From Bacteroidales bacterium (GTDB lineage: Bacteria; Bacteroidota; Bacteroidia; Bacteroidales; VadinHA17), in contig JARKQN010000102.1 of NCBI GenBank assembly GCA_029974835.1, positions 7,058 to 71,057 on the forward strand: 64,000 bases of DNA, written 5' to 3'. This document shows, piece after piece, positions 1 to 64,000 of this stretch. How positions within the stretch are numbered: the first letter of the stretch is position 1; every line of letters starts with the position of its first letter. The translations under genes were made by a program, and so were the position numbers. Under the pieces are notes generated by a model, which did no database searches, was not told where the DNA came from, and was given only the letters and a program-made list of their open reading frames with translations.

Positions 1-160
1 GCACGCAAAAATCAGGATTGGCAGGAAGAAAAGGAATGAAATTTTTCTGTTCATCTTTACGATTATTTTTTCGTTATCTAAATTGTTATTAATAAAATGT
101 TTATCTCCTTTGAGCGGGTAAATCCGGATCAGACTGTGTAAAATTATCCGGGAATGTGTT

Positions 161-187
161 AAACTTTCTTCCGCAAACAGAGTCTAA
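161..187 (+). promoter_or_regulatory. Putative ECF sigma (RpoE/AlgU-like) promoter, AAACTT-N16-TCTAA
   Basis: AAACTT at 161-166, a 16-nt spacer, then TCTAA at 183-187, 28 nt before the ATG at 216. Close match to the GAACTT-N16/17-TCTRA ECF consensus. Confidence 0.5.
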
Positions 188-215
188 ATATTACAAACCT
201 ATAAAAAAATAGTAT

Positions 216-533
216 ATGAAAAGAATAATAATCACAACCGTCATCATGTTAGTCCTGTCGGCCGCTTCTGTTTTTGGCCAGAGGAGTACAGTCCCGAACA
301 GTGCCCGCCAGGGGGCTCAGCAGGCGCGTATTGCCCAGGGTGCAGGAAGCGGAGAACTTACGCGCCGCGAAACAAGGGTTCTTGAGAGAGAACAGAAAAA
401 AATACAGATTGAAAAACGGCTGGCACAGGCCGACGGTAAGGTAACGCCAGCAGAAAAACGGTTCCTGAGGCGGGAGCAGAACAGGGCGAGCAGGCATATT
501 GCACGACAGAAACATGACCGCCAGGGAAGGTGA
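216..533 (+). CDS. Small exported basic helical-repeat protein (conserved hypothetical)
   Basis: Sec signal peptide ending in SVFG|Q. Two copies of a G-x-(L/V)T-x2-E-x3-L-x2-EQ unit (SGELTRRETRVLEREQ and DGKVTPAEKRFLRREQ). A-rich initiation region. Confidence 0.75.
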   Translation: MKRIIITTVIMLVLSAASVFGQRSTVPNSARQGAQQARIAQGAGSGELTRRETRVLEREQKKIQIEKRLAQADGKVTPAEKRFLRREQNRASRHIARQKHDRQGR

Positions 534-543
534 CAATCAGTTT

Positions 544-2676
544 TCAGTTACCGGGGGATACATCTTTCATTGAAAGCTGTATCCTTTTTCTTTCCGGATC
601 CACCCCGATAACTTTTACCATTACGTGCTGATGAAGCTTCACAACTTCTGAAGGGTCTTTGACATATCCTTTCCGGAGGTTTGAAATATGCACAAGTCCG
701 TCCTGTTTAACTCCTATGTCAACAAAAGCCCCGAATTTTGTAACATTTGTTACAATTCCGGGAACAACCATTCCTTCTTTCACATCTTCGATTGAGCGGA
801 TATCGGCAAAGCTGAAAGCCTTTATTTTCTGACGCGGGTCGCGGCCCGGCCTGGCAAGCTCTTCCAGTATATCCTTCAGTGTAGGCATACCCACATTTTC
901 GGAGACATACTTTTCAGGTTCAATCTTTTTCTGCAGTTCCGTGTTGCCTATCAGTTCAGCGACTTTAACTCCCAGGTCGTAAGCCATCTTTTCGACCACG
1001 GGGTAGCTTTCAGGGTGGACGGCGCTTGCATCAAGCGGATTTTCGCCGTTTCTAATCCTGAGGAAGCCGGCACACTGCTCAAAAGCCTTCTCTCCAAGCC
1101 TTTTAACCTTAAGCAGCTCCTTCCGCGAGCGGAACGGACCGTTCTGTTTCCTGTACTCAACTATGTTTCTGGCAAGCTGCTGTCCGAGTCCGGAGACATA
1201 ATTAAGCAGGTGCGGACTGGCGGTATTTACTTCAACGCCGACGGCATTCACGCAGCTTATAACCACGTCGTCGAGCGACTGCTGCAGTTTTGTCTGGTCC
1301 ACATCATGCTGGTACTGCCCTACCCCTATCGATTTGGGATCTATCTTCACAAGTTCAGCCAGCGGATCCATGAGCCTCCTCCCTATGGAAACGGCACCCC
1401 TGACGGTAACATCATATTCGGGAAATTCTTCCCTCGCAACCTTCGATGCCGAATATACCGAAGCGCCCGCCTCGCTCACAACAAAAACCTGTATATCCCT
1501 GTCGAATTTGATCCAGCGTATCAGATCTTCTGTTTCCCTGCTGGCAGTTCCGTTTCCTATGGCCACAGCTTCAATTTTATACGAATTGACCAGGTTAACG
1601 ATCTTTTTTACGGACAGAGCTGTCTCATTCTGCGGAGGATGCGGGTAAATGGTTTCATTATGCAGCAGGTTACCCTGTCGGTCGAGGCAAACAATTTTGC
1701 AACCGGTGCGGTAGCCAGGGTCAATGGCAAGTATGCTTTTCTCTCCCAGCGGCGGGGCGAGAAGCAGCTGCCTGAGGTTATCCGCAAAAACTTTTATCGC
1801 TTCATCGTCGGCTTTCTCCTTGCAGGTATTCTTAAATTCGTTCTCAAGAGAGGGAGAGAGCAGTCTTTTCCAACTGTCGTGAACTGCACTTTTCACAAGA
1901 CCTGACGAGGCATTTTTTCCCTTAACAAAAAGATTCTCAAGTATTGACAAAGCCTTTGTCTCGTCGGGCATGAATGAGAGCCTTAGAAATCCTTCATTTT
2001 CACCTCTGAGCATTGCCAGCATCCGGTGAGAGGGGCAGCGTCTGGCGGGTTCCGACCATTCGAAGTAATCTGCGAATTTGTTTCCGTCGGTTTCTTTTCC
2101 CCTGATCACCTTTGAAACGATTACGGCATCTTTTTCAAAAAGCCCCCTCAGCATCTTTCTTGCCTTTTCATCCTCGCTTACCCATTCGGCTATTATATCG
2201 CAGGCCCCGGCAAGAGCCTCTTCTGTTGTTGCGACTTTTTCGCTGATGTACTTTCCGGCCTCGGTTTCGGGGTCGGGAATATGTTGTTTAAAAATTGATA
2301 CTGCAAGAGGTTCCAGGCCGTTCTCCCTGGCCACCGTAGCCCTTGTTCTTCTTTTGGGTCTGTAGGGAAGGTAAATATCCTCGAGTTCCGATAGCGTGAC
2401 AGCCTCATTGAGTCTTTGCAGAAGTTCGGGAGTCATTTTCTCCTGTTCTTCTACAGAGCGTATTACCGCCTCACGTCTTTTCTCCAGCTCCTTCAGCCTG
2501 GCAAATTCGTCTTTAATAGTCAGGATTGTCACCTCATCGAGGCTCCCTGTCATCTCCTTGCGGTAACGGCTTATAAAAGGAACCGTGGCACCGTCGTCGA
2601 GCAGCCTGATTGTGTTCTCTACCTGCCACTGCTGAATGCCAAGTTTATCAGCTATTATCTTTATATATTTTTCCAT
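544..2676 (-). CDS. tex: Tex/YhgF transcription accessory RNA-binding protein
   Basis: GATVPFISRYRKE N-terminal motif, YqgF-like LAIDPGYRTGCK, DPKSIGVGQYQHDV, HhH repeats and a C-terminal S1 domain (FGAFVDIGVKQDGLVHIS). Confidence 0.96.
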   Translation of the reverse strand: MEKYIKIIADKLGIQQWQVENTIRLLDDGATVPFISRYRKEMTGSLDEVTILTIKDEFARLKELEKRREAVIRSVEEQEKMTPELLQRLNEAVTLSELEDIYLPYRPKRRTRATVARENGLEPLAVSIFKQHIPDPETEAGKYISEKVATTEEALAGACDIIAEWVSEDEKARKMLRGLFEKDAVIVSKVIRGKETDGNKFADYFEWSEPARRCPSHRMLAMLRGENEGFLRLSFMPDETKALSILENLFVKGKNASSGLVKSAVHDSWKRLLSPSLENEFKNTCKEKADDEAIKVFADNLRQLLLAPPLGEKSILAIDPGYRTGCKIVCLDRQGNLLHNETIYPHPPQNETALSVKKIVNLVNSYKIEAVAIGNGTASRETEDLIRWIKFDRDIQVFVVSEAGASVYSASKVAREEFPEYDVTVRGAVSIGRRLMDPLAELVKIDPKSIGVGQYQHDVDQTKLQQSLDDVVISCVNAVGVEVNTASPHLLNYVSGLGQQLARNIVEYRKQNGPFRSRKELLKVKRLGEKAFEQCAGFLRIRNGENPLDASAVHPESYPVVEKMAYDLGVKVAELIGNTELQKKIEPEKYVSENVGMPTLKDILEELARPGRDPRQKIKAFSFADIRSIEDVKEGMVVPGIVTNVTKFGAFVDIGVKQDGLVHISNLRKGYVKDPSEVVKLHQHVMVKVIGVDPERKRIQLSMKDVSPGN

Positions 2677-2741
2677 TGTGTTATTTTTTCCGGAGTATAA
2701 AAGAAATCAGTACATGATCGTCAGAGTGCGCTGTTCATGGT

Positions 2742-3923
2742 TCAGTCGACATACAGCACTAATCCTTTAAGGTATTCACTTTCAGGGTGATAAATATTTA
2801 CTGGGTGATCGGGTGGTTGTGATAGCTGGTGTAAAATTCTCACTTTCCTTCCCGTATTTGCGGCGGCGGCAAAAACCGATTTCCTGAAATTTTCCCTTGT
2901 CACCACCTGGGAGCAGGAAAAAGTAAAAATGACACCTCCCCTTCTTACATTTTCAATTGCCTTCATATTGAGTCTTTTGTAACCCTGCAGTGCATTTGCA
3001 AGGACATCGTTATGTTTTGCGAAGGCCGGGGGATCAAGAATAATAAGGTCATATTTATCCCTGCATCCTTCGAGGAAACCGAATGCGTCTTCACGGAACG
3101 ATTTATGTCTCTCGTCGTCCCCGTAATTCAGTTTAACATTCTCATCAGCCATATCGGTTGCCGGTCCTGAGCTGTCGACAGTATGCACCAGTTCCGCATT
3201 GCTCATTGCATAAACCGAGAAACCTCCCGTATAACCGAAAAGGTTCAGGACCTTCCGGCCCGCGGAATATTTGCCAAGCAGCATTCTGTTATCGCGCTGG
3301 TCGAGAAAAAACCCGGTTTTCTGTCCGGCGGCAAAATCGACCCTGAACCGGTATCCGTTTTCCTTTATCACCGGTGTGCCGGCCTCTCCGGCGAGAAATT
3401 CATTTACGGTAACTATTCCGGATTTAAAGGGGACTGTTGTTTCGCTTTTGTCGTACACGGCCCTTACTTCAGACGGCAACAATTCCAGGATGGCCTGCGT
3501 TATTTCGTTTCTCATTCTGAACATTCCTGCCGAATGCATCTGCAGCACCACGAGTCCGTCGTAGAAATCGGCAATAAGTCCGGGCAGGTTATCGCCCTCG
3601 GCATGGACAAGCCTGAAGGCGTTTGTTGAGTGATCGCTGAAGAAGCCGAGGTTTCTGCGGTATTCAATTGCAGATGCAATTTTTGATTTAAAGAACTCCT
3701 TATCCGGGACCACTTTTTCGAACGAGAGAATGCGGACGGCTATTGAACCCGGCTGGTAATGGCCAGTGCCAAGGAAAGTATCCTTATTGTCATATACGTC
3801 CACGATATCTCCGTCGGCCGGGTTACCGTATATTTTTTTTATGGCTCCCGAGAAGATCCACGGATGGAATCTTTTCACCGGCTGGTCTTTCCCTGATTTA
3901 AGTACTATTTTTACGGTTTCCAC
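2742..3923 (-). CDS. rlmI: 23S rRNA m5C1962 methyltransferase RlmI family
   Basis: PUA-like HPWIFSGAI, QKTGFFLDQRDNR, LNLFGYTGGFS, IILDPPAF and TFSCS. Start moved to the GTG at 3923 to avoid overlap with the upstream gene, giving 393 aa. Confidence 0.9.
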   Translation of the reverse strand: METVKIVLKSGKDQPVKRFHPWIFSGAIKKIYGNPADGDIVDVYDNKDTFLGTGHYQPGSIAVRILSFEKVVPDKEFFKSKIASAIEYRRNLGFFSDHSTNAFRLVHAEGDNLPGLIADFYDGLVVLQMHSAGMFRMRNEITQAILELLPSEVRAVYDKSETTVPFKSGIVTVNEFLAGEAGTPVIKENGYRFRVDFAAGQKTGFFLDQRDNRMLLGKYSAGRKVLNLFGYTGGFSVYAMSNAELVHTVDSSGPATDMADENVKLNYGDDERHKSFREDAFGFLEGCRDKYDLIILDPPAFAKHNDVLANALQGYKRLNMKAIENVRRGGVIFTFSCSQVVTRENFRKSVFAAAANTGRKVRILHQLSQPPDHPVNIYHPESEYLKGLVLYVD

Positions 3924-3933
3924 GGAGAATATT

Positions 3934-4533
3934 TTAGAAGGCTTTTTGCTGTGCGGAGTTAAGTTTCCTGTAGATTTCATAGCTGACCCATGCATCGGTT
4001 GAAGCGTATTTCATCTGTGCTTCGGTAAGAACATCAGCGTTCCAGTCGGTTACCTGCTGGCTCTTTGAGATTCTGAAGCCCAGCACTATGGCCGACAGTT
4101 TCTTCAGGCTCATGCTTTCGATGCCGTGTTCTTTTGCCATTTTCTGAAGATCGACAAATCCCGCCGGGTTAAAATTCCTTATATTCTGAAGTATTCTGAT
4201 ATCGTCGTGCACGGCGACGCCCGCCTTTATTATTCCGGGGTCGGAAAGCACGCCGATAAGCGGATCGGGCAAGCCTATTCTGTTAATTCTGAACAACAGG
4301 GCGGTATTGTCGAAAGCGAGTTGTAAGAGTGCCACTTTGTTTCTTTTGCCTTTTCTGAAGGAAGGCTTTGTTTCGGTGTCGAAACCGAGCAGCCGTGTGT
4401 TTCTGATCAGAGCCATGGCATGATCCATGTTCTTCAGGCTGTCAATAACACAGATCCTCCCGTTAAAGGCTTCCACCCTGTAATTTCCAAGATCTTCCTT
4501 TGATATTTCGGGCAAAAATCTTCTACTTTCCAT
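3934..4533 (-). CDS. 3'-5' exonuclease, DEDDy (WRN/RNase D-like) family
   Basis: ExoI LGFDTET, ALLQLA, GVAVHDD, SLKKLSAIVLG and ExoIII YASTDAW motifs. Confidence 0.9.
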   Translation of the reverse strand: MESRRFLPEISKEDLGNYRVEAFNGRICVIDSLKNMDHAMALIRNTRLLGFDTETKPSFRKGKRNKVALLQLAFDNTALLFRINRIGLPDPLIGVLSDPGIIKAGVAVHDDIRILQNIRNFNPAGFVDLQKMAKEHGIESMSLKKLSAIVLGFRISKSQQVTDWNADVLTEAQMKYASTDAWVSYEIYRKLNSAQQKAF

Positions 4534-5146
4534 CTTTTCTGTAATCTTTCTGTCTCCTGCTCAGTATCCAGCTTTCGCGGTATTTTTCTTCATCCTCGCT
4601 GCCCGGTTTCTCAGGTTCCAGTCCGATCTCCTCGCCCGAATATATAAGTCTGTGAATGGCTCTGAGGGAGTTAAGCAGTTTCTGTCCCCAGTAGTTCTCA
4701 AAATTCATTCTGCATTCCCAGACGGCATCATTCATTATCTCGTTGGTTCCGGTCTGGTACAGTATCAGGAAGTCTTTCAGGTCCTGGTATATATCTGCAA
4801 TATTTTCAGCAAGGCTGGCAACGACAGGAGTGTCGGAATCATGCATTCTTTCGTCGAACACCTCCAGGTAGCTGTCGGCAGTGCCGAGCTTTGCCTTAAG
4901 TTCATCATGTATTTTATTCCAGTCCTCCTCCCTTACGAATTTTTCATTTCCCTCCCCGAAAACAGGTTCAAGTTCGGGCAGAAGCGAAGCCTTCAGATAG
5001 ATGAAGGGCAGCAGACGCTGGTAGATCTTAAGCAGTTCTATTCCCTCAATTTCCCCGTTTCGTTCGGTGTATTTGCAGAATTCGTTTGCAGAAGCCACGA
5101 ATTCGACAACAGAACCTGAAAAAAGGGGGTCTGGTGATTTTGTCAT
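4523..5146 (-). CDS. DUF5063 domain-containing protein
   Basis: VEFVASANEFC, LLPFIYLKASLLP, ENIADIYQDLKDF and FENYWGQKLLN match my recollection of the Bacteroidota DUF5063 family. ATG 5146 preferred over TTG 5167, which lies inside a promoter motif. Confidence 0.8.
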   Translation of the reverse strand: MTKSPDPLFSGSVVEFVASANEFCKYTERNGEIEGIELLKIYQRLLPFIYLKASLLPELEPVFGEGNEKFVREEDWNKIHDELKAKLGTADSYLEVFDERMHDSDTPVVASLAENIADIYQDLKDFLILYQTGTNEIMNDAVWECRMNFENYWGQKLLNSLRAIHRLIYSGEEIGLEPEKPGSEDEEKYRESWILSRRQKDYRKDGK

Positions 5147-5164
5147 TTCCTGAAATTCAGATGG

Positions 5165-5182
5165 CAAAATTATGCAAATTTA
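5165..5182 (-). promoter_or_regulatory. Two tandem Bacteroidota -7 elements (TAAATTTG, TAATTTTG)
   Basis: Reverse complements of 5175-5182 and 5165-5172 match TAnnTTTG, upstream of DUF5063. Confidence 0.55.
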
Positions 5183-7096
5183 TTCTTTAACTGCCCAGCG
5201 GAGTCTCATATTCTCGTCGGGGACTATTTTTTTATGATCGAGGAGCCACCGGATAACCCTTACGGCCTTTTCGGGAGGATAACCGGTTTTTTCCGCCAGG
5301 CTTCCGGCGTCGGGGTTTTCTTTTGAAAGTATCTCCTTAATTGCCTTCAGAATCAGGTCGAACTCATATTCACTCAGTTCCAGTTCATTTCTTTTTCTGC
5401 ATACATCGCAGTTGCCGCACCTTTCGGCCTCCTCACCGAAATAACCGAGCAGCATGACCGACCGGCACTTTGTATCAGTTTCGGCATATTCGATCATTTT
5501 GTCGAGCCGGCTGATATATTTCTCCTTAACATGAAGATAGTTTTCAGGCGAGATATAGAGTGATTTTCTTTCAAGCCGCTCTGCGGTAAAGATTATCAGG
5601 GGAGTCTTTTTCCCCGGTATATAATGAATGATGTTCAGGGCCGACAGCTTTACGAGGAACTGGTAAATGGCATCCCGTGTAACGCCTGCCCTGGCAGCGA
5701 GCGAATCTTCGTTAATAACCACGTATTCGGTAAACATTCCGCTATATGAGCGCAGCAGCAGTTTAATGAATTTATCGTAGGCTTCATTGGCTACCTGGAA
5801 TTTATACAGGTCATCGCGTCCAACGATGAAGTGGACCCGCGACGGGTTATTTATTTCTTCGGTAAATTCGAGGTATCCCTCCCTCTGCAGGAACAGCAGG
5901 CTGTTATAGGTATCAATAACCGGCAGGCGGTATTTTGCGACGAATTCCTGCATATTGAAATCATGGACGGTATCTTTTCCTGAGCCTACCGGCATCTGGA
6001 GGTGATTGCAGAGAAGTTCATAGACATCCTTTATTTTTTCCACGGGGGGAAACTTATGAGCCACGCTCTGCATGAGCCGGTTTTTGTCGGCTTCGGTATA
6101 AAGGAGAACCGCCCACGACTGCTTTCCGTCACGTCCTGCCCTTCCCGTCTCCTGGAAATAAGATTCTATTGAATCGGGTATGTCCCAGTGAATGACGAAT
6201 CTGACATCAGGTTTATCGATCCCCATTCCGAAAGCATTTGTGGCCACGATTATTTTTGTTTTTCCTTCCATCCATGCTTTCTGTTTTTTGTCGCGGGTTT
6301 CCTGGACCAGTCCGGCATGGTAAAAATCGGCGCTGAAGCCTTTGCCCGATATCAGTTCGGCCACCTCGCGCGATTTCTTCCTGCTTCTTACATATACGAT
6401 TCCTGTACCATTTATATTTCCAAGTGTACTGACAAGGTAAGTACCTTTGTCCTCAACTTTTCGCACGAGATAAGAAATATTTTTTCGCTCAAAGCTTGTC
6501 TTCAGTACATTTCTCTGCCTGAACGCGAGCTTGTCCATTATGTCGTCGGCTACTTTTTCTGTAGCAGATGCGGTGAGAGCAAGAAATGGCGGATTCGACT
6601 GAAGGAGATCACGAAGCTCCGGAATTCTCAGGTATGAGGGTCTGAAATCATATCCCCATTGTGAAATACAGTGCGCCTCATCCACGGCAACGAGGGAGAC
6701 GTTCAGCCGGGGAGCCTTACTCCGGAACAGAGGGGTTGTTATCCTTTCAGGCGACATGTAAAGAAATTTATAATCACCGTATATGCAGTTGTCGAGTGTA
6801 ATTTCAATCTCCTCCCTTGTAAGGCCAGAATGGATCATCAGTGTCTTGATTTCCATGCTGTTCAGTTTTGCCACCTGCTCTTTCATCAAGGCAATAAGAG
6901 GGGTTATCACAAGACATATGCCGTCGAGGGCGATGCCCGGTACCTGGAATGTGAGCGACTTTCCTCCGCCTGTGGGCATGAGGCCCAGTGTGTCTTTACC
7001 CTCTGTCACCGACCTTATAATCTCTTCCTGCAAAGGCCTGAAGGAGGTAAAGCCCCAGTATCTGGTAAGGATTTTTCTGCATTGTTCAAGTTCCAT
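5180..7096 (-). CDS. recQ: RecQ family ATP-dependent DNA helicase (no HRDC domain)
   Basis: MPTGGGKS Walker A, VDEAHCISQWGYDFRPSY, ATNAFGMGIDKPDVR, QETGRAGRDG and a Zn-binding CRS...CGNCDVC. Confidence 0.92.
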   Translation of the reverse strand: MELEQCRKILTRYWGFTSFRPLQEEIIRSVTEGKDTLGLMPTGGGKSLTFQVPGIALDGICLVITPLIALMKEQVAKLNSMEIKTLMIHSGLTREEIEITLDNCIYGDYKFLYMSPERITTPLFRSKAPRLNVSLVAVDEAHCISQWGYDFRPSYLRIPELRDLLQSNPPFLALTASATEKVADDIMDKLAFRQRNVLKTSFERKNISYLVRKVEDKGTYLVSTLGNINGTGIVYVRSRKKSREVAELISGKGFSADFYHAGLVQETRDKKQKAWMEGKTKIIVATNAFGMGIDKPDVRFVIHWDIPDSIESYFQETGRAGRDGKQSWAVLLYTEADKNRLMQSVAHKFPPVEKIKDVYELLCNHLQMPVGSGKDTVHDFNMQEFVAKYRLPVIDTYNSLLFLQREGYLEFTEEINNPSRVHFIVGRDDLYKFQVANEAYDKFIKLLLRSYSGMFTEYVVINEDSLAARAGVTRDAIYQFLVKLSALNIIHYIPGKKTPLIIFTAERLERKSLYISPENYLHVKEKYISRLDKMIEYAETDTKCRSVMLLGYFGEEAERCGNCDVCRKRNELELSEYEFDLILKAIKEILSKENPDAGSLAEKTGYPPEKAVRVIRWLLDHKKIVPDENMRLRWAVKE

Positions 7097-7272
7097 CAGA
7101 TCAGACAGATAAAAAAGATAAGTGTATCAAAAAAGAACTGTTCCGGAAATCATACTTAATATACAAAAATAATAACTGTAATCCAATTTTTTAACATTAA
7201 CAAAATACCGGCTCTTTTTCCCCTGTAGCTATTTTTTTTGTAATTTGCGCCGCAAACCGAAAAGAGTCAGCC

Positions 7273-8754
7273 ATGTCGTTTATAAAAGATAAAATACTGT
7301 TTGAAGGACTAACCTTTGATGATGTACTTCTGATCCCGGCCTATTCCGAGGTGCTGCCCCGCGAAGTGGATATAAGCACGATGTTTTCAAGAAGGATAAG
7401 GCTTAACACGCCGGTTGTTTCGGCAGCGATGGATACCGTTACCGAGGCTGAAATGGCAATCGCCATTGCCCGCGAAGGGGGCATCGGGGTTATTCACAAA
7501 AACATGTCGATCGACAAGCAGGCCTCGCAGGTAAGGAAGGTTAAACGGGCTGAAAGCGTAATGATTCTTGAACCCGTTACCATAAACCCTGACGCCACCG
7601 TTGCAGAGGCACTGAACCTGATGAGGGAATACAAGATAGGGGGCATACCTGTCACCGACCGCAACGGGATACTGAAAGGTATTGTCACCAACCGCGACCT
7701 TCGTTTTGAAAACAATTCCTCAAGGAAGATTTCGGAAGTGATGACCACAGATCTCATCACCAGCGACAACCAGGTTAACCTTGAGGAAGCCGCTAGAATC
7801 CTCCAGAAGCATAAGATTGAAAAACTGCCTGTCGTTGACGAGAATAACAAACTTATAGGTCTTATCACATACAAGGATATAACCAAAACCAAGGACAGAC
7901 CGAGTGCCTGCAAGGATGAGAAAGGGAGGCTGAGGGTTGCCGGAGCAGTGGGTATTGCAGCCGATACTATTGAAAGGGCCGATGCACTCATTAATGCAGG
8001 AGTCGATGCGCTGGTAATTGACACCGCCCACGGGCATACAAGAAACGTAATTAACATTCTGAGGGAGATAAAAAAGAAATACGGAACCATAGAAGTTGTT
8101 GCCGGAAATATAGGAACCCCCGAAGCTGCCAAGAGACTGGTAAGTGAAGGGGCCGACGGGGTTAAGGTGGGCATCGGGCCGGGATCAATATGCACAACAC
8201 GCATAATAGCAGGCGTCGGGATACCTCAGTTGTCAGCCGTGTATAACGTAGCCAAAGCTATACAGGGATCAGGAGTACCGGTTATTGCCGACGGAGGAGT
8301 GAGGTATTCGGGAGATATCATAAAAGCCATTGCCGCCGGCGCAGACTCCATCATGGCAGGTTCTCTATTTGCAGGCGTAGAGGAGTCGCCGGGCGAAACC
8401 ATCATCTACAACGGCAGAAAATTCAAAACTTACAGGGGAATGGGTTCAGTGGAAGCCATGAACCAGGGCTCGAAGGACAGGTACTTCCAGGATGTTGAAG
8501 ACGACATCAAAAAGCTTGTGCCGGAAGGCATCGAAGCCCGGGTACCCTACAAAGGCTCTCTTTCGGAGGTGATCTTCCAGATGATAGGAGGCCTCAGGGC
8601 AGGTATGGGCTATCTCGGCACACCCGATATTGAAACCCTCAAGAAAGAGGCAAAATTTGTCCGCATAACCGGGGCAGGTATCGTGGAGAGCCATCCTCAC
8701 GATGTTACTATTACCCGCGAAGCTCCCAATTACAGCAGGAAATCATTTGAGTAA
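7273..8754 (+). CDS. guaB: IMP dehydrogenase
   Basis: [19 protein letters not shown], a CBS pair and the catalytic [11 protein letters not shown] loop. Confidence 0.98.
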
Positions 8755-8773
8755 CCTGCCCTGAGAATCACAG

Positions 8774-10735
8774 ATGAGGCACCTGCCGGTCATATTGGTC
8801 CTTTCTCTCCTCCCTGACCTGCTCTCATCGCAGGACATCGGAAGAAAAGTGCTTATGACGGTGGCAGGAGATACCATTACAGCAGCCGAATTCATCAGAA
8901 TGTACCGCAAAAGCAGCGACACTTTTAATCTTAAGGAATTTGAAAATTACCTCGACCAGTATATTGTCTTCAAGCTGAAGGTAGCCGATGCCGTATCGAA
9001 GGGTTATGATACGACAAAGAGTTTCAGGGATGAACTCAGCGGATACAGAAATCAAATCTCCGCAAACTACCTAAGCGATAAAGATGTAAAGGAAAAGATA
9101 CTCCGGCAGGCTTACCAGAGGCTTATGACGGAGATTGACGCCTGGCATATTCTGGTCGCATGCCCACCCGGGAGCAAACCGGAAGATACACTGGCAGCAT
9201 GGACCAAAACACTTGAAATTAAAGCCCGTATCGCGGGGGGTGAACCATTCGACAAGGTTGCAAGAAGCGTTTCTGACGACCCTTCCGTGAGACTTAACGG
9301 CGGTCATCTTGGTTATTTTACCGCATTCCAGATGATAACTCCCTTCGAGGATGCAGCCTACAGAATGAAGAAAGGTGAGATATCCGAACCGGTAAGAACA
9401 CCCTACGGATATCACCTGATAATGGTATCCGACATAAGACCATCAAGAGGAAAAATCAGGGTTGCTCATATCATGAGATCTGTTCCTTCCAATTCTGACC
9501 CTTCAGTTGACAAAGCGGCGGAAGACACGATAAAATCAGTTTACAGGAAACTTCTGGCAGGTGAATCCTTCAGCGACCTGGCAAAGAAATACTCGGACCA
9601 CAGGGAATCCGCACTGAGGGGCGGAGAACTTAACTGGTTCGGCGCCGGGGAAATATCCACCGACTTTGCAGAAGCTGCTTTTTCACTGAAGGCTGACGGC
9701 GATTTCACAGCCCCTGTAAGAACAATATATGGCTGGCATATCATCAAAAGACTTGAAGTAAAACCTCCGCCTTCATGGGAAGAAGCCAGAGGCACCCTTG
9801 AGGAGAGAATAAGCGGATCATGGCTTCAAGCCGAAGCGGAGAGATCTCTTGTCAGAAAGCTTAAGAAAGAATATAACTACAGGCTTAACGAAAGGGCCAT
9901 GAACTGGTTCGTGGAAAATACCGACACTCTTATAATCAAGGGGTATAATAAATTTGACAAAAACAGCATCCCTCCCGGTCCATTGTGTACCTATGCAGGA
10001 CAATCAATCACTTCTGCCGAATTTGCAAAATTCATAGAGAGCAAAGCTGCAGAGTCGATAAGTGAAGAGCCGGCAGCATACCTGCAAAGAATGCTTGACT
10101 TATATGTTTCGGACCACATCCTGAATTACGAAAACAGAGTGCTTGAATCAAAATATCCTGAATTCAGGCTTCTGATGAAGGAGTTCCATGACGGCATTCT
10201 CCTGTTCGACATTTCGCAGGATAAAGTATGGAACAGGGCTGCGGAAGATACAGCAGGGCTGAAGCAGTATTATGAGCGCCATAAAAAAGAATACCCCGGG
10301 CAACAATTTTATGAAGGTACAATATGTATTCTGGAGCAGCGGGGCATGGAAAAGAAATTCTATAAAGAGTTCATGAAATACAGGAATGCCCCCGACATGG
10401 AAAAAAGGTTGCTGAAAAGTGTTTCGCCCGCAAATGATACCCTCCTGAAGGTGATCAGAGGCACTTTCCCGGCTTCCGATCCGAGGCTTCCTGCAGATTT
10501 AAAACCTGAAAAAGGGATAACAAAATTTTATGCAGGCGGATATCCTGCAGTTGTTGATATTAAAGATATACCCGAAAAAGAGCCATTACCCTTTGAAGAA
10601 GTTAAAGATGAGCTTATTCCACTTTACCAGGAGTGGCTCGAAAAGGAGTGGATTGAACAATTAAGGGCAGCATTCACCGTTAAAACTGATAATGCTGTCC
10701 TTTCGGAAATAAAAAAAATGCTGTCAGATGTATAG
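8774..10735 (+). CDS. Periplasmic parvulin-type peptidylprolyl isomerase (two rotamase domains)
   Basis: Signal peptide ending in LLSS|Q. Rotamase motifs HILV...GGHLGYF...TPYGYHLI and HIM...GGELNWF...TIYGWHII. Confidence 0.88.
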   Translation: MRHLPVILVLSLLPDLLSSQDIGRKVLMTVAGDTITAAEFIRMYRKSSDTFNLKEFENYLDQYIVFKLKVADAVSKGYDTTKSFRDELSGYRNQISANYLSDKDVKEKILRQAYQRLMTEIDAWHILVACPPGSKPEDTLAAWTKTLEIKARIAGGEPFDKVARSVSDDPSVRLNGGHLGYFTAFQMITPFEDAAYRMKKGEISEPVRTPYGYHLIMVSDIRPSRGKIRVAHIMRSVPSNSDPSVDKAAEDTIKSVYRKLLAGESFSDLAKKYSDHRESALRGGELNWFGAGEISTDFAEAAFSLKADGDFTAPVRTIYGWHIIKRLEVKPPPSWEEARGTLEERISGSWLQAEAERSLVRKLKKEYNYRLNERAMNWFVENTDTLIIKGYNKFDKNSIPPGPLCTYAGQSITSAEFAKFIESKAAESISEEPAAYLQRMLDLYVSDHILNYENRVLESKYPEFRLLMKEFHDGILLFDISQDKVWNRAAEDTAGLKQYYERHKKEYPGQQFYEGTICILEQRGMEKKFYKEFMKYRNAPDMEKRLLKSVSPANDTLLKVIRGTFPASDPRLPADLKPEKGITKFYAGGYPAVVDIKDIPEKEPLPFEEVKDELIPLYQEWLEKEWIEQLRAAFTVKTDNAVLSEIKKMLSDV

Positions 10736-11594
10736 AAACTTAAATGCGTTCCTGATTCTCATCCCGTTTCTTTTTCTGACCTGCATATCATGCAGCAGAA
10801 AAAACCAGAACACAGACAGGATACCTGTTGCGCGGGCCGGCGAGAAGATTCTCTTTTACGACCAGATACCGGTTATTTACAGGAGTGCAAACAGCAGGGA
10901 AGACAGCATAGCCGCCATAAACAACTACATCAATAGCTGGGCAAGGCGCGAACTTATGTATATTAAAGCCTCTGAAAACATAGCCCCTGCAACAAGGAGC
11001 GATATTGAAAAACAGCTCCAGGAAATGAGAACAGACCTCTATATCTACAACTATCAGCGCCAGTTGATAATTGAGAAAATGGATACAGTGGTATCAGATA
11101 CCGAAATGGAAAACTATTACGCCGTAAATCAGGAGCAGTTCAGGCTCAATTCAAGCATTGTCAAGGCTCTTTTCATTAAGGTTCCGGTGCATGCTCCAAA
11201 TAACAACAGCATCAGACAATGGTACTCTTCTGCCGATCCGAAGGATTTGCAGCAGCTCGAAACCTATTGCTACCAGTTCGCGGAAAAGTACGACGATTTC
11301 GGCGAGGAATGGATCTCATTCGACAAGGTCGCGGTGGAACTTCCCGAAGAAGTTATAAAGCCCGATGATTTTCTGAGACGCTATACATTTTTTGAAACCC
11401 GCGATACCTCCTACCTTTATTTTGTGGCAATAAGAGACTATCGCCTCAGCCAGGCCATTGCCCCTTATGAATACGTAAAAGAAGACATTAAAAGCATCAT
11501 ACTTAACAACAGGCGGTTCGATTTTCTGAAATCGCTCGAAAACGGAATATATGAAGAGGCAGTTAAAGCAAATCTGTTTAAGGTATACAACTGA
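10728..11594 (+). CDS. Lipoprotein of the SurA/PPIase operon (degenerate PPIase-like)
   Basis: Lipobox-like CISC, PVARAGEKIL and APYEYVKEDIKSIILNNRR. Its start overlaps the upstream stop. Confidence 0.75.
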   Translation: MYRNLNAFLILIPFLFLTCISCSRKNQNTDRIPVARAGEKILFYDQIPVIYRSANSREDSIAAINNYINSWARRELMYIKASENIAPATRSDIEKQLQEMRTDLYIYNYQRQLIIEKMDTVVSDTEMENYYAVNQEQFRLNSSIVKALFIKVPVHAPNNNSIRQWYSSADPKDLQQLETYCYQFAEKYDDFGEEWISFDKVAVELPEEVIKPDDFLRRYTFFETRDTSYLYFVAIRDYRLSQAIAPYEYVKEDIKSIILNNRRFDFLKSLENGIYEEAVKANLFKVYN

Positions 11595-11595
11595 T

Positions 11596-12957
11596 ATGAA
11601 AAAGGGAATTATAGTGAGAATAATACTGGTTGTTGTCTCAGCAACTGTTATATCCGGCACGTTGAAAGCTCAGAGGCTTGTTGAGTCGGTTGCCGGAATT
11701 GTTGGTAATGAAGTTATTTTTCTTTCCGATATTGAAAATATGATCGCCCAGCAGCTCTTTTCAGGCGACAAAACGCCGGTGGAGAAATTAAGATGCTCTT
11801 ATTTCGAAGAACAGCTTGTTGCAAAACTTTTTCTCGATCAGGCCAGGCTCGACAGTATCGAAGTATCAAATGAATCGGTCGACGGCTATCTCAACATGCA
11901 GATGAACAAATATATAACCATTGCCGGTTCTGAGAAGGCTCTTGAAGACCATTTCAGGAAAAGTATAACCGAGATCAGGGCTGATCTCAGAAAAAATCTT
12001 AAAAATCAGAAAATTATCGAAGAGGTGCAGAGCAATATCGCACAAGATATAAAAGTCTCTCCCGAAGAGGTTAAAAGGTTCTATTCAAAAATTCCCAAAG
12101 ACAGCCTGCCGGCAATACCGGCGATGGTTGAAATAAGCATTATACAGCTCGATCCTCCCGGCATTGAGCAAAATAAGGCTGAGGCAAGGCAGAAACTTCT
12201 CGATTACCGTGCACAGATACTTGCAGGAAAAAGTTTCGCGGCTCTCGCGGTTATCTATTCTGAAGATACCGAATCGGCAAAGAGAGGAGGCGAAATAGGA
12301 TACGTTACCAGGGGCGAGCTCGAAAAACCGTACGCTGATGTGGCATTCTCGCTGAACAAAAACAACGTTTCGAGGATTGTTGAAACAAAATACGGATTTC
12401 ATATAATACAGCTTATCGACAGAATGGGCGATATGGTAAATACACGCCATATTCTCATCAGACCAAAGGTAAAACCCGAACAGGAAATTACAGCCCTGGC
12501 GCGTCTCGACAGCATTGCAGGCAAAATCCGCAGCGACAGTTTAAAATTCGAGAAAGCCGCCATGATGTTCTCAAATCATAAGGACAGTCGCATAAACGGA
12601 GGCAAACTGGTTAAAAACGACCCCTCTGCCAGAACCAGCCTTTTCGCCCTCGAGGAACTCGACCAGGCAACCTACTCGGTTGTGAGGGAAATGAAACCCG
12701 GCGAAATCTCAGATCCGTTCAAAACAGTGGATGAAAACGGAAATATAGTCTTCAGAATTGTAAGGCTCGACAAACAAATACCTGCACACGTGGCTGATCT
12801 GAAGGATGATTACCAGGCCCTGTACAACGCAACACTGGCCGAGAAACGAATTAAAACATACAGGGATTGGATCAACAAAAAGATTGATGTGACCTATATC
12901 CGTATCAGCGACGAGTTCAAATCATGCCCCTTTTCCAACCCGAAATGGATTCAATAG
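11596..12957 (+). CDS. surA: SurA-like chaperone/PPIase
   Basis: VAGIVGNEVIFLSDIE SurA N-domain and rotamase GGEIGY...TKYGFHIIQL. ATG 11596 follows the upstream stop by 1 nt. Confidence 0.85.
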   Translation: MKKGIIVRIILVVVSATVISGTLKAQRLVESVAGIVGNEVIFLSDIENMIAQQLFSGDKTPVEKLRCSYFEEQLVAKLFLDQARLDSIEVSNESVDGYLNMQMNKYITIAGSEKALEDHFRKSITEIRADLRKNLKNQKIIEEVQSNIAQDIKVSPEEVKRFYSKIPKDSLPAIPAMVEISIIQLDPPGIEQNKAEARQKLLDYRAQILAGKSFAALAVIYSEDTESAKRGGEIGYVTRGELEKPYADVAFSLNKNNVSRIVETKYGFHIIQLIDRMGDMVNTRHILIRPKVKPEQEITALARLDSIAGKIRSDSLKFEKAAMMFSNHKDSRINGGKLVKNDPSARTSLFALEELDQATYSVVREMKPGEISDPFKTVDENGNIVFRIVRLDKQIPAHVADLKDDYQALYNATLAEKRIKTYRDWINKKIDVTYIRISDEFKSCPFSNPKWIQ

Positions 12958-14567
12958 GAAACCGGTATTCCGCGGTACGAAAAAAGACTAAATACTTCAT
13001 TACCATGATCCTCCTGCTGATCAGCGGAGGATCTTTCTTTATTGTTTCACAGGAACAGCAATCCAGGCAGAGAAAGAAAATTGAACTCATTTACTGCGAT
13101 GAACTTATTATTGACAAGCATCTGAATAAAGATCTTCAGCGCCTTATAGGAAACGTGGCTCTCAGGCACAACCAGATTCTTATGACCTGCGACAGCGCTT
13201 ATCTTTACCAGGAGCTGAACCAGGTAAAAGCCTACGGAAACGTTAAAATCAACCAGGCCGACACTATAAGCATTTCGGGAAATTACCTTTTCTACGACGG
13301 CAACGAGGAAAAGGGAATAATGGAAGGAAATGTTGAACTTTCCGACAAGGAATCGAAGCTTTTTACGGCATTGGTCAATTACGACGTCAATACAAGGGTT
13401 GCCAGTTATCCTTATACCGGCAGAATTATCAACGGGAAAAATGAACTTTTCAGCAAAACCGGCATCTATTATTCGAAAGAGAAACGTTTCCATTTCAAGG
13501 ACAGCGTCAGGATAAATAATCCCGACTACACTCTGAAGGCCGACACACTCGAGTACAATACCGAAACCGAAACGGCATTCTTTAAAGGACCTTCGGTTAT
13601 TGAGGGCGACAGTCTTTATCTGTATTGCGAAAAGGGCTGGTACGACACAAGGAACGACATATCATCAATCTGGCAGAATGCATTAATAGATAACAGGAAA
13701 CAGGTTATCAGGGGTGATTCCCTGTTCTACGACAGGAAAAAAGGGTTCGGGGAGGCCTTCAGAAATATCTCCATTACCGATACTGTGAACAGCGTGATGG
13801 CCGAAGGTGAATATGCATGGTATTACAAAGAACCTGAACGGTTTCTTGTGACAGGACGGGCATTGTTTACCCAGTTCTCCGAAAATGATTCTCTCTATCT
13901 CCACGCCGATACGATTACAATGGTGACTTTGCAGTCATTAACGGATACCACTGAGTTCAGGCTTATGAGAGCTTTTCACGGTTGCCGTGTATACAGCACT
14001 GACCTTCAGGCAAGATGCGACTCTCTTTCCTATTCGTTTCAGGATTCGGTAATAAGGCTGTACTATTTCCCCGTCCTGTGGTCTGAAGAAAATCAGCTTA
14101 CGGCCGATTCGATGGCAATATTTTCCAAAAACCGGAAGACCGACAGGCTCGAACTATACAATAATGTATTTGTGGCCGGACAGGTAGACTCCCTGAGATA
14201 TAACCAGATAAAAGGGAGAAAACTTACCGGGTATTTTGAAAACAACAAGCTTTACCGGATATTGATAGAGGGTAACGGCGAAACAATTTATTTTATGGTC
14301 GACAATGATGAACTGCTCGGTGTCAACCATGCCAGGAGTTCATCGGTTGAAATCCTTGTTGAGGAGGGAAAGATTAAGGAAATAATTGAACATCAGAACC
14401 CGGAAGGAAGGCTCGATCCGCCCGGTAAGGACCCTCCTCAGGAACTCAGGTTGAAAGGATTTGCCTGGTATGATGATATAAGGCCAAAGAAGAAATCGGA
14501 CGTTTTCCTTAAATATCCCGGTGCGACGGGTATTCTGAATGTGATTCAGGAAAATATACAGAAATAA
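12945..14567 (+). CDS. OstA/LptA-like beta-jellyroll protein (LPS transport)
   Basis: GNVALRHNQILMTCDSAY, AYGNVKINQADT and repeated DS/DT-L-x-Y jellyroll motifs. Start uncertain (12924, 12945 or 13006). Confidence 0.8.
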   Translation: MDSIGNRYSAVRKKTKYFITMILLLISGGSFFIVSQEQQSRQRKKIELIYCDELIIDKHLNKDLQRLIGNVALRHNQILMTCDSAYLYQELNQVKAYGNVKINQADTISISGNYLFYDGNEEKGIMEGNVELSDKESKLFTALVNYDVNTRVASYPYTGRIINGKNELFSKTGIYYSKEKRFHFKDSVRINNPDYTLKADTLEYNTETETAFFKGPSVIEGDSLYLYCEKGWYDTRNDISSIWQNALIDNRKQVIRGDSLFYDRKKGFGEAFRNISITDTVNSVMAEGEYAWYYKEPERFLVTGRALFTQFSENDSLYLHADTITMVTLQSLTDTTEFRLMRAFHGCRVYSTDLQARCDSLSYSFQDSVIRLYYFPVLWSEENQLTADSMAIFSKNRKTDRLELYNNVFVAGQVDSLRYNQIKGRKLTGYFENNKLYRILIEGNGETIYFMVDNDELLGVNHARSSSVEILVEEGKIKEIIEHQNPEGRLDPPGKDPPQELRLKGFAWYDDIRPKKKSDVFLKYPGATGILNVIQENIQK

Positions 14568-14595
14568 AAAAGGGCCTTAACCCGGCCCCGTTTTT
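14566..14595. terminator. Bidirectional intrinsic terminator
   Basis: GGGCC...GGCCC stem flanked by an A-run and a T-run, between convergent genes. Confidence 0.55.
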
Positions 14596-14816
14596 CAGTA
14601 CTCATCCTCATTAAAGAAGAAATCATCCTTGCTCGGATAATCGGGCCAGATATCCTCAATGCTTTCATAGATATCTCCTTCGTCCTCGATTTCCTGCAGA
14701 TTCTCAATCACTTCAAGTGGAGCACCTGACCTGATGGCATAGTCAATAAGCTCATCCTTTGTTGCGGGCCATGGAGCATCCTCCAGTTTTGATGCAAGTT
14801 CAAGTGTCCAGTACAT
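14595..14816 (-). CDS. DUF2795 domain-containing small acidic protein
   Basis: MYWTLELASKLEDAPWPATKDELIDYAIRSGAP is the highly conserved Bacteroidota DUF2795 sequence. Confidence 0.93.
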   Translation of the reverse strand: MYWTLELASKLEDAPWPATKDELIDYAIRSGAPLEVIENLQEIEDEGDIYESIEDIWPDYPSKDDFFFNEDEY

Positions 14817-14851
14817 AACTAAAAAATTCTTAGTTAATCGTTAAAGGTTCG

Positions 14852-14859
14852 CAAATATA
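14852..14859 (-). promoter_or_regulatory. -7 element TATATTTG
   Basis: Exact TAnnTTTG, 35 nt upstream of the DUF2795 ATG. Confidence 0.6.
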
Positions 14860-14882
14860 AAAATTATTTTATATAAACCAAC

Positions 14883-14900
14883 AAACCCCCGGGGGTGTTC
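14883..14900 (-). terminator. Putative terminator of pduO
   Basis: 12-bp palindrome ACCCCCGGGGGT (14885-14896) followed by a T-rich tract on the minus strand. Confidence 0.4.
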
Positions 14901-14908
14901 AACCAGCT

Positions 14909-15451
14909 TTATATTTTCCACTTAATCTCCTCATTACCAGCCTCTTTATCAAGCTCTCTCGCCAGCACAAAAAGGTAATCTGAAAGCCGGTTGAGAAAAC
15001 CTGTGATGATTGCAGGCACTTCTTCCTCGGTACCCAGCCTGAGGACTTGCCTTTCGGCTCTTCTGCATACGCATCTGGCAATCTGGCTGAAAGATCCGCA
15101 ATGACTCCCTCCCGGCAGGATGAATGAATTTAGTGGTGGCAGATTGCTTTCCAATGAATCAATCTCCTCCTCCACCCGCCTTATGCATTCCGGATCGGGC
15201 AAAACGGGTTTGATGTCGCTGTTACCGTAATCGTGTGCCAGAGCAGCAGCTGCCGACATAAGCTGTTCCTGGACATAAACGAGGAATTTTTTTCTTTTAC
15301 GGTTTTCATCGCAGCCACGCAACAGGCCTATCCATGCAATAAGTTCATCAACAGTGCCGTAGGCCTCAAGCTTAACATGGTATTTTGCAATGCGTCTTCC
15401 CCCTCTGATCGAGGTAGTCCCGTCATCGCCTGTGCGGGTATAGATTTTCAT
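14909..15451 (-). CDS. pduO: ATP:cob(I)alamin adenosyltransferase, PduO type
   Basis: KIYTRTGDDGTT, AYGTVDEL, FILPGG, RCVCRRAER and FLNRLSDYLFVLAR. Confidence 0.95.
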   Translation of the reverse strand: MKIYTRTGDDGTTSIRGGRRIAKYHVKLEAYGTVDELIAWIGLLRGCDENRKRKKFLVYVQEQLMSAAAALAHDYGNSDIKPVLPDPECIRRVEEEIDSLESNLPPLNSFILPGGSHCGSFSQIARCVCRRAERQVLRLGTEEEVPAIITGFLNRLSDYLFVLARELDKEAGNEEIKWKI

Positions 15452-15475
15452 AGCCTGTCTGATTTAATTAACAGG

Positions 15476-15483
15476 CAAATTTA
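15476..15483 (-). promoter_or_regulatory. -7 element TAAATTTG
   Basis: Exact TAnnTTTG, 24 nt upstream of pduO. Confidence 0.55.
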
Positions 15484-15501
15484 CAGAAAGATTCCGGCTC
15501 T

Positions 15502-16206
15502 TCAGGCCTTTACATACTTTTCGTTTGGAACATCTGAGGAAATCATTCCATCGAGCAGTCTAACAATTCTTGCAGCATGTTTGGCAATATCTTCCTCGTG
15601 GGTTACGACTATTACGGTATTTCCCTTGCCATGAATCTCATCGAGCAGTCCCATAATATCCACCGAGGTCTTGCTGTCGAGGTTTCCTGTAGGCTCATCG
15701 GCCAGAATTATCGATGGTTTATTTACCAGTGCCCTGGCGATTGCCACTCTCTGCCTCTGCCCTCCCGAAAGCTCGTTTGGTTTGTGATCCATGCGGTCGG
15801 CAAGACCAACCTGCTTAAGTACATCAATTGCTCTCTGTTCCCGTTCAGCTTTGGGTACGCCTGCATAGATAAGTGGCAGCGTTACATTCTCCAGGGCGGT
15901 ATAACGCGGCAGCAGGTTGAATGTCTGAAACACAAATCCGATCTCCTTGTTTCGTATTTCCGCAAGGCGGTCATCTGCCATCTTACTCACATCCGTGTTG
16001 TTCAGAAAGTAGCTTCCGCTGGTGGGAGTATCGAGTGCCCCGATGAGGTTCATAAGTGTTGATTTCCCGGAACCCGAAGGTCCCATAATGGCGACATATT
16101 CATTTCTTTTTATGGTAAGTGAAACGGAACGAAGTGCCCTCACAATTACTGTACCTATCTGGTAATTCTTAACAATGTCTTGTAATTCAATAACTTTATC
16201 GTTCAT
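15502..16206 (-). CDS. ABC transporter ATP-binding subunit (LolD/MacB-like), no adjacent permease
   Basis: GPSGSGKS Walker A, LSGGQRQR signature, [11 protein letters not shown] and VTHE. Confidence 0.93.
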
Positions 16207-16278
16207 AAATTGCTCTGTTAAAAGGTTCGAAATTAGACTAAAATAATCAATTGTAGAATTTATTTATATTAATTTTTG

Positions 16279-17070
16279 TTAATACCGTATTATATAATCC
16301 CTTCCTGCGATTCCTCCCCTTAAAAAAACTATTCCCATTCTGTTAATGTCGATAGTCACATTTACTGTTTCCGAATTTTTTATTTCTTCCCAGGCGCTGG
16401 ACATTCCTGCATCTGCATGAATGTCATCAATAACGATAACCCCATCTTCCCTGCAGCACTTTCTGATTTTATTATAATATCGCAGAAGTGACTCCGGGCG
16501 GTGGTCCCCGTCAATAAAAACCATTCCCGGTCTCAGTCCTTCCTTTTCCACATCATCAATAAAATCATCAAACTTTTTATTGTAAACCCTGATATTTTCC
16601 CTCCCGGCCGTCCGGAAGTTTTCCGCCGCGTACCCTGCAAGTTCAGGGCACCCCTCAGCTGTATGGATGGTTGATGACGGAGAACCGAACGAAAGATAAA
16701 GTGTGCTTATCCCCAGGCAGGTACCGAGTTCGACTATTGACCCATGTCCGTATTCACCGGCAAGCGATGCAATAATCCGGCAATATTTTTCAGGCAGGGA
16801 TGACTTTCCGGCAATCTCCGAGATTTTCCTCAGACTGTTTCTGTTTCCTCCTGCCCCGTAATCTGTCACATTTACCTTACTTTTGTCGGAAAGCATCCTT
16901 TTTCTTATATTTTCTATCCTACAGACAATACTGGGATCGATTTTATTCCTGAAGACCCTTGTTACAATGTCAAAGACAAACGGGCTGTGAATGCCAAAAC
17001 CCCTTCTGTGTCGCGAGAAGAGTTTATATACCAGGTACCTGGCCGCGGAATGAAGATTTATTAACATCAT
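16279..17070 (-). CDS. Class I SAM-dependent methyltransferase (O-methyltransferase-like)
   Basis: GFGIHSPF, VELGTCLGIS, VFIDGDH and VIDDIH. ATG 17070 chosen because a TATTTTTG element lies at 17095-17102. Confidence 0.82.
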   Translation of the reverse strand: MMLINLHSAARYLVYKLFSRHRRGFGIHSPFVFDIVTRVFRNKIDPSIVCRIENIRKRMLSDKSKVNVTDYGAGGNRNSLRKISEIAGKSSLPEKYCRIIASLAGEYGHGSIVELGTCLGISTLYLSFGSPSSTIHTAEGCPELAGYAAENFRTAGRENIRVYNKKFDDFIDDVEKEGLRPGMVFIDGDHRPESLLRYYNKIRKCCREDGVIVIDDIHADAGMSSAWEEIKNSETVNVTIDINRMGIVFLRGGIAGRDYIIRY

Positions 17071-17094
17071 AAAGACCCGGTTGTGTAAGGTTTG

Positions 17095-17102
17095 CAAAAA
17101 TA
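17095..17102 (-). promoter_or_regulatory. -7 element TATTTTTG
   Basis: TAnnTTTG match in the divergent methyltransferase/recG intergenic region. Confidence 0.5.
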
Positions 17103-17145
17103 GTTATTTTCGAATCTCATTTAATTCTCCGCCAAATACGACGGC

Positions 17146-19251
17146 ATGCAAAATTTTTTTGATACGGAAATAAAATTCCTGCAGGGGGTTGGACCAAAGA
17201 GGGCAGAGCTTCTGGCTGAAGAAGCCGGGATCAGATGTTACAGGGACCTGCTGTATTATTTCCCTTACCGGTATGAAGACAGGACAAAGTTTTACAAAAT
17301 AAATGAGCTCGAACCTGAGATGCCGAATGTGCAGCTACAGGGAAGGATAGTGGCATACCATTCCGAAGGCAGGGGGCCGGGGAAGAGGCTTTCGGCCGAT
17401 TTTGAGGATGAGACGGGGCGAATAAGACTGACATGGTTCAGGGGAATAAAATGGATACCCGATACATACCCCGCGGGCAGGGAGTATATCATTTTCGGAA
17501 AACCCGGGCTCTTCTCAGGAAAAATTAATATTATTCATCCCGAGATTGAATCTGCCGAAAAAAGGGAAGAACGGATTGTATCTGCCTTCCAGGCCCAGTA
17601 CAGCACTACCGAGAAACTTAAGAACCATTTCATTACTTCAAAATTCATCAGCAGGATAACAGGAAATCTGTTTAAAATGATGAATTTCAAAGTTCCAGAA
17701 ACCCTACCCGCCTGGCTGATTCAGAAGTATCACCTGATGAGTCTGCATGATGCTCTTTTTGAGGCGCATTTTCCGTCACGGCATGATGTTCTCGAAAAGG
17801 CACGTTACCGGCTGAAATTTGAAGAACTCTTCTATATCCAGCTAAATCTCCTGAGGTATAAGTCACACCGCGACACTCATGTTAAGGGCTTCGTTTTCAG
17901 CAGGGTGGGCGATCTGTTTAACAGATTCTATTACAATAAGCTCCCCTTTGAACTTACAAATGCCCAGAAGAGGGTGATAAAGGAAATCAGGAAGGACCTG
18001 GGGTCGGGCCGGCAGATGAACCGCCTGCTGCAGGGTGATGTGGGAAGCGGCAAGACGATGGTCGCCCTGATGGCCATGCTTATTGCCGCCGATAACGGGT
18101 TTCAGTCGTGCATTATGACGCCGACCGAAATCCTTGCATATCAGCATTTCAGGTCGGTGACTGCTTTTACAGAAGGTATCGGCATAGAGGTTCTGCTGCT
18201 GACAGGCTCCACAAAGAGTACTGAAAGAAAGAGAATAGCGGAAACGCTCGAAGGCGAAAAGCCTGTAATACTTATCGGCACCCATGCCCTTATAGAGGAG
18301 AGCGTACGGTTCAGCCGGCTGGGACTTGCTGTGATAGATGAGCAGCACAGGTTCGGAGTGGCCCAGAGGGCGAAACTGTGGGAAAAGAGCGCACAGCCGC
18401 CGCATGTACTTGTGATGACTGCAACGCCCATACCGAGAACCCTTGCCATGACGCTTTACGGAGATCTTGATGTTTCCGTTATTGACGAAATGCCGCCGGG
18501 CCGCCTGCCGGTGAAGACAATGCACTTTACGGATAATGAAAGAAACAAGGTTTACGGATTTATTAGAAAACAGATTGCCGAAGGCAGGCAGGTTTATATT
18601 GTCTACCCGCTGATAGAGGAATCCGGGAAACTTGATTACCGCAACCTTGAAGAAGGGCTTGACATATTAACATCTGTTTTCCCGCCTCCCGATTACTGCA
18701 TTAGCGTGCTGCACGGCAAGATGACTCCTGCCAACAAGGAAGTCTCCATGAAGCTTTTCAGGGACCGGCAGGCGCAGATAATGGTTGCAACAACGGTAAT
18801 AGAGGTCGGGGTCGACATTCCCAATGCCACGGTGATGCTGATCGAGAGTGCCGAACGTTTCGGCCTTTCCCAGCTTCATCAGTTAAGAGGCAGGGTCGGA
18901 AGAGGGGCCGGCCAGTCATATTGCATCCTTATGAGTCCGGCTAAAATCTCAAAAGAAGCTTCCGTTCGGATCGGAACAATGGTTTCTACAAACAACGGCT
19001 TCGAAATTGCCGAAGCGGACCTCACCCTGAGAGGACCGGGAGACCTTGAGGGTACACAGCAAAGCGGAATTGCCTTCGACCTCAAAATAAGCGACCTGGC
19101 ACGCGACGGCCAGCTGATAGAATATGCCCGCAGAGTGGCTGCCTCAGTCCTTGAAAAAGATCCGACGCTTACTGATGAAAAAAACAGCGTCCTCCGAAAC
19201 GAACTCAACAGGATCTTTGCCCGAAAATATTCATGGAGCAATATCAGCTGA
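17146..19251 (+). CDS. recG: ATP-dependent DNA helicase RecG
   Basis: LLQGDVGSGKT, IDEQHRFGVAQR, MTATPIPRTL, QLHQLRGRVGRG and DLTLRGPGD. Confidence 0.98.
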   Translation: MQNFFDTEIKFLQGVGPKRAELLAEEAGIRCYRDLLYYFPYRYEDRTKFYKINELEPEMPNVQLQGRIVAYHSEGRGPGKRLSADFEDETGRIRLTWFRGIKWIPDTYPAGREYIIFGKPGLFSGKINIIHPEIESAEKREERIVSAFQAQYSTTEKLKNHFITSKFISRITGNLFKMMNFKVPETLPAWLIQKYHLMSLHDALFEAHFPSRHDVLEKARYRLKFEELFYIQLNLLRYKSHRDTHVKGFVFSRVGDLFNRFYYNKLPFELTNAQKRVIKEIRKDLGSGRQMNRLLQGDVGSGKTMVALMAMLIAADNGFQSCIMTPTEILAYQHFRSVTAFTEGIGIEVLLLTGSTKSTERKRIAETLEGEKPVILIGTHALIEESVRFSRLGLAVIDEQHRFGVAQRAKLWEKSAQPPHVLVMTATPIPRTLAMTLYGDLDVSVIDEMPPGRLPVKTMHFTDNERNKVYGFIRKQIAEGRQVYIVYPLIEESGKLDYRNLEEGLDILTSVFPPPDYCISVLHGKMTPANKEVSMKLFRDRQAQIMVATTVIEVGVDIPNATVMLIESAERFGLSQLHQLRGRVGRGAGQSYCILMSPAKISKEASVRIGTMVSTNNGFEIAEADLTLRGPGDLEGTQQSGIAFDLKISDLARDGQLIEYARRVAASVLEKDPTLTDEKNSVLRNELNRIFARKYSWSNIS

Positions 19252-19410
19252 CAATATTGATGCATTTTATCTTTAGCATGCTATCATTTCTACATATTTT
19301 CAACGGGTTATGCTTCATGAAATTTATCTTTAATGATTTTTAACATCACCTGTTCATTTAACAGATAATAAAAAAATGATAAAAAACAGGTGCTATTTAT
19401 ACGGGAATAA

Positions 19411-19418
19411 TAAATTTG
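19411..19418 (+). promoter_or_regulatory. -7 element TAAATTTG for the rseC-rnf operon
   Basis: Exact TAnnTTTG, 34 nt before the GTG start at 19453. Confidence 0.6.
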
Positions 19419-19452
19419 CGCTTTCATATTTCCGTTTTTTTTCATTACGGTT

Positions 19453-19860
19453 GTGGAAGAAATAAAGCACACAGGTATTGTCGTTTCTGCCGGTCCTGAT
19501 GCCGTGAAAGTGCGGTTCGAACAGAACAGCGCATGCGCAGGCTGCCATGCCGCAGGTTACTGCACTGCCACTTCGTCGGAGGAGAGAATTATGGAAGTGA
19601 AGGGTAACCATGAACTCCGGTCGGGTGACCGGGTTGAAGTATCAATAAGCAAATCACAGGGATACCTGGCACTCTTTCTGGGTTACCTGCTACCGTTACT
19701 GATCCTTCTTGCCGTGCTTTTCATTCTTACCGGCCTTTCAGCCGGTGAGGTCACAGCCGCCCTTGTCGCCGTCGGGGTAACAGGAATATATTACCTGGGG
19801 CTTTATCTCTCAGGGAAACATATATCAGGAAAATTCAACTTCAGGGTACATAAAATATGA
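19453..19860 (+). CDS. rseC: RseC/MucC family SoxR-reducing system protein
   Basis: SACAGCHAAGYC Cys cluster, GDRVEVSI, YLLPLLIL and two TM helices. First gene of the rnf operon. Confidence 0.88.
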   Translation: MEEIKHTGIVVSAGPDAVKVRFEQNSACAGCHAAGYCTATSSEERIMEVKGNHELRSGDRVEVSISKSQGYLALFLGYLLPLLILLAVLFILTGLSAGEVTAALVAVGVTGIYYLGLYLSGKHISGKFNFRVHKI

Positions 19861-19864
19861 TAAA

Positions 19865-20728
19865 ATGGGTCATACTGTTCTGTTAACTGTCATCAGCCTC
19901 GGTTCTGTCGGACTTGTTGCAGCCTTGATACTGTATTTCATTTCGCAGAAGTTCAAGGTTTACGAAGACCCCAGGATAGACCAGATACAGGAGGCACTGC
20001 CGGGGGCTAACTGCGGAGGCTGCGGTTTCACAGGTTGCAGGAATTTTGCGGAGGCACTCGTAAAAGCAGATACTCTCGACGGACTTAACTGCCCGGTAGG
20101 AGGTGCTTCGCTGATGACCGATGTGGCAAAAATTCTAGGGAAAGAGGCTGTTGCTGCAGACCCTCTGGTGGCAGTGGTGAGGTGCCAGGGTAGTTATGAG
20201 CACAGGCCGCGCACTTCGGTTTACGACGGCGTAAAGGAATGCAGTGCTGCTCATTATCTTTACGGAGGCGAAACCGACTGTCACTACGGATGCCTTGGCT
20301 ATGGCGATTGTGTACGAGCCTGTAATTTCGATGCCATGTACATGGATGAGAAAACAGGTTTACCCGTGATAATAGACGAGAAATGTGTTGCCTGCGGCGC
20401 CTGTGTCAGAGCTTGCCCGAGAGACATTATTGAGCTCAGGAAAAAAGCGAAAAAAGACCGTAAGATTTTTGTTTCGTGTGTCAACTGCGACAAGGGAGGA
20501 CCGGCACGCAAAGCCTGCAGGGTGGCATGCATCGCCTGTAACAAATGTTACAATGTGTGCGAGTTCGATGCAATTACAATTAAAGACAACCTGGCCTACA
20601 TTGATTCTTTCAAATGCACCTTCTGCAGGAAATGTGTTGTGGAATGCCCCACCAATGCAATAATAGAAACTAACTTCCCTCCCAGAAAGGTGAAGGCGGA
20701 AACTGTTGAAGAAGAGAAAAAAGAATAA
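19865..20728 (+). CDS. rnfB: Rnf complex Fe-S subunit B
   Basis: LPGANCGGCGFTGC, LNCPVGG and multiple CxxCxxCxxxCP ferredoxin motifs. Confidence 0.95.
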   Translation: MGHTVLLTVISLGSVGLVAALILYFISQKFKVYEDPRIDQIQEALPGANCGGCGFTGCRNFAEALVKADTLDGLNCPVGGASLMTDVAKILGKEAVAADPLVAVVRCQGSYEHRPRTSVYDGVKECSAAHYLYGGETDCHYGCLGYGDCVRACNFDAMYMDEKTGLPVIIDEKCVACGACVRACPRDIIELRKKAKKDRKIFVSCVNCDKGGPARKACRVACIACNKCYNVCEFDAITIKDNLAYIDSFKCTFCRKCVVECPTNAIIETNFPPRKVKAETVEEEKKE

Positions 20729-20749
20729 CAAAATAAGAAGCAACTGAAA

Positions 20750-22084
20750 ATGCTTAAGACATTTCCCACCGGCGGCGTCCACCCGCCCGAAAACAAACTG
20801 ACTGCCGGATGCAAGATCGAGATCCTGCCTCCGCCGAAATCAGTGGTTATACCCGTTTCCCAGCACCTCGGAGCCCCTGCCGTACCTGTGGTTAATAAAG
20901 GCGACAAGGTTCTGGCTGGCCAGCTTATTGCAAAGGCGGCGGGTTTTATATCGGCCAACATACATTCGTCAGTGTCGGGCAAAGTCCTGAAAATCGACTC
21001 CCATACTGATACTTCCGGGTACAAGCAGACAGCCATTTTTATAGATGTCGAAGGCGACGAGTGGGTGCCGGAAATAGTTAACGGCTCAGATCCTGTCAAG
21101 GAGATAAAGCTGAGCCCTGAAGAGATCGTTCAGAAATGCCTCGACTCGGGGATTGTAGGTCTCGGAGGCGCAACTTTCCCCACACACGTAAAACTTAAGG
21201 TTCCGGCAGGCAAAAAATGTGATCTTCTCATTATTAACGGAGTTGAATGCGAACCGTTTCTTACTTCCGACCACCGGCTTATGCTTGAGAAAGGAGAAGA
21301 AATAATAACCGGAACAAGGATAATTATGAAAGCCCTGGGGGTTGAAAAAGCCGTTATCGGCGTGGAAAACAACAAACAGGACGCAATTTCCCTGCTGGAG
21401 AGGCTTGCCGGAAAGAACGGTGATATAAGTGTCCAGGCTCTTAAGGTAAAATACCCGCAGGGCGGAGAGAAGCAGCTTATTAAAGCCGTAACAGGCAGAG
21501 AAGTGCCGTCGGGAAAACTGCCTCTTGATGTGGGCGTAATCGTCCAGAATGCAGGTACAGCCTATGCGGTATATGAGGCCGTTCAGAAAAACAAGCCCCT
21601 TGTGGAACGGGTTGTTACGGTTACCGGAAAGACATTATCCAGGCCGGGCAATTACCTGGTAAGGATCGGCACTCCGGTTTCGGCCCTGATTGAGGCGGCA
21701 GGAGGCCTCCCCGACAATGCCGTAAAGATCATCTCAGGCGGCCCCATGATGGGCAAAGCCATTGGTAATACCCAGGTACCGGTAGTCAAAGGTATGTCTG
21801 GACTGGTGGTTTTTTCCGGGGGCGAGACCGAAAGAAAACAATACGGACCATGCATCCGCTGCAGCAAATGCATATCTGTCTGCCCGATGGGACTTGAACC
21901 ATACCTGTTAATGGCCCTTTCGCAGAAAGTGTTATACGAAAAGGCAGGTGAGAACAGGATAACCGATTGCATCGAGTGCGGCTCATGCAGCTTTATATGC
22001 CCGGCATACAGACCTTTGCTCGACTATATAAGGCTCGGCAAATCGGCTGTGGTAAAAATGAAACGTGAAAAAAGCATGAAATAA
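20750..22084 (+). CDS. rnfC: Rnf complex subunit C
   Basis: GIVGLGGATFPTHVK, INGVECEPFLTSD, KYPQGGEKQL, GGPMMG, CIRCSKC and CIECGSC. Confidence 0.96.
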   Translation: MLKTFPTGGVHPPENKLTAGCKIEILPPPKSVVIPVSQHLGAPAVPVVNKGDKVLAGQLIAKAAGFISANIHSSVSGKVLKIDSHTDTSGYKQTAIFIDVEGDEWVPEIVNGSDPVKEIKLSPEEIVQKCLDSGIVGLGGATFPTHVKLKVPAGKKCDLLIINGVECEPFLTSDHRLMLEKGEEIITGTRIIMKALGVEKAVIGVENNKQDAISLLERLAGKNGDISVQALKVKYPQGGEKQLIKAVTGREVPSGKLPLDVGVIVQNAGTAYAVYEAVQKNKPLVERVVTVTGKTLSRPGNYLVRIGTPVSALIEAAGGLPDNAVKIISGGPMMGKAIGNTQVPVVKGMSGLVVFSGGETERKQYGPCIRCSKCISVCPMGLEPYLLMALSQKVLYEKAGENRITDCIECGSCSFICPAYRPLLDYIRLGKSAVVKMKREKSMK

Positions 22085-22094
22085 TAAACAGGAA

Positions 22095-23096
22095 ATGAGC
22101 AATTATCTAAAAGTTTCCCTTTCACCTCATATCCACTCAAAGGATGACACAGGCAAACTGATGAAAGGTGTCATTATTGCACTTATCCCGGCACTGATAG
22201 CTTCGGTGTATTATTTCGGCCTGGGTGCAATTATCGTGACACTCACATCTGTCGCCGCATGCGTGGTATTCGAATACGCCATTCAGAAATATCTTTTAAA
22301 GGGCCCGGTAACAATTACAGACGGTTCAGCCGTAGTAACCGGACTGCTTCTGGCATTTAATGTTCCTTCCAATCTGCCGGTGCTGATAATTATACTTGGA
22401 GCGCTTGTTTCGATCGGAATAGGCAAAATGAGCTTCGGAGGCCTGGGCAATAACCCGTTTAACCCCGCACTCGTGGGAAGAGTCTTCCTCCTTATTTCAT
22501 TCCCCGTTCAGATGACCACATGGCCGGTACCTTCAGGATTCAAAACGGGGTATGCCGATGCAGTTACCGGCGCAACGCCTCTTGGAATAATCAAGGAAGG
22601 CCTCAGAAACGGCGAGACAATTCCCCAACTGATGAACCAGGTTCCGGACCATATGCAGTTGTTCTACGGCTACATGGGAGGCTCCATGGGCGAAGTGGCC
22701 GCCGCCGCACTAATTCTCGGACTCATTTATATGCTCTTCAGAAAAATAATAACATGGCATATTCCTGTGTCAATAATTGTAACAATAGCCATCTTCACAG
22801 GAATACTTTGGCTGATTAATCCCTCGCAGTATGCAGATCCTCTGTTTCATCTGCTTACAGGAGGCGTAATGCTGGGTGCTATTTTCATGGCTACGGATTA
22901 CGTCACTTCTCCGATGGTTCCGAAAGCAATGTTAATATACGGTGCCGGAATAGGCATTTTGACGGTTGTTATAAGAATCTTCGGGGCATACCCCGAGGGT
23001 GTCTCTTTTGCCATACTGATCATGAATGCATTCGTTCCTCTTATGAATGCCTATATAAAACCCGGAAGGTTCGGAAAGGAGGTGAAAAATGGCTAA
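22095..23096 (+). CDS. rnfD: Rnf complex subunit D
   Basis: SPHIH, FGGLGNNPFNPALVGR, FMN site DAVTGATPL and FMATDYVTSP. Confidence 0.96.
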   Translation: MSNYLKVSLSPHIHSKDDTGKLMKGVIIALIPALIASVYYFGLGAIIVTLTSVAACVVFEYAIQKYLLKGPVTITDGSAVVTGLLLAFNVPSNLPVLIIILGALVSIGIGKMSFGGLGNNPFNPALVGRVFLLISFPVQMTTWPVPSGFKTGYADAVTGATPLGIIKEGLRNGETIPQLMNQVPDHMQLFYGYMGGSMGEVAAAALILGLIYMLFRKIITWHIPVSIIVTIAIFTGILWLINPSQYADPLFHLLTGGVMLGAIFMATDYVTSPMVPKAMLIYGAGIGILTVVIRIFGAYPEGVSFAILIMNAFVPLMNAYIKPGRFGKEVKNG

Positions 23097-23664
23097 GACC
23101 GAATCGACACTCAGGAACATGGTACTCTCCCTGACTCTTATTGCCCTTGTGGCGGCAACAGCACTCGGCTTTGTCTATGAAGTCACAAAAAAACCGATTG
23201 AGATTTCAAAGCTTAACAAGAAACTAATCGCCATCAAGGCTGTGGTACCTCCATTCGACAATAACCCCGACAATGAAATGTTCCGGCTGGCCGGTGATAA
23301 CGGCGACAGCCTTGAGATATACCCTGCCAAATCGGGCGGTACAATAGTGGGATATGCCGTCAGAACCTACACAGTGAACGGGTTCAGCGGATATATCGGC
23401 ATCATGGCCGGATTTTCCCCTGATGGCACAATAATAAATACCAACGTTCTCGAACATAAAGAAACGCCGGGACTGGGTACAAAAATGACGGAAGATGTAT
23501 TTAAGACTCAGTTTAACGGAAAGGATCCTTCATCCTTTGCAATGAAAGTAAAGAAAGACGGCGGGCAGGTTGATGCCATAACTGCCGCCACAATAACATC
23601 AAGGGCATTCTGCGAAGCTGTTGACAGGGCTTATAAAACATTAAAGAAAGGAGGACTTATATGA
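23089..23664 (+). CDS. rnfG: Rnf complex subunit G
   Basis: N-terminal TM helix, [14 protein letters not shown] and FMN site [11 protein letters not shown]. Confidence 0.95.
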
Positions 23665-24242
23665 GCAATCTGAAGATTTTTACAAAAGGTTTTTTCAAAG
23701 AGAACCCGATACTGGTACTCCTTCTTGGCACTTGTCCCACCCTTGCCACAACATCATCGGCAATTAACGGCCTGGGTATGGGTATCGCCACTACTTTCGT
23801 TCTTACATCATCAAATGTTGCAATCTCGCTGCTTGCAAAGTTTATCCCGGACAAGGTTAGAATTCCTTCATATATTGTTGTGATAGCCTCATTTGTCACC
23901 ATCGTTGACCTTATCATGCAGGCCTATGTTCCCGACCTTTATGAGACCCTCGGCATTTTCATACCTCTGATTGTTGTAAACTGCATAGTCCTCGCCAGAG
24001 CCGAAGCCTTTGCCAGCAAAAACAGGTTGCTCCCCTCGCTGCTCGACGGAGCCGGGATGGGGCTGGGTTTTACCATGGCACTCGGCATACTGGGAAGCAT
24101 CCGTGAAATTCTCGGCAACGGCTCAATCTTTAATTATAAACTGATTAAGGGCGATGCCATTCTGGTATTTATTCTTGCTCCGGGCGCATTTATCGCCCTC
24201 GGATACCTTATTGCATTAATTAACAAAATCAGAAAAGCTTAG
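23661..24242 (+). CDS. rnfE: Rnf complex subunit E
   Basis: [25 protein letters not shown] and LGSIRE. Confidence 0.95.
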
Positions 24243-24252
24243 GAGGCACAAT

Positions 24253-24828
24253 ATGGAATATCTACTTATCATTATATCAGCAATACTTGTAAATAATATT
24301 GTCCTTGCACAGTTCCTGGGGGTTTGCCCTTTCCTCGGCGTTTCGAATAAAATAAGCACTTCCGTCGGCATGACCGGGGCTGTGACTTTCGTTATGGTAC
24401 TTGCATCAATAGTCACGTACCTTATATATACATATTTGCTTATTCCCCTGGGAATAGGATTTATGCAAACGATAACATATATCCTTGTTATCGCTTCGCT
24501 CGTGCAGCTTGTGGAAATCATTCTTAAGAAAGTAAGTCAGGCGTTATACCAGGCTCTCGGGATATTTCTTCCTCTGATAACGACCAACTGTGCAGTGCTT
24601 GGTGTTACACTGCTGGTGATAAAGAAACATTTTAATCTGTTGGAAGGTGTGGTATACAGTTTTGCCACGGCGCTCGGATTCGGTCTTGCTCTTATTCTTC
24701 TGGCTGGCATCAGGGAACAGCTCGATATGGCAGAAGTGCCTAAAGGAATGAAGGGAGCTCCCATATCCCTGCTCGTTGCCGGCATCCTTGCTCTGGCTTT
24801 TATGGGATTCTCAGGAATAGTGAAATAG
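24253..24828 (+). CDS. rnfA: Rnf complex subunit A
   Basis: [20 protein letters not shown] and AGIREQL. Confidence 0.95.
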
Positions 24829-24829
24829 A

Positions 24830-25705
24830 TCAGTGAATCAGCAGAAGACTCGCTCCGATAACAATCATACCTGTCAGCAGACCGTAAATAGCGGTGTGAT
24901 GCCTTCCGTACCGGTGCGCCGACGGAAGAAGCTCATCGAAAGATATATAGATCATAATCCCGGCTACCATTGCATAAATGTAACCAAGAAGGGCGCTGTC
25001 GCGTATAAAATATATAATTGTCAGCCCGATAATGGCGCCGGCCGGCTCGGAAAAGCCTGAAAGCACAGACCACAAGAGAGCCTTCTTTTTGGAACCCGTT
25101 GCAAAATATATAGGTACCGAAACAGCAATTCCTTCAGGGATATTATGTATCGCTATCGCCAGAGCTATGCTGATGCCTATAGTCAGATTATCAATTCCCG
25201 AAATAAATGTAGCCATGCCCTCGGGAATATTGTGAATGAAGATTGCAAGTGCGGTAAAAATTCCCACCCTCATGAGCCGGCGGTCTTTCCGGACAAAATT
25301 TCTCCCTCCCCGGTATCTTTTCCCTTTGCCGCCGGAAGTGGCGGGTATGTTATCATGGCTTTCCATCTCCGCTATCTGTTCCAGATCGCGCGCTTCATGC
25401 GGATTATCTACCGAAGGTATCATCTTGTCAATTAATGCCGTAACTGCAAAACCTGCCACCAGAAATGCCAGTGCCAGCCACGATGAGGTTTTTGCGGAAT
25501 AGGATGATGAGAATATCCTGCCTGCCTCTGGTAACAGTTCAGTGAAAGAAATAAATATCATAACCCCGGCTGAGAAACCAAGGGAAAATGAAAGGAATGA
25601 TGGTTTTGTACGCTTTGCAAAAAAGGCAACCAACCCTCCTATTCCCGTTGCCATGCCTGCCAGAAAAGTCAGAAAAAAAGCACTATAAACTGATGGCCAC
25701 TCCAA
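24830..25705 (-). CDS. zupT: ZIP family zinc/divalent metal transporter ZupT
   Basis: GFSAGVM, IFIHNIPEG, IAIHNIPEGIAV and SFDELLP. TTG start. Confidence 0.92.
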   Translation of the reverse strand: MEWPSVYSAFFLTFLAGMATGIGGLVAFFAKRTKPSFLSFSLGFSAGVMIFISFTELLPEAGRIFSSSYSAKTSSWLALAFLVAGFAVTALIDKMIPSVDNPHEARDLEQIAEMESHDNIPATSGGKGKRYRGGRNFVRKDRRLMRVGIFTALAIFIHNIPEGMATFISGIDNLTIGISIALAIAIHNIPEGIAVSVPIYFATGSKKKALLWSVLSGFSEPAGAIIGLTIIYFIRDSALLGYIYAMVAGIMIYISFDELLPSAHRYGRHHTAIYGLLTGMIVIGASLLLIH

Positions 25706-25739
25706 TATCGCTATTTTTATCTGGTTTAATTCCAGATTG

Positions 25740-25747
25740 CAAAAGTA
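25740..25747 (-). promoter_or_regulatory. -7 element TACTTTTG
   Basis: Exact TAnnTTTG, 34 nt upstream of the zupT start. Confidence 0.55.
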
Positions 25748-25906
25748 TCTTTTTACCCGATATTAACAACTGCACTCCTTTATATTATTTCCGGCGCTCA
25801 GGCATACAATTTTTTTTATGTGGTTTCGCCGGTATGATTTTTTCCGGAATTTTAAAAACTCTTCTGTTTAAAATATAACTTAGCACCTTGATATGAGGAT
25901 TTTCTG

Positions 25907-26479
25907 ATGGAAGCTTCCGGTTATTTAAATGTGCTCGGACTTAAACGCGACTGTACCCTGCAGGACATTAAAAAGGCGTACCGGAGGCTGGCAAGCGAAT
26001 ACCATCCCGATCACAATAAAAGCGAGGATGCTGCTGACAAGTTCATTGCCGTGACGGAAGCCTATGAGTTCCTGATTACAAACTTTTCCAGGCTTTCCTG
26101 TGAAGACAATGAGTTTATCAGGGCAATGGAGGACTGGCAGAAATACAGGGGCAGGCAGGCCCGGCAGAGAGCTGACGCCTTTGCAAGGGCTTCATATTCA
26201 TCCTTCAGCAAAACCGATTTTTACAAAACAACACGGTTCTTTAACAAGACCACCATACTTATTTCAATAATAATATCTCTTGTGGTCTTGTTTATGTCAG
26301 TCTTCGGATATATCTACAGAATCAAACATCCGATACCTGGGTTAAAGAACCCTTCGGTTCTTATTTTAATCATTTTTATATTGCTTGGAATCGTTCTGTG
26401 TTTCATTTCTTATGTTCATCTGAAAGCTTTTTTGGAAGAAACAACCAGTAACCCCCGCTATGGAAAGAAAAATAAATAA
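25907..26479 (+). CDS. J-domain (DnaJ class C) protein with two C-terminal TM helices
   Basis: YLNVLGL...IKKAYRRLASEYHPD...FIAVTEAYEFL, plus two hydrophobic segments near the C-terminus. Confidence 0.88.
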   Translation: MEASGYLNVLGLKRDCTLQDIKKAYRRLASEYHPDHNKSEDAADKFIAVTEAYEFLITNFSRLSCEDNEFIRAMEDWQKYRGRQARQRADAFARASYSSFSKTDFYKTTRFFNKTTILISIIISLVVLFMSVFGYIYRIKHPIPGLKNPSVLILIIFILLGIVLCFISYVHLKAFLEETTSNPRYGKKNK

Positions 26480-26933
26480 CCCGTTCGACAGTGAACAGAA
26501 CAAATGCTTTGGCTGCAGCCCGTCAAACCATAACGGGCTGAAGCTTGAGTTCACCGAGAGAGATGACTATGTTGAGGCACTCTGGTTTCCTTCCTCTCAA
26601 TTTCAGGGTTATCCGGGTGTCCTGCACGGTGGGATCACAGCCACCCTGATGGACGAGACCGCTGCATGGTGCATATATGTCAAGGCCGGAACTGCAGGTG
26701 TAACCTCCTCAATGTACGTAAAGTACAATCAGCCTGTTTATATCTCAAAAGGTGCCGTCAGGATTGTGGCAAGCCTTGTAAGCAGAAATGAGAGGTATGC
26801 AGAGATAAACTGCCGGCTTATTGATTCCGGAAATAATGTCTGTGCTGAAGCAGATCTGAAGTATTTTATTTACCCGGTCGACATTGCCATCCGAAGGTTC
26901 AGGTACCCGGGGAAGGATAAATTTTTTCAATAG
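26460..26933 (+). CDS. PaaI-family hotdog thioesterase
   Basis: CFGCSPSNHNGLKL and QGYPGVLHGGITATLMDE. Confidence 0.9.
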   Translation: MERKINNPFDSEQNKCFGCSPSNHNGLKLEFTERDDYVEALWFPSSQFQGYPGVLHGGITATLMDETAAWCIYVKAGTAGVTSSMYVKYNQPVYISKGAVRIVASLVSRNERYAEINCRLIDSGNNVCAEADLKYFIYPVDIAIRRFRYPGKDKFFQ

Positions 26934-27041
26934 ATGGTTTATCCGGGCCAATTCATTTCCTTTTGCTGATTCCATCTTATGCGTAATAAGCATTCAATAA
27001 CACATTTATAATTATCTTTACCTGCTTTTCAAATTTTGCTG

Positions 27042-27959
27042 ATGAAATCCCTGATTGCATACTTCACCGTCATGATTATATCGTTTCTCGTTAATGGTAC
27101 AGACAGCCGAAATTCATCAGGTCCTGACCAGGATCAGACACCGTTGTTCTCGTTCGGTGTAATCGCCGATGTACAATATTGTGATTGTGAGCCCTCAGGG
27201 ACAAGATTTTACAAATCATCCCTTGAGAAACTCGGGGTGGCTTTCGGGGCTTTCGAAGAGGAGAAGGTTGAATTCGTTGTAAACCTCGGAGATCTTATCG
27301 ACAGGGAGTTTGATTCGTTCAACACCCTGACCGATGTCCTGAAGGGCAACAGCATTAAACTTTACAATGTTGCCGGGAATCATGATTTTTCCGTTGACGA
27401 AAGACAAAAGAAGCATGTCCTTCCGCTTCTGACAGGGAAAACCGGTTACTACTCCTTTTCGCATGGTTCGTTCAGGTTTATCATTCTCGACGGCAATGAG
27501 GTCAGTACATACGGACCGGGTAGCAGGCAGCAGGTCAAAGAGGCGGTCACAATGATTGAAAAACTAAGGGAAGAAGGTGAGCCTAACGGAATGGACTGGA
27601 ACGGCGGGATAGGCTCAAAACAGATTGAATGGCTTAAGGATCAGCTTAACAATTCAATCAGGGAAAACCAGAAGGTCTTCATTCTATGCCATTTCCCTGT
27701 CTGGCCTGTTAACGAACATAATCTTCTCAATTACAGACAGATAATTGAAATCATGCAGCCATACGACAATATAATAGCCTGGTTCAGCGGTCATAATCAT
27801 GCCGGCAATTACGGAAACCTTAATATGGTTCATTTCTATAACTTCAAAGGCATGGTTGAGACACCCGATCAGAACAGTTTTGCTATTGTTGACGTTTACC
27901 CGAACAAGATATGGATCAGGGGCTCCGGCAGGGAAAGGAGTATGATACTTGCCTATTAA
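27042..27959 (+). CDS. Exported metallophosphoesterase, ADPRibase-Mn (ADP-ribose/CDP-alcohol diphosphatase)-like
   Basis: LFSFGVIADVQY, NLGDLID, AGNHDF, LCHFP and FSGHNHAGNY. The N-terminus looks like a signal peptide. Confidence 0.8.
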   Translation: MKSLIAYFTVMIISFLVNGTDSRNSSGPDQDQTPLFSFGVIADVQYCDCEPSGTRFYKSSLEKLGVAFGAFEEEKVEFVVNLGDLIDREFDSFNTLTDVLKGNSIKLYNVAGNHDFSVDERQKKHVLPLLTGKTGYYSFSHGSFRFIILDGNEVSTYGPGSRQQVKEAVTMIEKLREEGEPNGMDWNGGIGSKQIEWLKDQLNNSIRENQKVFILCHFPVWPVNEHNLLNYRQIIEIMQPYDNIIAWFSGHNHAGNYGNLNMVHFYNFKGMVETPDQNSFAIVDVYPNKIWIRGSGRERSMILAY

Positions 27960-27977
27960 TACCCTGTACCCGGGTAT
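27959..27977. terminator. Hairpin between convergent genes
   Basis: ATACCC-N7-GGGTAT stem with no clear U-tract. Confidence 0.3.
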
Positions 27978-27982
27978 CTGTT

Positions 27983-28354
27983 CTATAATTTTATGAAATT
28001 GAACTGAACCGAAAGTATTGAAGAGAAGTATTCCCCGAGCTCCAGAATATCTTCATCTCCCTCCTCATAATACCAGTTGATTACAAATTTCTTGTTTTTG
28101 ACCGACACATAAACCAGTTTCTGCAGAATTCTGATCAGAGCCCTGGCGCTGGGACTGTTGAAGTACTCTATTTTTATATCAACAACCGTAACATCGGCAG
28201 GGTTTTCGATATAGGCCTTAACCCATTTCACAACCGGTTCAAAAAACTCCTCTGCATTCTCATGGATAGAACGTCCCTTAATCCGTATGTGTCCTTCGGG
28301 ATTAAGAACAATTTCGGGAGTATGTCTCCCGGGTTCTATCCTGAGTTCATGCAT
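27983..28354 (-). CDS. SiaC family (DUF1987) regulatory protein
   Basis: TPEIVL, IKGRSIHENAEEFFEPV, IEYFNSPS, INWYYEEGDEDILELGE and FNFI. Confidence 0.88.
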   Translation of the reverse strand: MHELRIEPGRHTPEIVLNPEGHIRIKGRSIHENAEEFFEPVVKWVKAYIENPADVTVVDIKIEYFNSPSARALIRILQKLVYVSVKNKKFVINWYYEEGDEDILELGEYFSSILSVQFNFIKL

Positions 28355-28467
28355 AGTAAAATATTTGTACGAATATAATAAAAATACATCAGAACACTCA
28401 CCCTGAAATGATATAAAGGTAAGTTAATTAGACAGAAAGAAGTTTTAAGGCAGGAATGAAAATGGTG

Positions 28468-29490
28468 TCAGAAACCGAACCTGGCCGAAGGGCCTGCCGC
28501 ATGGGAAGAAAAAATCCCCCGAAGGTATCTGTAATATCCTGCTATTCCGATCATTGCCGCGTTGTCGGTTGTGAGCCTGATATCCGGAATATAGACCTTC
28601 CAGCCTCTTTTATTTCCCTCTCTGATAAACATTTCCCTTAAAGCGGAATTGGCCGATACGCCTCCTGCAAGCCCGATGTTTTTTATTCCTGTTTTCTCTG
28701 CCGCCATTATCATCTTCTCAGTCAGAATTGAAACGATAGATTTCTGCAGTGAAGCACAAAGGTCGGGCTTGTTCTCTTCTATAAATGACGGATTATTTTT
28801 CAGGGAGTCCCTGAGAAAATATAAGAAGCTGGTTTTTAGTCCGCTGAAACTGAAATCAAGATTGGCCACTGAAGGTTTTGCGAACCTGAATGCATCGGGA
28901 TTTCCTCCCGATGCCATTTTGTCGATCACGGGGCCTGACGGGTAAGGAAGCCCCATCACCTTCCCGCATTTGTCAAACGCCTCTCCCGCGGCATCATCAA
29001 TGGTTGTGCCTATTACCTCCATGTCAAAATAGTCGCGTGCGACAATTATCTGGGTATGACCGCCCGACACGAGCAGACAAAGAAAAGGGAACCCGGGTAT
29101 TCCGGAGCCGTTTTCTGTTCTTTTTATAAAGTGAACCAGCACATGTGCCTGCAGATGATTTACTTCAATTAACGGAATATCCCGGGCAAGGGCGAATCCT
29201 TTGGCAAACGACACACCCACCAGCAGCGAACCCATCAGTCCTGGCCCTCTTGTAAAGGCCACCGCGGAGATTTCATCCATCCCGGTGCCTGATTCCTTCA
29301 GGGCTGCTTCAACAACCGGTATGATATTTGCCATATGTGCTCTTGAAGCCAGTTCCGGAACAACACCTCCGAAAGGAATATGTATTTTCTGAGTCGAAAT
29401 GATGCTCGAAAGAACATACCCGTCACTCACAACCGAAGCTGATGTATCATCGCACGATGATTCAACGGCCAGTATGGTAACTTTCTTCAA
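28468..29490 (-). CDS. tsaD: tRNA t6A threonylcarbamoyltransferase
   Basis: ILAVESSCDDTS, GGVVPELASRAH, VNHLQAH, LVSGGHT, DDAAGEAFDK and TDNAAMI. Confidence 0.98.
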   Translation of the reverse strand: MKKVTILAVESSCDDTSASVVSDGYVLSSIISTQKIHIPFGGVVPELASRAHMANIIPVVEAALKESGTGMDEISAVAFTRGPGLMGSLLVGVSFAKGFALARDIPLIEVNHLQAHVLVHFIKRTENGSGIPGFPFLCLLVSGGHTQIIVARDYFDMEVIGTTIDDAAGEAFDKCGKVMGLPYPSGPVIDKMASGGNPDAFRFAKPSVANLDFSFSGLKTSFLYFLRDSLKNNPSFIEENKPDLCASLQKSIVSILTEKMIMAAEKTGIKNIGLAGGVSANSALREMFIREGNKRGWKVYIPDIRLTTDNAAMIGIAGYYRYLRGIFSSHAAGPSARFGF

Positions 29491-29548
29491 GTTTCCTTAA
29501 ATTGTTTTTTTAAATTATTTTTATAACCTGGTTGCCACCGTATAAACA

Positions 29549-32500
29549 ATGCTCAAAAGTATTAAAAAAACAGTAAGCATTATACTTATTGCAATAGCCA
29601 CACTAGCCCTGCCGGTTCTGCTGCTGATGCTGCTTTTGAGCCTTTCGCCTGTCCAGACTTACATAACAAAAAAGGTTACTCAGTATCTGTCAAGTAACAC
29701 TAATTCTGTTATTTCCATTGGTGAAGTCAGTTTCAATTTCTTTAACAGGATCTCTGCCAGGGAAATAATGATTGCTGACAGAAATAAGGACACATTACTG
29801 TATGTACCTTATTTTCAGGCTTCCATTCATAAAATTGATCTTTCCGGAGGCAGGATAAAACTTGGGAGGGCTGTTGCATCATCCCCTGTTTTTGCCCTGA
29901 TTACCGATTCCACAGGGCTTCTGAACCTTAGGTGGTATCTTGATTTTCTGTCGGGAGGAAACGGTAACAGGAAAAAAGGAGATTTTTCAATTACGATTAA
30001 TTCCGGCGAGATTAAAAACGGGACCTTCAGGCTGGAGAAAATGATTAGGACGCCCGGTAAAAGCGGAATTGACTTCAATTATATGAGGATCTCCGGCATA
30101 AATGCCGGGTTCAGCGATTTTGCCGTAATGGGCGATTCGGTTGCACTAAAGATTGACAGGCTGAGTGCACTCGAGAGAAGCGGATTCAGAATCAATAGCA
30201 TGTCGGCAGCTGTTTCCGTAACGGGAAGAGGAATAATATTCAAAGATGCGGTTATCCGGAGCGATTCCTCATTCATTGATGCACCAATGATCGGGCTTAT
30301 CGCTGATACAGATTCTTCCTTCAGGAATTTTGAGGAGCAGGTCAGATTTGATATAAGGCTCAATAAATCTTCAATAAATACTTCCGAACTCGATTTCTTC
30401 ATGCCTCCGGGTAAGCTCCCCCTTGTTACCGCCGATCTCGAAGGAGAATTAACCGGTCCGCTTGCCGAACTGAGGGGGAGAAATATGATTATTAAAGCTC
30501 CCGGTGAGACCTCATGCAGCTTCAGTTTCAGCCTGTCGGGCCTTCCTGATTTTAAGAACACCTTTATCTTCTTTGAAATTAACAGTTTAAAAACATCTGC
30601 AGCCGACCTTCAGAAATTACGAATACCGGGAGGCAAGTCAGTTGTCTTGCCTGAAATGCTGAATAAAACGGGACCTTTAACATTCACAGGTTCATTTACA
30701 GGTTTTATAAATGATTTTGTAACCTACGGAAGGCTTTATACCCCATTCGGATCGCTTAACAGCGATTTATCGCTCAGGCCGGAAGGGTCAGGCATATTTA
30801 AGATCAGGGGAAACATAAAGGGAAGCAACATAGATCTGGGTAAAATATCCGGCAACGAAAAACTGCTGGGAGCCTCATCATTTTCAGCCGATATAGACGG
30901 CACCACCGATTCGTTCAGGTCATTTGCCATTAACCTTAACGGAAATGTTGACAGTCTCAACCTTAACAGGTACAATTACAGAAACATAAACCTTTCGGGG
31001 CGGTTTACCGATAAGATGTGGGACGGTTCTGTCAGGGTATCAGACCAGAATATAGGACTTGACCTCCTGGGTATGTTTGATTTCAGCAAAGAACTGCCGG
31101 AATTCGACTTTACACTTAACCTGAAAAAAGCCGATCTTTTCAGGCTTAATGTTGACAGGAAAGACACAACCTCCGCAGCCTCCCTCCTTCTGACAGCCAA
31201 CTTCACAGGGAACACCATCGATAACCTCGACGGTGAGATCAGGCTCCTCAATTCCAGTTTCCGCAAGTATGGCAAAGACCTTGAAGTATATGATTTTCAA
31301 CTTAAAACATCCACATCCGCAAACACACACTCTCTCAACCTGAATACCGATTTTTTCAATGCAGCAATAACCGGCAATTATAACTTCGCAACTATCGGAA
31401 CCGACATCAGGAAAGTCCTCGCAGTATTATTCCCCTCAAAGTTTGAGCCGGTCCTCGTGAAAAACCAGAAAAAATCTTCAAATGAATTCTTCATCAGCAT
31501 CAACACAAGGAAAGCTGACGACATCAATAAATTTCTCAAAACCGGATTTCAGATTGCAGACAACAGCCAGTTAACAGGCTATATTAATCCGGACAGTATA
31601 ATAAGCATAAACTTTAAGGCCGGTTATTTCGGGTTTAAAAACAACACTCTCAACAATCTTGTATTAGAGGCTCAGTACCGCGATTCGGTCTTCAGGGCTT
31701 CGGCAGGTACATCATCCCTGAATATCCTTAATCTGGCTGAACTGAAAGGCTTTAATCTTGATTTTTCATCAGGCAAAAATCAATTTAAAACAAGCCTTAA
31801 GTGGGACGACGGCAAAAGTGAAAGAAACAGCGGAACTGTAAATGCGGAAGGCGGGTTCCCTTTATCAGGCCCCGGTGTAAACGGGCACAGATCATCCCCT
31901 CTAAAACTATCTGTCCTTCCCGGAGAGGTCTATGTCAGAAATAATCTCTGGAGAATCAACCCGTCGGAGATAATAGCCGACTCCAACTCAATAAAAATCA
32001 ACAATTTCATTGTCAGCAACGGTAATAATTATTTCAGTGTAGAGGGTGTGGCCTCCGAGGATAAAAGTGATACTTTATACCTCCGGCTTAACGGGATAAA
32101 CATAAACGCCCTTAATAACCTCTACGAAAGCCGTACTTCAGATGATCCGGGAAAAATACATCTGGCCCTCGGCGGAAAACTGGGAGGTACAATCAGTGTT
32201 ACAGATATTTACCGGAATTTCATGTTTGAAACAGATATAAGGATTGAGGATTTCGCTCTTCTGGAGAGCAACTACGGAGTCGTGCGAATCAGCACCCTGT
32301 GGAATAAGTTGCAGAAAAACGCTGAGATTGAAATAAATAATGATTACCAGGGAAAAAGAATGTTTGATATAAAAGGATATTACGATCCGGAGACAAAATA
32401 CATTGACCTTAACGCAAATGCCGATAAGCTCCCCATCGAAATATTAAATCCACTCCTGAAAATGTTTGCTTCCGGAATTGGCGGCTTTGCCTCCGGAAAA

Positions 32501-34072
32501 GTAAGATTCTTCGGGCAACTGAATGAACCGTATCTTACCGGATCGCTTTACGCTGATAAAGGCACCATAAAGATTGATTATCTCCAGACGCGGTATTCAT
32601 TCTCCGACAGTATAAGGTTTGACAGGGAAGGTATTAAATTCAGAAACATTGTCTTCAGCGATGAAAGAGGCAATCAGGGAACAATCAACGGTACCGTATA
32701 TCATAAAAGTTTCAGGGAGTACAGTGTTGATCTGGATATCAGGCCCAACAACAGTATGGTACTGAATACCAGGCCAAAGGATAATGAACTGTTTTACGGA
32801 ACGGCGTTTGCCAGCGGTGTTGCAACAATTAAGACAAACGGCCCGGTACTCAGGTTCGATATTTCAGCAAAAACAGGGAGAAATACAAGATTCTTCATTC
32901 CTCTCAACACCGGCATGTCGGTTTCTGAAAATTCATTTATAACATTTGTTAACCCCGAAAAAGAAGAAGGCGCTGCCGCAGTCAATGAACAGGCCGTGAA
33001 TATCCCAGTTTCCCAGTCGAAGTCTTCAATGGAACTGGTGTTCGATCTGGAGGTGACCCCCGATGCTGAAGTACAGCTTCTGATGGACCCCAAGGCGGGG
33101 GATATTATCAAAGGATCAGGATCCGGAAACCTGAATATAAGCCTCGACAGAAGAGGCGCGTTCAAAATATTCGGTAACTATACGATCGAAAACGGCGACT
33201 ATCTGTTCACCCTGGGAAATATCATAAACAAATCATTTACGGTTGAGAACGGAGGCAAGATAACTTTCAACGGCGATGTTGACAATGCCGACATTGACAT
33301 TAAGGCTGTTTACAAGACAAAGGCTTCATTATATGAAATAATGCCTGGTATGCTGCCCGACAGCCGGCTGCGCGAAAGGATTCCGGTGGAATGCCAGCTG
33401 ATACTTACCGGAAAGCTTTTTAACCCGGTGGTGGGATTTGACATATACCTGCCCACTGCCGATGAGGAGACCAGGGCATACCTGCGAAGCATGATAAAAT
33501 CGGAGGAAGAGATGAGCCGGCAGTTCCTCTTCCTGCTTGTTATGAACAGCTTTTACTCAGATCCTACGGCCGGTTCCCAGCCAAACACTGCCGGTCTGGG
33601 ATCAGCCACGGTGGGTGTCACAACCATGGAAATGCTCTCAAACCAGCTTAGTAACTGGTTATCGCAGATAAGCAAGGATTTTGATATCGGTATCAACTAC
33701 CGCCCCGGCTCCTCGGCTCTCCCCAATTCGCAGGAACTGCAGGTGGCACTTTCCACACAGCTGCTGAACGATAAGGTTACTATTAACGGTAATTTTGACG
33801 TGGCCGGCAATCAGTCGCCCGGAAACCTTAACACCTCAAGTACAAGTTCGTTTACCGGAGCCTTTAACATTGAGTATTCTATCAGCGAAAAACTAAAGTT
33901 CAGATTCTTTAACAGATCGAATGATAATATCTACATTGACAAAGGAGTCCAGTACACCCAGGGAATAGGCATATTCTTCAGGCAGGATTTCAACAGGCTT
34001 AAAGATCTCTTCATCCCCAGGGAAAAGAAACCTGCAAAAAAAGAAGAAGAGGTCAGGGTCGTTAATAAATAA
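29549..34072 (+). CDS. tamB: Translocation/assembly module TamB/AsmA-like protein
   Basis: N-terminal anchor with PVQTYITKK, a long beta-taco-like body and a DUF490-type C-terminus (GDIIKGSGSGNL...QGIGIFFRQDF). Confidence 0.85.
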   Translation: MLKSIKKTVSIILIAIATLALPVLLLMLLLSLSPVQTYITKKVTQYLSSNTNSVISIGEVSFNFFNRISAREIMIADRNKDTLLYVPYFQASIHKIDLSGGRIKLGRAVASSPVFALITDSTGLLNLRWYLDFLSGGNGNRKKGDFSITINSGEIKNGTFRLEKMIRTPGKSGIDFNYMRISGINAGFSDFAVMGDSVALKIDRLSALERSGFRINSMSAAVSVTGRGIIFKDAVIRSDSSFIDAPMIGLIADTDSSFRNFEEQVRFDIRLNKSSINTSELDFFMPPGKLPLVTADLEGELTGPLAELRGRNMIIKAPGETSCSFSFSLSGLPDFKNTFIFFEINSLKTSAADLQKLRIPGGKSVVLPEMLNKTGPLTFTGSFTGFINDFVTYGRLYTPFGSLNSDLSLRPEGSGIFKIRGNIKGSNIDLGKISGNEKLLGASSFSADIDGTTDSFRSFAINLNGNVDSLNLNRYNYRNINLSGRFTDKMWDGSVRVSDQNIGLDLLGMFDFSKELPEFDFTLNLKKADLFRLNVDRKDTTSAASLLLTANFTGNTIDNLDGEIRLLNSSFRKYGKDLEVYDFQLKTSTSANTHSLNLNTDFFNAAITGNYNFATIGTDIRKVLAVLFPSKFEPVLVKNQKKSSNEFFISINTRKADDINKFLKTGFQIADNSQLTGYINPDSIISINFKAGYFGFKNNTLNNLVLEAQYRDSVFRASAGTSSLNILNLAELKGFNLDFSSGKNQFKTSLKWDDGKSERNSGTVNAEGGFPLSGPGVNGHRSSPLKLSVLPGEVYVRNNLWRINPSEIIADSNSIKINNFIVSNGNNYFSVEGVASEDKSDTLYLRLNGININALNNLYESRTSDDPGKIHLALGGKLGGTISVTDIYRNFMFETDIRIEDFALLESNYGVVRISTLWNKLQKNAEIEINNDYQGKRMFDIKGYYDPETKYIDLNANADKLPIEILNPLLKMFASGIGGFASGKVRFFGQLNEPYLTGSLYADKGTIKIDYLQTRYSFSDSIRFDREGIKFRNIVFSDERGNQGTINGTVYHKSFREYSVDLDIRPNNSMVLNTRPKDNELFYGTAFASGVATIKTNGPVLRFDISAKTGRNTRFFIPLNTGMSVSENSFITFVNPEKEEGAAAVNEQAVNIPVSQSKSSMELVFDLEVTPDAEVQLLMDPKAGDIIKGSGSGNLNISLDRRGAFKIFGNYTIENGDYLFTLGNIINKSFTVENGGKITFNGDVDNADIDIKAVYKTKASLYEIMPGMLPDSRLRERIPVECQLILTGKLFNPVVGFDIYLPTADEETRAYLRSMIKSEEEMSRQFLFLLVMNSFYSDPTAGSQPNTAGLGSATVGVTTMEMLSNQLSNWLSQISKDFDIGINYRPGSSALPNSQELQVALSTQLLNDKVTINGNFDVAGNQSPGNLNTSSTSSFTGAFNIEYSISEKLKFRFFNRSNDNIYIDKGVQYTQGIGIFFRQDFNRLKDLFIPREKKPAKKEEEVRVVNK

Positions 34073-34127
34073 CGGGGCATTGTTATTAACCCTGTAAAAT
34101 ATAAAATCACCCTTGAACGTTTTTTAA

Positions 34128-34135
34128 TAAATTTG
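34128..34135 (+). promoter_or_regulatory. -7 element TAAATTTG
   Basis: Exact TAnnTTTG upstream of exbB. Confidence 0.55.
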
Positions 34136-34194
34136 CCTTCAGCAAACGGTTTTGCGGGAGAATGAAATATTAAACACCTAATCACTCTAATATA

Positions 34195-34881
34195 ATGATA
34201 TATAGTCTTTTAATAGCACAGGAAACCAGCATGGAGGCTGCCGGCCAGGCTAAGATGACATTGATTGACCTTGCAGTAAAGGGAGGATGGGTGATGATTC
34301 CCATAATCCTGCTCTCATTCGTTGCTGCATACATATACATTGAAAGGTATTATGTAATAAGAAAGGCCAGCCGCGAAGACCAGAATTTCATGAACAGGAT
34401 AAAGGATTACATTCATGACGGCAAGATTGATGCTGCCCTTGCCCTTTGCCGTTCGACCGATTCTCCTTCGGCGAGGATGGTGGAGAAGGGCATCAGCAGG
34501 CTTGGAAGACCTCTGCATGACATAAACACAGCCATTGAGAATGTAGGGAAACTTGAGATATCAAAACTTGAAAAGGGTTTTCCCACACTGGCCACCATTA
34601 CGGGGGCTGAACCCATGCTGGGATTCCTTGGCACCGTAATAGGAATGGTTAAATCGTTTTATGCAATGTCGCAGGCCGGAAATAATATTGAAGTTTCAAT
34701 GATGTCGAGCGGTATCTATACCGCGCTTATTACAACAGTTGCCGGCCTGGCAACAGGAATTATCTGTTATTTCGCCTATAACAGCCTTGTGGAAAAAGTC
34801 GAAAAGGTGGTTTTCAACCTCGAAGCCACACTGACCGAGTTTATGGATATTCTGAATGAACCTGTAAAATCCGGAAAATAA
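34195..34881 (+). CDS. exbB: MotA/TolQ/ExbB proton channel
   Basis: KGGWVMIP, EPMLGFLGTVIGM and ALITTVAGL. Confidence 0.92.
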   Translation: MIYSLLIAQETSMEAAGQAKMTLIDLAVKGGWVMIPIILLSFVAAYIYIERYYVIRKASREDQNFMNRIKDYIHDGKIDAALALCRSTDSPSARMVEKGISRLGRPLHDINTAIENVGKLEISKLEKGFPTLATITGAEPMLGFLGTVIGMVKSFYAMSQAGNNIEVSMMSSGIYTALITTVAGLATGIICYFAYNSLVEKVEKVVFNLEATLTEFMDILNEPVKSGK

Positions 34882-34882
34882 G

Positions 34883-35275
34883 ATGGCTCTGTCGGCAAGA
34901 AATAAGATCAATATTGGCTTCAGCTCGGTTGGCATGACTGACGTTATTTTTAACCTTCTTATCTTTTTCATGCTCACCTCCACGCTCGTTCACCCTACTG
35001 CCCTGAAGCTCAACCTGCCAAAGGGCGCGGTGCAGGTTTCTGCCAAACCCCAGACAACTGTTTCAATCACCCGCGACCTGAAGCTTTACGTCGAAAATAA
35101 CCAGGTTTCATTTGATGAACTTGAAAGCGTGCTGAAACAAAAACTGGGGGCTAAACCCGAAACGTACATCTCTTTGCACACCGATGAAAGTGTTCCCATA
35201 GGAACTGTGGCACAGGTTTTGAACATTGCTCAGAAGAACAATTATAAACTGATTCTTGCAACAACTCCAAAATAA
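34883..35275 (+). CDS. exbD: ExbD/TolR biopolymer transport protein
   Basis: MTDVIFNLLIFFML with the conserved TM Asp, LNLPK and TDESVP. Confidence 0.92.
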   Translation: MALSARNKINIGFSSVGMTDVIFNLLIFFMLTSTLVHPTALKLNLPKGAVQVSAKPQTTVSITRDLKLYVENNQVSFDELESVLKQKLGAKPETYISLHTDESVPIGTVAQVLNIAQKNNYKLILATTPK

Positions 35276-36149
35276 CGACATTCGCCGGATACCTTCCGAG
35301 AAAGGCAAGGGATTGGCCGGAACGGTACTGTTTCACACAGCACTGCTGACAATCCTTCTTATTGTCGGTTTTTCTGTTCCCGTCCCGGAGCCTGAAACCG
35401 GAATCCTTGTTAATTTCGGCTTTGACGAGACAGGGTCGGGACTTATAGAACCGTCAACCCAGGCATCTCCGCCTGCATCTTCATCACCTCCAGAAGCTGT
35501 TGCTGTTGCAAACCCGGGGGAGGAGGCACTGGTGACACAGGATTTTGACAAGGAAGTACCTGAAGTAAAAAAAGTTGATCCCGAGGCCGAGAAGAAGAAA
35601 CTGGAACAGATTGAAGCTGAAAAGATCAGACGTGCCGAACTGGAGGCTGAAAGGATTAGGAAGCTTAAGGAGGAAGAGGAAAGAAAACGCATTGAAGCAG
35701 AGCAGAGGCGTATGGATGAGATAATGAGCAAAACCAAGAACGCCTTTTCCGGAGCAAAAAATACGGGCACCAGTTCCACAAGTGAGGGCATTGCGGGCGG
35801 TCAGGGCAATCAGGGAGTTCCCCAGGGTTCGCCCGATTCAAAAATAAGGGGTGAAGGCTCCGGTACCGGTAAAATCGGAATATCATACGACCTGGGCGGC
35901 AGGGGCTCACAGTACCTTGCGGAACCAAAATATGATTACCAGGGAGAAGGAAAGGTGGTTGTTGAAGTGACAGTCGACAGGAGCGGAAAGGTAACACAGG
36001 CAATTCCGGGTGCAAAAGGCTCCACAACACTCGATGAGTACCTGCTTAAGGCAGCAAAAGAGGCGGCCCTGAAGACACAATTTGAAGCCAAACCGGACGC
36101 CCCGGTTTTTCAGAAGGGAACTATCATCTATAATTTTGTTCTTAAATAA
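35256..36149 (+). CDS. TolA/TonB-like energy transducer
   Basis: TM helix with GTVLFH, a Glu/Arg/Lys coiled-coil, a Gly-rich linker and a TonB_C-like GKVVVEVTVDRSGKV domain. No ATG; TTG start overlaps exbD. Confidence 0.82.
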   Translation: MQQLQNNDIRRIPSEKGKGLAGTVLFHTALLTILLIVGFSVPVPEPETGILVNFGFDETGSGLIEPSTQASPPASSSPPEAVAVANPGEEALVTQDFDKEVPEVKKVDPEAEKKKLEQIEAEKIRRAELEAERIRKLKEEEERKRIEAEQRRMDEIMSKTKNAFSGAKNTGTSSTSEGIAGGQGNQGVPQGSPDSKIRGEGSGTGKIGISYDLGGRGSQYLAEPKYDYQGEGKVVVEVTVDRSGKVTQAIPGAKGSTTLDEYLLKAAKEAALKTQFEAKPDAPVFQKGTIIYNFVLK

Positions 36150-36175
36150 CCGGGGCTCAGGAAACGAGGTTCCCA

Positions 36176-36568
36176 TCAGGAGTATTTTCTCCCCAGCAGC
36201 TCTTTTACAGAAGCATTCAGATTGTCAATAAGGTTATTATCCTTGATAACATAGTCGTCAATACCTTTGCGGGCCAGCTCGAGCACAATCTCTCCCCTCT
36301 CCTGCCCCGACAGCATTACCACAAGAACTTCAGGATCCTTTTCCTTTATTTTGTCAAAGACCTCCATTCCGTTCATCACGTCCTGACCCGGTTTGGTGAA
36401 ATAGTAGTCGAGTATTATCAGATCCGGCTTCTTGTCCATTGCCTGCAGGCAATCCTCTCCGTAACTAAACGACTCAACCCTGAAACCTTCGGGTACAAAA
36501 CGTTTGACTACCAGGCTGGTCACAAATGGATCATCATCGACGATAAAAATCAGTTTATTTTTATCCAT
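36176..36568 (-). CDS. Stand-alone response-regulator receiver protein
   Basis: IVDDD, phosphoacceptor ILDY, MLSGQ and YVIK. No output domain. Confidence 0.9.
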   Translation of the reverse strand: MDKNKLIFIVDDDPFVTSLVVKRFVPEGFRVESFSYGEDCLQAMDKKPDLIILDYYFTKPGQDVMNGMEVFDKIKEKDPEVLVVMLSGQERGEIVLELARKGIDDYVIKDNNLIDNLNASVKELLGRKYS

Positions 36569-36593
36569 TAACTGAAATGAGTAATACCTTTCA

Positions 36594-36601
36594 CAAATTT
36601 A
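36594..36601 (-). promoter_or_regulatory. -7 element TAAATTTG
   Basis: Exact TAnnTTTG, 25 nt upstream of the receiver gene. Confidence 0.55.
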
Positions 36602-36664
36602 GTATAATTTATTGATATCAGAAAAAAATGCAGATATTACATTTCTGCAACATATTTGAAATCA

Positions 36665-37951
36665 TCACCATTCTTCGCTGAACAGCGGGTAAGGCTTCAT
36701 CATTTCACTGACCTTCCGGCCCACCTTTGCGATTGTTTCCTCGTTATCAATGTTTTTCAGCACTTCATCTATAAGACCGACAATTACCTGCATATGTTCT
36801 TCCTTTAATCCGCGGGTAGTAATTGCAGGTGTGCCTACTCTTAAGCCTGATGTAAGGAATGGTGACCTGCTGTCGAAAGGAACCATGTTTTTATTAACCG
36901 TTATATGGGCTTTCACGAGAGTGTTTTCGGCTTTCTTGCCTGTTATATCTGGAAACTTTGTCCTGAGGTCTATAAGCATTAGATGGTTGTCGGTTCCGCC
37001 GGAGATAACTTTATAATTCATCTGCATGAAGGCCCCGGCCATTGCTTCGGCATTTTTCTTTACCTGCACCTGGTACTTTCTGAAACTCTCCTCAAGGGCT
37101 TCGCCGAACGATACTGCCTTGGCTGCAATGATGTGTTCGAGAGGGCCTCCCTGAACTCCGGGGAAAACTGCCGAATTGATAACCGATGACATCATCTTTA
37201 CCTCACCTTTTGGAGTGGTTAAGCCCCACGGATTTTCGTAATCATTTCCCATCAGAATTATCCCTCCCCTTGGTCCTCTCAGAGTTTTGTGAGTGGTGGA
37301 AGTCACCACGTGGGCGTACTTAAGGGGGTTATTGAGCAACCCTGCAGCAATGAGTCCTGCAGGATGAGCCATGTCAACCATCAGGATGGCACCAATATCA
37401 TCAGCAATCTTTCTCATCCTGGCATAATCCCATTCTCTCGAATAGGCTGAGGCTCCCCCTATAATCAGTTTCGGTTTTTCGCGGTGGGCTGTCTCTTCCA
37501 TTTTGTCGTAGTCGATCATCCCGGTCTCTTCATCCACTTCGTATGCCACCGGCCGGTAGAGTATGCCCGATGAGTTAACCGGTGAACCATGTGACAGGTG
37601 CCCGCCGTGAGAAAGATTCAACCCCATAAATTTATCGCCGGGTTTCAGGTAAGCCATAAAGACAGACATATTTGCCTGGGCACCTGAATGAGGCTGAACG
37701 TTAACATATTCCGCCCCGAAAAGTTCTTTCAGCCTGTCAATGGCCAGTTGTTCGGCCTGATCAACCACTTCACAGCCTCCGTAGTACCTGTTGCCTGGAT
37801 AACCCTCGGCATATTTGTTCGTAAGAACAGAACCCATGGCTTCAAGTACCTGGTTACTTACAAAGTTCTCGGAGGCAATAAGTTCAATACCCTCAAGCTG
37901 ACGCTCATATTCTTTTTTTATGATTTCAAAAAGCCGGTTATCTCTTTTCAT
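36665..37951 (-). CDS. glyA: Serine hydroxymethyltransferase
   Basis: [26 protein letters not shown]-Lys motif [12 protein letters not shown] and GLRVGT. The alternative ATG at 37960 is possible. Confidence 0.98.
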
Positions 37952-38060
37952 AGATTTCAAAATTTAACTAAATAAAATTTCAATTGGCAGGGTAAAAATA
38001 GTTTATAAAATCTTTTCTCACATAAAAAACAAAAGGACTTTTCAACCTGTTATTACCATT

Positions 38061-39836
38061 TCACTCTTCCGAAAACTGTTTAATAAGCATGTCCCTGTAG
38101 GCTGAGTATATTCGCGATCTTGAGATATATCCGGCGTAAAGGCCCTTGTCAAGCACCGGCAGATTCCAGGCACCGGTTTGTTCAAAAGTATCCATCACCA
38201 CTTTCAGACTTTCTGAAATATCTATATATGAAGGCGGTATCTGCATTATATCGCGCATTGTTATTTTATCGTATGAACCGGAGTCAAACATAATTTCCCT
38301 GACGTCATCAAGCATCACCACTCCTTCAAAAACCCCGTATTCATCCACAACCGGGAAAATATTTCTTTTCGACTTTGAAATTATCTTTACCAGATCTCCC
38401 AGTGTTGCTTCAGGATTAATTGTAATAAGATCATTTTCAATTTCCTCAGTCCAGTCCATTATTGCAAGAATGGCTTTATCCTTATCGTGTGTCACAAGCT
38501 CCCCTCTGGCGGCAAGCTGGATATGGTAAACCGAATAACGGGTAAACCTGTGTGAGGTAATAAAAGCGATTGTCGATGTAATAATTAGCGGGATCAGCAG
38601 GTCGTATCCGCCTGTAATTTCCACAATAAGAAAAATGGCTGTCAGCGGTGCATGCATTACTCCGGCCATTAACCCCGCCATTCCTGCAAGAACGAAGCTG
38701 GCAACAGGAATTTCGCTGTTTGACAATTTTCCCAGAATGAGTGCGGCGAACAAACCGGCAATTGCTCCGGTAAAGAGTGTCGGGGCAAAGACACCTCCGA
38801 CTCCTCCGGCACTGTTAGTTGAGGTTGTTGCAACAACTTTCAGAATAATCATGCAGCCGGTGATAAACAGGAGATAAAACCATGTATTGTGGAAAAATCC
38901 GGTAAAAACGGTACTGAGCAATGAATAATCCCCTTTGAGGATTCCCATGATAGTTGTATATCCCTCACCGAAAAACGGCGGGAAAAGAACTATCAGCGAT
39001 CCGAGGACCACAGAACCGATTGCAATCCTTGTTGTATGGTTTTCCACAAGTTTAAAAACCTTTTCGGTGAAAAGGGTCACTTTGGAAAACCATACAGCGA
39101 CCAGTCCGGTGAAAATGCCAAGCACCAGGTACCATGGCAAATCCTTAAGCAGGAACGTATCCTTAATTGTGCATGATAAAAGTACCGAATTACCCATCAG
39201 CAGCCAGGCTATCGTTGAAGCTGTGACGGTTGAGATAAGAAGCGGCACAATTGAGGAAAGTGTCATGTCGAGCATAAGCACCTCTATTGCAAAAATTATC
39301 CCGGCCACCGGAGCCTTAAAGATACCGGCTATTGCACCTGCGGCTCCGCATCCTGCAAGAAGGGTAATATACCTGTAACTCAGTCCAAGTTTACGCCCTA
39401 TATTCGAACCGATTGCAGAGCCGGAAAGGACTATAGGTGCTTCGGCACCCACCGATCCGCCGAAACCAATTGTAATGCTGCTCGCCACTATCGGGGTCCA
39501 GATATTATGTGACTTCAGATAACTCTTCCCCCGTGCAAAGGACTGCAGAACACGGCTTACTCCATGGCTTATATTATCTTTTACAACATATTTTACGAAA
39601 AGATAGGTCAGTATCAGACCGGCCGGGGGAATAATAAAGTAAAAAAGGATACCCTTCCCCGGGTTGAGATGCTCAGCAACAAAGCCTGCCGTGAAATGAA
39701 CCGCATTTTTCATTAATGCAGCCGCCAGTGCACTAAGCAGTCCTACCGTAAAGCTCCCCAGGTACAATCTTCTCTGCCTGCTCAGACCGGAAAGTAAGTC
39801 TTTTACAAATGACGGGATAATTTTTAATGCTTTCAT
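38061..39836 (-). CDS. ClC chloride channel/transporter with CBS pair
   Basis: GGSVGAEAP, GAAGAIAGIFKAPVAG, GGVFAPTLFTG and C-terminal CBS domains. Confidence 0.93.
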   Translation of the reverse strand: MKALKIIPSFVKDLLSGLSRQRRLYLGSFTVGLLSALAAALMKNAVHFTAGFVAEHLNPGKGILFYFIIPPAGLILTYLFVKYVVKDNISHGVSRVLQSFARGKSYLKSHNIWTPIVASSITIGFGGSVGAEAPIVLSGSAIGSNIGRKLGLSYRYITLLAGCGAAGAIAGIFKAPVAGIIFAIEVLMLDMTLSSIVPLLISTVTASTIAWLLMGNSVLLSCTIKDTFLLKDLPWYLVLGIFTGLVAVWFSKVTLFTEKVFKLVENHTTRIAIGSVVLGSLIVLFPPFFGEGYTTIMGILKGDYSLLSTVFTGFFHNTWFYLLFITGCMIILKVVATTSTNSAGGVGGVFAPTLFTGAIAGLFAALILGKLSNSEIPVASFVLAGMAGLMAGVMHAPLTAIFLIVEITGGYDLLIPLIITSTIAFITSHRFTRYSVYHIQLAARGELVTHDKDKAILAIMDWTEEIENDLITINPEATLGDLVKIISKSKRNIFPVVDEYGVFEGVVMLDDVREIMFDSGSYDKITMRDIMQIPPSYIDISESLKVVMDTFEQTGAWNLPVLDKGLYAGYISRSRIYSAYRDMLIKQFSEE

Positions 39837-39843
39837 CTCGTTA

Positions 39844-39905
39844 CAAATATAAAAACAATAGGAGTGAGAGAATAATTTTCTTATGTTTGCTTCCGGTTAT
39901 ATTTG
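39844..39905. promoter_or_regulatory. Back-to-back -7 elements of the divergent ClC / T9SS-protein promoters
   Basis: TATATTTG on the minus strand (39844-39851); TATGTTTG (39882-39889) and TATATTTG (39898-39905) on the plus strand. Confidence 0.55.
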
Positions 39906-39932
39906 CACCTGCCTTATTATCAACCATGTATA

Positions 39933-41420
39933 ATGGCTTCCTTGTATAAGAGATTAATTATCCTGCTGCTGGTTTCATCTGTAATTCATACTGCAGGTGC
40001 ACAGACCGATATTAACCCCCCGGCACCACCGGTTTTAAGATTTCTTACACTGCATCCCGAAACAGGTTATACGGAACTGCAATGGATAAAAAGCCCATCG
40101 CCTGATGTGGCAGGATATGTAATTTATTACTTCAATAACAATGAAGGTTTTGCTATCGACACTGTTTACAATCCGAATGCCACTTCCTACATAAACACCG
40201 GTTCTGCAGCCAGGTTCAGAGAGGAAAAGTATGTGATTGCTGCTATTGACTCATCGGGAAACGTAAGCCCCCTCTCAAACCCTCTCAATACAATTTATCT
40301 GACAGTTACGGCCGATACATGTTTGGGAATAATCAGGGCCGGCTGGAATCAATACACGGGTTCGCCGGTTAATCTTACAGGCTATACGATTGCGGTATCG
40401 GAAAATAATGGCGATTTTTATGAAAAGGGGACAGTAGATCCCGGCAAAAACAGCTTCAGCATTGAATATATTGAACCCGGAGTCAGCTATTGTGCAGCGG
40501 TAAGGGCTGTTCTTGAGGGCGGGTTAATATCCTCTTCAAACGTCGGGTGCCTGACGGTCGACATGCTCCGGAACCCGTCATGGATAAACGCAGATTTTGC
40601 AACTGTGGAAGATGGTTTAATAAAGCTTTCATTCACCGTTGATCCGCTTTCCGAATCCACAAAATATAATATTGAGAGGAAAGCCGCTACCGATTCGGTT
40701 TTCAGAATAATCAAAACCCTGACAACCTCCTCCAAATCAATCTTATACTCCGACCCGGAAGCTGATGTAACCAAACGGTACATTTACAGGCTCGCTTCAC
40801 TGAACAGTTGCGGCAACGTCACAAAATACTCCAACCCTGCATCAAATATCCTTGCTGAACTTGCTTATGAAAACAACAAACTTATCCTGAAATGGAATAA
40901 ATACAACAGGTGGACTTATGGAATTTCAGAACAGACCCTGTATGCCGATTTCGGCAACGGGTATGCCGGATTCATATCGCTATCTCCTGCCGATTCTGTT
41001 CTCGAAATACCGTATAAAGACATATTGTACAGCATTACCGGGAAGAATTTCTGCTTTTATATCTCAGCCATTGAAGCTGCAGACATAACCGGTTTGCCCG
41101 GACAGTCCATATCCAATGTAGTTTGCGCAGAGGCCGATGAAAAGATATTTGTGCCGAATACCTTTACTCCAGACAATGATGGTAAAAACGATTATTTCAG
41201 TCCGGTGTTGTCATTCACCCCATCATCTTATAAGCTTCTCATAACCGACCGCAGGAATAACATTATTTTTGAAAGCAGTAACCCGGGGGAACAGTGGGAC
41301 GGAAGAAACAGGAGCGGGCCTGTCCCGAACGGGGTATATCTATGGTATCTGAGCGTAAAAACTCCATCGGGCAAAGATATCCGGAAGAGCGGAACAATTA
41401 CCGTCATTCGCAATTTCTGA
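39933..41420 (+). CDS. T9SS type-B CTD (gliding-motility-associated C-terminal domain) protein with FN3-like repeats
   Basis: Signal peptide ending in AGA|Q, FN3-like W..S...VAGYVIY segments and a C-terminal IFVPNTFTPDNDGKNDYF...WDG...NGVY. ATG 39933 preferred over TTG 39903. Confidence 0.85.
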   Translation: MASLYKRLIILLLVSSVIHTAGAQTDINPPAPPVLRFLTLHPETGYTELQWIKSPSPDVAGYVIYYFNNNEGFAIDTVYNPNATSYINTGSAARFREEKYVIAAIDSSGNVSPLSNPLNTIYLTVTADTCLGIIRAGWNQYTGSPVNLTGYTIAVSENNGDFYEKGTVDPGKNSFSIEYIEPGVSYCAAVRAVLEGGLISSSNVGCLTVDMLRNPSWINADFATVEDGLIKLSFTVDPLSESTKYNIERKAATDSVFRIIKTLTTSSKSILYSDPEADVTKRYIYRLASLNSCGNVTKYSNPASNILAELAYENNKLILKWNKYNRWTYGISEQTLYADFGNGYAGFISLSPADSVLEIPYKDILYSITGKNFCFYISAIEAADITGLPGQSISNVVCAEADEKIFVPNTFTPDNDGKNDYFSPVLSFTPSSYKLLITDRRNNIIFESSNPGEQWDGRNRSGPVPNGVYLWYLSVKTPSGKDIRKSGTITVIRNF

Positions 41421-41466
41421 CACACCCTTTTGGCTGTCAGTGTTTCCAATTAAACCTATATTGCAC

Positions 41467-41474
41467 TATATTTG
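41467..41474 (+). promoter_or_regulatory. -7 element TATATTTG
   Basis: Exact TAnnTTTG, 16 nt upstream of the relA/spoT ATG. Confidence 0.55.
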
Positions 41475-41490
41475 CAGGTAAGGTGGATGT

Positions 41491-43746
41491 ATGAGCAGGA
41501 AGGATGTTTTTGACGCTGAGGATGAAAAGCTGATTCAATCAGAATTTGAATCGCTTATGGCCAACCTTCACCGGTGCAAAAAGCCCGGCGACAGGGAACT
41601 GATTGAGAAAGCCTTTGGCGTTGCCAACAAGGCTCACTGGAACATGCGGCGCAAATCAGGTGAACCATATATCATCCACCCCTTAAACGTGGCCAAAATT
41701 GTAAATCATGAAATCGGCCTTGGTGCCACTTCAATTGCCACCGCACTTCTGCACGATGTTGTTGAAGACACGGAATACAGCCTCGATGACGTAAAAAGAG
41801 ATTTCGGAGAAAAGATTGCATCGCTTATTGACGGACTGACAAAACTGTCAGGCACCTATAACAAAAATGAATCAACCTCACTGCAGGCCGAGAATTTCAG
41901 AAAAATGCTGCTTACCATCTCGGATGACCTGAGGGTTATTCTCATCAAAATAGCTGACAGGCTTCACAACATGAGGACTCTCGATTCTCTGCCCGAGCAT
42001 AAGAAAATGAAGCTCGCCGGCGAGACGGTGTTCCTGTATGCCCCGCTGGCTGCAAGGCTGGGGCTATATGCAATCAAAACAGAACTTGAGGACCTCAGTT
42101 TCAAGTACCGGCATCCAAGGATTTTCGAGGAGATCCAGTCGAAGCTGAAGCATAACGAAAAGAAATATCTCTCATTAATAAACAAGTTCTCCCTCCCCAT
42201 TATTGAGAAACTTAACGAAGCCGGGTACAAATATGACATTACGGGTCGACAGAAATCGGTCTATTCCATCTGGAAGAAAATGCAGGCGAAGAACGTTCCT
42301 TTTGAAGAGATATACGACGTTCTCGCCGTCAGAATAATTTTTGAACCTCTGCCCGGGATTTCAGAAAAAACCCAGTGCTGGAATATTTATTCCATCATCA
42401 CCGACACCTATCTCCCAAAACCAGACAGGCTGCGCGACTGGCTAAGCAGGCCTAAACCGAATGGCTATGAGGCTCTCCATGTGACTGTCATGGGGCCGGA
42501 AGGCAAATGGGTGGAGGTGCAGATAAGAAGCACACGAATGGATGAGATAGCCGAAAGAGGCTATGCAGCTCACTGGAAATACAAGGGAGACGACTCACAG
42601 GAAAGCGAGCTGGACAAATGGATAAAGAAGATAAGGGTTATGCTCGAAAACCCGCTTGAAGACCCTGCAGAGTTTCTTGACGATTTCAAAATGAACCTCT
42701 TCTCTTCAGAGATCATGGTCTTCACCCCGAAAGGTTTTATTATAAACCTGCCCAAGGGTGCAACAGCCCTGGATTTCGCGTATGAAATACATACTGAAGT
42801 CGGAAATAAAGCCATCGGAGCAAAAATCAACTATAAACTGATGCCTCTCAACACGCCTCTCAACAGCGGCGACCAGGTTGAGATAATTACATCTGAGATA
42901 GCCTCTCCCCAGAAGGAATGGCTCAGCTGGGTACATACTCCAAGGGCAAGATCTGCTGTAAGCAACGCACTTAAATCCATCTCCAAAGACCGCATTACCA
43001 GGGGTAAAGCAATACTCGAGGAAAAACTTACCGAAATCGGACTTACGCCCGGGCCCGACATCCTCAGAAAAATCATGACCGAATACGAAATAGCGAATAA
43101 GGAAGAGCTATATTCAAAGGTTGGCCTGGGTATAATAACTCTTGACAATCTTAAAAAAATACTCCGGAAGAATCCGGAAAAAAACACAATTCAATACTGG
43201 GGACTTAAACTGATAGGATCAAAAAAGGAAAAGAGTCCGGCCGGCACAAAGAATCCGAAAACGTTCAGCAGGGAGCAGCCATTTCTACTGCGCGAGAATA
43301 TCGAAGGACCTGACCAGGACTATGAGATTGCAAAATGCTGCAACCCCATTCCCGGAGATGAGGTTGTTGGTTACCTTTCACCCGAGAATGAAATAATCAT
43401 CCATAAACCTGAATGCCCTGTCGCCATCAGGTTGATGTCGAATGAGGGAAACCGTATTATTTCGGTAAAATGGACTATTCATAAACTGCAGTCATTCCTT
43501 GTAAGGATTAAAATGTCGGGTATAGACCGCATCGGACTTATAAACGACGTAACAAAAATAATTTCAGAAGAACTTAAGGTGAATATGAGGAACATAAATG
43601 TATCGGTCAACGACTCTATTTTTGAAGGAACCATCGACCTGTATGTTCATCATACGCGCGACCTTAACAACCTGATAATGAAGATTTCAGGAGTCAAAGG
43701 CATTGAAAGGGTAAGCCGCATTGAGGATTACACGGGAATAAGCTGA
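41491..43746 (+). CDS. spoT: Long RSH bifunctional (p)ppGpp synthetase/hydrolase
   Basis: Intact HD hydrolase (ALLHDVVED), synthetase YEALH...EVQIRS, TGS (LPKGATALDFAY), CCNPIPGD and ACT domains. Confidence 0.93.
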   Translation: MSRKDVFDAEDEKLIQSEFESLMANLHRCKKPGDRELIEKAFGVANKAHWNMRRKSGEPYIIHPLNVAKIVNHEIGLGATSIATALLHDVVEDTEYSLDDVKRDFGEKIASLIDGLTKLSGTYNKNESTSLQAENFRKMLLTISDDLRVILIKIADRLHNMRTLDSLPEHKKMKLAGETVFLYAPLAARLGLYAIKTELEDLSFKYRHPRIFEEIQSKLKHNEKKYLSLINKFSLPIIEKLNEAGYKYDITGRQKSVYSIWKKMQAKNVPFEEIYDVLAVRIIFEPLPGISEKTQCWNIYSIITDTYLPKPDRLRDWLSRPKPNGYEALHVTVMGPEGKWVEVQIRSTRMDEIAERGYAAHWKYKGDDSQESELDKWIKKIRVMLENPLEDPAEFLDDFKMNLFSSEIMVFTPKGFIINLPKGATALDFAYEIHTEVGNKAIGAKINYKLMPLNTPLNSGDQVEIITSEIASPQKEWLSWVHTPRARSAVSNALKSISKDRITRGKAILEEKLTEIGLTPGPDILRKIMTEYEIANKEELYSKVGLGIITLDNLKKILRKNPEKNTIQYWGLKLIGSKKEKSPAGTKNPKTFSREQPFLLRENIEGPDQDYEIAKCCNPIPGDEVVGYLSPENEIIIHKPECPVAIRLMSNEGNRIISVKWTIHKLQSFLVRIKMSGIDRIGLINDVTKIISEELKVNMRNINVSVNDSIFEGTIDLYVHHTRDLNNLIMKISGVKGIERVSRIEDYTGIS

Positions 43747-43788
43747 CCCGCCGGGCCTGAGGTTTCCTGACAATTTAAAACCGAAGAG

Positions 43789-44271
43789 ATGAATACTGAT
43801 AACAGGGCAATAGTAAGACAGATACTCACCGACTATCTTGAAAGGAACGGACACCGTAAAACACCCGAGAGATATGCTATCCTGGATGAGATTTATTCCC
43901 GAACCGGGCATTTCGATATAGAGTCGCTCTATATATCAATGAGAAACAAAAAATACAGGGTAAGCAGGGCAACCCTCTACAATACCATCGACCTTCTTCT
44001 CGACGCCCGTCTGGTTGTAAGACACCAGTTCGGTAAAAGTAAATCGCATTTTGAGAAAGCTTTCCAGTGCGGACAGCACGATCATATTATTGAGATGGAG
44101 TCAGGCAGGGTGATTGAATTCTGCGACCCCCGTATAAATGAGATAATAAAAACTGCATGCGATCTGAACGGTTTTGAGCCTCTCTTCCATTCCCTTTACA
44201 TTTACGGCAGGAAACGCACTGCAGGAAAAACAAAAGGGTCTCTCTTAAAAAAAGATACAAACAATTTTTAA
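43789..44271 (+). CDS. fur: Fur family transcriptional regulator
   Basis: [22 protein letters not shown] and QHDHII...VIEF. Confidence 0.85.
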
Positions 44272-44303
44272 GACAGACCCCCTTAATAAGGTACACAGCT
44301 CTT

Positions 44304-44948
44304 TTAAAAAGCGTATCCGAAAGAGACTCCGAAAGGAATTGCTACAGAGTTTTTGCTTTTGAATTCTTCCTGATCAAAGCTTGTTCCGCTTACGGTATAT
44401 TTCCTCGATACAAAGCCCATCCCGGTAAAGATATCCAGTGTAAAGCCTCCCGAGGTAATCATCTGGTAACCGATTACGCCATTTATATGAAGCTTGGTAC
44501 CGGTTATCTTATCATTTTCATTATCCTTGCTCTTAATGGTAGCTGTTGCGTAGGAAAAATGAGGGCCGATATAGAAACCTTCCGGAGCCTGCAGATCCCT
44601 GCTTATGAACATCTTGTACCAGGCCTGGCCCCTGAAGCCGCCTGTTTTTACACCTGACACCTCACCGCCCTCGCTGGTAAGCTCATCAAGATTGACCAGA
44701 ATGCTGGGGCCGATATAGCTTGCACCAACCTGGATTGAACTCTTTTTCGAGACAGCGCTTTCAAGGAATACCTTGTATTCGCCGGTAACAGGTATAACAA
44801 CAACCCAGAAAGGTCCGCCCAATGCCGAAAGAGGATTGGTTTTGATGGTAAATTTGTACTCCTTTCCTGATGCTTCCTGAGATTGTACAGTCTGAGAAGC
44901 AAACAATAAGGCAACCGAAATAAAAAATAGAACAAAAAGCTTTTTCAT
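44304..44948 (-). CDS. Small outer-membrane beta-barrel, DUF3575-like
   Basis: Signal peptide, IKTNPL, amphipathic strands and a C-terminal GYAF. Confidence 0.7.
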   Translation of the reverse strand: MKKLFVLFFISVALLFASQTVQSQEASGKEYKFTIKTNPLSALGGPFWVVVIPVTGEYKVFLESAVSKKSSIQVGASYIGPSILVNLDELTSEGGEVSGVKTGGFRGQAWYKMFISRDLQAPEGFYIGPHFSYATATIKSKDNENDKITGTKLHINGVIGYQMITSGGFTLDIFTGMGFVSRKYTVSGTSFDQEEFKSKNSVAIPFGVSFGYAF

Positions 44949-45160
44949 GGTTTAAGTATTTTTCCTGTTTGTTATTTAAAAAATAAAATTAATAAAATTC
45001 ATGTTTAATTACAAGTAATTGTCCGTTTATATTACCACATTTTAACAAATAACTTCCTGATTAAGTTTTTATTGTAGTAGTTATCAACAATATTAAGGCC
45101 AGGTGAATGCTTTATTATTTTATTCGTAACTTGTGAGGCATTTAAAGATCTTTCGGAGAT

Positions 45161-46423
45161 ATGAAGTTTGACATCTTACTTGGCCTGCAATGGGGCGACG
45201 AGGGAAAGGGAAAAATAGTTGACGTTCTGGGAGGAAATTATGATCTCATAGCCAGATTCCAGGGAGGTCCAAACGCAGGTCACTCCATAGAGTTCAATAA
45301 CAAAAAGTTTATTCTTCATCTCATTCCGTCAGGAATTTTCAGTCCGCACACCCTTAATCTTATTGGAAACGGTGTGGTAATCGATCCCGCAGTCTTTAGG
45401 AAGGAGGTTGAGAGCCTGGGCATTCCGGTCGAAGAAGCAAAAAAACGTCTGATCATATCCAGAAAAGCCCATTTGATTCTCCCCGGGCACAGAATTCTTG
45501 ATGCCGCAATAGAATCAGACAAAGGTTGCCGGAAGATAGGATCTACCCTCAGGGGCATCGGACCGGCCTATACCGACAAGGTGGCACGAAATGGTCTCCG
45601 TGCCGGTGATATTTTCTCTGCAGATTTTGAAGCAAGGTATAAAAAAGCCCTTGGCGAACACCGCAGAATCGCAGCAATGTATAACTTCAGTTACGACCTT
45701 TCAGAGTATGAAGCAGGGTGGTTTGAAGGGATAGAGATGATGAGGGATTTCAAAATCATTAACTCGGAATATCTTGTAAACAACCTGCTTGCATCCGGTA
45801 AAAAGATACTTGCCGAAGGGGCACAGGGAACCATGCTTGATGTTGATTTCGGTTCATACCCGTATGTAACATCCTCAAACACAATAAGTGCAGGGGCATG
45901 CACGGGGCTTGGTATCGCCCCGGGCCACACGGGAGAAGTGTTTGGCATTTTCAAGGCTTATTGCACCCGTGTGGGAAGCGGTCCGTTCCCGACAGAACTT
46001 GAAGACGATACGGGTGAATATCTGAGAAAAAAAGGCGCCGAATTCGGCTCCACCACCGGAAGACCCAGACGGTGCGGATGGCTTGACCTTCCTGCCCTTA
46101 AATACGCAATAATGATTAACGGGGTTACCAAACTTTTCCTGACCAAAGCCGATGTGCTGACAGGCCTGGAGAAGTTAAAAATCTGCACCTCATATCTTTG
46201 TCACGGAACGGAAACAACCGAGGTTCCCTTCGACCAGGATAATGAGATTATTCCTGTTTACACTGAGCTGGAAGCGTGGAAAGAGGACATATCGCGATTT
46301 AAAAACTATAATGATCTGCCCGCTTCGCTGAAGGAATTTGTCGCCTTCATTGAGAAAAACACCGGTTTGCCGGTTGCGATAATCTCAACAGGTCCCGACA
46401 GAAATCAGACTATTTTCAGATAG
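45161..46423 (+). CDS. purA: Adenylosuccinate synthetase
   Basis: GLQWGDEGKGK, QGGPNAGH, EGAQGTMLD and TTGRPRRCGWLD. Confidence 0.98.
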   Translation: MKFDILLGLQWGDEGKGKIVDVLGGNYDLIARFQGGPNAGHSIEFNNKKFILHLIPSGIFSPHTLNLIGNGVVIDPAVFRKEVESLGIPVEEAKKRLIISRKAHLILPGHRILDAAIESDKGCRKIGSTLRGIGPAYTDKVARNGLRAGDIFSADFEARYKKALGEHRRIAAMYNFSYDLSEYEAGWFEGIEMMRDFKIINSEYLVNNLLASGKKILAEGAQGTMLDVDFGSYPYVTSSNTISAGACTGLGIAPGHTGEVFGIFKAYCTRVGSGPFPTELEDDTGEYLRKKGAEFGSTTGRPRRCGWLDLPALKYAIMINGVTKLFLTKADVLTGLEKLKICTSYLCHGTETTEVPFDQDNEIIPVYTELEAWKEDISRFKNYNDLPASLKEFVAFIEKNTGLPVAIISTGPDRNQTIFR

Positions 46424-46426
46424 CTT

Positions 46427-46445
46427 CCCGGATTATCCCGGGTTT
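46427..46445. terminator. Putative terminator between purA and the SPOR gene
   Basis: CCCGG-N6-CCGGG stem followed by TTT. Confidence 0.4.
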
Positions 46446-46446
46446 C

Positions 46447-46920
46447 CTATTTCCTGAACACATATATCCAGGAATCAAAGGCAACGGTATCCCTGAACTG
46501 CTCCAGTCGTTTCACCGCCGTTCCCAGCTTCTCGTGTGCTTCCACAGCCACCATTTCAAATCTGGTTCCCTCAAGAGGAATCAACCTCGCATCAGGGTAT
46601 CCCTGTGATTTGTATTTTTCAAGAAGCCGTGAAGCATATTCAGGGGTTACAAAACTTCCGACAATAATATTGTACTTATATTTTCTGGCCCATTCAAGCT
46701 TCTGCTGTTCTGCAAGGCGTTCAGCTTCAAGCCTCTGGTTCTCCAGATCAATCCTTTCCTGAACCGCCTTCAGGGAGTCGGCTACCCTCAGGCTGTCCTG
46801 TCTTGCCTTCCAGACTGCCATCGTATCGGCCTTTCGTCCGAAAATACCCTTCTCCTTTAACCAGCGGCATGACGTAAAGGGAAGCATAAGAAGTATAATA
46901 AAGATTATTAAGTTTTTCAT
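46447..46920 (-). CDS. SPOR-domain lipoprotein
   Basis: Lipobox FTSC, a coiled-coil linker and YNIIVGSF...A. ATG 46920 preferred; TATATTTG at 46969-46976 on the minus strand. Confidence 0.75.
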   Translation of the reverse strand: MKNLIIFIILLMLPFTSCRWLKEKGIFGRKADTMAVWKARQDSLRVADSLKAVQERIDLENQRLEAERLAEQQKLEWARKYKYNIIVGSFVTPEYASRLLEKYKSQGYPDARLIPLEGTRFEMVAVEAHEKLGTAVKRLEQFRDTVAFDSWIYVFRK

Positions 46921-47083
46921 AGCCAAAATTTTATAATTAACACCGGATTTATTCACAAATATTTACTTCAAATATACTAAATATAAAAAACACAGACAAT
47001 TATTTGCTTTGTGCAGAGAAAATACGGAAATTTAATAAATTATTATCTTAGTCCAATTCAAATATTAACCAAACCGGCCATAT

Positions 47084-48997
47084 ATGAAATCAATAGTACA
47101 GTTTTTTGAAGAGAATGCTGAGAAATTTAACAATAATGTTTACCTGTGGGAGAAACCGGGTGAAAAATACGAAGGGACAACCTACGGGGATGTAAGGAAA
47201 CAGGTGCATGAGTTTGCAGCAGGACTTATTAAGATGGGCGTAAGGAAGGGTGACCGCATAAGCCTTATCTCAGAGGGAAGAAATAACTGGGTTATAGGGG
47301 AACTTGGCGTATTGTACACCGGTGCCGTAAATGTTCCTTTATCGGTTAAACTGCAGCCTGATGAAATTAAATTCCGTGTAAATCACTCAGGGTCAAGGAT
47401 GATAATGGTCTCAACCAGCCAGTACGCCAAGCTGAAAGAAGTTATCAAAGATTGTCCCGGACTTGAAAGGATAATTCATTTCGACACCCAGGAGGAATAC
47501 CATGCAGGCGAAATTCATTTCAATGAAGTAAAGAAAACCGGTAAGGAATGGCTTGAAAATCCCGAAAACCGGGAAACCTTCGAGAAGATATATAAAAGCG
47601 TTGAGCCTTCCGACTTTGCAAATATCTGTTATACAAGCGGAACAACTGCCGACCCGAAGGGTATAATACTGACTCATGGCAATTACGTGACTAACGTCTA
47701 TCAGTCCTATTCCCTGATGGACATTCCTCCCTTTTTCAAGACTCTGATAATACTTCCGTGGGATCATTCATTCGGCCACACATGCGGCATTTACGCATTT
47801 ATGGGAAAAGGTGCCAGCATTGCATCTGTGAAGGCGGGTAAGACCCCTATGGAAACTCTCCGCAACATACCTGTCTGCCTGAAGGAGATAAGACCCAACC
47901 TTCTGCTCAGCGTTCCTGCCCTTGCAAAAAACTTCAGGAAAAACATTGAAAAGGGTATTCACGAAAAAGGAAAATTTACCGAAATACTTTTCAACCATGC
48001 ACTGAAAACAGCCTATGCTTACAACAAAGAAGGATACAACAGGGGTAAAGGATTGCAGAGGCTGAAGAAACCGCTGTTAAAGCTATATGATAAAATCCTC
48101 TTCAGTAAAATAAGGAATGTTTTCGGAGGAGAACTTGAATATTTTGTCGGCGGCGGGGCGCTCCTCGACATTGAACTGCAGAGGTTTTATTATGCCCTGG
48201 GTATTCCGATGTTCCAGGGTTACGGCCTCACGGAAGCGTCACCCGTCATTTCATCCAATTCAAAGGAACGCCATAAACTTGGTTCATCGGGAGTTCTCGT
48301 CAACAACATGGAACTTAAGATTTGTGATGAAGATGGAAGGGAACTGCCGACCGGAGAAAAAGGTGAGATTGTGATACGGGGAGGAAATGTAATGCACGGA
48401 TACTGGAAGAATGAAAAGGCCACAGCCGAAGCCATAAGGGACGGATGGCTCCATACCGGCGACATGGGCTATATGAGCGAGGACGGCTTCCTTTATGTCC
48501 TTGGAAGATTTAAGAGCCTGCTTATTGCCGACGACGGTGAAAAGTTCAGCCCGGAGGGTATAGAAGAAGCCATCAGCGAACAGTCGAAATACATCGACCA
48601 GTGCATGCTTTACAATAACCAGAAGCCTTATACCGTGGCACTTGTGGTACCCAACCAGCATGCTCTCAAATTATACCTCGAAGAAAAAGGCCTTACAGCC
48701 GATTCCGATGAGGGCAAAAGAGCCGTACTTAACCTTATCGAGGCAGAAATCGACGAATACCGCACAAACGGCAAATACGGATCCATGTTCCCGCAGAGAT
48801 GGCTTCCCGTAGCAATCGGGGTGCTCGAGGAGGGCTGGACCGAAGAAAACGGACTGATGAATTCAACCATGAAGATAGTCAGGGGTAAGATAATGGACAG
48901 ATATGCCGATCTGATCGAATACCTCTACACTCCCGTTGCAAAGGTGATCACCCACGAAAGAAACATGGAAGAGGTTGAAAAAATGAAACTTGGCTGA
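47084..48997 (+). CDS. Long-chain fatty-acid--CoA ligase (AMP-binding)
   Basis: CYTSGTTADPKG, QGYGLTE, WLHTGDMG and GRFK. Confidence 0.92.
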   Translation: MKSIVQFFEENAEKFNNNVYLWEKPGEKYEGTTYGDVRKQVHEFAAGLIKMGVRKGDRISLISEGRNNWVIGELGVLYTGAVNVPLSVKLQPDEIKFRVNHSGSRMIMVSTSQYAKLKEVIKDCPGLERIIHFDTQEEYHAGEIHFNEVKKTGKEWLENPENRETFEKIYKSVEPSDFANICYTSGTTADPKGIILTHGNYVTNVYQSYSLMDIPPFFKTLIILPWDHSFGHTCGIYAFMGKGASIASVKAGKTPMETLRNIPVCLKEIRPNLLLSVPALAKNFRKNIEKGIHEKGKFTEILFNHALKTAYAYNKEGYNRGKGLQRLKKPLLKLYDKILFSKIRNVFGGELEYFVGGGALLDIELQRFYYALGIPMFQGYGLTEASPVISSNSKERHKLGSSGVLVNNMELKICDEDGRELPTGEKGEIVIRGGNVMHGYWKNEKATAEAIRDGWLHTGDMGYMSEDGFLYVLGRFKSLLIADDGEKFSPEGIEEAISEQSKYIDQCMLYNNQKPYTVALVVPNQHALKLYLEEKGLTADSDEGKRAVLNLIEAEIDEYRTNGKYGSMFPQRWLPVAIGVLEEGWTEENGLMNSTMKIVRGKIMDRYADLIEYLYTPVAKVITHERNMEEVEKMKLG

Positions 48998-49093
48998 AAC
49001 CCTGACTTACATATAATTTTATAAACATAATAAATATCATGTTAGCGGTACTGTTAAAATAGTACCTTTGGCGCTTCATTATTTAAGGTTGAA

Positions 49094-50554
49094 ATGGTTA
49101 ATTTAAATGGGCTGGAACCTGGCGGTGTTTGGAAATATTTCGATGAGATACGCAAAATTCCACGCCTTTCGAAACACGAGGAAAAAATCAGAAAATATCT
49201 TCTTGACTTTGCAGCGGAGAACAGGCTGCAGGCGTTTGAAGACAAAACAGGGAATATACTTATCATAAAACCCGCTTCCCCTGGATACGGGAAAATAAAA
49301 AGCGTTATTCTCCAGAGCCACATGGATATGGTCGGGGAAAAGGAAGCCGGCAATCCGCATAAATGGGATACTGATCCTGTAGAGATCGAGGTTATTGACG
49401 GATGGGTCAGAGCAAAAGGCACAACTCTGGGCGCGGATGATGGTATCGGTATTGCTGCCCAGCTTGCAATACTTTCAGACCCCGACCTGAAAACAGGCCG
49501 CATCGAGGCTCTCTTCACCGTCGACGAAGAAACGGGGATGACCGGTGCGATAAACATCAGTCCTGATTTTCTTTCCGGAACCATACTGATAAACCTGGAT
49601 TCTGAAGACGAAGGAATTATGTATATAGGATGTGCCGGAGGTATGGACACCCTTATAGACATAAAGAGCAGGATGGTCAAAGCGCCGGAAGGATCGGCAG
49701 GATATGAAATTAAAATTAACGGACTCCGCGGCGGCCATTCAGGTGACGAAATTCATAAGGGCTTTGGAAATTCCATTAAAATCATGACAGAACTCCTGTC
49801 GCGTATCTCCTCAAAATCCAATGTCTGCATAAACCGCTTTGACGGCGGAAATATCAGAAATGCAATACCTAGAGAGGCCCAGGCGGTCATTGCCATACCC
49901 GAAGAGTTTTCAGACAATCTCGAACGGGAGGTGAAAAATTTTGCCATAAACATTAAGGAAAGATTCGGGGATATTGAGCCGGATTTTAAAATTACCTTCC
50001 GTAAAATACCGGCCCCGGAAAATGTCATGCACGCAGACGATCAGCAGAAACTCCTTGAGGCAATCACTGAATGCCCGCACGGGGTAATTGCCTGGTCGAA
50101 GGAGATGCCAAACCTTGTTGAAACTTCCACCAATCTTGCATCAATAAAATTCTCTGTCAACGGTGATATCAGGATTGTTACCACACAGAGAAGTTCAGTA
50201 GATTCGTCAAAACATGAGATTGCTGAAAGGGTGAAGAAATGTTTCGAAAAAACAGGCGCATCGGTAATTTCCACCGACGGCTACCCTGGTTGGAAACCGA
50301 ATCTTTCGTCGGAAATATTGAATATAACGTTGAAGGCCTATCATAAAATCTTTAACACTGAAGCCTCGGTAATGGCAATTCATGCCGGGCTTGAGTGCGG
50401 CTTGTTTTACGAAAAGAACCCCGGAATCGACATGATTTCTTTTGGCCCCACCATCAGGGGAGCTCATACGCCTGGTGAAAAGATCGAGATAGCCTCGGTG
50501 AAGAAATTCTGGGATCTGCTTCTGGAGGTTCTGCGGAATATTCCCGAAAACTAA
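49094..50554 (+). CDS. pepD: Aminoacyl-histidine dipeptidase (M20C)
   Basis: LQSHMDMV, TTLGADDGIG, TVDEETG, NLDSED, GGHSG and IHAGLECG. Confidence 0.93.
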   Translation: MVNLNGLEPGGVWKYFDEIRKIPRLSKHEEKIRKYLLDFAAENRLQAFEDKTGNILIIKPASPGYGKIKSVILQSHMDMVGEKEAGNPHKWDTDPVEIEVIDGWVRAKGTTLGADDGIGIAAQLAILSDPDLKTGRIEALFTVDEETGMTGAINISPDFLSGTILINLDSEDEGIMYIGCAGGMDTLIDIKSRMVKAPEGSAGYEIKINGLRGGHSGDEIHKGFGNSIKIMTELLSRISSKSNVCINRFDGGNIRNAIPREAQAVIAIPEEFSDNLEREVKNFAINIKERFGDIEPDFKITFRKIPAPENVMHADDQQKLLEAITECPHGVIAWSKEMPNLVETSTNLASIKFSVNGDIRIVTTQRSSVDSSKHEIAERVKKCFEKTGASVISTDGYPGWKPNLSSEILNITLKAYHKIFNTEASVMAIHAGLECGLFYEKNPGIDMISFGPTIRGAHTPGEKIEIASVKKFWDLLLEVLRNIPEN

Positions 50555-50599
50555 AACAGCAGCTCTTCTTCCCAGTTCTCTCCCTGTCATCTTTCTCAC

Positions 50600-50761
50600 T
50601 CATTCACAGAGGAAAAACTCCTCCTTTCCGGCAGAACAGACCGGACACAGGTAGCCTTCAGGAAGATCGCTGAAAGGTGTCCCCGGCTCAATACCCGATA
50701 CAGGATCACCTGCTGCCGGATCATAAATATATCCGCAGATACTGCATTTATACTTCTCCAT
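50600..50761 (-). CDS. Rubredoxin (53 aa; absent from the ORF track)
   Basis: Manual translation: [53 protein letters not shown]. Two CxxC knuckles with canonical spacing. Confidence 0.93.
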
Positions 50762-50788
50762 AAAAAATCCGTTTTATTTCGTAATCCG

Positions 50789-51196
50789 TTATTTCTGTGG
50801 TTCGCACAGTTCAATCAGGACACCACCGGTTGATCCGGGATGCAGGAATGCAATGTTAAGACCATCGGCGCCCTTTCTTGGACGGGTGTCAATAAGGTTT
50901 ATCCCCGAAGCTGCAGCATCAACAAGCCTCTCAGCGATATCATCCACAGCAAAGGCGATATGGTGTATCCCCTCCCCTTTCCTTGAAAGGAAACGGCCGA
51001 CAGGTCCTTCGGGATCAGTACTTGCAAGAAGTTCTATCTTTGTCTGCCCCACCATAAAAAAAGCAGTCTTAACCTTCTGGTCTTCCACTTCTTCAATTTT
51101 ATAACATTCTGTTCCGAGAAGGTTGGTGTAAAACTCAATCGCTTTATCAAGATTCTCCACAGCAATTCCGATATGTTCAATATAAGCTGTTTTCAT
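50789..51196 (-). CDS. mce: Methylmalonyl-CoA epimerase
   Basis: IEHIGIAV, KIELL, GEGIHHIAF and FLHPGSTGGVLIEL. Confidence 0.93.
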   Translation of the reverse strand: MKTAYIEHIGIAVENLDKAIEFYTNLLGTECYKIEEVEDQKVKTAFFMVGQTKIELLASTDPEGPVGRFLSRKGEGIHHIAFAVDDIAERLVDAAASGINLIDTRPRKGADGLNIAFLHPGSTGGVLIELCEPQK

Positions 51197-51347
51197 ATAA
51201 ATTTATAATTATGTTATTCAGAGACATTTAGAATGAATTTTTCTTTTACGGCCTTCCCTGCCGGCACTGCCGCATCGGTCACTGTTCACCGAAGGTGACT
51301 TCCGGCCGGTGAAGCATCCTGCCAGGCTACCGCGATTAATCCTTATT

Positions 51348-52907
51348 TCAGAAAGGAAAATCTTCATGTTTAAGCTGGGTCTGTACATTTTCCGGCTTTC
51401 TGGCCGCCGTATGAACCGGGTTGCCGTTCACAAAGATAGCCTTATATGGTGTAACGGGGCATGCATATTCGCAATGTCCGCAACCTATGCATATATCATC
51501 TGTAGTTTCCGGTATTGTGAGGTTTCCCTTAAACGGAATCATGTGGACGGCTTTTGTAGGACAGCTTTCGGCGCATGCCCCGCACGCCGTACCTTCGGTC
51601 TCAACAATACAGTTGTCACGTATAAAAACCGCCTTCCCTATCTGTGTGAGCTTTTTCGCCTCCGGGAGAAGAGGCATCAGCGCGCCGGCAGGGCAGATCT
51701 CAAGACATCTGATACACTCGTATGCGCAGAACCCTCTGTGGTAATCCATATATGGCTGCATTATACCCGTTATACCGTATTGTTTGAAGGAAGGTACCAG
51801 TACATTATTAGGGCATGCGGAGACACAAAGTGAACATGCCGTGCAACGCGAAGTGAAGTTTGAAATCCCAACCGAGCCCGGGGGAGAAACAAAAGAGGTC
51901 CTTGGTTCTTTTACTGTTGAAGCTTTGACAGGAACAGGCACCCTGACACTTTTATCCTGGTTCTGCAAAACAGGCAAACCCAGTAAAAATGCGGCAGATC
52001 CTGCCATAAATGCCCTTCTTTCAGGATCAAACTGAGTTTCTTTCTTCCTGAGACTTCCAATTCCGAAATTCATTGCATTGTCGGGGCATTTTTCAACACA
52101 ATTGAAGCAGACGACACATCTCGAAAAATCAATTTCCTTATTAAGAAAATCGATACACGAAGATTTACAGGCAACGGCGCACCTTCCGCATTTCGTGCAC
52201 TTCTGCCCGTCAATCCTGATTCTGAAAACTAAAACCTTCGAAAGAAGCCCGAGCAGTGTACCTACGGGACATATCATATTACAGTAAAGCCTTCCTTTAA
52301 TCAGCGATAAAAAGCCAACCAGAAGCAGAAACAATGCCGGTATAACATATACCATCAGGCGGAATGGCGGTATCCGGATGTCTGCCAGTGCGTAGGAGTC
52401 GAAAAGGTGAAAAGCTGAAGCCATCAGATTGTTTATCCACAGAACCACAGGCTTTGCAAAAAGAGTCACTGACCTTCCGAAGATGCTGTAAGGATCAAGG
52501 ATGTTAAGCAGAAAAATGCCGCCCGTCAGAGTTACCGCAAGCGTAAGAGCCAGAATAAAGTACCTGACAACAGTATGTGGTTTCTTATACCCGTATCTGC
52601 GGAATCTCTTTTTAATAATACCCCCGACCCTGCCCGAAATATCCTGTAATATGCCGAGAGGGCATATAAAAGAACAATAGGTACGTCCGGTGAGTAAAGT
52701 CAGTATCAGGACTGCCATAAATCCGAGTGCTGCAGCCTCCCCGGCGTCGATAAACTTTACGGCAGAAGGAACAAACTGAAGCCAAAGTACCAGGTTGAAT
52801 AAACTTTCCGGAATAATGTGCCTGATATCTGTAAAGAGAAGGCCGGTCAGAACCAGGAAAATAGCGGCAATAATTACCCGAAATCTTTTCAGTCTCTTGT
52901 AATTCAT
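51348..52907 (-). CDS. Membrane polyferredoxin (NapH-like TM/CxxxCP module fused to a NapG/NapF-like multi-[4Fe-4S] domain)
   Basis: TM helices, YCSFICPLG, YCNMICPVG and six ferredoxin-type Cys clusters. Confidence 0.88.
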   Translation of the reverse strand: MNYKRLKRFRVIIAAIFLVLTGLLFTDIRHIIPESLFNLVLWLQFVPSAVKFIDAGEAAALGFMAVLILTLLTGRTYCSFICPLGILQDISGRVGGIIKKRFRRYGYKKPHTVVRYFILALTLAVTLTGGIFLLNILDPYSIFGRSVTLFAKPVVLWINNLMASAFHLFDSYALADIRIPPFRLMVYVIPALFLLLVGFLSLIKGRLYCNMICPVGTLLGLLSKVLVFRIRIDGQKCTKCGRCAVACKSSCIDFLNKEIDFSRCVVCFNCVEKCPDNAMNFGIGSLRKKETQFDPERRAFMAGSAAFLLGLPVLQNQDKSVRVPVPVKASTVKEPRTSFVSPPGSVGISNFTSRCTACSLCVSACPNNVLVPSFKQYGITGIMQPYMDYHRGFCAYECIRCLEICPAGALMPLLPEAKKLTQIGKAVFIRDNCIVETEGTACGACAESCPTKAVHMIPFKGNLTIPETTDDICIGCGHCEYACPVTPYKAIFVNGNPVHTAARKPENVQTQLKHEDFPF

Positions 52908-52913
52908 TGAATA

Positions 52914-53834
52914 TTATAATTTTATCCTTCTGATATTCAATGAATCAAGGTTCATATTGCCGATTCCCATCGAATGTGCCAGTTTAATATAATCAATACC
53001 TGAAGGGTCGAGCTTCAGCATCCTGGCAGCGGCTGCATCGCCTGCCACCCAGTCGGTTGTAATAATCTGCGACATAAGATTTGCGACATCCTCTTTTGAA
53101 ACACCCTGGGGGCCGTTTTTGGTCATAACATTATAGCAGTCGATAACATTAAGCGCAGGTTTACGGTGGAAGAGTGCATAATCGGCAATGCACTGATGGA
53201 GGTTATTGCGATGCCAGAAGCCTCTGTCCCATACAACACCCATCATGTTTTTCAGGCAGCAGGTCATGCGGGTTGAGTCATGATCCTTGAGCACCGGAAC
53301 ATTGATAAAGACGTCGGTTTCGAGCAGAACAGAGTGGACCCTGGCATTCTTTAAAACCTTTGCCCCCTGTATGCTTATTTCCTGATAATAGCTTTCACTG
53401 TTGGCCGGGACAACCCTGGCGCCTGCATCTTTTGCGGCTCTCTCGATGCCGGAATTTTTATAGCAGCTCGTCCAGTTGTCGCAGGTGTGATCAAACACAT
53501 AGACTTCCTTAGCCCCCGCCCTGAAACAATGCTCAATAATTCTTTTTACCAGTGCCGGGTTTGTACAGGCCGCATATTCGGGTGTTCTGTCCCATCCTAT
53601 ATTGGGTTTGACAAGAACCTTCTGTCCCTTGCGTACAAAAAGACCCATTCCGCCAAGTTCCTGTATGCCAAGATCAAACATAGCTTCGGGTTTGCCACCC
53701 ATCAGAGCTATCATGTCATAGGCAGGTGCCTCAGGATGAGTCTTCATTATGTTTCCATAACCGCCAAACCCAAAAGCAGCACCCGCGGCAATTCCCGCTC
53801 CGGCTGATTTCCTGACAAAATCTCTTCTTTTCAT
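52914..53834 (-). CDS. Tat-exported DUF362 domain protein
   Basis: MKRRDFV twin-arginine signal, VLVKPN, TNP, INVPVLKDH, LKNMMG and D.VAGD. Confidence 0.85.
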   Translation of the reverse strand: MKRRDFVRKSAGAGIAAGAAFGFGGYGNIMKTHPEAPAYDMIALMGGKPEAMFDLGIQELGGMGLFVRKGQKVLVKPNIGWDRTPEYAACTNPALVKRIIEHCFRAGAKEVYVFDHTCDNWTSCYKNSGIERAAKDAGARVVPANSESYYQEISIQGAKVLKNARVHSVLLETDVFINVPVLKDHDSTRMTCCLKNMMGVVWDRGFWHRNNLHQCIADYALFHRKPALNVIDCYNVMTKNGPQGVSKEDVANLMSQIITTDWVAGDAAAARMLKLDPSGIDYIKLAHSMGIGNMNLDSLNIRRIKL

Positions 53835-53915
53835 AACATCAATAACCAGATGCCGAAATTAATCTTTTCCCCTGCAACCACAAAGGGTCATATTATGTAT
53901 ATTTTCCGGATCAGG

Positions 53916-53937
53916 CTTTTTAACATATTTTAAAAAG
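53916..53937. promoter_or_regulatory. Inverted repeat CTTTTTAA-N6-TTAAAAAG, possible operator in the divergent DUF362/larC promoter region
   Basis: Perfect 8-bp arms at 53916-53923 and 53930-53937. AT-rich, so a chance occurrence is possible. Confidence 0.35.
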
Positions 53938-53989
53938 GCAAATATTAACTTTACGGCGCAATAATTGTTTAATAAATAATAACCGGTAG

Positions 53990-55177
53990 ATGAGAATACT
54001 CTATTACGATTGTTTCTCCGGGATCAGCGGAGATATGAACCTGGGGGCCCTTACAGATCTCGGCGTGGATCCTGATTTTCTCAGGAGTGAACTTAAGAAA
54101 CTGAACCTGGAAGGCTGGAAGCTTGAAACTGAGAAGGCTCAGAGGCATGGTATTTCAGGAACAAAAGTGACAGTTAAGCTTACCAGAAAAGAGCATTCGC
54201 ACCGTCACCTGTCAGAAATCAATAAAATCATTGATAGTTCTCAACTGGATGAAAAAACCAAACAGCTCAGCAAACGAATCTTCAGAAGGATTGCCGAAGC
54301 TGAAGGCAAAGTACATGGCATACCTGCCGAAAAAGTTCATTTTCATGAAGTTGGAGCGGTCGACTCAATAATCGACATTACCGGTGCAGCAATCTGCCTT
54401 AATGCACTCAATATAGACGAGGTTCATGTTTCCGCGATTGAGCTTGGCGGAGGAATGGTTAAATGTGACCATGGACTTCTGCCTGTTCCTGCTCCGGCCA
54501 CGGCTGAAATACTGAAGGGTATACCCGTAAGAAAAGACGGCGTTGATTTTGAGGCAACGACTCCCACCGGCGCAGCTATAATTGCAGAGACGGCCGGCAG
54601 GTTCAATGAGTCCGTTCCCCTAAAGATACTTAAAACAGGATATGGGGTTGGGCATAAAGATCACCCGGCTGTTCCAAACCTGTTAAGGGTTTTTCTGTGC
54701 GAGCCTGCCGGCAATCAGGAAACAGGGCACGAGGCTGTTCTGCTCGAGTGCAATATAGATGACATGAATCCGGAATTCTATGAGTATATAACCGGCCGAC
54801 TATTCGAAGCCGGTGCATCAGACGTTTACCTCACATCAGTAATGATGAAGAAAGGAAGGCCGGGTACGGTTCTTAGTGTCATAGCCGAAAAAGGCCTTGC
54901 AGGCGTACTTACCGGAATTCTGTTCACTGAATCAACGACTCTCGGAATAAGAAGCTTCCCCTTTATGAAGGAGACCTTATCGAGAGAATTTCACGAGTAT
55001 GAAACACCTTTCGGGAAAGTAAAATTCAAACACTCGTTTTACAGGGGGAAAGAAGTATCAGTGAAGCCCGAAAGTGAGGATTGCAAAAGAATTGCAGGGG
55101 AAACCGGCCGGCCTCTGCGGGAAATATATAATATCCTTCTGGAAACCGTAAGGAGTAAAAAAGTAAAAAATGAATGA
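53990..55177 (+). CDS. larC: NPN cofactor nickel insertase LarC (single fused ORF)
   Basis: YYDCFSGISGDMNLGAL, HSHRH, VHFHEVGAVDSIIDI, HGLLPVPAPAT, TPTGAAI, NIDDMNPE, MKKGRPG, ESTTLGIR and KPESED. Confidence 0.95.
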   Translation: MRILYYDCFSGISGDMNLGALTDLGVDPDFLRSELKKLNLEGWKLETEKAQRHGISGTKVTVKLTRKEHSHRHLSEINKIIDSSQLDEKTKQLSKRIFRRIAEAEGKVHGIPAEKVHFHEVGAVDSIIDITGAAICLNALNIDEVHVSAIELGGGMVKCDHGLLPVPAPATAEILKGIPVRKDGVDFEATTPTGAAIIAETAGRFNESVPLKILKTGYGVGHKDHPAVPNLLRVFLCEPAGNQETGHEAVLLECNIDDMNPEFYEYITGRLFEAGASDVYLTSVMMKKGRPGTVLSVIAEKGLAGVLTGILFTESTTLGIRSFPFMKETLSREFHEYETPFGKVKFKHSFYRGKEVSVKPESEDCKRIAGETGRPLREIYNILLETVRSKKVKNE

Positions 55178-55961
55178 AAGAAAATTAACCAGCCTCGATT
55201 CTGCCCTTTTTCAGCTAAATCCGGTTGTGATAGCCTACTCAGGAGGAGTTGACAGCTCATTTCTTGTACACCGCGCATCTTTAGTTAAAGGGCTGAAATC
55301 GGCCGCCGTGACAATCAAAACACCCTATGTACCGGATCGTGAACTCAACGATGCTGTGGATTTCTGTAAAATATACGGTATTGAGCATCATATTGTTCAT
55401 ATTGAATTCCCGGAAGCTGTAAGAAACAATCCGCCCGAAAGGTGCTACCTTTGCAAGAAATTTCTTTTCAGCAGGTTAAAGGAGTTTGCAGCCATGAACG
55501 GCTATGCTTATATCGCCGACGGATCAAACGCAGATGATCTTAAAAGCTACAGGCCAGGACTGAAGGCTCTTGCCGAGCTTGGCATAAGCAGTCCTCTTGC
55601 AGAATCCGGACTTACCAAGGAGGAGATCAGGAAAGCATCAAAGGATGCCGGCCTGCCTACATGGGATAATCCTTCCATGGCCTGTCTGCTTACAAGGCTT
55701 CCATATAATGTAACCATAACCGAAAAAGAGCTTAAAATGGTGGAGGAGGCTGAAGACTTCCTGTTCGAAAACGGATTATATGGCACCAGGGTAAGGATGC
55801 ATGGCAGCATAGCCCGCCTGGAATGCATGCCAGGTTATATGGAAAAATTCATTTCGGGCCCCGGCCGTGAATTTATTATTAAAAAACTGAAGGATATCGG
55901 GTTCAGGTATATAACTTTGGATCTTGAAGGTTACAGGTCGGGAAGCATGGATCAGACCTGA
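55170..55961 (+). CDS. larE: NPN sulfur insertase LarE
   Basis: PP-loop YSGGVDS, RCYLCK, DGSNADD...RPG, SPLAE and SMACLLTR. Confidence 0.94.
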   Translation: MNERKLTSLDSALFQLNPVVIAYSGGVDSSFLVHRASLVKGLKSAAVTIKTPYVPDRELNDAVDFCKIYGIEHHIVHIEFPEAVRNNPPERCYLCKKFLFSRLKEFAAMNGYAYIADGSNADDLKSYRPGLKALAELGISSPLAESGLTKEEIRKASKDAGLPTWDNPSMACLLTRLPYNVTITEKELKMVEEAEDFLFENGLYGTRVRMHGSIARLECMPGYMEKFISGPGREFIIKKLKDIGFRYITLDLEGYRSGSMDQT

Positions 55962-55991
55962 AAACAAAATAAATATAAAACCTCTTTCAGG

Positions 55992-56741
55992 ATGACTGCA
56001 AAGGAAATTGAAAAACTGCTTTCAGAAGTTAAGTCGGGCACAAAAAGTGTTGAAGAAGCTCTGGAAATACTTAAGTATTTTCCGTATTCCGACCTTGGTT
56101 TTGCACGACTCGACCATCACCGTGAGACTCGCACCGGTTACCCTGAGATTGTATACTGCGCTGGTAAAACCGTAGAGCAGGTGAAAGAGATTTTCAGAGT
56201 ACTTGCACGTGCCGAGCACAATGTTTTCGGGACAAGGGCTTCGGAAGAGATGTACAATGCCGTCAGGGAGGTAATCCCCCCGGCTGTCTACTATCCTGTG
56301 GCGCGAATAATAAGCGTAAGGAAAAAGGAACCGGAGAAGCCTGATACTTCAATAGCAGTTATTACCGCCGGAACATCCGACATCCCTGTGGCTGAAGAGG
56401 CAGCAGTAACGGCTGAACTGCTTGGCAATGATGTTGTGCGCATCTACGATGCCGGGGTTGCAGGCATTCACAGGCTAGTAGATAAGCTGCCCGAAATAAA
56501 GAAGTGCAGGGTGGTAATAGTTATAGCAGGGATGGAGGGTGCCCTCGCAAGCGTAGTGGGCGGACTTGTCGATAAACCTGTGATAGCCGTTCCGACAAGC
56601 GTAGGTTACGGTGCCAACTTCGGGGGTATATCAGCCTTGCTTGCCATGCTCACCAGCTGCGCTGCCGGAGTAAGTGTGGTAAACATAGATAACGGTTTCG
56701 GAGCCGGTTTCTCAGCCAGCATGATCAACAAGATCAGATGA
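55992..56741 (+). CDS. larB: NPN carboxylase/hydrolase LarB
   Basis: ARLDHHR, PEIVYCAGKT, AGTSDIPVAEEA, DAGVAGIHRL, AGMEGAL, PTSVGYG, LTSC and VNIDNGFGA. Confidence 0.96.
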   Translation: MTAKEIEKLLSEVKSGTKSVEEALEILKYFPYSDLGFARLDHHRETRTGYPEIVYCAGKTVEQVKEIFRVLARAEHNVFGTRASEEMYNAVREVIPPAVYYPVARIISVRKKEPEKPDTSIAVITAGTSDIPVAEEAAVTAELLGNDVVRIYDAGVAGIHRLVDKLPEIKKCRVVIVIAGMEGALASVVGGLVDKPVIAVPTSVGYGANFGGISALLAMLTSCAAGVSVVNIDNGFGAGFSASMINKIR

Positions 56742-57379
56742 ATTTTCCCCTGCTCCTTTCAACAGCATATTTCCCGCCCGTGCATTATCTGGCTCTGGCT
56801 GCCGCCGGCAGGGATACAGTTTTTATTGAAAGCCGGGAGAATTACATCAAGCAGACATACCGTAACAGGTGCTATATTCTTACATCAAACGGAGTCATTC
56901 CACTTACCGTTCCGGTTCTGCAGGGCAGTTTCCATAAAACGCCGGTCAGGGATATAAAAATAGATTATTCAAAGAGATGGCAGCAGGTACATTCAAGGGC
57001 TATTATTTCGGCTTACAGATCATCACCTTATTTTGAATTTTACATCGATGATATTGACGGGATAATAAACTCAAAAACGACATTCCTTCTCGACCTTAAC
57101 CTGATGACATTAAGATTGCTTACCGAATCGGCCGGTCTTGCTGTGCAATATTCTTTTACCACGGATTTCAAGGCCGTAGAAGATAAAGATCAGGACCTGA
57201 GGTACGCTTTGTCGCCGAAGAACAGCAAAATCAACAGTGAAATGTTTTCTTTCAAACCCTATATCCAGGTTTTTTCGGACCGTTACGGATTTATTCCGGG
57301 GTTAAGCTCTCTTGATCTGATATTTAACACCGGGCCGGAAGCGGTTAAATACCTTCCCGATCTGATGTCGGACCGTTAA
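56738..57379 (+). CDS. WbqC-like family protein
   Basis: LLSTAYFPP, YIKQTYRNRC, AYRSSPYFEFY, YIQVF and LSSLDLIFNTGPEA. ATGA overlap with the larB stop. Confidence 0.88.
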   Translation: MNFPLLLSTAYFPPVHYLALAAAGRDTVFIESRENYIKQTYRNRCYILTSNGVIPLTVPVLQGSFHKTPVRDIKIDYSKRWQQVHSRAIISAYRSSPYFEFYIDDIDGIINSKTTFLLDLNLMTLRLLTESAGLAVQYSFTTDFKAVEDKDQDLRYALSPKNSKINSEMFSFKPYIQVFSDRYGFIPGLSSLDLIFNTGPEAVKYLPDLMSDR

Positions 57380-57387
57380 ATTTCTTT

Positions 57388-58866
57388 TCAGAACTTAAAC
57401 CCGAGAGTTGCGGTAAAACTGTTCCGTGTAAACGTAACAGTGGCCGGTTTCAGATAGGGTTCATCGTCGTACATCAGGTATTGAAGGCTATTCGAGATAT
57501 TTGCAAAACCGAGGTCAAAATACATATTCTGCTGTCTGAATCCCAGTCCGAATGATATTGCATTATAGCTAAGGTCCTCGTTAATCTCTCCGCCTTTGAA
57601 CGCGCTTCCGTAGAGGCCGTAACCACCCCTGAAGTAGAATGTATTCAGTCTGAATTCCCCTCCCAGCCTGAGCACCGAGGCGGTTTTAAGTGCATTCCGG
57701 ATAGACTGGTTCTCATTATAATAATTATAGTCATCACTTGCCTTGCTGAAACGGGCTGTTGCATAATCGCTTATTTCATAATCTGCGCTTACTATCGCAA
57801 GCTTGCCGATTTGTACCGATGCACCCACCATTGCCCTGAAAGGAGTCGTGAGTGTATATGAATACCTCTTCGGTTCATTATTATTGTTATAGGTTAAGTT
57901 GTCGTCAAATTCGGAGGAAATCTGATCATAAAAATATTCCCGGATCCTGTAAACCGTTGGTGTATGAAATGCAGCGCCAATGCGAAGAATCTCCATCGGT
58001 CTTACAATGAAGCCCATTTTCAGGTTATAGCCCGTTCCGGAGGCTTCAAAATGATCGGTGTATACAAAATTTCTGAAATCGGGAATTACATTGTCATAGT
58101 CTGCCTCAAGGTGTTCGTAATGCCCTGTATATTTCAGCCGGTTTATTCCCAGGGTGGCCCCGAAGAAATATTTATCCGAAATGTTTGCGCCAATCGAGAA
58201 TGCATGTTCTCCTGAATAACCTTCATTGCTGATCACCCTTCTGATTGTCTGGCCATATACGGGGTCATTATCGCCGTAATTGGAGAACACTGTTCCGTAA
58301 CTTGCCCCACCGGAACCCGTTATTGTGTCGATAACCCACACATCGTATGCAATTCCTGCCGATCCTCTAAGGTTTTTGTAATAAGTCCCTTCCGAAGACA
58401 AGGCCCAGTAATCGGCCATGGAACTTATGTCACTTATTCCCGTGATGTTAATGTTTTCGTTGAAATTATTTGTCCTGTTCCATGAATATGCAAAATTAAG
58501 AGCTGTAAGACCTTCAGAACCCTGGTTAGAGATGAGATTTGACACCACGCCTGCCTGGTTAATTCCAAAGTGATATTTGAAATCTGTTGAGTTGGTTGCA
58601 TTAAAAACTGTACTTGTATTGTTGTAAAGCAGTCCGGGTGTGAATGCCATTTCGAACGATCTGAACATGCCTGTTCCGGCGGGGTTAAGGCTTATTGCAG
58701 ATAAGTCTGCCCCCAGTGAGGTAAAGGCACCGCCCATGGCCATAAAGCGAGCCGTACCGTAATTAAAAGTACGGGAGTATCTGAGTGCGTCATCGAGGTT
58801 CTGCGATGAGAGTGAGATTGTCAGCAGTGACAATGCTGTTATTGTGGTCAGAATTTGCTTTTTCAT
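57388..58866 (-). CDS. OmpP1/FadL-family outer-membrane beta-barrel
   Basis: DALRYS...GTARFMAMGGAFTSLGADLSAISLNPAG hatch motif and a C-terminal LGFKF. Confidence 0.88.
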   Translation of the reverse strand: MKKQILTTITALSLLTISLSSQNLDDALRYSRTFNYGTARFMAMGGAFTSLGADLSAISLNPAGTGMFRSFEMAFTPGLLYNNTSTVFNATNSTDFKYHFGINQAGVVSNLISNQGSEGLTALNFAYSWNRTNNFNENINITGISDISSMADYWALSSEGTYYKNLRGSAGIAYDVWVIDTITGSGGASYGTVFSNYGDNDPVYGQTIRRVISNEGYSGEHAFSIGANISDKYFFGATLGINRLKYTGHYEHLEADYDNVIPDFRNFVYTDHFEASGTGYNLKMGFIVRPMEILRIGAAFHTPTVYRIREYFYDQISSEFDDNLTYNNNNEPKRYSYTLTTPFRAMVGASVQIGKLAIVSADYEISDYATARFSKASDDYNYYNENQSIRNALKTASVLRLGGEFRLNTFYFRGGYGLYGSAFKGGEINEDLSYNAISFGLGFRQQNMYFDLGFANISNSLQYLMYDDEPYLKPATVTFTRNSFTATLGFKF

Positions 58867-58944
58867 TTTTTTTATTTTTATATAGTTATCCCTTTCATTC
58901 CTAACGGAATGACACTTTAGGAGTCTGTTTTAATGAACATCCTG

Positions 58945-60270
58945 TTATCTTCTGGTACCTGTTGTAACGCCGCCGCCTGAAGACCCGGAAGAAACACCCG
59001 AAGAACCTGAAGAGGAGACCCCTGAGGAGCCTGATCCACCGCCAAAGGATCCGCCAATTGAACTTCTGGATGATGAGAAGTCGCTGCTTTCCCTTCTGCC
59101 TGAAGAGACAGAGTTAAAGTTTGAGAAAGAGCTTCTGCTGTTAACGGGAGCCGAATAGTCACCCGAAGTGGAGGGTGCTGAGTAAGAGCGTACGGTAGAG
59201 TATGATGAACTTCTTCTTTCGGCGGCACCGTAACCAGACTGAACGGAACGGATATTTGTAACGGAGTTGCTTCTTGATTCTCCGGCAATACTTCTCTGGT
59301 AAGTCTCGCCTGAAACTCTTGTGTTGTTATATGATGGCCGTTCGCTAAGTCTCGGGTTGTTATACGTCGGGGTATATGAGCGTGATACCTGGTTATATTC
59401 AGGCCTTGAAGTGGCGGTGCTTCTTGTGGAAGTTGAAGCATCACGCCTGTTCTGAACAGCTGTGGTTGCCGATTCACGGGTTGAACTGATGGCAGATTCT
59501 GTTCTTCTGACATTGGTAACGGCATCGGAGGAGGAAGTGGCTGAAGTTCTTCTGGATCCGTCTGAACTGATCACGGATGTGGTTCTTCCCCTTCCTTCTG
59601 CCGGAAGAGTGGAGTATGACTTGCTCACTGTGCTGTATCTTTCGCGTCTTCCAACTTCAACCGATGAGTATTTATTGCCACTGTAGTTGTAGTTATATGC
59701 AGGCCAGTAGTAGCCGGAATAGTAACCGAAAGAGAACGGGGAGTAGAAAGAGCTGTAGTAACCGCCGTAGTAGCCTCCGTAGTATCCGCCGTAATAGCCT
59801 CCGTAATAACCTCCATAGTAGAATGGATCATACAGTCCGCCCCAGTATGGGGTGTTATAATAATCGTAGAAGCCCCACGGGTACATGCTCCAGCTGAAGT
59901 AGAACGGGTCTCTCCAGTAAGGATATATTGAACTGCCGTAGAATCTTCTCAGCCGGTTGGAGTATGACCAGTCGTCGGCATACTCGAACGGGCTGTTGTC
60001 TTTATTATAGAATGTGGAGTTGTTGAAGTCGACATTCTCATTATACTGCTCGGCAAAGAGAGTATCACCCGAGTAGATATTATCGTAGTACTGATCCTGC
60101 TGGTTGTTACCCGGCAGATTACTGCTGGCAATTCTTTCAACAGCCACTTTTTTGTCTGAGGGCAGGAAATAAAGATCATCGTATTCACTTTGAGCTATCC
60201 TGCCTCCTGTTGAGCATGAACCAGCAACTGCTGCTGCTGCCAGAACCACTATGTACAATTTTGCTTTCAT
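58945..60270 (-). CDS. Tyr/Gly-rich lipoprotein with a Ser/Arg-rich disordered tail
   Basis: Lipobox AGSC, YDDLYF, YSNRLRRF, a (YYGG)5 tract and a low-complexity C-terminus. GGAGG SD at 60276-60280. Confidence 0.8.
   Translation of the reverse strand: MKAKLYIVVLAAAAVAGSCSTGGRIAQSEYDDLYFLPSDKKVAVERIASSNLPGNNQQDQYYDNIYSGDTLFAEQYNENVDFNNSTFYNKDNSPFEYADDWSYSNRLRRFYGSSIYPYWRDPFYFSWSMYPWGFYDYYNTPYWGGLYDPFYYGGYYGGYYGGYYGGYYGGYYSSFYSPFSFGYYSGYYWPAYNYNYSGNKYSSVEVGRRERYSTVSKSYSTLPAEGRGRTTSVISSDGSRRTSATSSSDAVTNVRRTESAISSTRESATTAVQNRRDASTSTRSTATSRPEYNQVSRSYTPTYNNPRLSERPSYNNTRVSGETYQRSIAGESRSNSVTNIRSVQSGYGAAERRSSSYSTVRSYSAPSTSGDYSAPVNSRSSFSNFNSVSSGRRESSDFSSSRSSIGGSFGGGSGSSGVSSSGSSGVSSGSSGGGVTTGTRR
59755..59820 (-). 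repeat. 12-bp imperfect tandem repeat encoding (YYGG)5YY
   Basis: Five 12-nt units plus a half unit, differing only at synonymous positions. Confidence 0.9.
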
Positions 60271-60349
60271 TTTTCCCTCCCCTTGGTTTTTTCTTTTATT
60301 AACTACAAATTTTGTACCAAATGTTCTTAAGTTTTTTTCCGTATCAGGA

Positions 60350-60357
60350 CAAATTTA
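60350..60357 (-). promoter_or_regulatory. -7 element TAAATTTG
   Basis: Exact TAnnTTTG, 79 nt upstream of the lipoprotein ATG. Confidence 0.5.
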
Positions 60358-60424
60358 ATAATTAATTTTTCTTTCGCAGTTGCATGTTTTTAAACAGTTT
60401 TTCTTACAGTTTGAGTCTGAAGCA

Positions 60425-61795
60425 TTACTTCCTTCTTGATCTGCTGTTTTCGTTCGAATTGCTTTTCGACGATGAGCTTTTGCTTTCCGATTTCTGGACA
60501 GAGGTGCTGCGTGAAGGCGTTGCCTTGCTTACATTACCCGAGGTGTTTCCCGAAGATCTTACCGGTCTAACTGCAGCATTTCCCGACGATTGTCTGTTCC
60601 CGGATGATACAGTGGTTCTGCTTCCTGAAGATACTGAAGGCCTTGAGCTTTCCTGAACCCTGGTATTGGTACCGGTGACGGTCCTGGAGTTGCCGGTGGA
60701 AGGTCTGGTGTTTACGGATGGTGTTACTGTTCCGTAGGTTCTCCTGTCCTGCGACTGGGTGGTTACCGACGGGCGGGCATTGCCCTGTCCCTGGTTAACC
60801 TGCCTGTTGTTGTACTGATTATTGTTGCTGTTACCTCTGCCGGGGTTATTTCCTGAATTCACGCCCCTGTTTACATTATTTGTATTGCCGGGGTCAGCGC
60901 TGTTATTGTTTCCCTGGTCGCCCTGATGAATATTTCCGCCCTGGTTGCCATGGTTTCCGGCCGGTACATTTCTCCTGCCGGGATTATTTCCTGAGTTAAC
61001 ACCCCTGTTTACATTATCGGTATTACCCGGGTTCAGGCTGTTATTATTACCCATGTCACCGTTTCTCTCACGGCTGTTAACCGGAGTCACTCTTCTTCCT
61101 GCATCCGCATTTCCAGGTGTTTCTGTGCGACCGGTGCTTATAGCGGTATTAGTCTCTCTCCGGTTGACGGATCCGGAAGTTGTTGTGACCGGGGGGGTGG
61201 TTCTTCGTGATATTGACGAAGCCCCGCTGCCTGTTCCGCCATGGTTATTATTGTAGTAGTAGTAATTGTATGTGTTGTAAACCGGCCTGTAGTCGTTGTA
61301 CCAGCGATTTCTTACGTTATAGCTGTAATAGTGTGTATGCGGCCACCACGATCCGATATTTATATTAATTACCACAGGCGAATACCACCAGTTGTAGTAA
61401 AACGGATCGTAGTTCCGGTACCAGGACCCTCCGTACCATCCATAATCCCATCCGGCGTACCACGGATAATCCCAGCTGTAGTAGACCGGGTAGTTGTATG
61501 CAATTCCCACACCGACACGTCCTCCGCCGTAAATCGTCAATCCCCATGTATAAGGCTGGTAGCTGTACCAGTATGTATCCGTGAATACAGGCGAGTAGTA
61601 GGAGAAGGTTGTGTAAGATCTGTGGAACCTGTTGATCCTCGATGAGTAGTAGAAGTCGTAGTTATAATAATTATTGATAACCAGTCCTGCATCATCGTTC
61701 CTGTAACTTCTTGAATCCGCAAACTGTTGCGCCTGGGCTCCGAGGCCTGCCGTCAGCAGGGCTCCTGTTATTCCTATGTAGATTATTGTTTTCAT
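60425..61795 (-). CDS. Exported Tyr/Trp-rich protein with an Asn/Gly- and Ser/Arg-rich disordered tail
   Basis: SPI signal ending in AQA|Q, YYSSRINRFH, an aromatic-rich N-half and a low-complexity C-half. GGGAGGT SD at 61801-61807. Confidence 0.8.
   Translation of the reverse strand: MKTIIYIGITGALLTAGLGAQAQQFADSRSYRNDDAGLVINNYYNYDFYYSSRINRFHRSYTTFSYYSPVFTDTYWYSYQPYTWGLTIYGGGRVGVGIAYNYPVYYSWDYPWYAGWDYGWYGGSWYRNYDPFYYNWWYSPVVININIGSWWPHTHYYSYNVRNRWYNDYRPVYNTYNYYYYNNNHGGTGSGASSISRRTTPPVTTTSGSVNRRETNTAISTGRTETPGNADAGRRVTPVNSRERNGDMGNNNSLNPGNTDNVNRGVNSGNNPGRRNVPAGNHGNQGGNIHQGDQGNNNSADPGNTNNVNRGVNSGNNPGRGNSNNNQYNNRQVNQGQGNARPSVTTQSQDRRTYGTVTPSVNTRPSTGNSRTVTGTNTRVQESSRPSVSSGSRTTVSSGNRQSSGNAAVRPVRSSGNTSGNVSKATPSRSTSVQKSESKSSSSKSNSNENSRSRRK
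60837..61048 (-). repeat. Imperfect ~74-bp direct duplication with a 138-bp period
   Basis: 60837-60910 versus 60975-61048, encoding NNNSADPGNTNNVNRGVNSGNNPGR and NNNSLNPGNTDNVNRGVNSGNNPGR. Confidence 0.85.
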
Positions 61796-61835
61796 GACAA
61801 ACCTCCCGGTTTTGGTTTTTATATCGAGTTTTCTC

Positions 61836-61843
61836 TATTTTTG
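61836..61843 (+). promoter_or_regulatory. -7 element TATTTTTG
   Basis: TAnnTTTG match upstream of proS. Confidence 0.5.
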
Positions 61844-61891
61844 CGCAGTTATTAATTTTTATACAAATAAAACAAATACCATACCAAAATA

Positions 61892-63367
61892 ATGGCTAAG
61901 TTTTTAACAAGCAGGGAAGAAAATTACTCTCAATGGTATAACGATCTGGTAATCAAGGCAGATCTGGCTGAGAATTCTGCGGTAAGAGGATGCATGGTGA
62001 TAAAGCCTTACGGTTATGCAATCTGGGAAAAGATACAGGCTGAGCTGGATCGCCTTTTCAAGGCTACCGGCCATGTGAACGCATATTTTCCGCTGTTTAT
62101 ACCAAAATCGTTCTTCAGCAGGGAAGCCGCACATGTTGAAGGATTTGCCAAGGAGTGCGCTGTGGTAACCCATTACAGGCTGAAGAACGATGAGTCGGGA
62201 AAGGGCATTGTAATTGACCCTGAGGCAAAACTGGAAGAAGAACTTGTGATAAGGCCCACCTCCGAAACAATAATATGGAATTCATACAAGAACTGGATTC
62301 AGTCGTACCGCGACCTGCCGATTCTTATCAACCAGTGGGCAAACGTGGTAAGATGGGAAATGAGAACCCGCCTGTTCCTCAGGACTGCCGAATTCCTTTG
62401 GCAGGAAGGTCATACCGCACACGCCACAGCCGGGGAGGCAATCGAAGAAGCCAGGAGAATGATAGACCTCTATGCCGGCTTTGCCGAAAACTCAATGGCA
62501 CTACCCGTTTATAAAGGGAGCAAGACCGAAAGCGAACGCTTTGCAGGTGCAATAGACACGATGGCTATTGAGGCATTGATGCAGGACGGCAAGGCGCTCC
62601 AGGCAGGCACCAGCCATTTTCTCGGGCAGAATTTTGCAAAAGCCTTTGACGTGAAATTTACCGACCAGGACGGAAAGCTTGATTACGTATGGGCAACTTC
62701 GTGGGGCGTTTCGACAAGACTAATGGGGGCTCTTATAATGGCCCATTCCGACAATAACGGCCTTATTCTGCCTCCGAAACTGGCACCCCTTCAGGTTGTG
62801 ATTATACCTATTTACAAGACGGGAAGCGATCTGGAAAAAATTTCGGAATACGCTGAAAAAATCAAAACCGACCTGGGAAAGGCCGGGTTAAGCGTGAAAT
62901 ATGACACAAGAGACACCCAGACACCGGGCTGGAAATTTGCAGATTACGAACTGAAGGGAGTGCCTGTCAGAATTGCAATCGGCCCGAGGGATATTGCAAA
63001 CAATACCGTTGAAATATCACGGCGCGATACTCTTGAAAAGAGCACTATACCCTTCACGGGAATTAAGGAGCATGTCACTGAACTTCTTGAAAAGATACAG
63101 GTCAATATCTACAACAAAGCCCTTGCCTTCCGGAACCAGAACACTCATTACTGCAACACATGGAAAGAGTTTAAGGAGATCATCAACGGCAAGGGAGGTT
63201 TCGTAATGGCACACTGGGACGGAACAGCAGAAACTGAAGCACGCATCAAGGAAGAAACCAAAGCCACAATAAGATGCATACCTTTCGATTCTGTCCCGGA
63301 AGAGGGAAAATGCATCTATTCGGGCAAACCATCATCCCGGAGAGTGTTGTTTGCAGTGGCATACTGA
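61892..63367 (+). CDS. proS: Prolyl-tRNA synthetase (archaeal/eukaryotic type)
   Basis: [43 protein letters not shown] and a C-terminal ATIRCIP...FAVAY. Confidence 0.98.
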
Positions 63368-63508
63368 GACAAGACTGAACATAATTACCTTTAATTCCGC
63401 GTTCCATGCGGGAAGAATTCACCTTTCCATGATCATGACGGAATGTGTTTAATCCTATTATCAATAAAATTTCATATTTTAGTGACTTATTGACGAAAAG
63501 CTGCCTCA

Positions 63509-64000
63509 ATGACACAGGAATCCGAAGATAAAAAGACGGCAATTATCAGCATGCTTAAAGGCAAATCGCTCCTTAAGCAGAAGATTTACGACAATATGCT
63601 CCAGGTTTTTGAAACCCTTAAGGATATTCTCAGGGAGTTTGCCAGGGAAACAAATCATACCCTGAGCGGATCGGACAGCAGGATAAAGCTCGAATTTACC
63701 GACCGGGGAATATTTGATGCCCAGGTGAAAATAGCCGGTGACATTCTCCTTTTCAGCATGCATTCAAACATCTTCCTTTTCGACCGGGAGCATCCGGTCT
63801 GGAAAACACATTATGTTCAGCAAAACAAGCTTAACGCATACTGCGGTATAATAAACATATACAATTTCCTGGCCGACAGTTTCAAATATTCCCGTTTTGA
63901 TGATATCGGCTACCTCATTGCCAGGATATTCATCAACCACGAAAAGCAATTCATTGTTGAAGGTAAAAGACAAATGGGATTTCAACTGTCGCACTTTGGC
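63509..64000 (+). CDS. Conserved Bacteroidota hypothetical protein, 3'-truncated by the window edge
   Basis: Open from ATG 63509 to the end: MTQESEDKKTAIISMLKGKSLLKQKIYDN...IAGDILLFSMHSNIFLFD...CGIINIYNFLADSFKYSR...GYLIARIFINHEKQFIVEGKRQ. Confidence 0.8.
   Translation, partial: MTQESEDKKTAIISMLKGKSLLKQKIYDNMLQVFETLKDILREFARETNHTLSGSDSRIKLEFTDRGIFDAQVKIAGDILLFSMHSNIFLFDREHPVWKTHYVQQNKLNAYCGIINIYNFLADSFKYSRFDDIGYLIARIFINHEKQFIVEGKRQMGFQLSHFG

Follow-up and report, generated by a model that had tools for sequence, protein, structure and literature searches.

A candidate new nickel-pincer nucleotide user with a link to the respiratory chain: a Tat-signal DUF362 protein encoded beside a larC-larE-larB operon in a sludge Bacteroidales genome

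Results

Two divergent transcription units

The locus lies in a 64,000-nucleotide stretch of DNA (the window) from a sludge Bacteroidales genome and consists of two divergent transcription units (Table 1). One runs through larC, larE and larB into a WbqC-like gene, and the other comprises the genes for a DUF362 protein and a polyferredoxin. The five-gene layout described in an earlier note on this DNA was right in all respects, as each of the five genes and the gaps between them are where that note placed them. Both units are tightly packed: larC and larE overlap by 8 bp, as do the larB stop and the start of the WbqC-like gene by 4 bp, and 6 bp separate DUF362 from the polyferredoxin gene. The 155-bp gap between DUF362 and larC presumably holds the promoters of both units. 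It contains an AT-rich block that is weakly conserved across 73 related loci, and no Rfam match was found in it. In a metatranscriptome (n=1), RNA contigs identical to the window span DUF362, larC, larE and larB, and both units are transcribed.

Table 1. Features of the lar/DUF362 locus (window coordinates).
Feature	Coordinates	Strand	Evidence
Polyferredoxin, NapH::NapG-type fusion, 519 aa	51348..52907	-	Pfam Fer4_5, Fer4_7; NCBIfam; hydropathy; Cys motifs
Tat-signal DUF362 protein, 306 aa, short LarA-fold (predicted)	52914..53834	-	PF04015, AF2, Foldseek, hhalign
Divergent intergenic region, 155 bp, AT-rich	53835..53989	.	Sequence
larC, full-length, LarC1 and LarC2 parts fused	53990..55177	+	PF01969, NCBIfam
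larE, ATP-dependent sulfur insertase	55170..55961	+	TIGR00268
larB, NaAD carboxylase/hydrolase	55992..56741	+	NF033503
WbqC-like gene	56738..57379	+	PF08889 116.8 bits

The lar genes are single-copy across the genome, and LarB, LarC1, LarC2 and LarE all exceed their NCBIfam equivalog cut-offs. LarB matches NF033503 with 304.1 bits (cut-off 175) and is assigned the first step in the synthesis of the nickel-pincer nucleotide (NPN); LarE matches TIGR00268 with 289.2 bits (cut-off 150) and has the three-cysteine pattern (C92, C95, C172) of the [4Fe-4S]-dependent type, which has been described previously (PMC9283937). LarC, which scores 489.9 bits against PF01969 and, in NCBIfam, 221.6 bits for LarC1 (cut-off 90) and 138.7 bits for LarC2 (cut-off 50), is assigned as the CTP-dependent nickel insertase. 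Judged by sequence, then, the larC-larE-larB unit makes NPN from NaAD, and LarBCE alone are known to be enough for NPN synthesis both in vitro and in E. coli (PMC11796402). The WbqC-like gene is syntenic in 71 of 80 related loci, and in the window genome's family it probably shares a transcript with the lar operon; outside that family, none was found next to lar genes.

A short LarA-fold protein with a Tat signal

The DUF362 protein matches PF04015 with 172.8 bits (cut-off 24) over the full profile (1-200). This is its sole Pfam match, and Lar_N (PF09861) does not match it. Its N-terminus, MKRRDFVRKSAGAGIAAGAA, carries a Tat motif (MKRRDFVRK) followed by a hydrophobic stretch, and the AF2 model leaves residues 1-34 disordered, in line with a signal peptide. 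R3 and F6 of the motif are invariant among orthologues and R4 is at least 90% conserved; some relatives have a precomputed PF10518 match, and TatC is encoded on contig C125 of the same genome (224.5 bits). We regard the protein as a predicted Tat substrate.

When the AF2 model (pLDDT 87.7) was compared with the PDB using Foldseek, the top 19 matches were all of the LarA family (E 1e-6 to 4e-4, TMq 0.37-0.52), including 5HUQ, 8EZF, 9EID, 4NAR and 9Q3J. On this structural model, the DUF362 protein is a LarA-fold homologue and a short member of the LarA clan. Alignment of broad DUF362 and LarA profiles (hhalign, E 0.0058 over 211 columns) pairs H185 with the catalytic H174 of LarA, and K195 with K184, the NPN-tethering lysine of L. 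plantarum LarA, whose numbering we use for LarA residues. H185 stands ten residues ahead of K195, matching the H-x9-K spacing of LarA. K195 is at least 95% conserved in every type A group and invariant in 17 of 17 representatives of the seven DUF362 subtypes examined, and the same conservation in type A groups extends to K76-P-N, D115, K183, H185, R204, H208, D218 and D232. For the second catalytic histidine of LarA, H108, the DUF362 profile has a gap and hence no aligned counterpart, and H116, near that position, is Asn or Arg in several orthologues. W81 occupies the column of the phosphate-binding R75; R204 and H208 are conserved, yet do not align with R75 or with the nickel-binding H200. 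The protein is the candidate NPN-binding catalytic subunit.

The polyferredoxin partner

The polyferredoxin gene lies directly downstream of DUF362 in 20 of 20 and in 79 of 80 related loci. Hydropathy and cysteine motifs indicate a membrane part of four TM helices that bears two CX3CP motifs (C78, C209). Next come a 2x[4Fe-4S] domain on the cytoplasmic side (residues 237-275) and, inside the chain, an RR with a hydrophobic segment (297-316); the C-terminal NapG/NapF-like domain, with four further cluster motifs (355-485), is predicted to face the periplasm. The four-TM domain, CX3CP pair and cytoplasmic clusters are shared with the NapGH quinol dehydrogenase of periplasmic nitrate reductase systems and with MauM/MauN, and a periplasmic-type poly-[4Fe-4S] domain after a twin-arginine segment is shared with NapG. 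The NapH and NapG parts, fused in the window genome's family, are separate genes in the co-directional DUF362-lar clade described below. In contrast to NapGH, however, the protein is partnered by DUF362, NapA, NapB and NapC being absent, and the NCBIfam scores fall far under the equivalog cut-offs (NapH 87.6 bits, cut-off 213; NapG about 62.5, cut-off 178.9; NapF 69.6, likewise under its cut-off). By these scores the protein is a NapH/NapG relative and not an equivalog. Its predicted topology fits a periplasm-to-quinone wire, in agreement with the electron path through the polyferredoxin that the earlier note had drawn.

Linkage of DUF362 and lar genes

The divergent lar/DUF362 pairing is kept in 79 of the 80 nearest species and is therefore not due to chance. 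The flanking genes are also syntenic, so that adjacency within the family belongs to a wider conserved synteny and is not independent evidence. Three sources show a second, entirely co-directional architecture, DUF362-NapH-NapG-LarC-(LarE)-LarB: a Melioribacteraceae MAG, a metagenome contig and the cultured Saccharicrinis aurantiacus. The link thus occurs in two gene orders and two classes. All lar-adjacent DUF362 copies fall in one clade (support 87/85), and one genome within that clade (G299) has no lar genes.

LarB is present in 143 of the 151 genomes of the window genome's family, including the genera g146 (6 genomes) and g151 (3 genomes), in which neither HMM nor protein searches found a LarA or GntE homologue. 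In g151 the type A DUF362 of the window's kind is the only LarA-clan protein, there being no other DUF362. Lar genes accompany type B DUF362 in 25 of the 25 genomes that have it, type C DUF362 lies directly upstream of larCEB in two genomes, and of the named control genomes two, those of Synechococcus elongatus and Haloferax volcanii, encode LarB, LarC and DUF362 without any Lar_N. The module formed by DUF362 and the polyferredoxin is not found beside the lar genes in most lar-positive genomes.

Orthologous modules also occur in 23 genomes (99-100% complete, two of them single-contig) that are without LarC and true LarB. They share the Tat signal and the polyferredoxin partner, and their DUF362 copies are 46-59% identical to the window's protein, apart from one divergent copy at 38%; B. 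thetaiotaomicron likewise has DUF362 and no lar genes. The neighbourhood comparison proposed in the earlier note cuts both ways: the link recurs in distant lineages, but the module is also found where lar genes are absent, and close DUF362 orthologues in genomes lacking larBCE, which that note had taken as counting against its proposal, are largely what these 23 genomes contain. Lar-linked and lar-less copies cannot be told apart by any active-site residue; they differ only at M45/K and M190/L, and a lar-specific cofactor therefore leaves no trace in the sequence. An ECF-S-component-like membrane gene lies next to the module in 7 of 12 lar-less loci and also in Dysgonomonas hofstadii and locus L132, which have a 132-aa phosphoribosyltransferase gene there as well. 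In 4 further loci the neighbour is a BioY-family gene. Because such genes often lie beside the lar-less module, import of the cofactor is possible. These transporter-type neighbours come in three different arrangements from only about five lineages, and no ECF-S-component-like or BioY transporter gene was found in the window's genome.

Other possible NPN clients in the genome

The earlier note had also stated that larA was missing. This holds for the window's contig, which has no Lar_N match, but not for the genome, whose sole Lar_N match is a 423-aa GntE2-like LarA homologue on contig C12. This protein matches PDB 4NAR (phmmer E 1.7e-39) and keeps equivalents of D72, R75, H108, H174, K184 and H200, in columns that are invariant in the alignment. 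4NAR is GntE2, which is NPN-dependent by experiment (PMC7583248), and the C12 protein is by homology a GntE2-type LarA homologue and a putative NPN enzyme. It and a type C DUF362 on contig C58 are plausible other NPN clients.

Discussion

Our analysis makes the DUF362 protein a good candidate for a new NPN user linked to the respiratory chain, although this is unproven. We put at about an even chance the reading in which DUF362 and the polyferredoxin form a periplasmic, quinone-linked NPN enzyme that is loaded via the adjoining lar operon. The proposal that DUF362 is an NPN client, made in the earlier note, gains from the LarA fold, the retained lysine and histidine and the recurrent lar link, and loses from the larA-type gene elsewhere in the genome and the 23 lar-less genomes. 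That note also mentioned speculation that DUF362 uses NPN; the literature searched contained neither such a proposal nor experimental evidence that NPN or nickel is bound by DUF362. We infer that the protein binds NPN, that its holo-form is exported and that net redox chemistry results, and the direction of electron flow is likewise our inference.

The closest comparison is with the LarA superfamily (Pfam Lar_N DUF2088 and LarA_C; PDB 5HUQ, 9EIA, 4NAR and 9Q3J), which comprises NPN-dependent 2-hydroxyacid racemases and epimerases. DUF362 resembles it in fold, in the H174 and K184 counterparts with their spacing, in the genomic link to larBCE and in its Pfam clan, which includes both DUF362 and DUF2088 (PMC11770544). 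It differs in length (about 270 aa when mature, against about 420 aa for LarA), in having no Lar_N match and no aligned R75 or H108 counterparts, in its predicted export by Tat, in always occurring with the polyferredoxin, and in that many members belong to lar-less genomes. Other DUF362 subtypes are fused to 4Fe-4S domains. Together with Tat export and the pairing with the polyferredoxin, these fusions point to net electron transfer and not to isomerisation.

A precedent in location is the glucose-fructose oxidoreductase of Zymomonas mobilis, a periplasmic, Tat-exported enzyme whose tightly bound pyridine-nucleotide cofactor is loaded in the cytoplasm, much as we propose for DUF362. It differs in its cofactor (NADP) and its Rossmann GFO/IDH/MocA fold, and it is not known to have a membrane Fe-S partner. 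A precedent in chemistry is NphT, an NPN-dependent hydride transferase of aldo-keto-reductase fold (Nat Chem 2026; PMC13524815). NphT is not a racemase, it was discovered via larBCE neighbourhoods without larA in a study that purposely excluded LarA homologues, and it shows that NPN chemistry is wider than isomerisation (PMC13524815). It shares a His/Lys cofactor motif with DUF362 but has an unrelated TIM-barrel fold, is cytoplasmic and is without an Fe-S partner.

We envisage that DUF362 would be loaded with NPN while still cytoplasmic, the cofactor being tethered to K195 or bound close to it, with H208 as a candidate nickel ligand, and that Tat would then export the folded protein, which would dock onto the periplasmic NapG-like domain of the polyferredoxin. 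There, H185 (the counterpart of LarA H174) would take a proton from the hydroxyl of a periplasmic substrate while hydride moves, LarA-style, to C4 of the NPN pyridinium ring. With no aligned counterpart of H108 and with an Fe-S chain at hand, the reduced cofactor would be re-oxidised in one-electron steps through the [4Fe-4S] clusters and the NapH-like membrane part to the menaquinone pool. Reverse electron flow, from the menaquinone side toward DUF362, may also occur.

A possible, though in our view rather doubtful, alternative is that DUF362 and the polyferredoxin form a periplasmic quinone-linked oxidoreductase that works without NPN, its conserved Lys/His site taking a different ligand or metal. 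In that case the lar operon would serve cytoplasmic clients (the C12 GntE2-like epimerase, the C58 type C DUF362 or an AKR-type enzyme like NphT), and adjacency would reflect inherited gene order, possibly with co-regulation. This would account for the modules in 23 genomes without LarB or LarC and for the active-site residues shared between lar-linked and lar-less copies, and it fits the syntenic flanks, because of which the family-wide adjacency does not count as independent evidence. The genome also encodes a GntE2-like protein that retains all the NPN residues, GntE2 itself being NPN-dependent (PMC7583248), and NPN enzymes outside LarA exist, NphT for example (PMC13524815). It sits less easily with the tightly packed co-directional DUF362-NapH-NapG-larC-(larE)-larB operon in distant lineages, with the persistence of lar genes in genera that have no LarA or GntE homologue (and, in g151, no other DUF362), or with the conservation of the tether lysine and catalytic histidine on a LarA fold.

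The transporter-type neighbours suggest a further, quite improbable alternative, in which the periplasmic substrate of the module is a small vitamin-like or heterocyclic molecule, such as a pyridine-type precursor, that is then imported and, in some lineages, phosphoribosylated, so that the lar link is metabolic, through the supply of a precursor, and DUF362 does not itself use the cofactor. The ECF-S-component-like genes (7 of 12 lar-less loci, with Dysgonomonas hofstadii and L132), the 132-aa phosphoribosyltransferase of the last two and the BioY-family genes in 4 further loci, arranged in three ways, would all fit. The same neighbours, however, equally fit import or salvage of NPN or its base for DUF362, they span only about five lineages, and the window's genome has no such transporter gene; LarA-type residues on a LarA fold also favour a bound pyridinium cofactor over a pyridine substrate. 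That the module instead supports NPN biosynthesis, feeding for example electrons, sulfur or nickel to LarE or LarC, is highly improbable: it adjoins lar genes, its NapH-like part has cytoplasmic Fe-S clusters and LarE is of the Fe-S-dependent type, but NPN synthesis is cytoplasmic while the predicted place of DUF362 and the NapG-like domain is the periplasm, the module is not found beside the lar genes in most lar-positive genomes and is common where genomes have none, and LarBCE suffice in vitro and in E. coli (PMC11796402).

Returning to DUF362 as an NPN enzyme, a much broader and correspondingly unlikely extension would make DUF362 (PF04015) a second large NPN-binding branch of the LarA clan. 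No NPN enzyme would have been seen outside the cytoplasm before its Tat-exported members and their NapH/NapG-type partner, nor one that hands on the cofactor's hydride, in the form of electrons, to an Fe-S chain and from there to the quinone pool. Lar-less species would draw the cofactor, or its base, from other members of the community via the ECF-S-component-like transporter, helped in some lineages by the small phosphoribosyltransferase. If this were true, NPN would be a shared, vitamin-like metabolite.

Results

The five-gene arrangement reported in the earlier note is borne out by our gene calls (see the table), and its 6-bp and 155-bp gaps match. [quoted passage not shown] The lar genes are present in one copy each in the 2.9-Mb, 92% complete genome, where TatC is also found. 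In the polyferredoxin, four NapH-type transmembrane helices and CX3CP motifs at C78 and C209 precede a 2x[4Fe-4S] domain, and the C-terminal half comprises an internal RRAFMAGSAAFLLGLPVL segment followed by a NapG-like domain with four further cluster motifs; the positive-inside rule predicts from the sequence a cytoplasmic first Fe-S domain and a periplasmic last one. A sister clade encodes the NapH-like and NapG-like halves as separate genes. The window's LarE has three cysteines (C92, C95 and C172), a set like that of the Fe-S-dependent LarE type (PMC9283937). The WbqC-like gene that overlaps larB shows synteny at 71 of the 80 related loci, but was rejected as a general lar partner because none lies beside lar genes outside the window's family. 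An Rfam scan of 51000-57500 returned no riboswitch or other RNA family, and alignment of 73 intergenic regions gave a weak AT-rich block only, with no clear common operator. Further along the window, a lipoprotein-like leader marks a 441-aa ORF, which is overlapped by a 202-aa ORF on the same strand.

Features of the window and of compared loci
Feature	Location	Strand	Remarks
Polyferredoxin, 519 aa	51348-52907	-	Multiple 4Fe-4S matches; NapH-, NapF- and NapG-like similarity
DUF362 protein, 306 aa, full-length	52914-53834	-	PF04015, 172.8 bits; MKRRDFVRK twin-arginine leader
larC, larE, larB	53990-56741	+	Each above its NCBIfam equivalog cut-off
WbqC-like gene (PF08889)	56738-57379	+	4-bp overlap with larB stop
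441-aa ORF	58945-60270	-	Long Tyr/Gly/Ser-rich low-complexity repeats
GntE2-like LarA homologue, 423 aa	contig C12, L001:1426-2697		Adjoins SDR gene
GntE-like gene remnant, 62 aa	G430:C7:314103-314216		Internal stop
Type B DUF362, ~372 aa	L110-L119, e.g. L117:5933-7051		Cytoplasmic; motif HIYTTTTGAMKNAFGGLLNTKRH
Type C DUF362, ~490 aa, with larCEB	L120:5572-9872; L121:4921-9230		Co-directional
ECF-S-component-like flank of module	L010, L012, L014, L016, L018, L020, L021, L132, L137

The DUF362 protein is a LarA-clan protein. The 19 top-ranked PDB matches of its AF2 model (pLDDT 87.7, disorder limited to residues 1-34) are all LarA-family structures, among them NPN-bound 5HUQ and GntE2 (4NAR), and Pfam clan CL0471 contains both DUF362 and LarA-type families (PMC11770544). 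The profile comparison rests on a broad local hhalign of DUF362 against LarA/GntE (E 0.0058, 211 columns), the narrow-profile run (A1 versus A2) being not significant at E 0.21. The broad alignment pairs H185 with LarA H174 and K195 with K184, the lysine that tethers NPN, and contains no conserved DUF362 counterpart of LarA R75 or H108; the conserved H208 of DUF362 does not align with LarA H200. The K195-equivalent lysine is invariant across all seven DUF362 subtypes from the window's genome and its relatives. A phmmer search of the DUF362 sequence against the PDB gave only brief hits on coronavirus spike RBD chains, which arise by chance from a motif at residues 206-237 (WxRxxxxxCIADY...F..xxCYxV) and were disregarded as biologically meaningless.

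The absence of larA, as noted earlier from the window, does not extend to the whole genome: contig C12 encodes a LarA homologue with a weak Lar_N match (36 bits, above cut-off), similarity to 4NAR at E 1.7e-39 and every catalytic and cofactor residue kept. 4NAR is GntE2, a D-gluconate/D-mannonate 2-epimerase for which an NPN requirement has been demonstrated (PMC7583248). The genome also holds six DUF362 paralogues besides that of the window, two with Tat leaders and two with fused 4Fe-4S domains.

Linkage of the module to lar genes is conserved among the nearest relatives. Of the 80 nearest species, all of them uncultured Bacteroidales with 67-81% identity, 79 have larC divergent to the DUF362-polyferredoxin pair, and the genes flanking the lar/DUF362 pair are likewise syntenic. 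LarB is found in 143 of 151 family genomes and a LarA-type gene in 131; the LarB-negative genomes mostly have their DUF362 gene near a contig end and were therefore not counted as real losses. G312, a 96% complete genome, is without lar genes, LarA and any DUF362, a loss explicable by one deletion because the genes are adjacent. In about ten family species (L047, L057, L064, L073, L079, L080, L085, L095, L096 and L100) larC directly neighbours larB, without an intervening larE, as it does in Saccharicrinis aurantiacus (L134).

Beyond the family, the order DUF362-NapH-NapG-LarC-(LarE)-LarB, with all genes co-directional, occurs in a Melioribacteraceae MAG, a metagenome contig and the cultured S. 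aurantiacus, and one clade holds all lar-adjacent DUF362 copies (support 87/85). Two further subtypes are associated with lar genes. Type B, which is strongly conserved, occurs in 25 of 301 sampled phylum genomes, with LarB in 24 of them and LarC in the 25th, an association tighter than that of canonical LarA; its neighbour is a UbiA-family prenyltransferase or an EamA transporter, the lar genes not being adjacent. In two genomes from a different family, type C immediately precedes larC-larE-larB, and these copies are orthologous to the C58 paralogue in the window's genome. Membership of types B and C in the cyanobacterial Npun_F2552 family was rejected (20-41 bits; cut-off 500).

Discussion

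The observation made in the earlier note stands, and its interpretation of DUF362 as an NPN client is supported in part: we put the chance that the window's DUF362 protein uses NPN at about even. It is possible, though distinctly less probable, that the protein is an oxidoreductase that works without NPN, its gene neighbourhood being due to other NPN clients and inherited gene order; the remaining probability is spread over other rivals. Two sets of genomes bear on these readings. Within the family, two genera (g146, six genomes; g151, three genomes) keep LarB and have no LarA/GntE homologue by HMM or direct protein search, and in g151 the sole DUF362 is the window type. The GntE-like remnant in G430 suggests that a LarA-type client was recently lost there while the lar genes and module were kept. 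On the other side are orthologues in lar-less genomes, which the earlier note named, if functioning there, as counting against an NPN client. Among 38 genomes with a type A-like DUF362, 24 are without LarB and 23 of those also without LarC, with only PurE-level matches, and in all 12 lar-less genomes inspected at locus level a Tat leader and an adjoining polyferredoxin are present. All candidate active-site residues reach at least 95% conservation both in lar-linked and in lar-less groups, and a division of type A into two functional classes along this line was rejected, no clade-specific residue lying near the active site. It follows that NPN is used either by all type A proteins, lar-less species obtaining it elsewhere, or by none.

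GntE-like proteins present a puzzle of their own: NPN need is proven for the family, yet they are present in genomes unable to make it. Close orthologues with all NPN and catalytic residues occur in nine genomes without larB (loci L125-L129 among them); larC was absent from all six searched, and the type A module is present in all nine. Together with the lar-less DUF362 orthologues, these proteins open the possibility that community members exchange NPN. Modules without adjacent lar genes often have a small membrane gene of transporter type beside them. In 7 of the 12 lar-less loci this gene is ECF-S-component-like, as it is in Dysgonomonas hofstadii and L132, which also have a 132-aa phosphoribosyltransferase, and a BioY-family gene flanks the module in four further loci (L023, L025, L026 and L029). 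Both transporter-type genes are missing from all lar-adjacent loci and from the whole of the window's genome. The distribution fits a "make or import" pattern for NPN, with about five lineages as its basis, and import of the enzyme's product fits equally. The transporter-phosphoribosyltransferase pair is confined to some lineages, and the idea that all lar-less loci share it was rejected.

The earlier note mentioned speculation that DUF362 uses NPN; we found no such proposal in the paper library searched, where DUF362 is named alongside NPN solely as an outgroup in LarA trees. PMC11796402 poses as open the question of which proteins use NPN in the roughly 15% of genomes, most cyanobacteria among them, that make it without having LarA. 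NphT, an AKR-fold NPN client that appeared in 2026, has a fold unrelated to that of DUF362, and the search behind it excluded LarA relatives (PMC13524815).

The window's organism occurs in activated sludge and in wastewater, and one biofilm metatranscriptome contains contigs identical to DUF362, larC, larE and larB, which is weak evidence of expression. Experimental handles are offered by cultured S. aurantiacus, with its fused operon, and by the cultured genera Dysgonomonas (D. hofstadii) and Macellibacteroides, which have the module without adjoining lar genes. If DUF362 is indeed a client, many orphan lar operons would be accounted for, nickel-pincer chemistry would extend beyond the cytoplasm, and NPN would be coupled to respiratory electron transfer.
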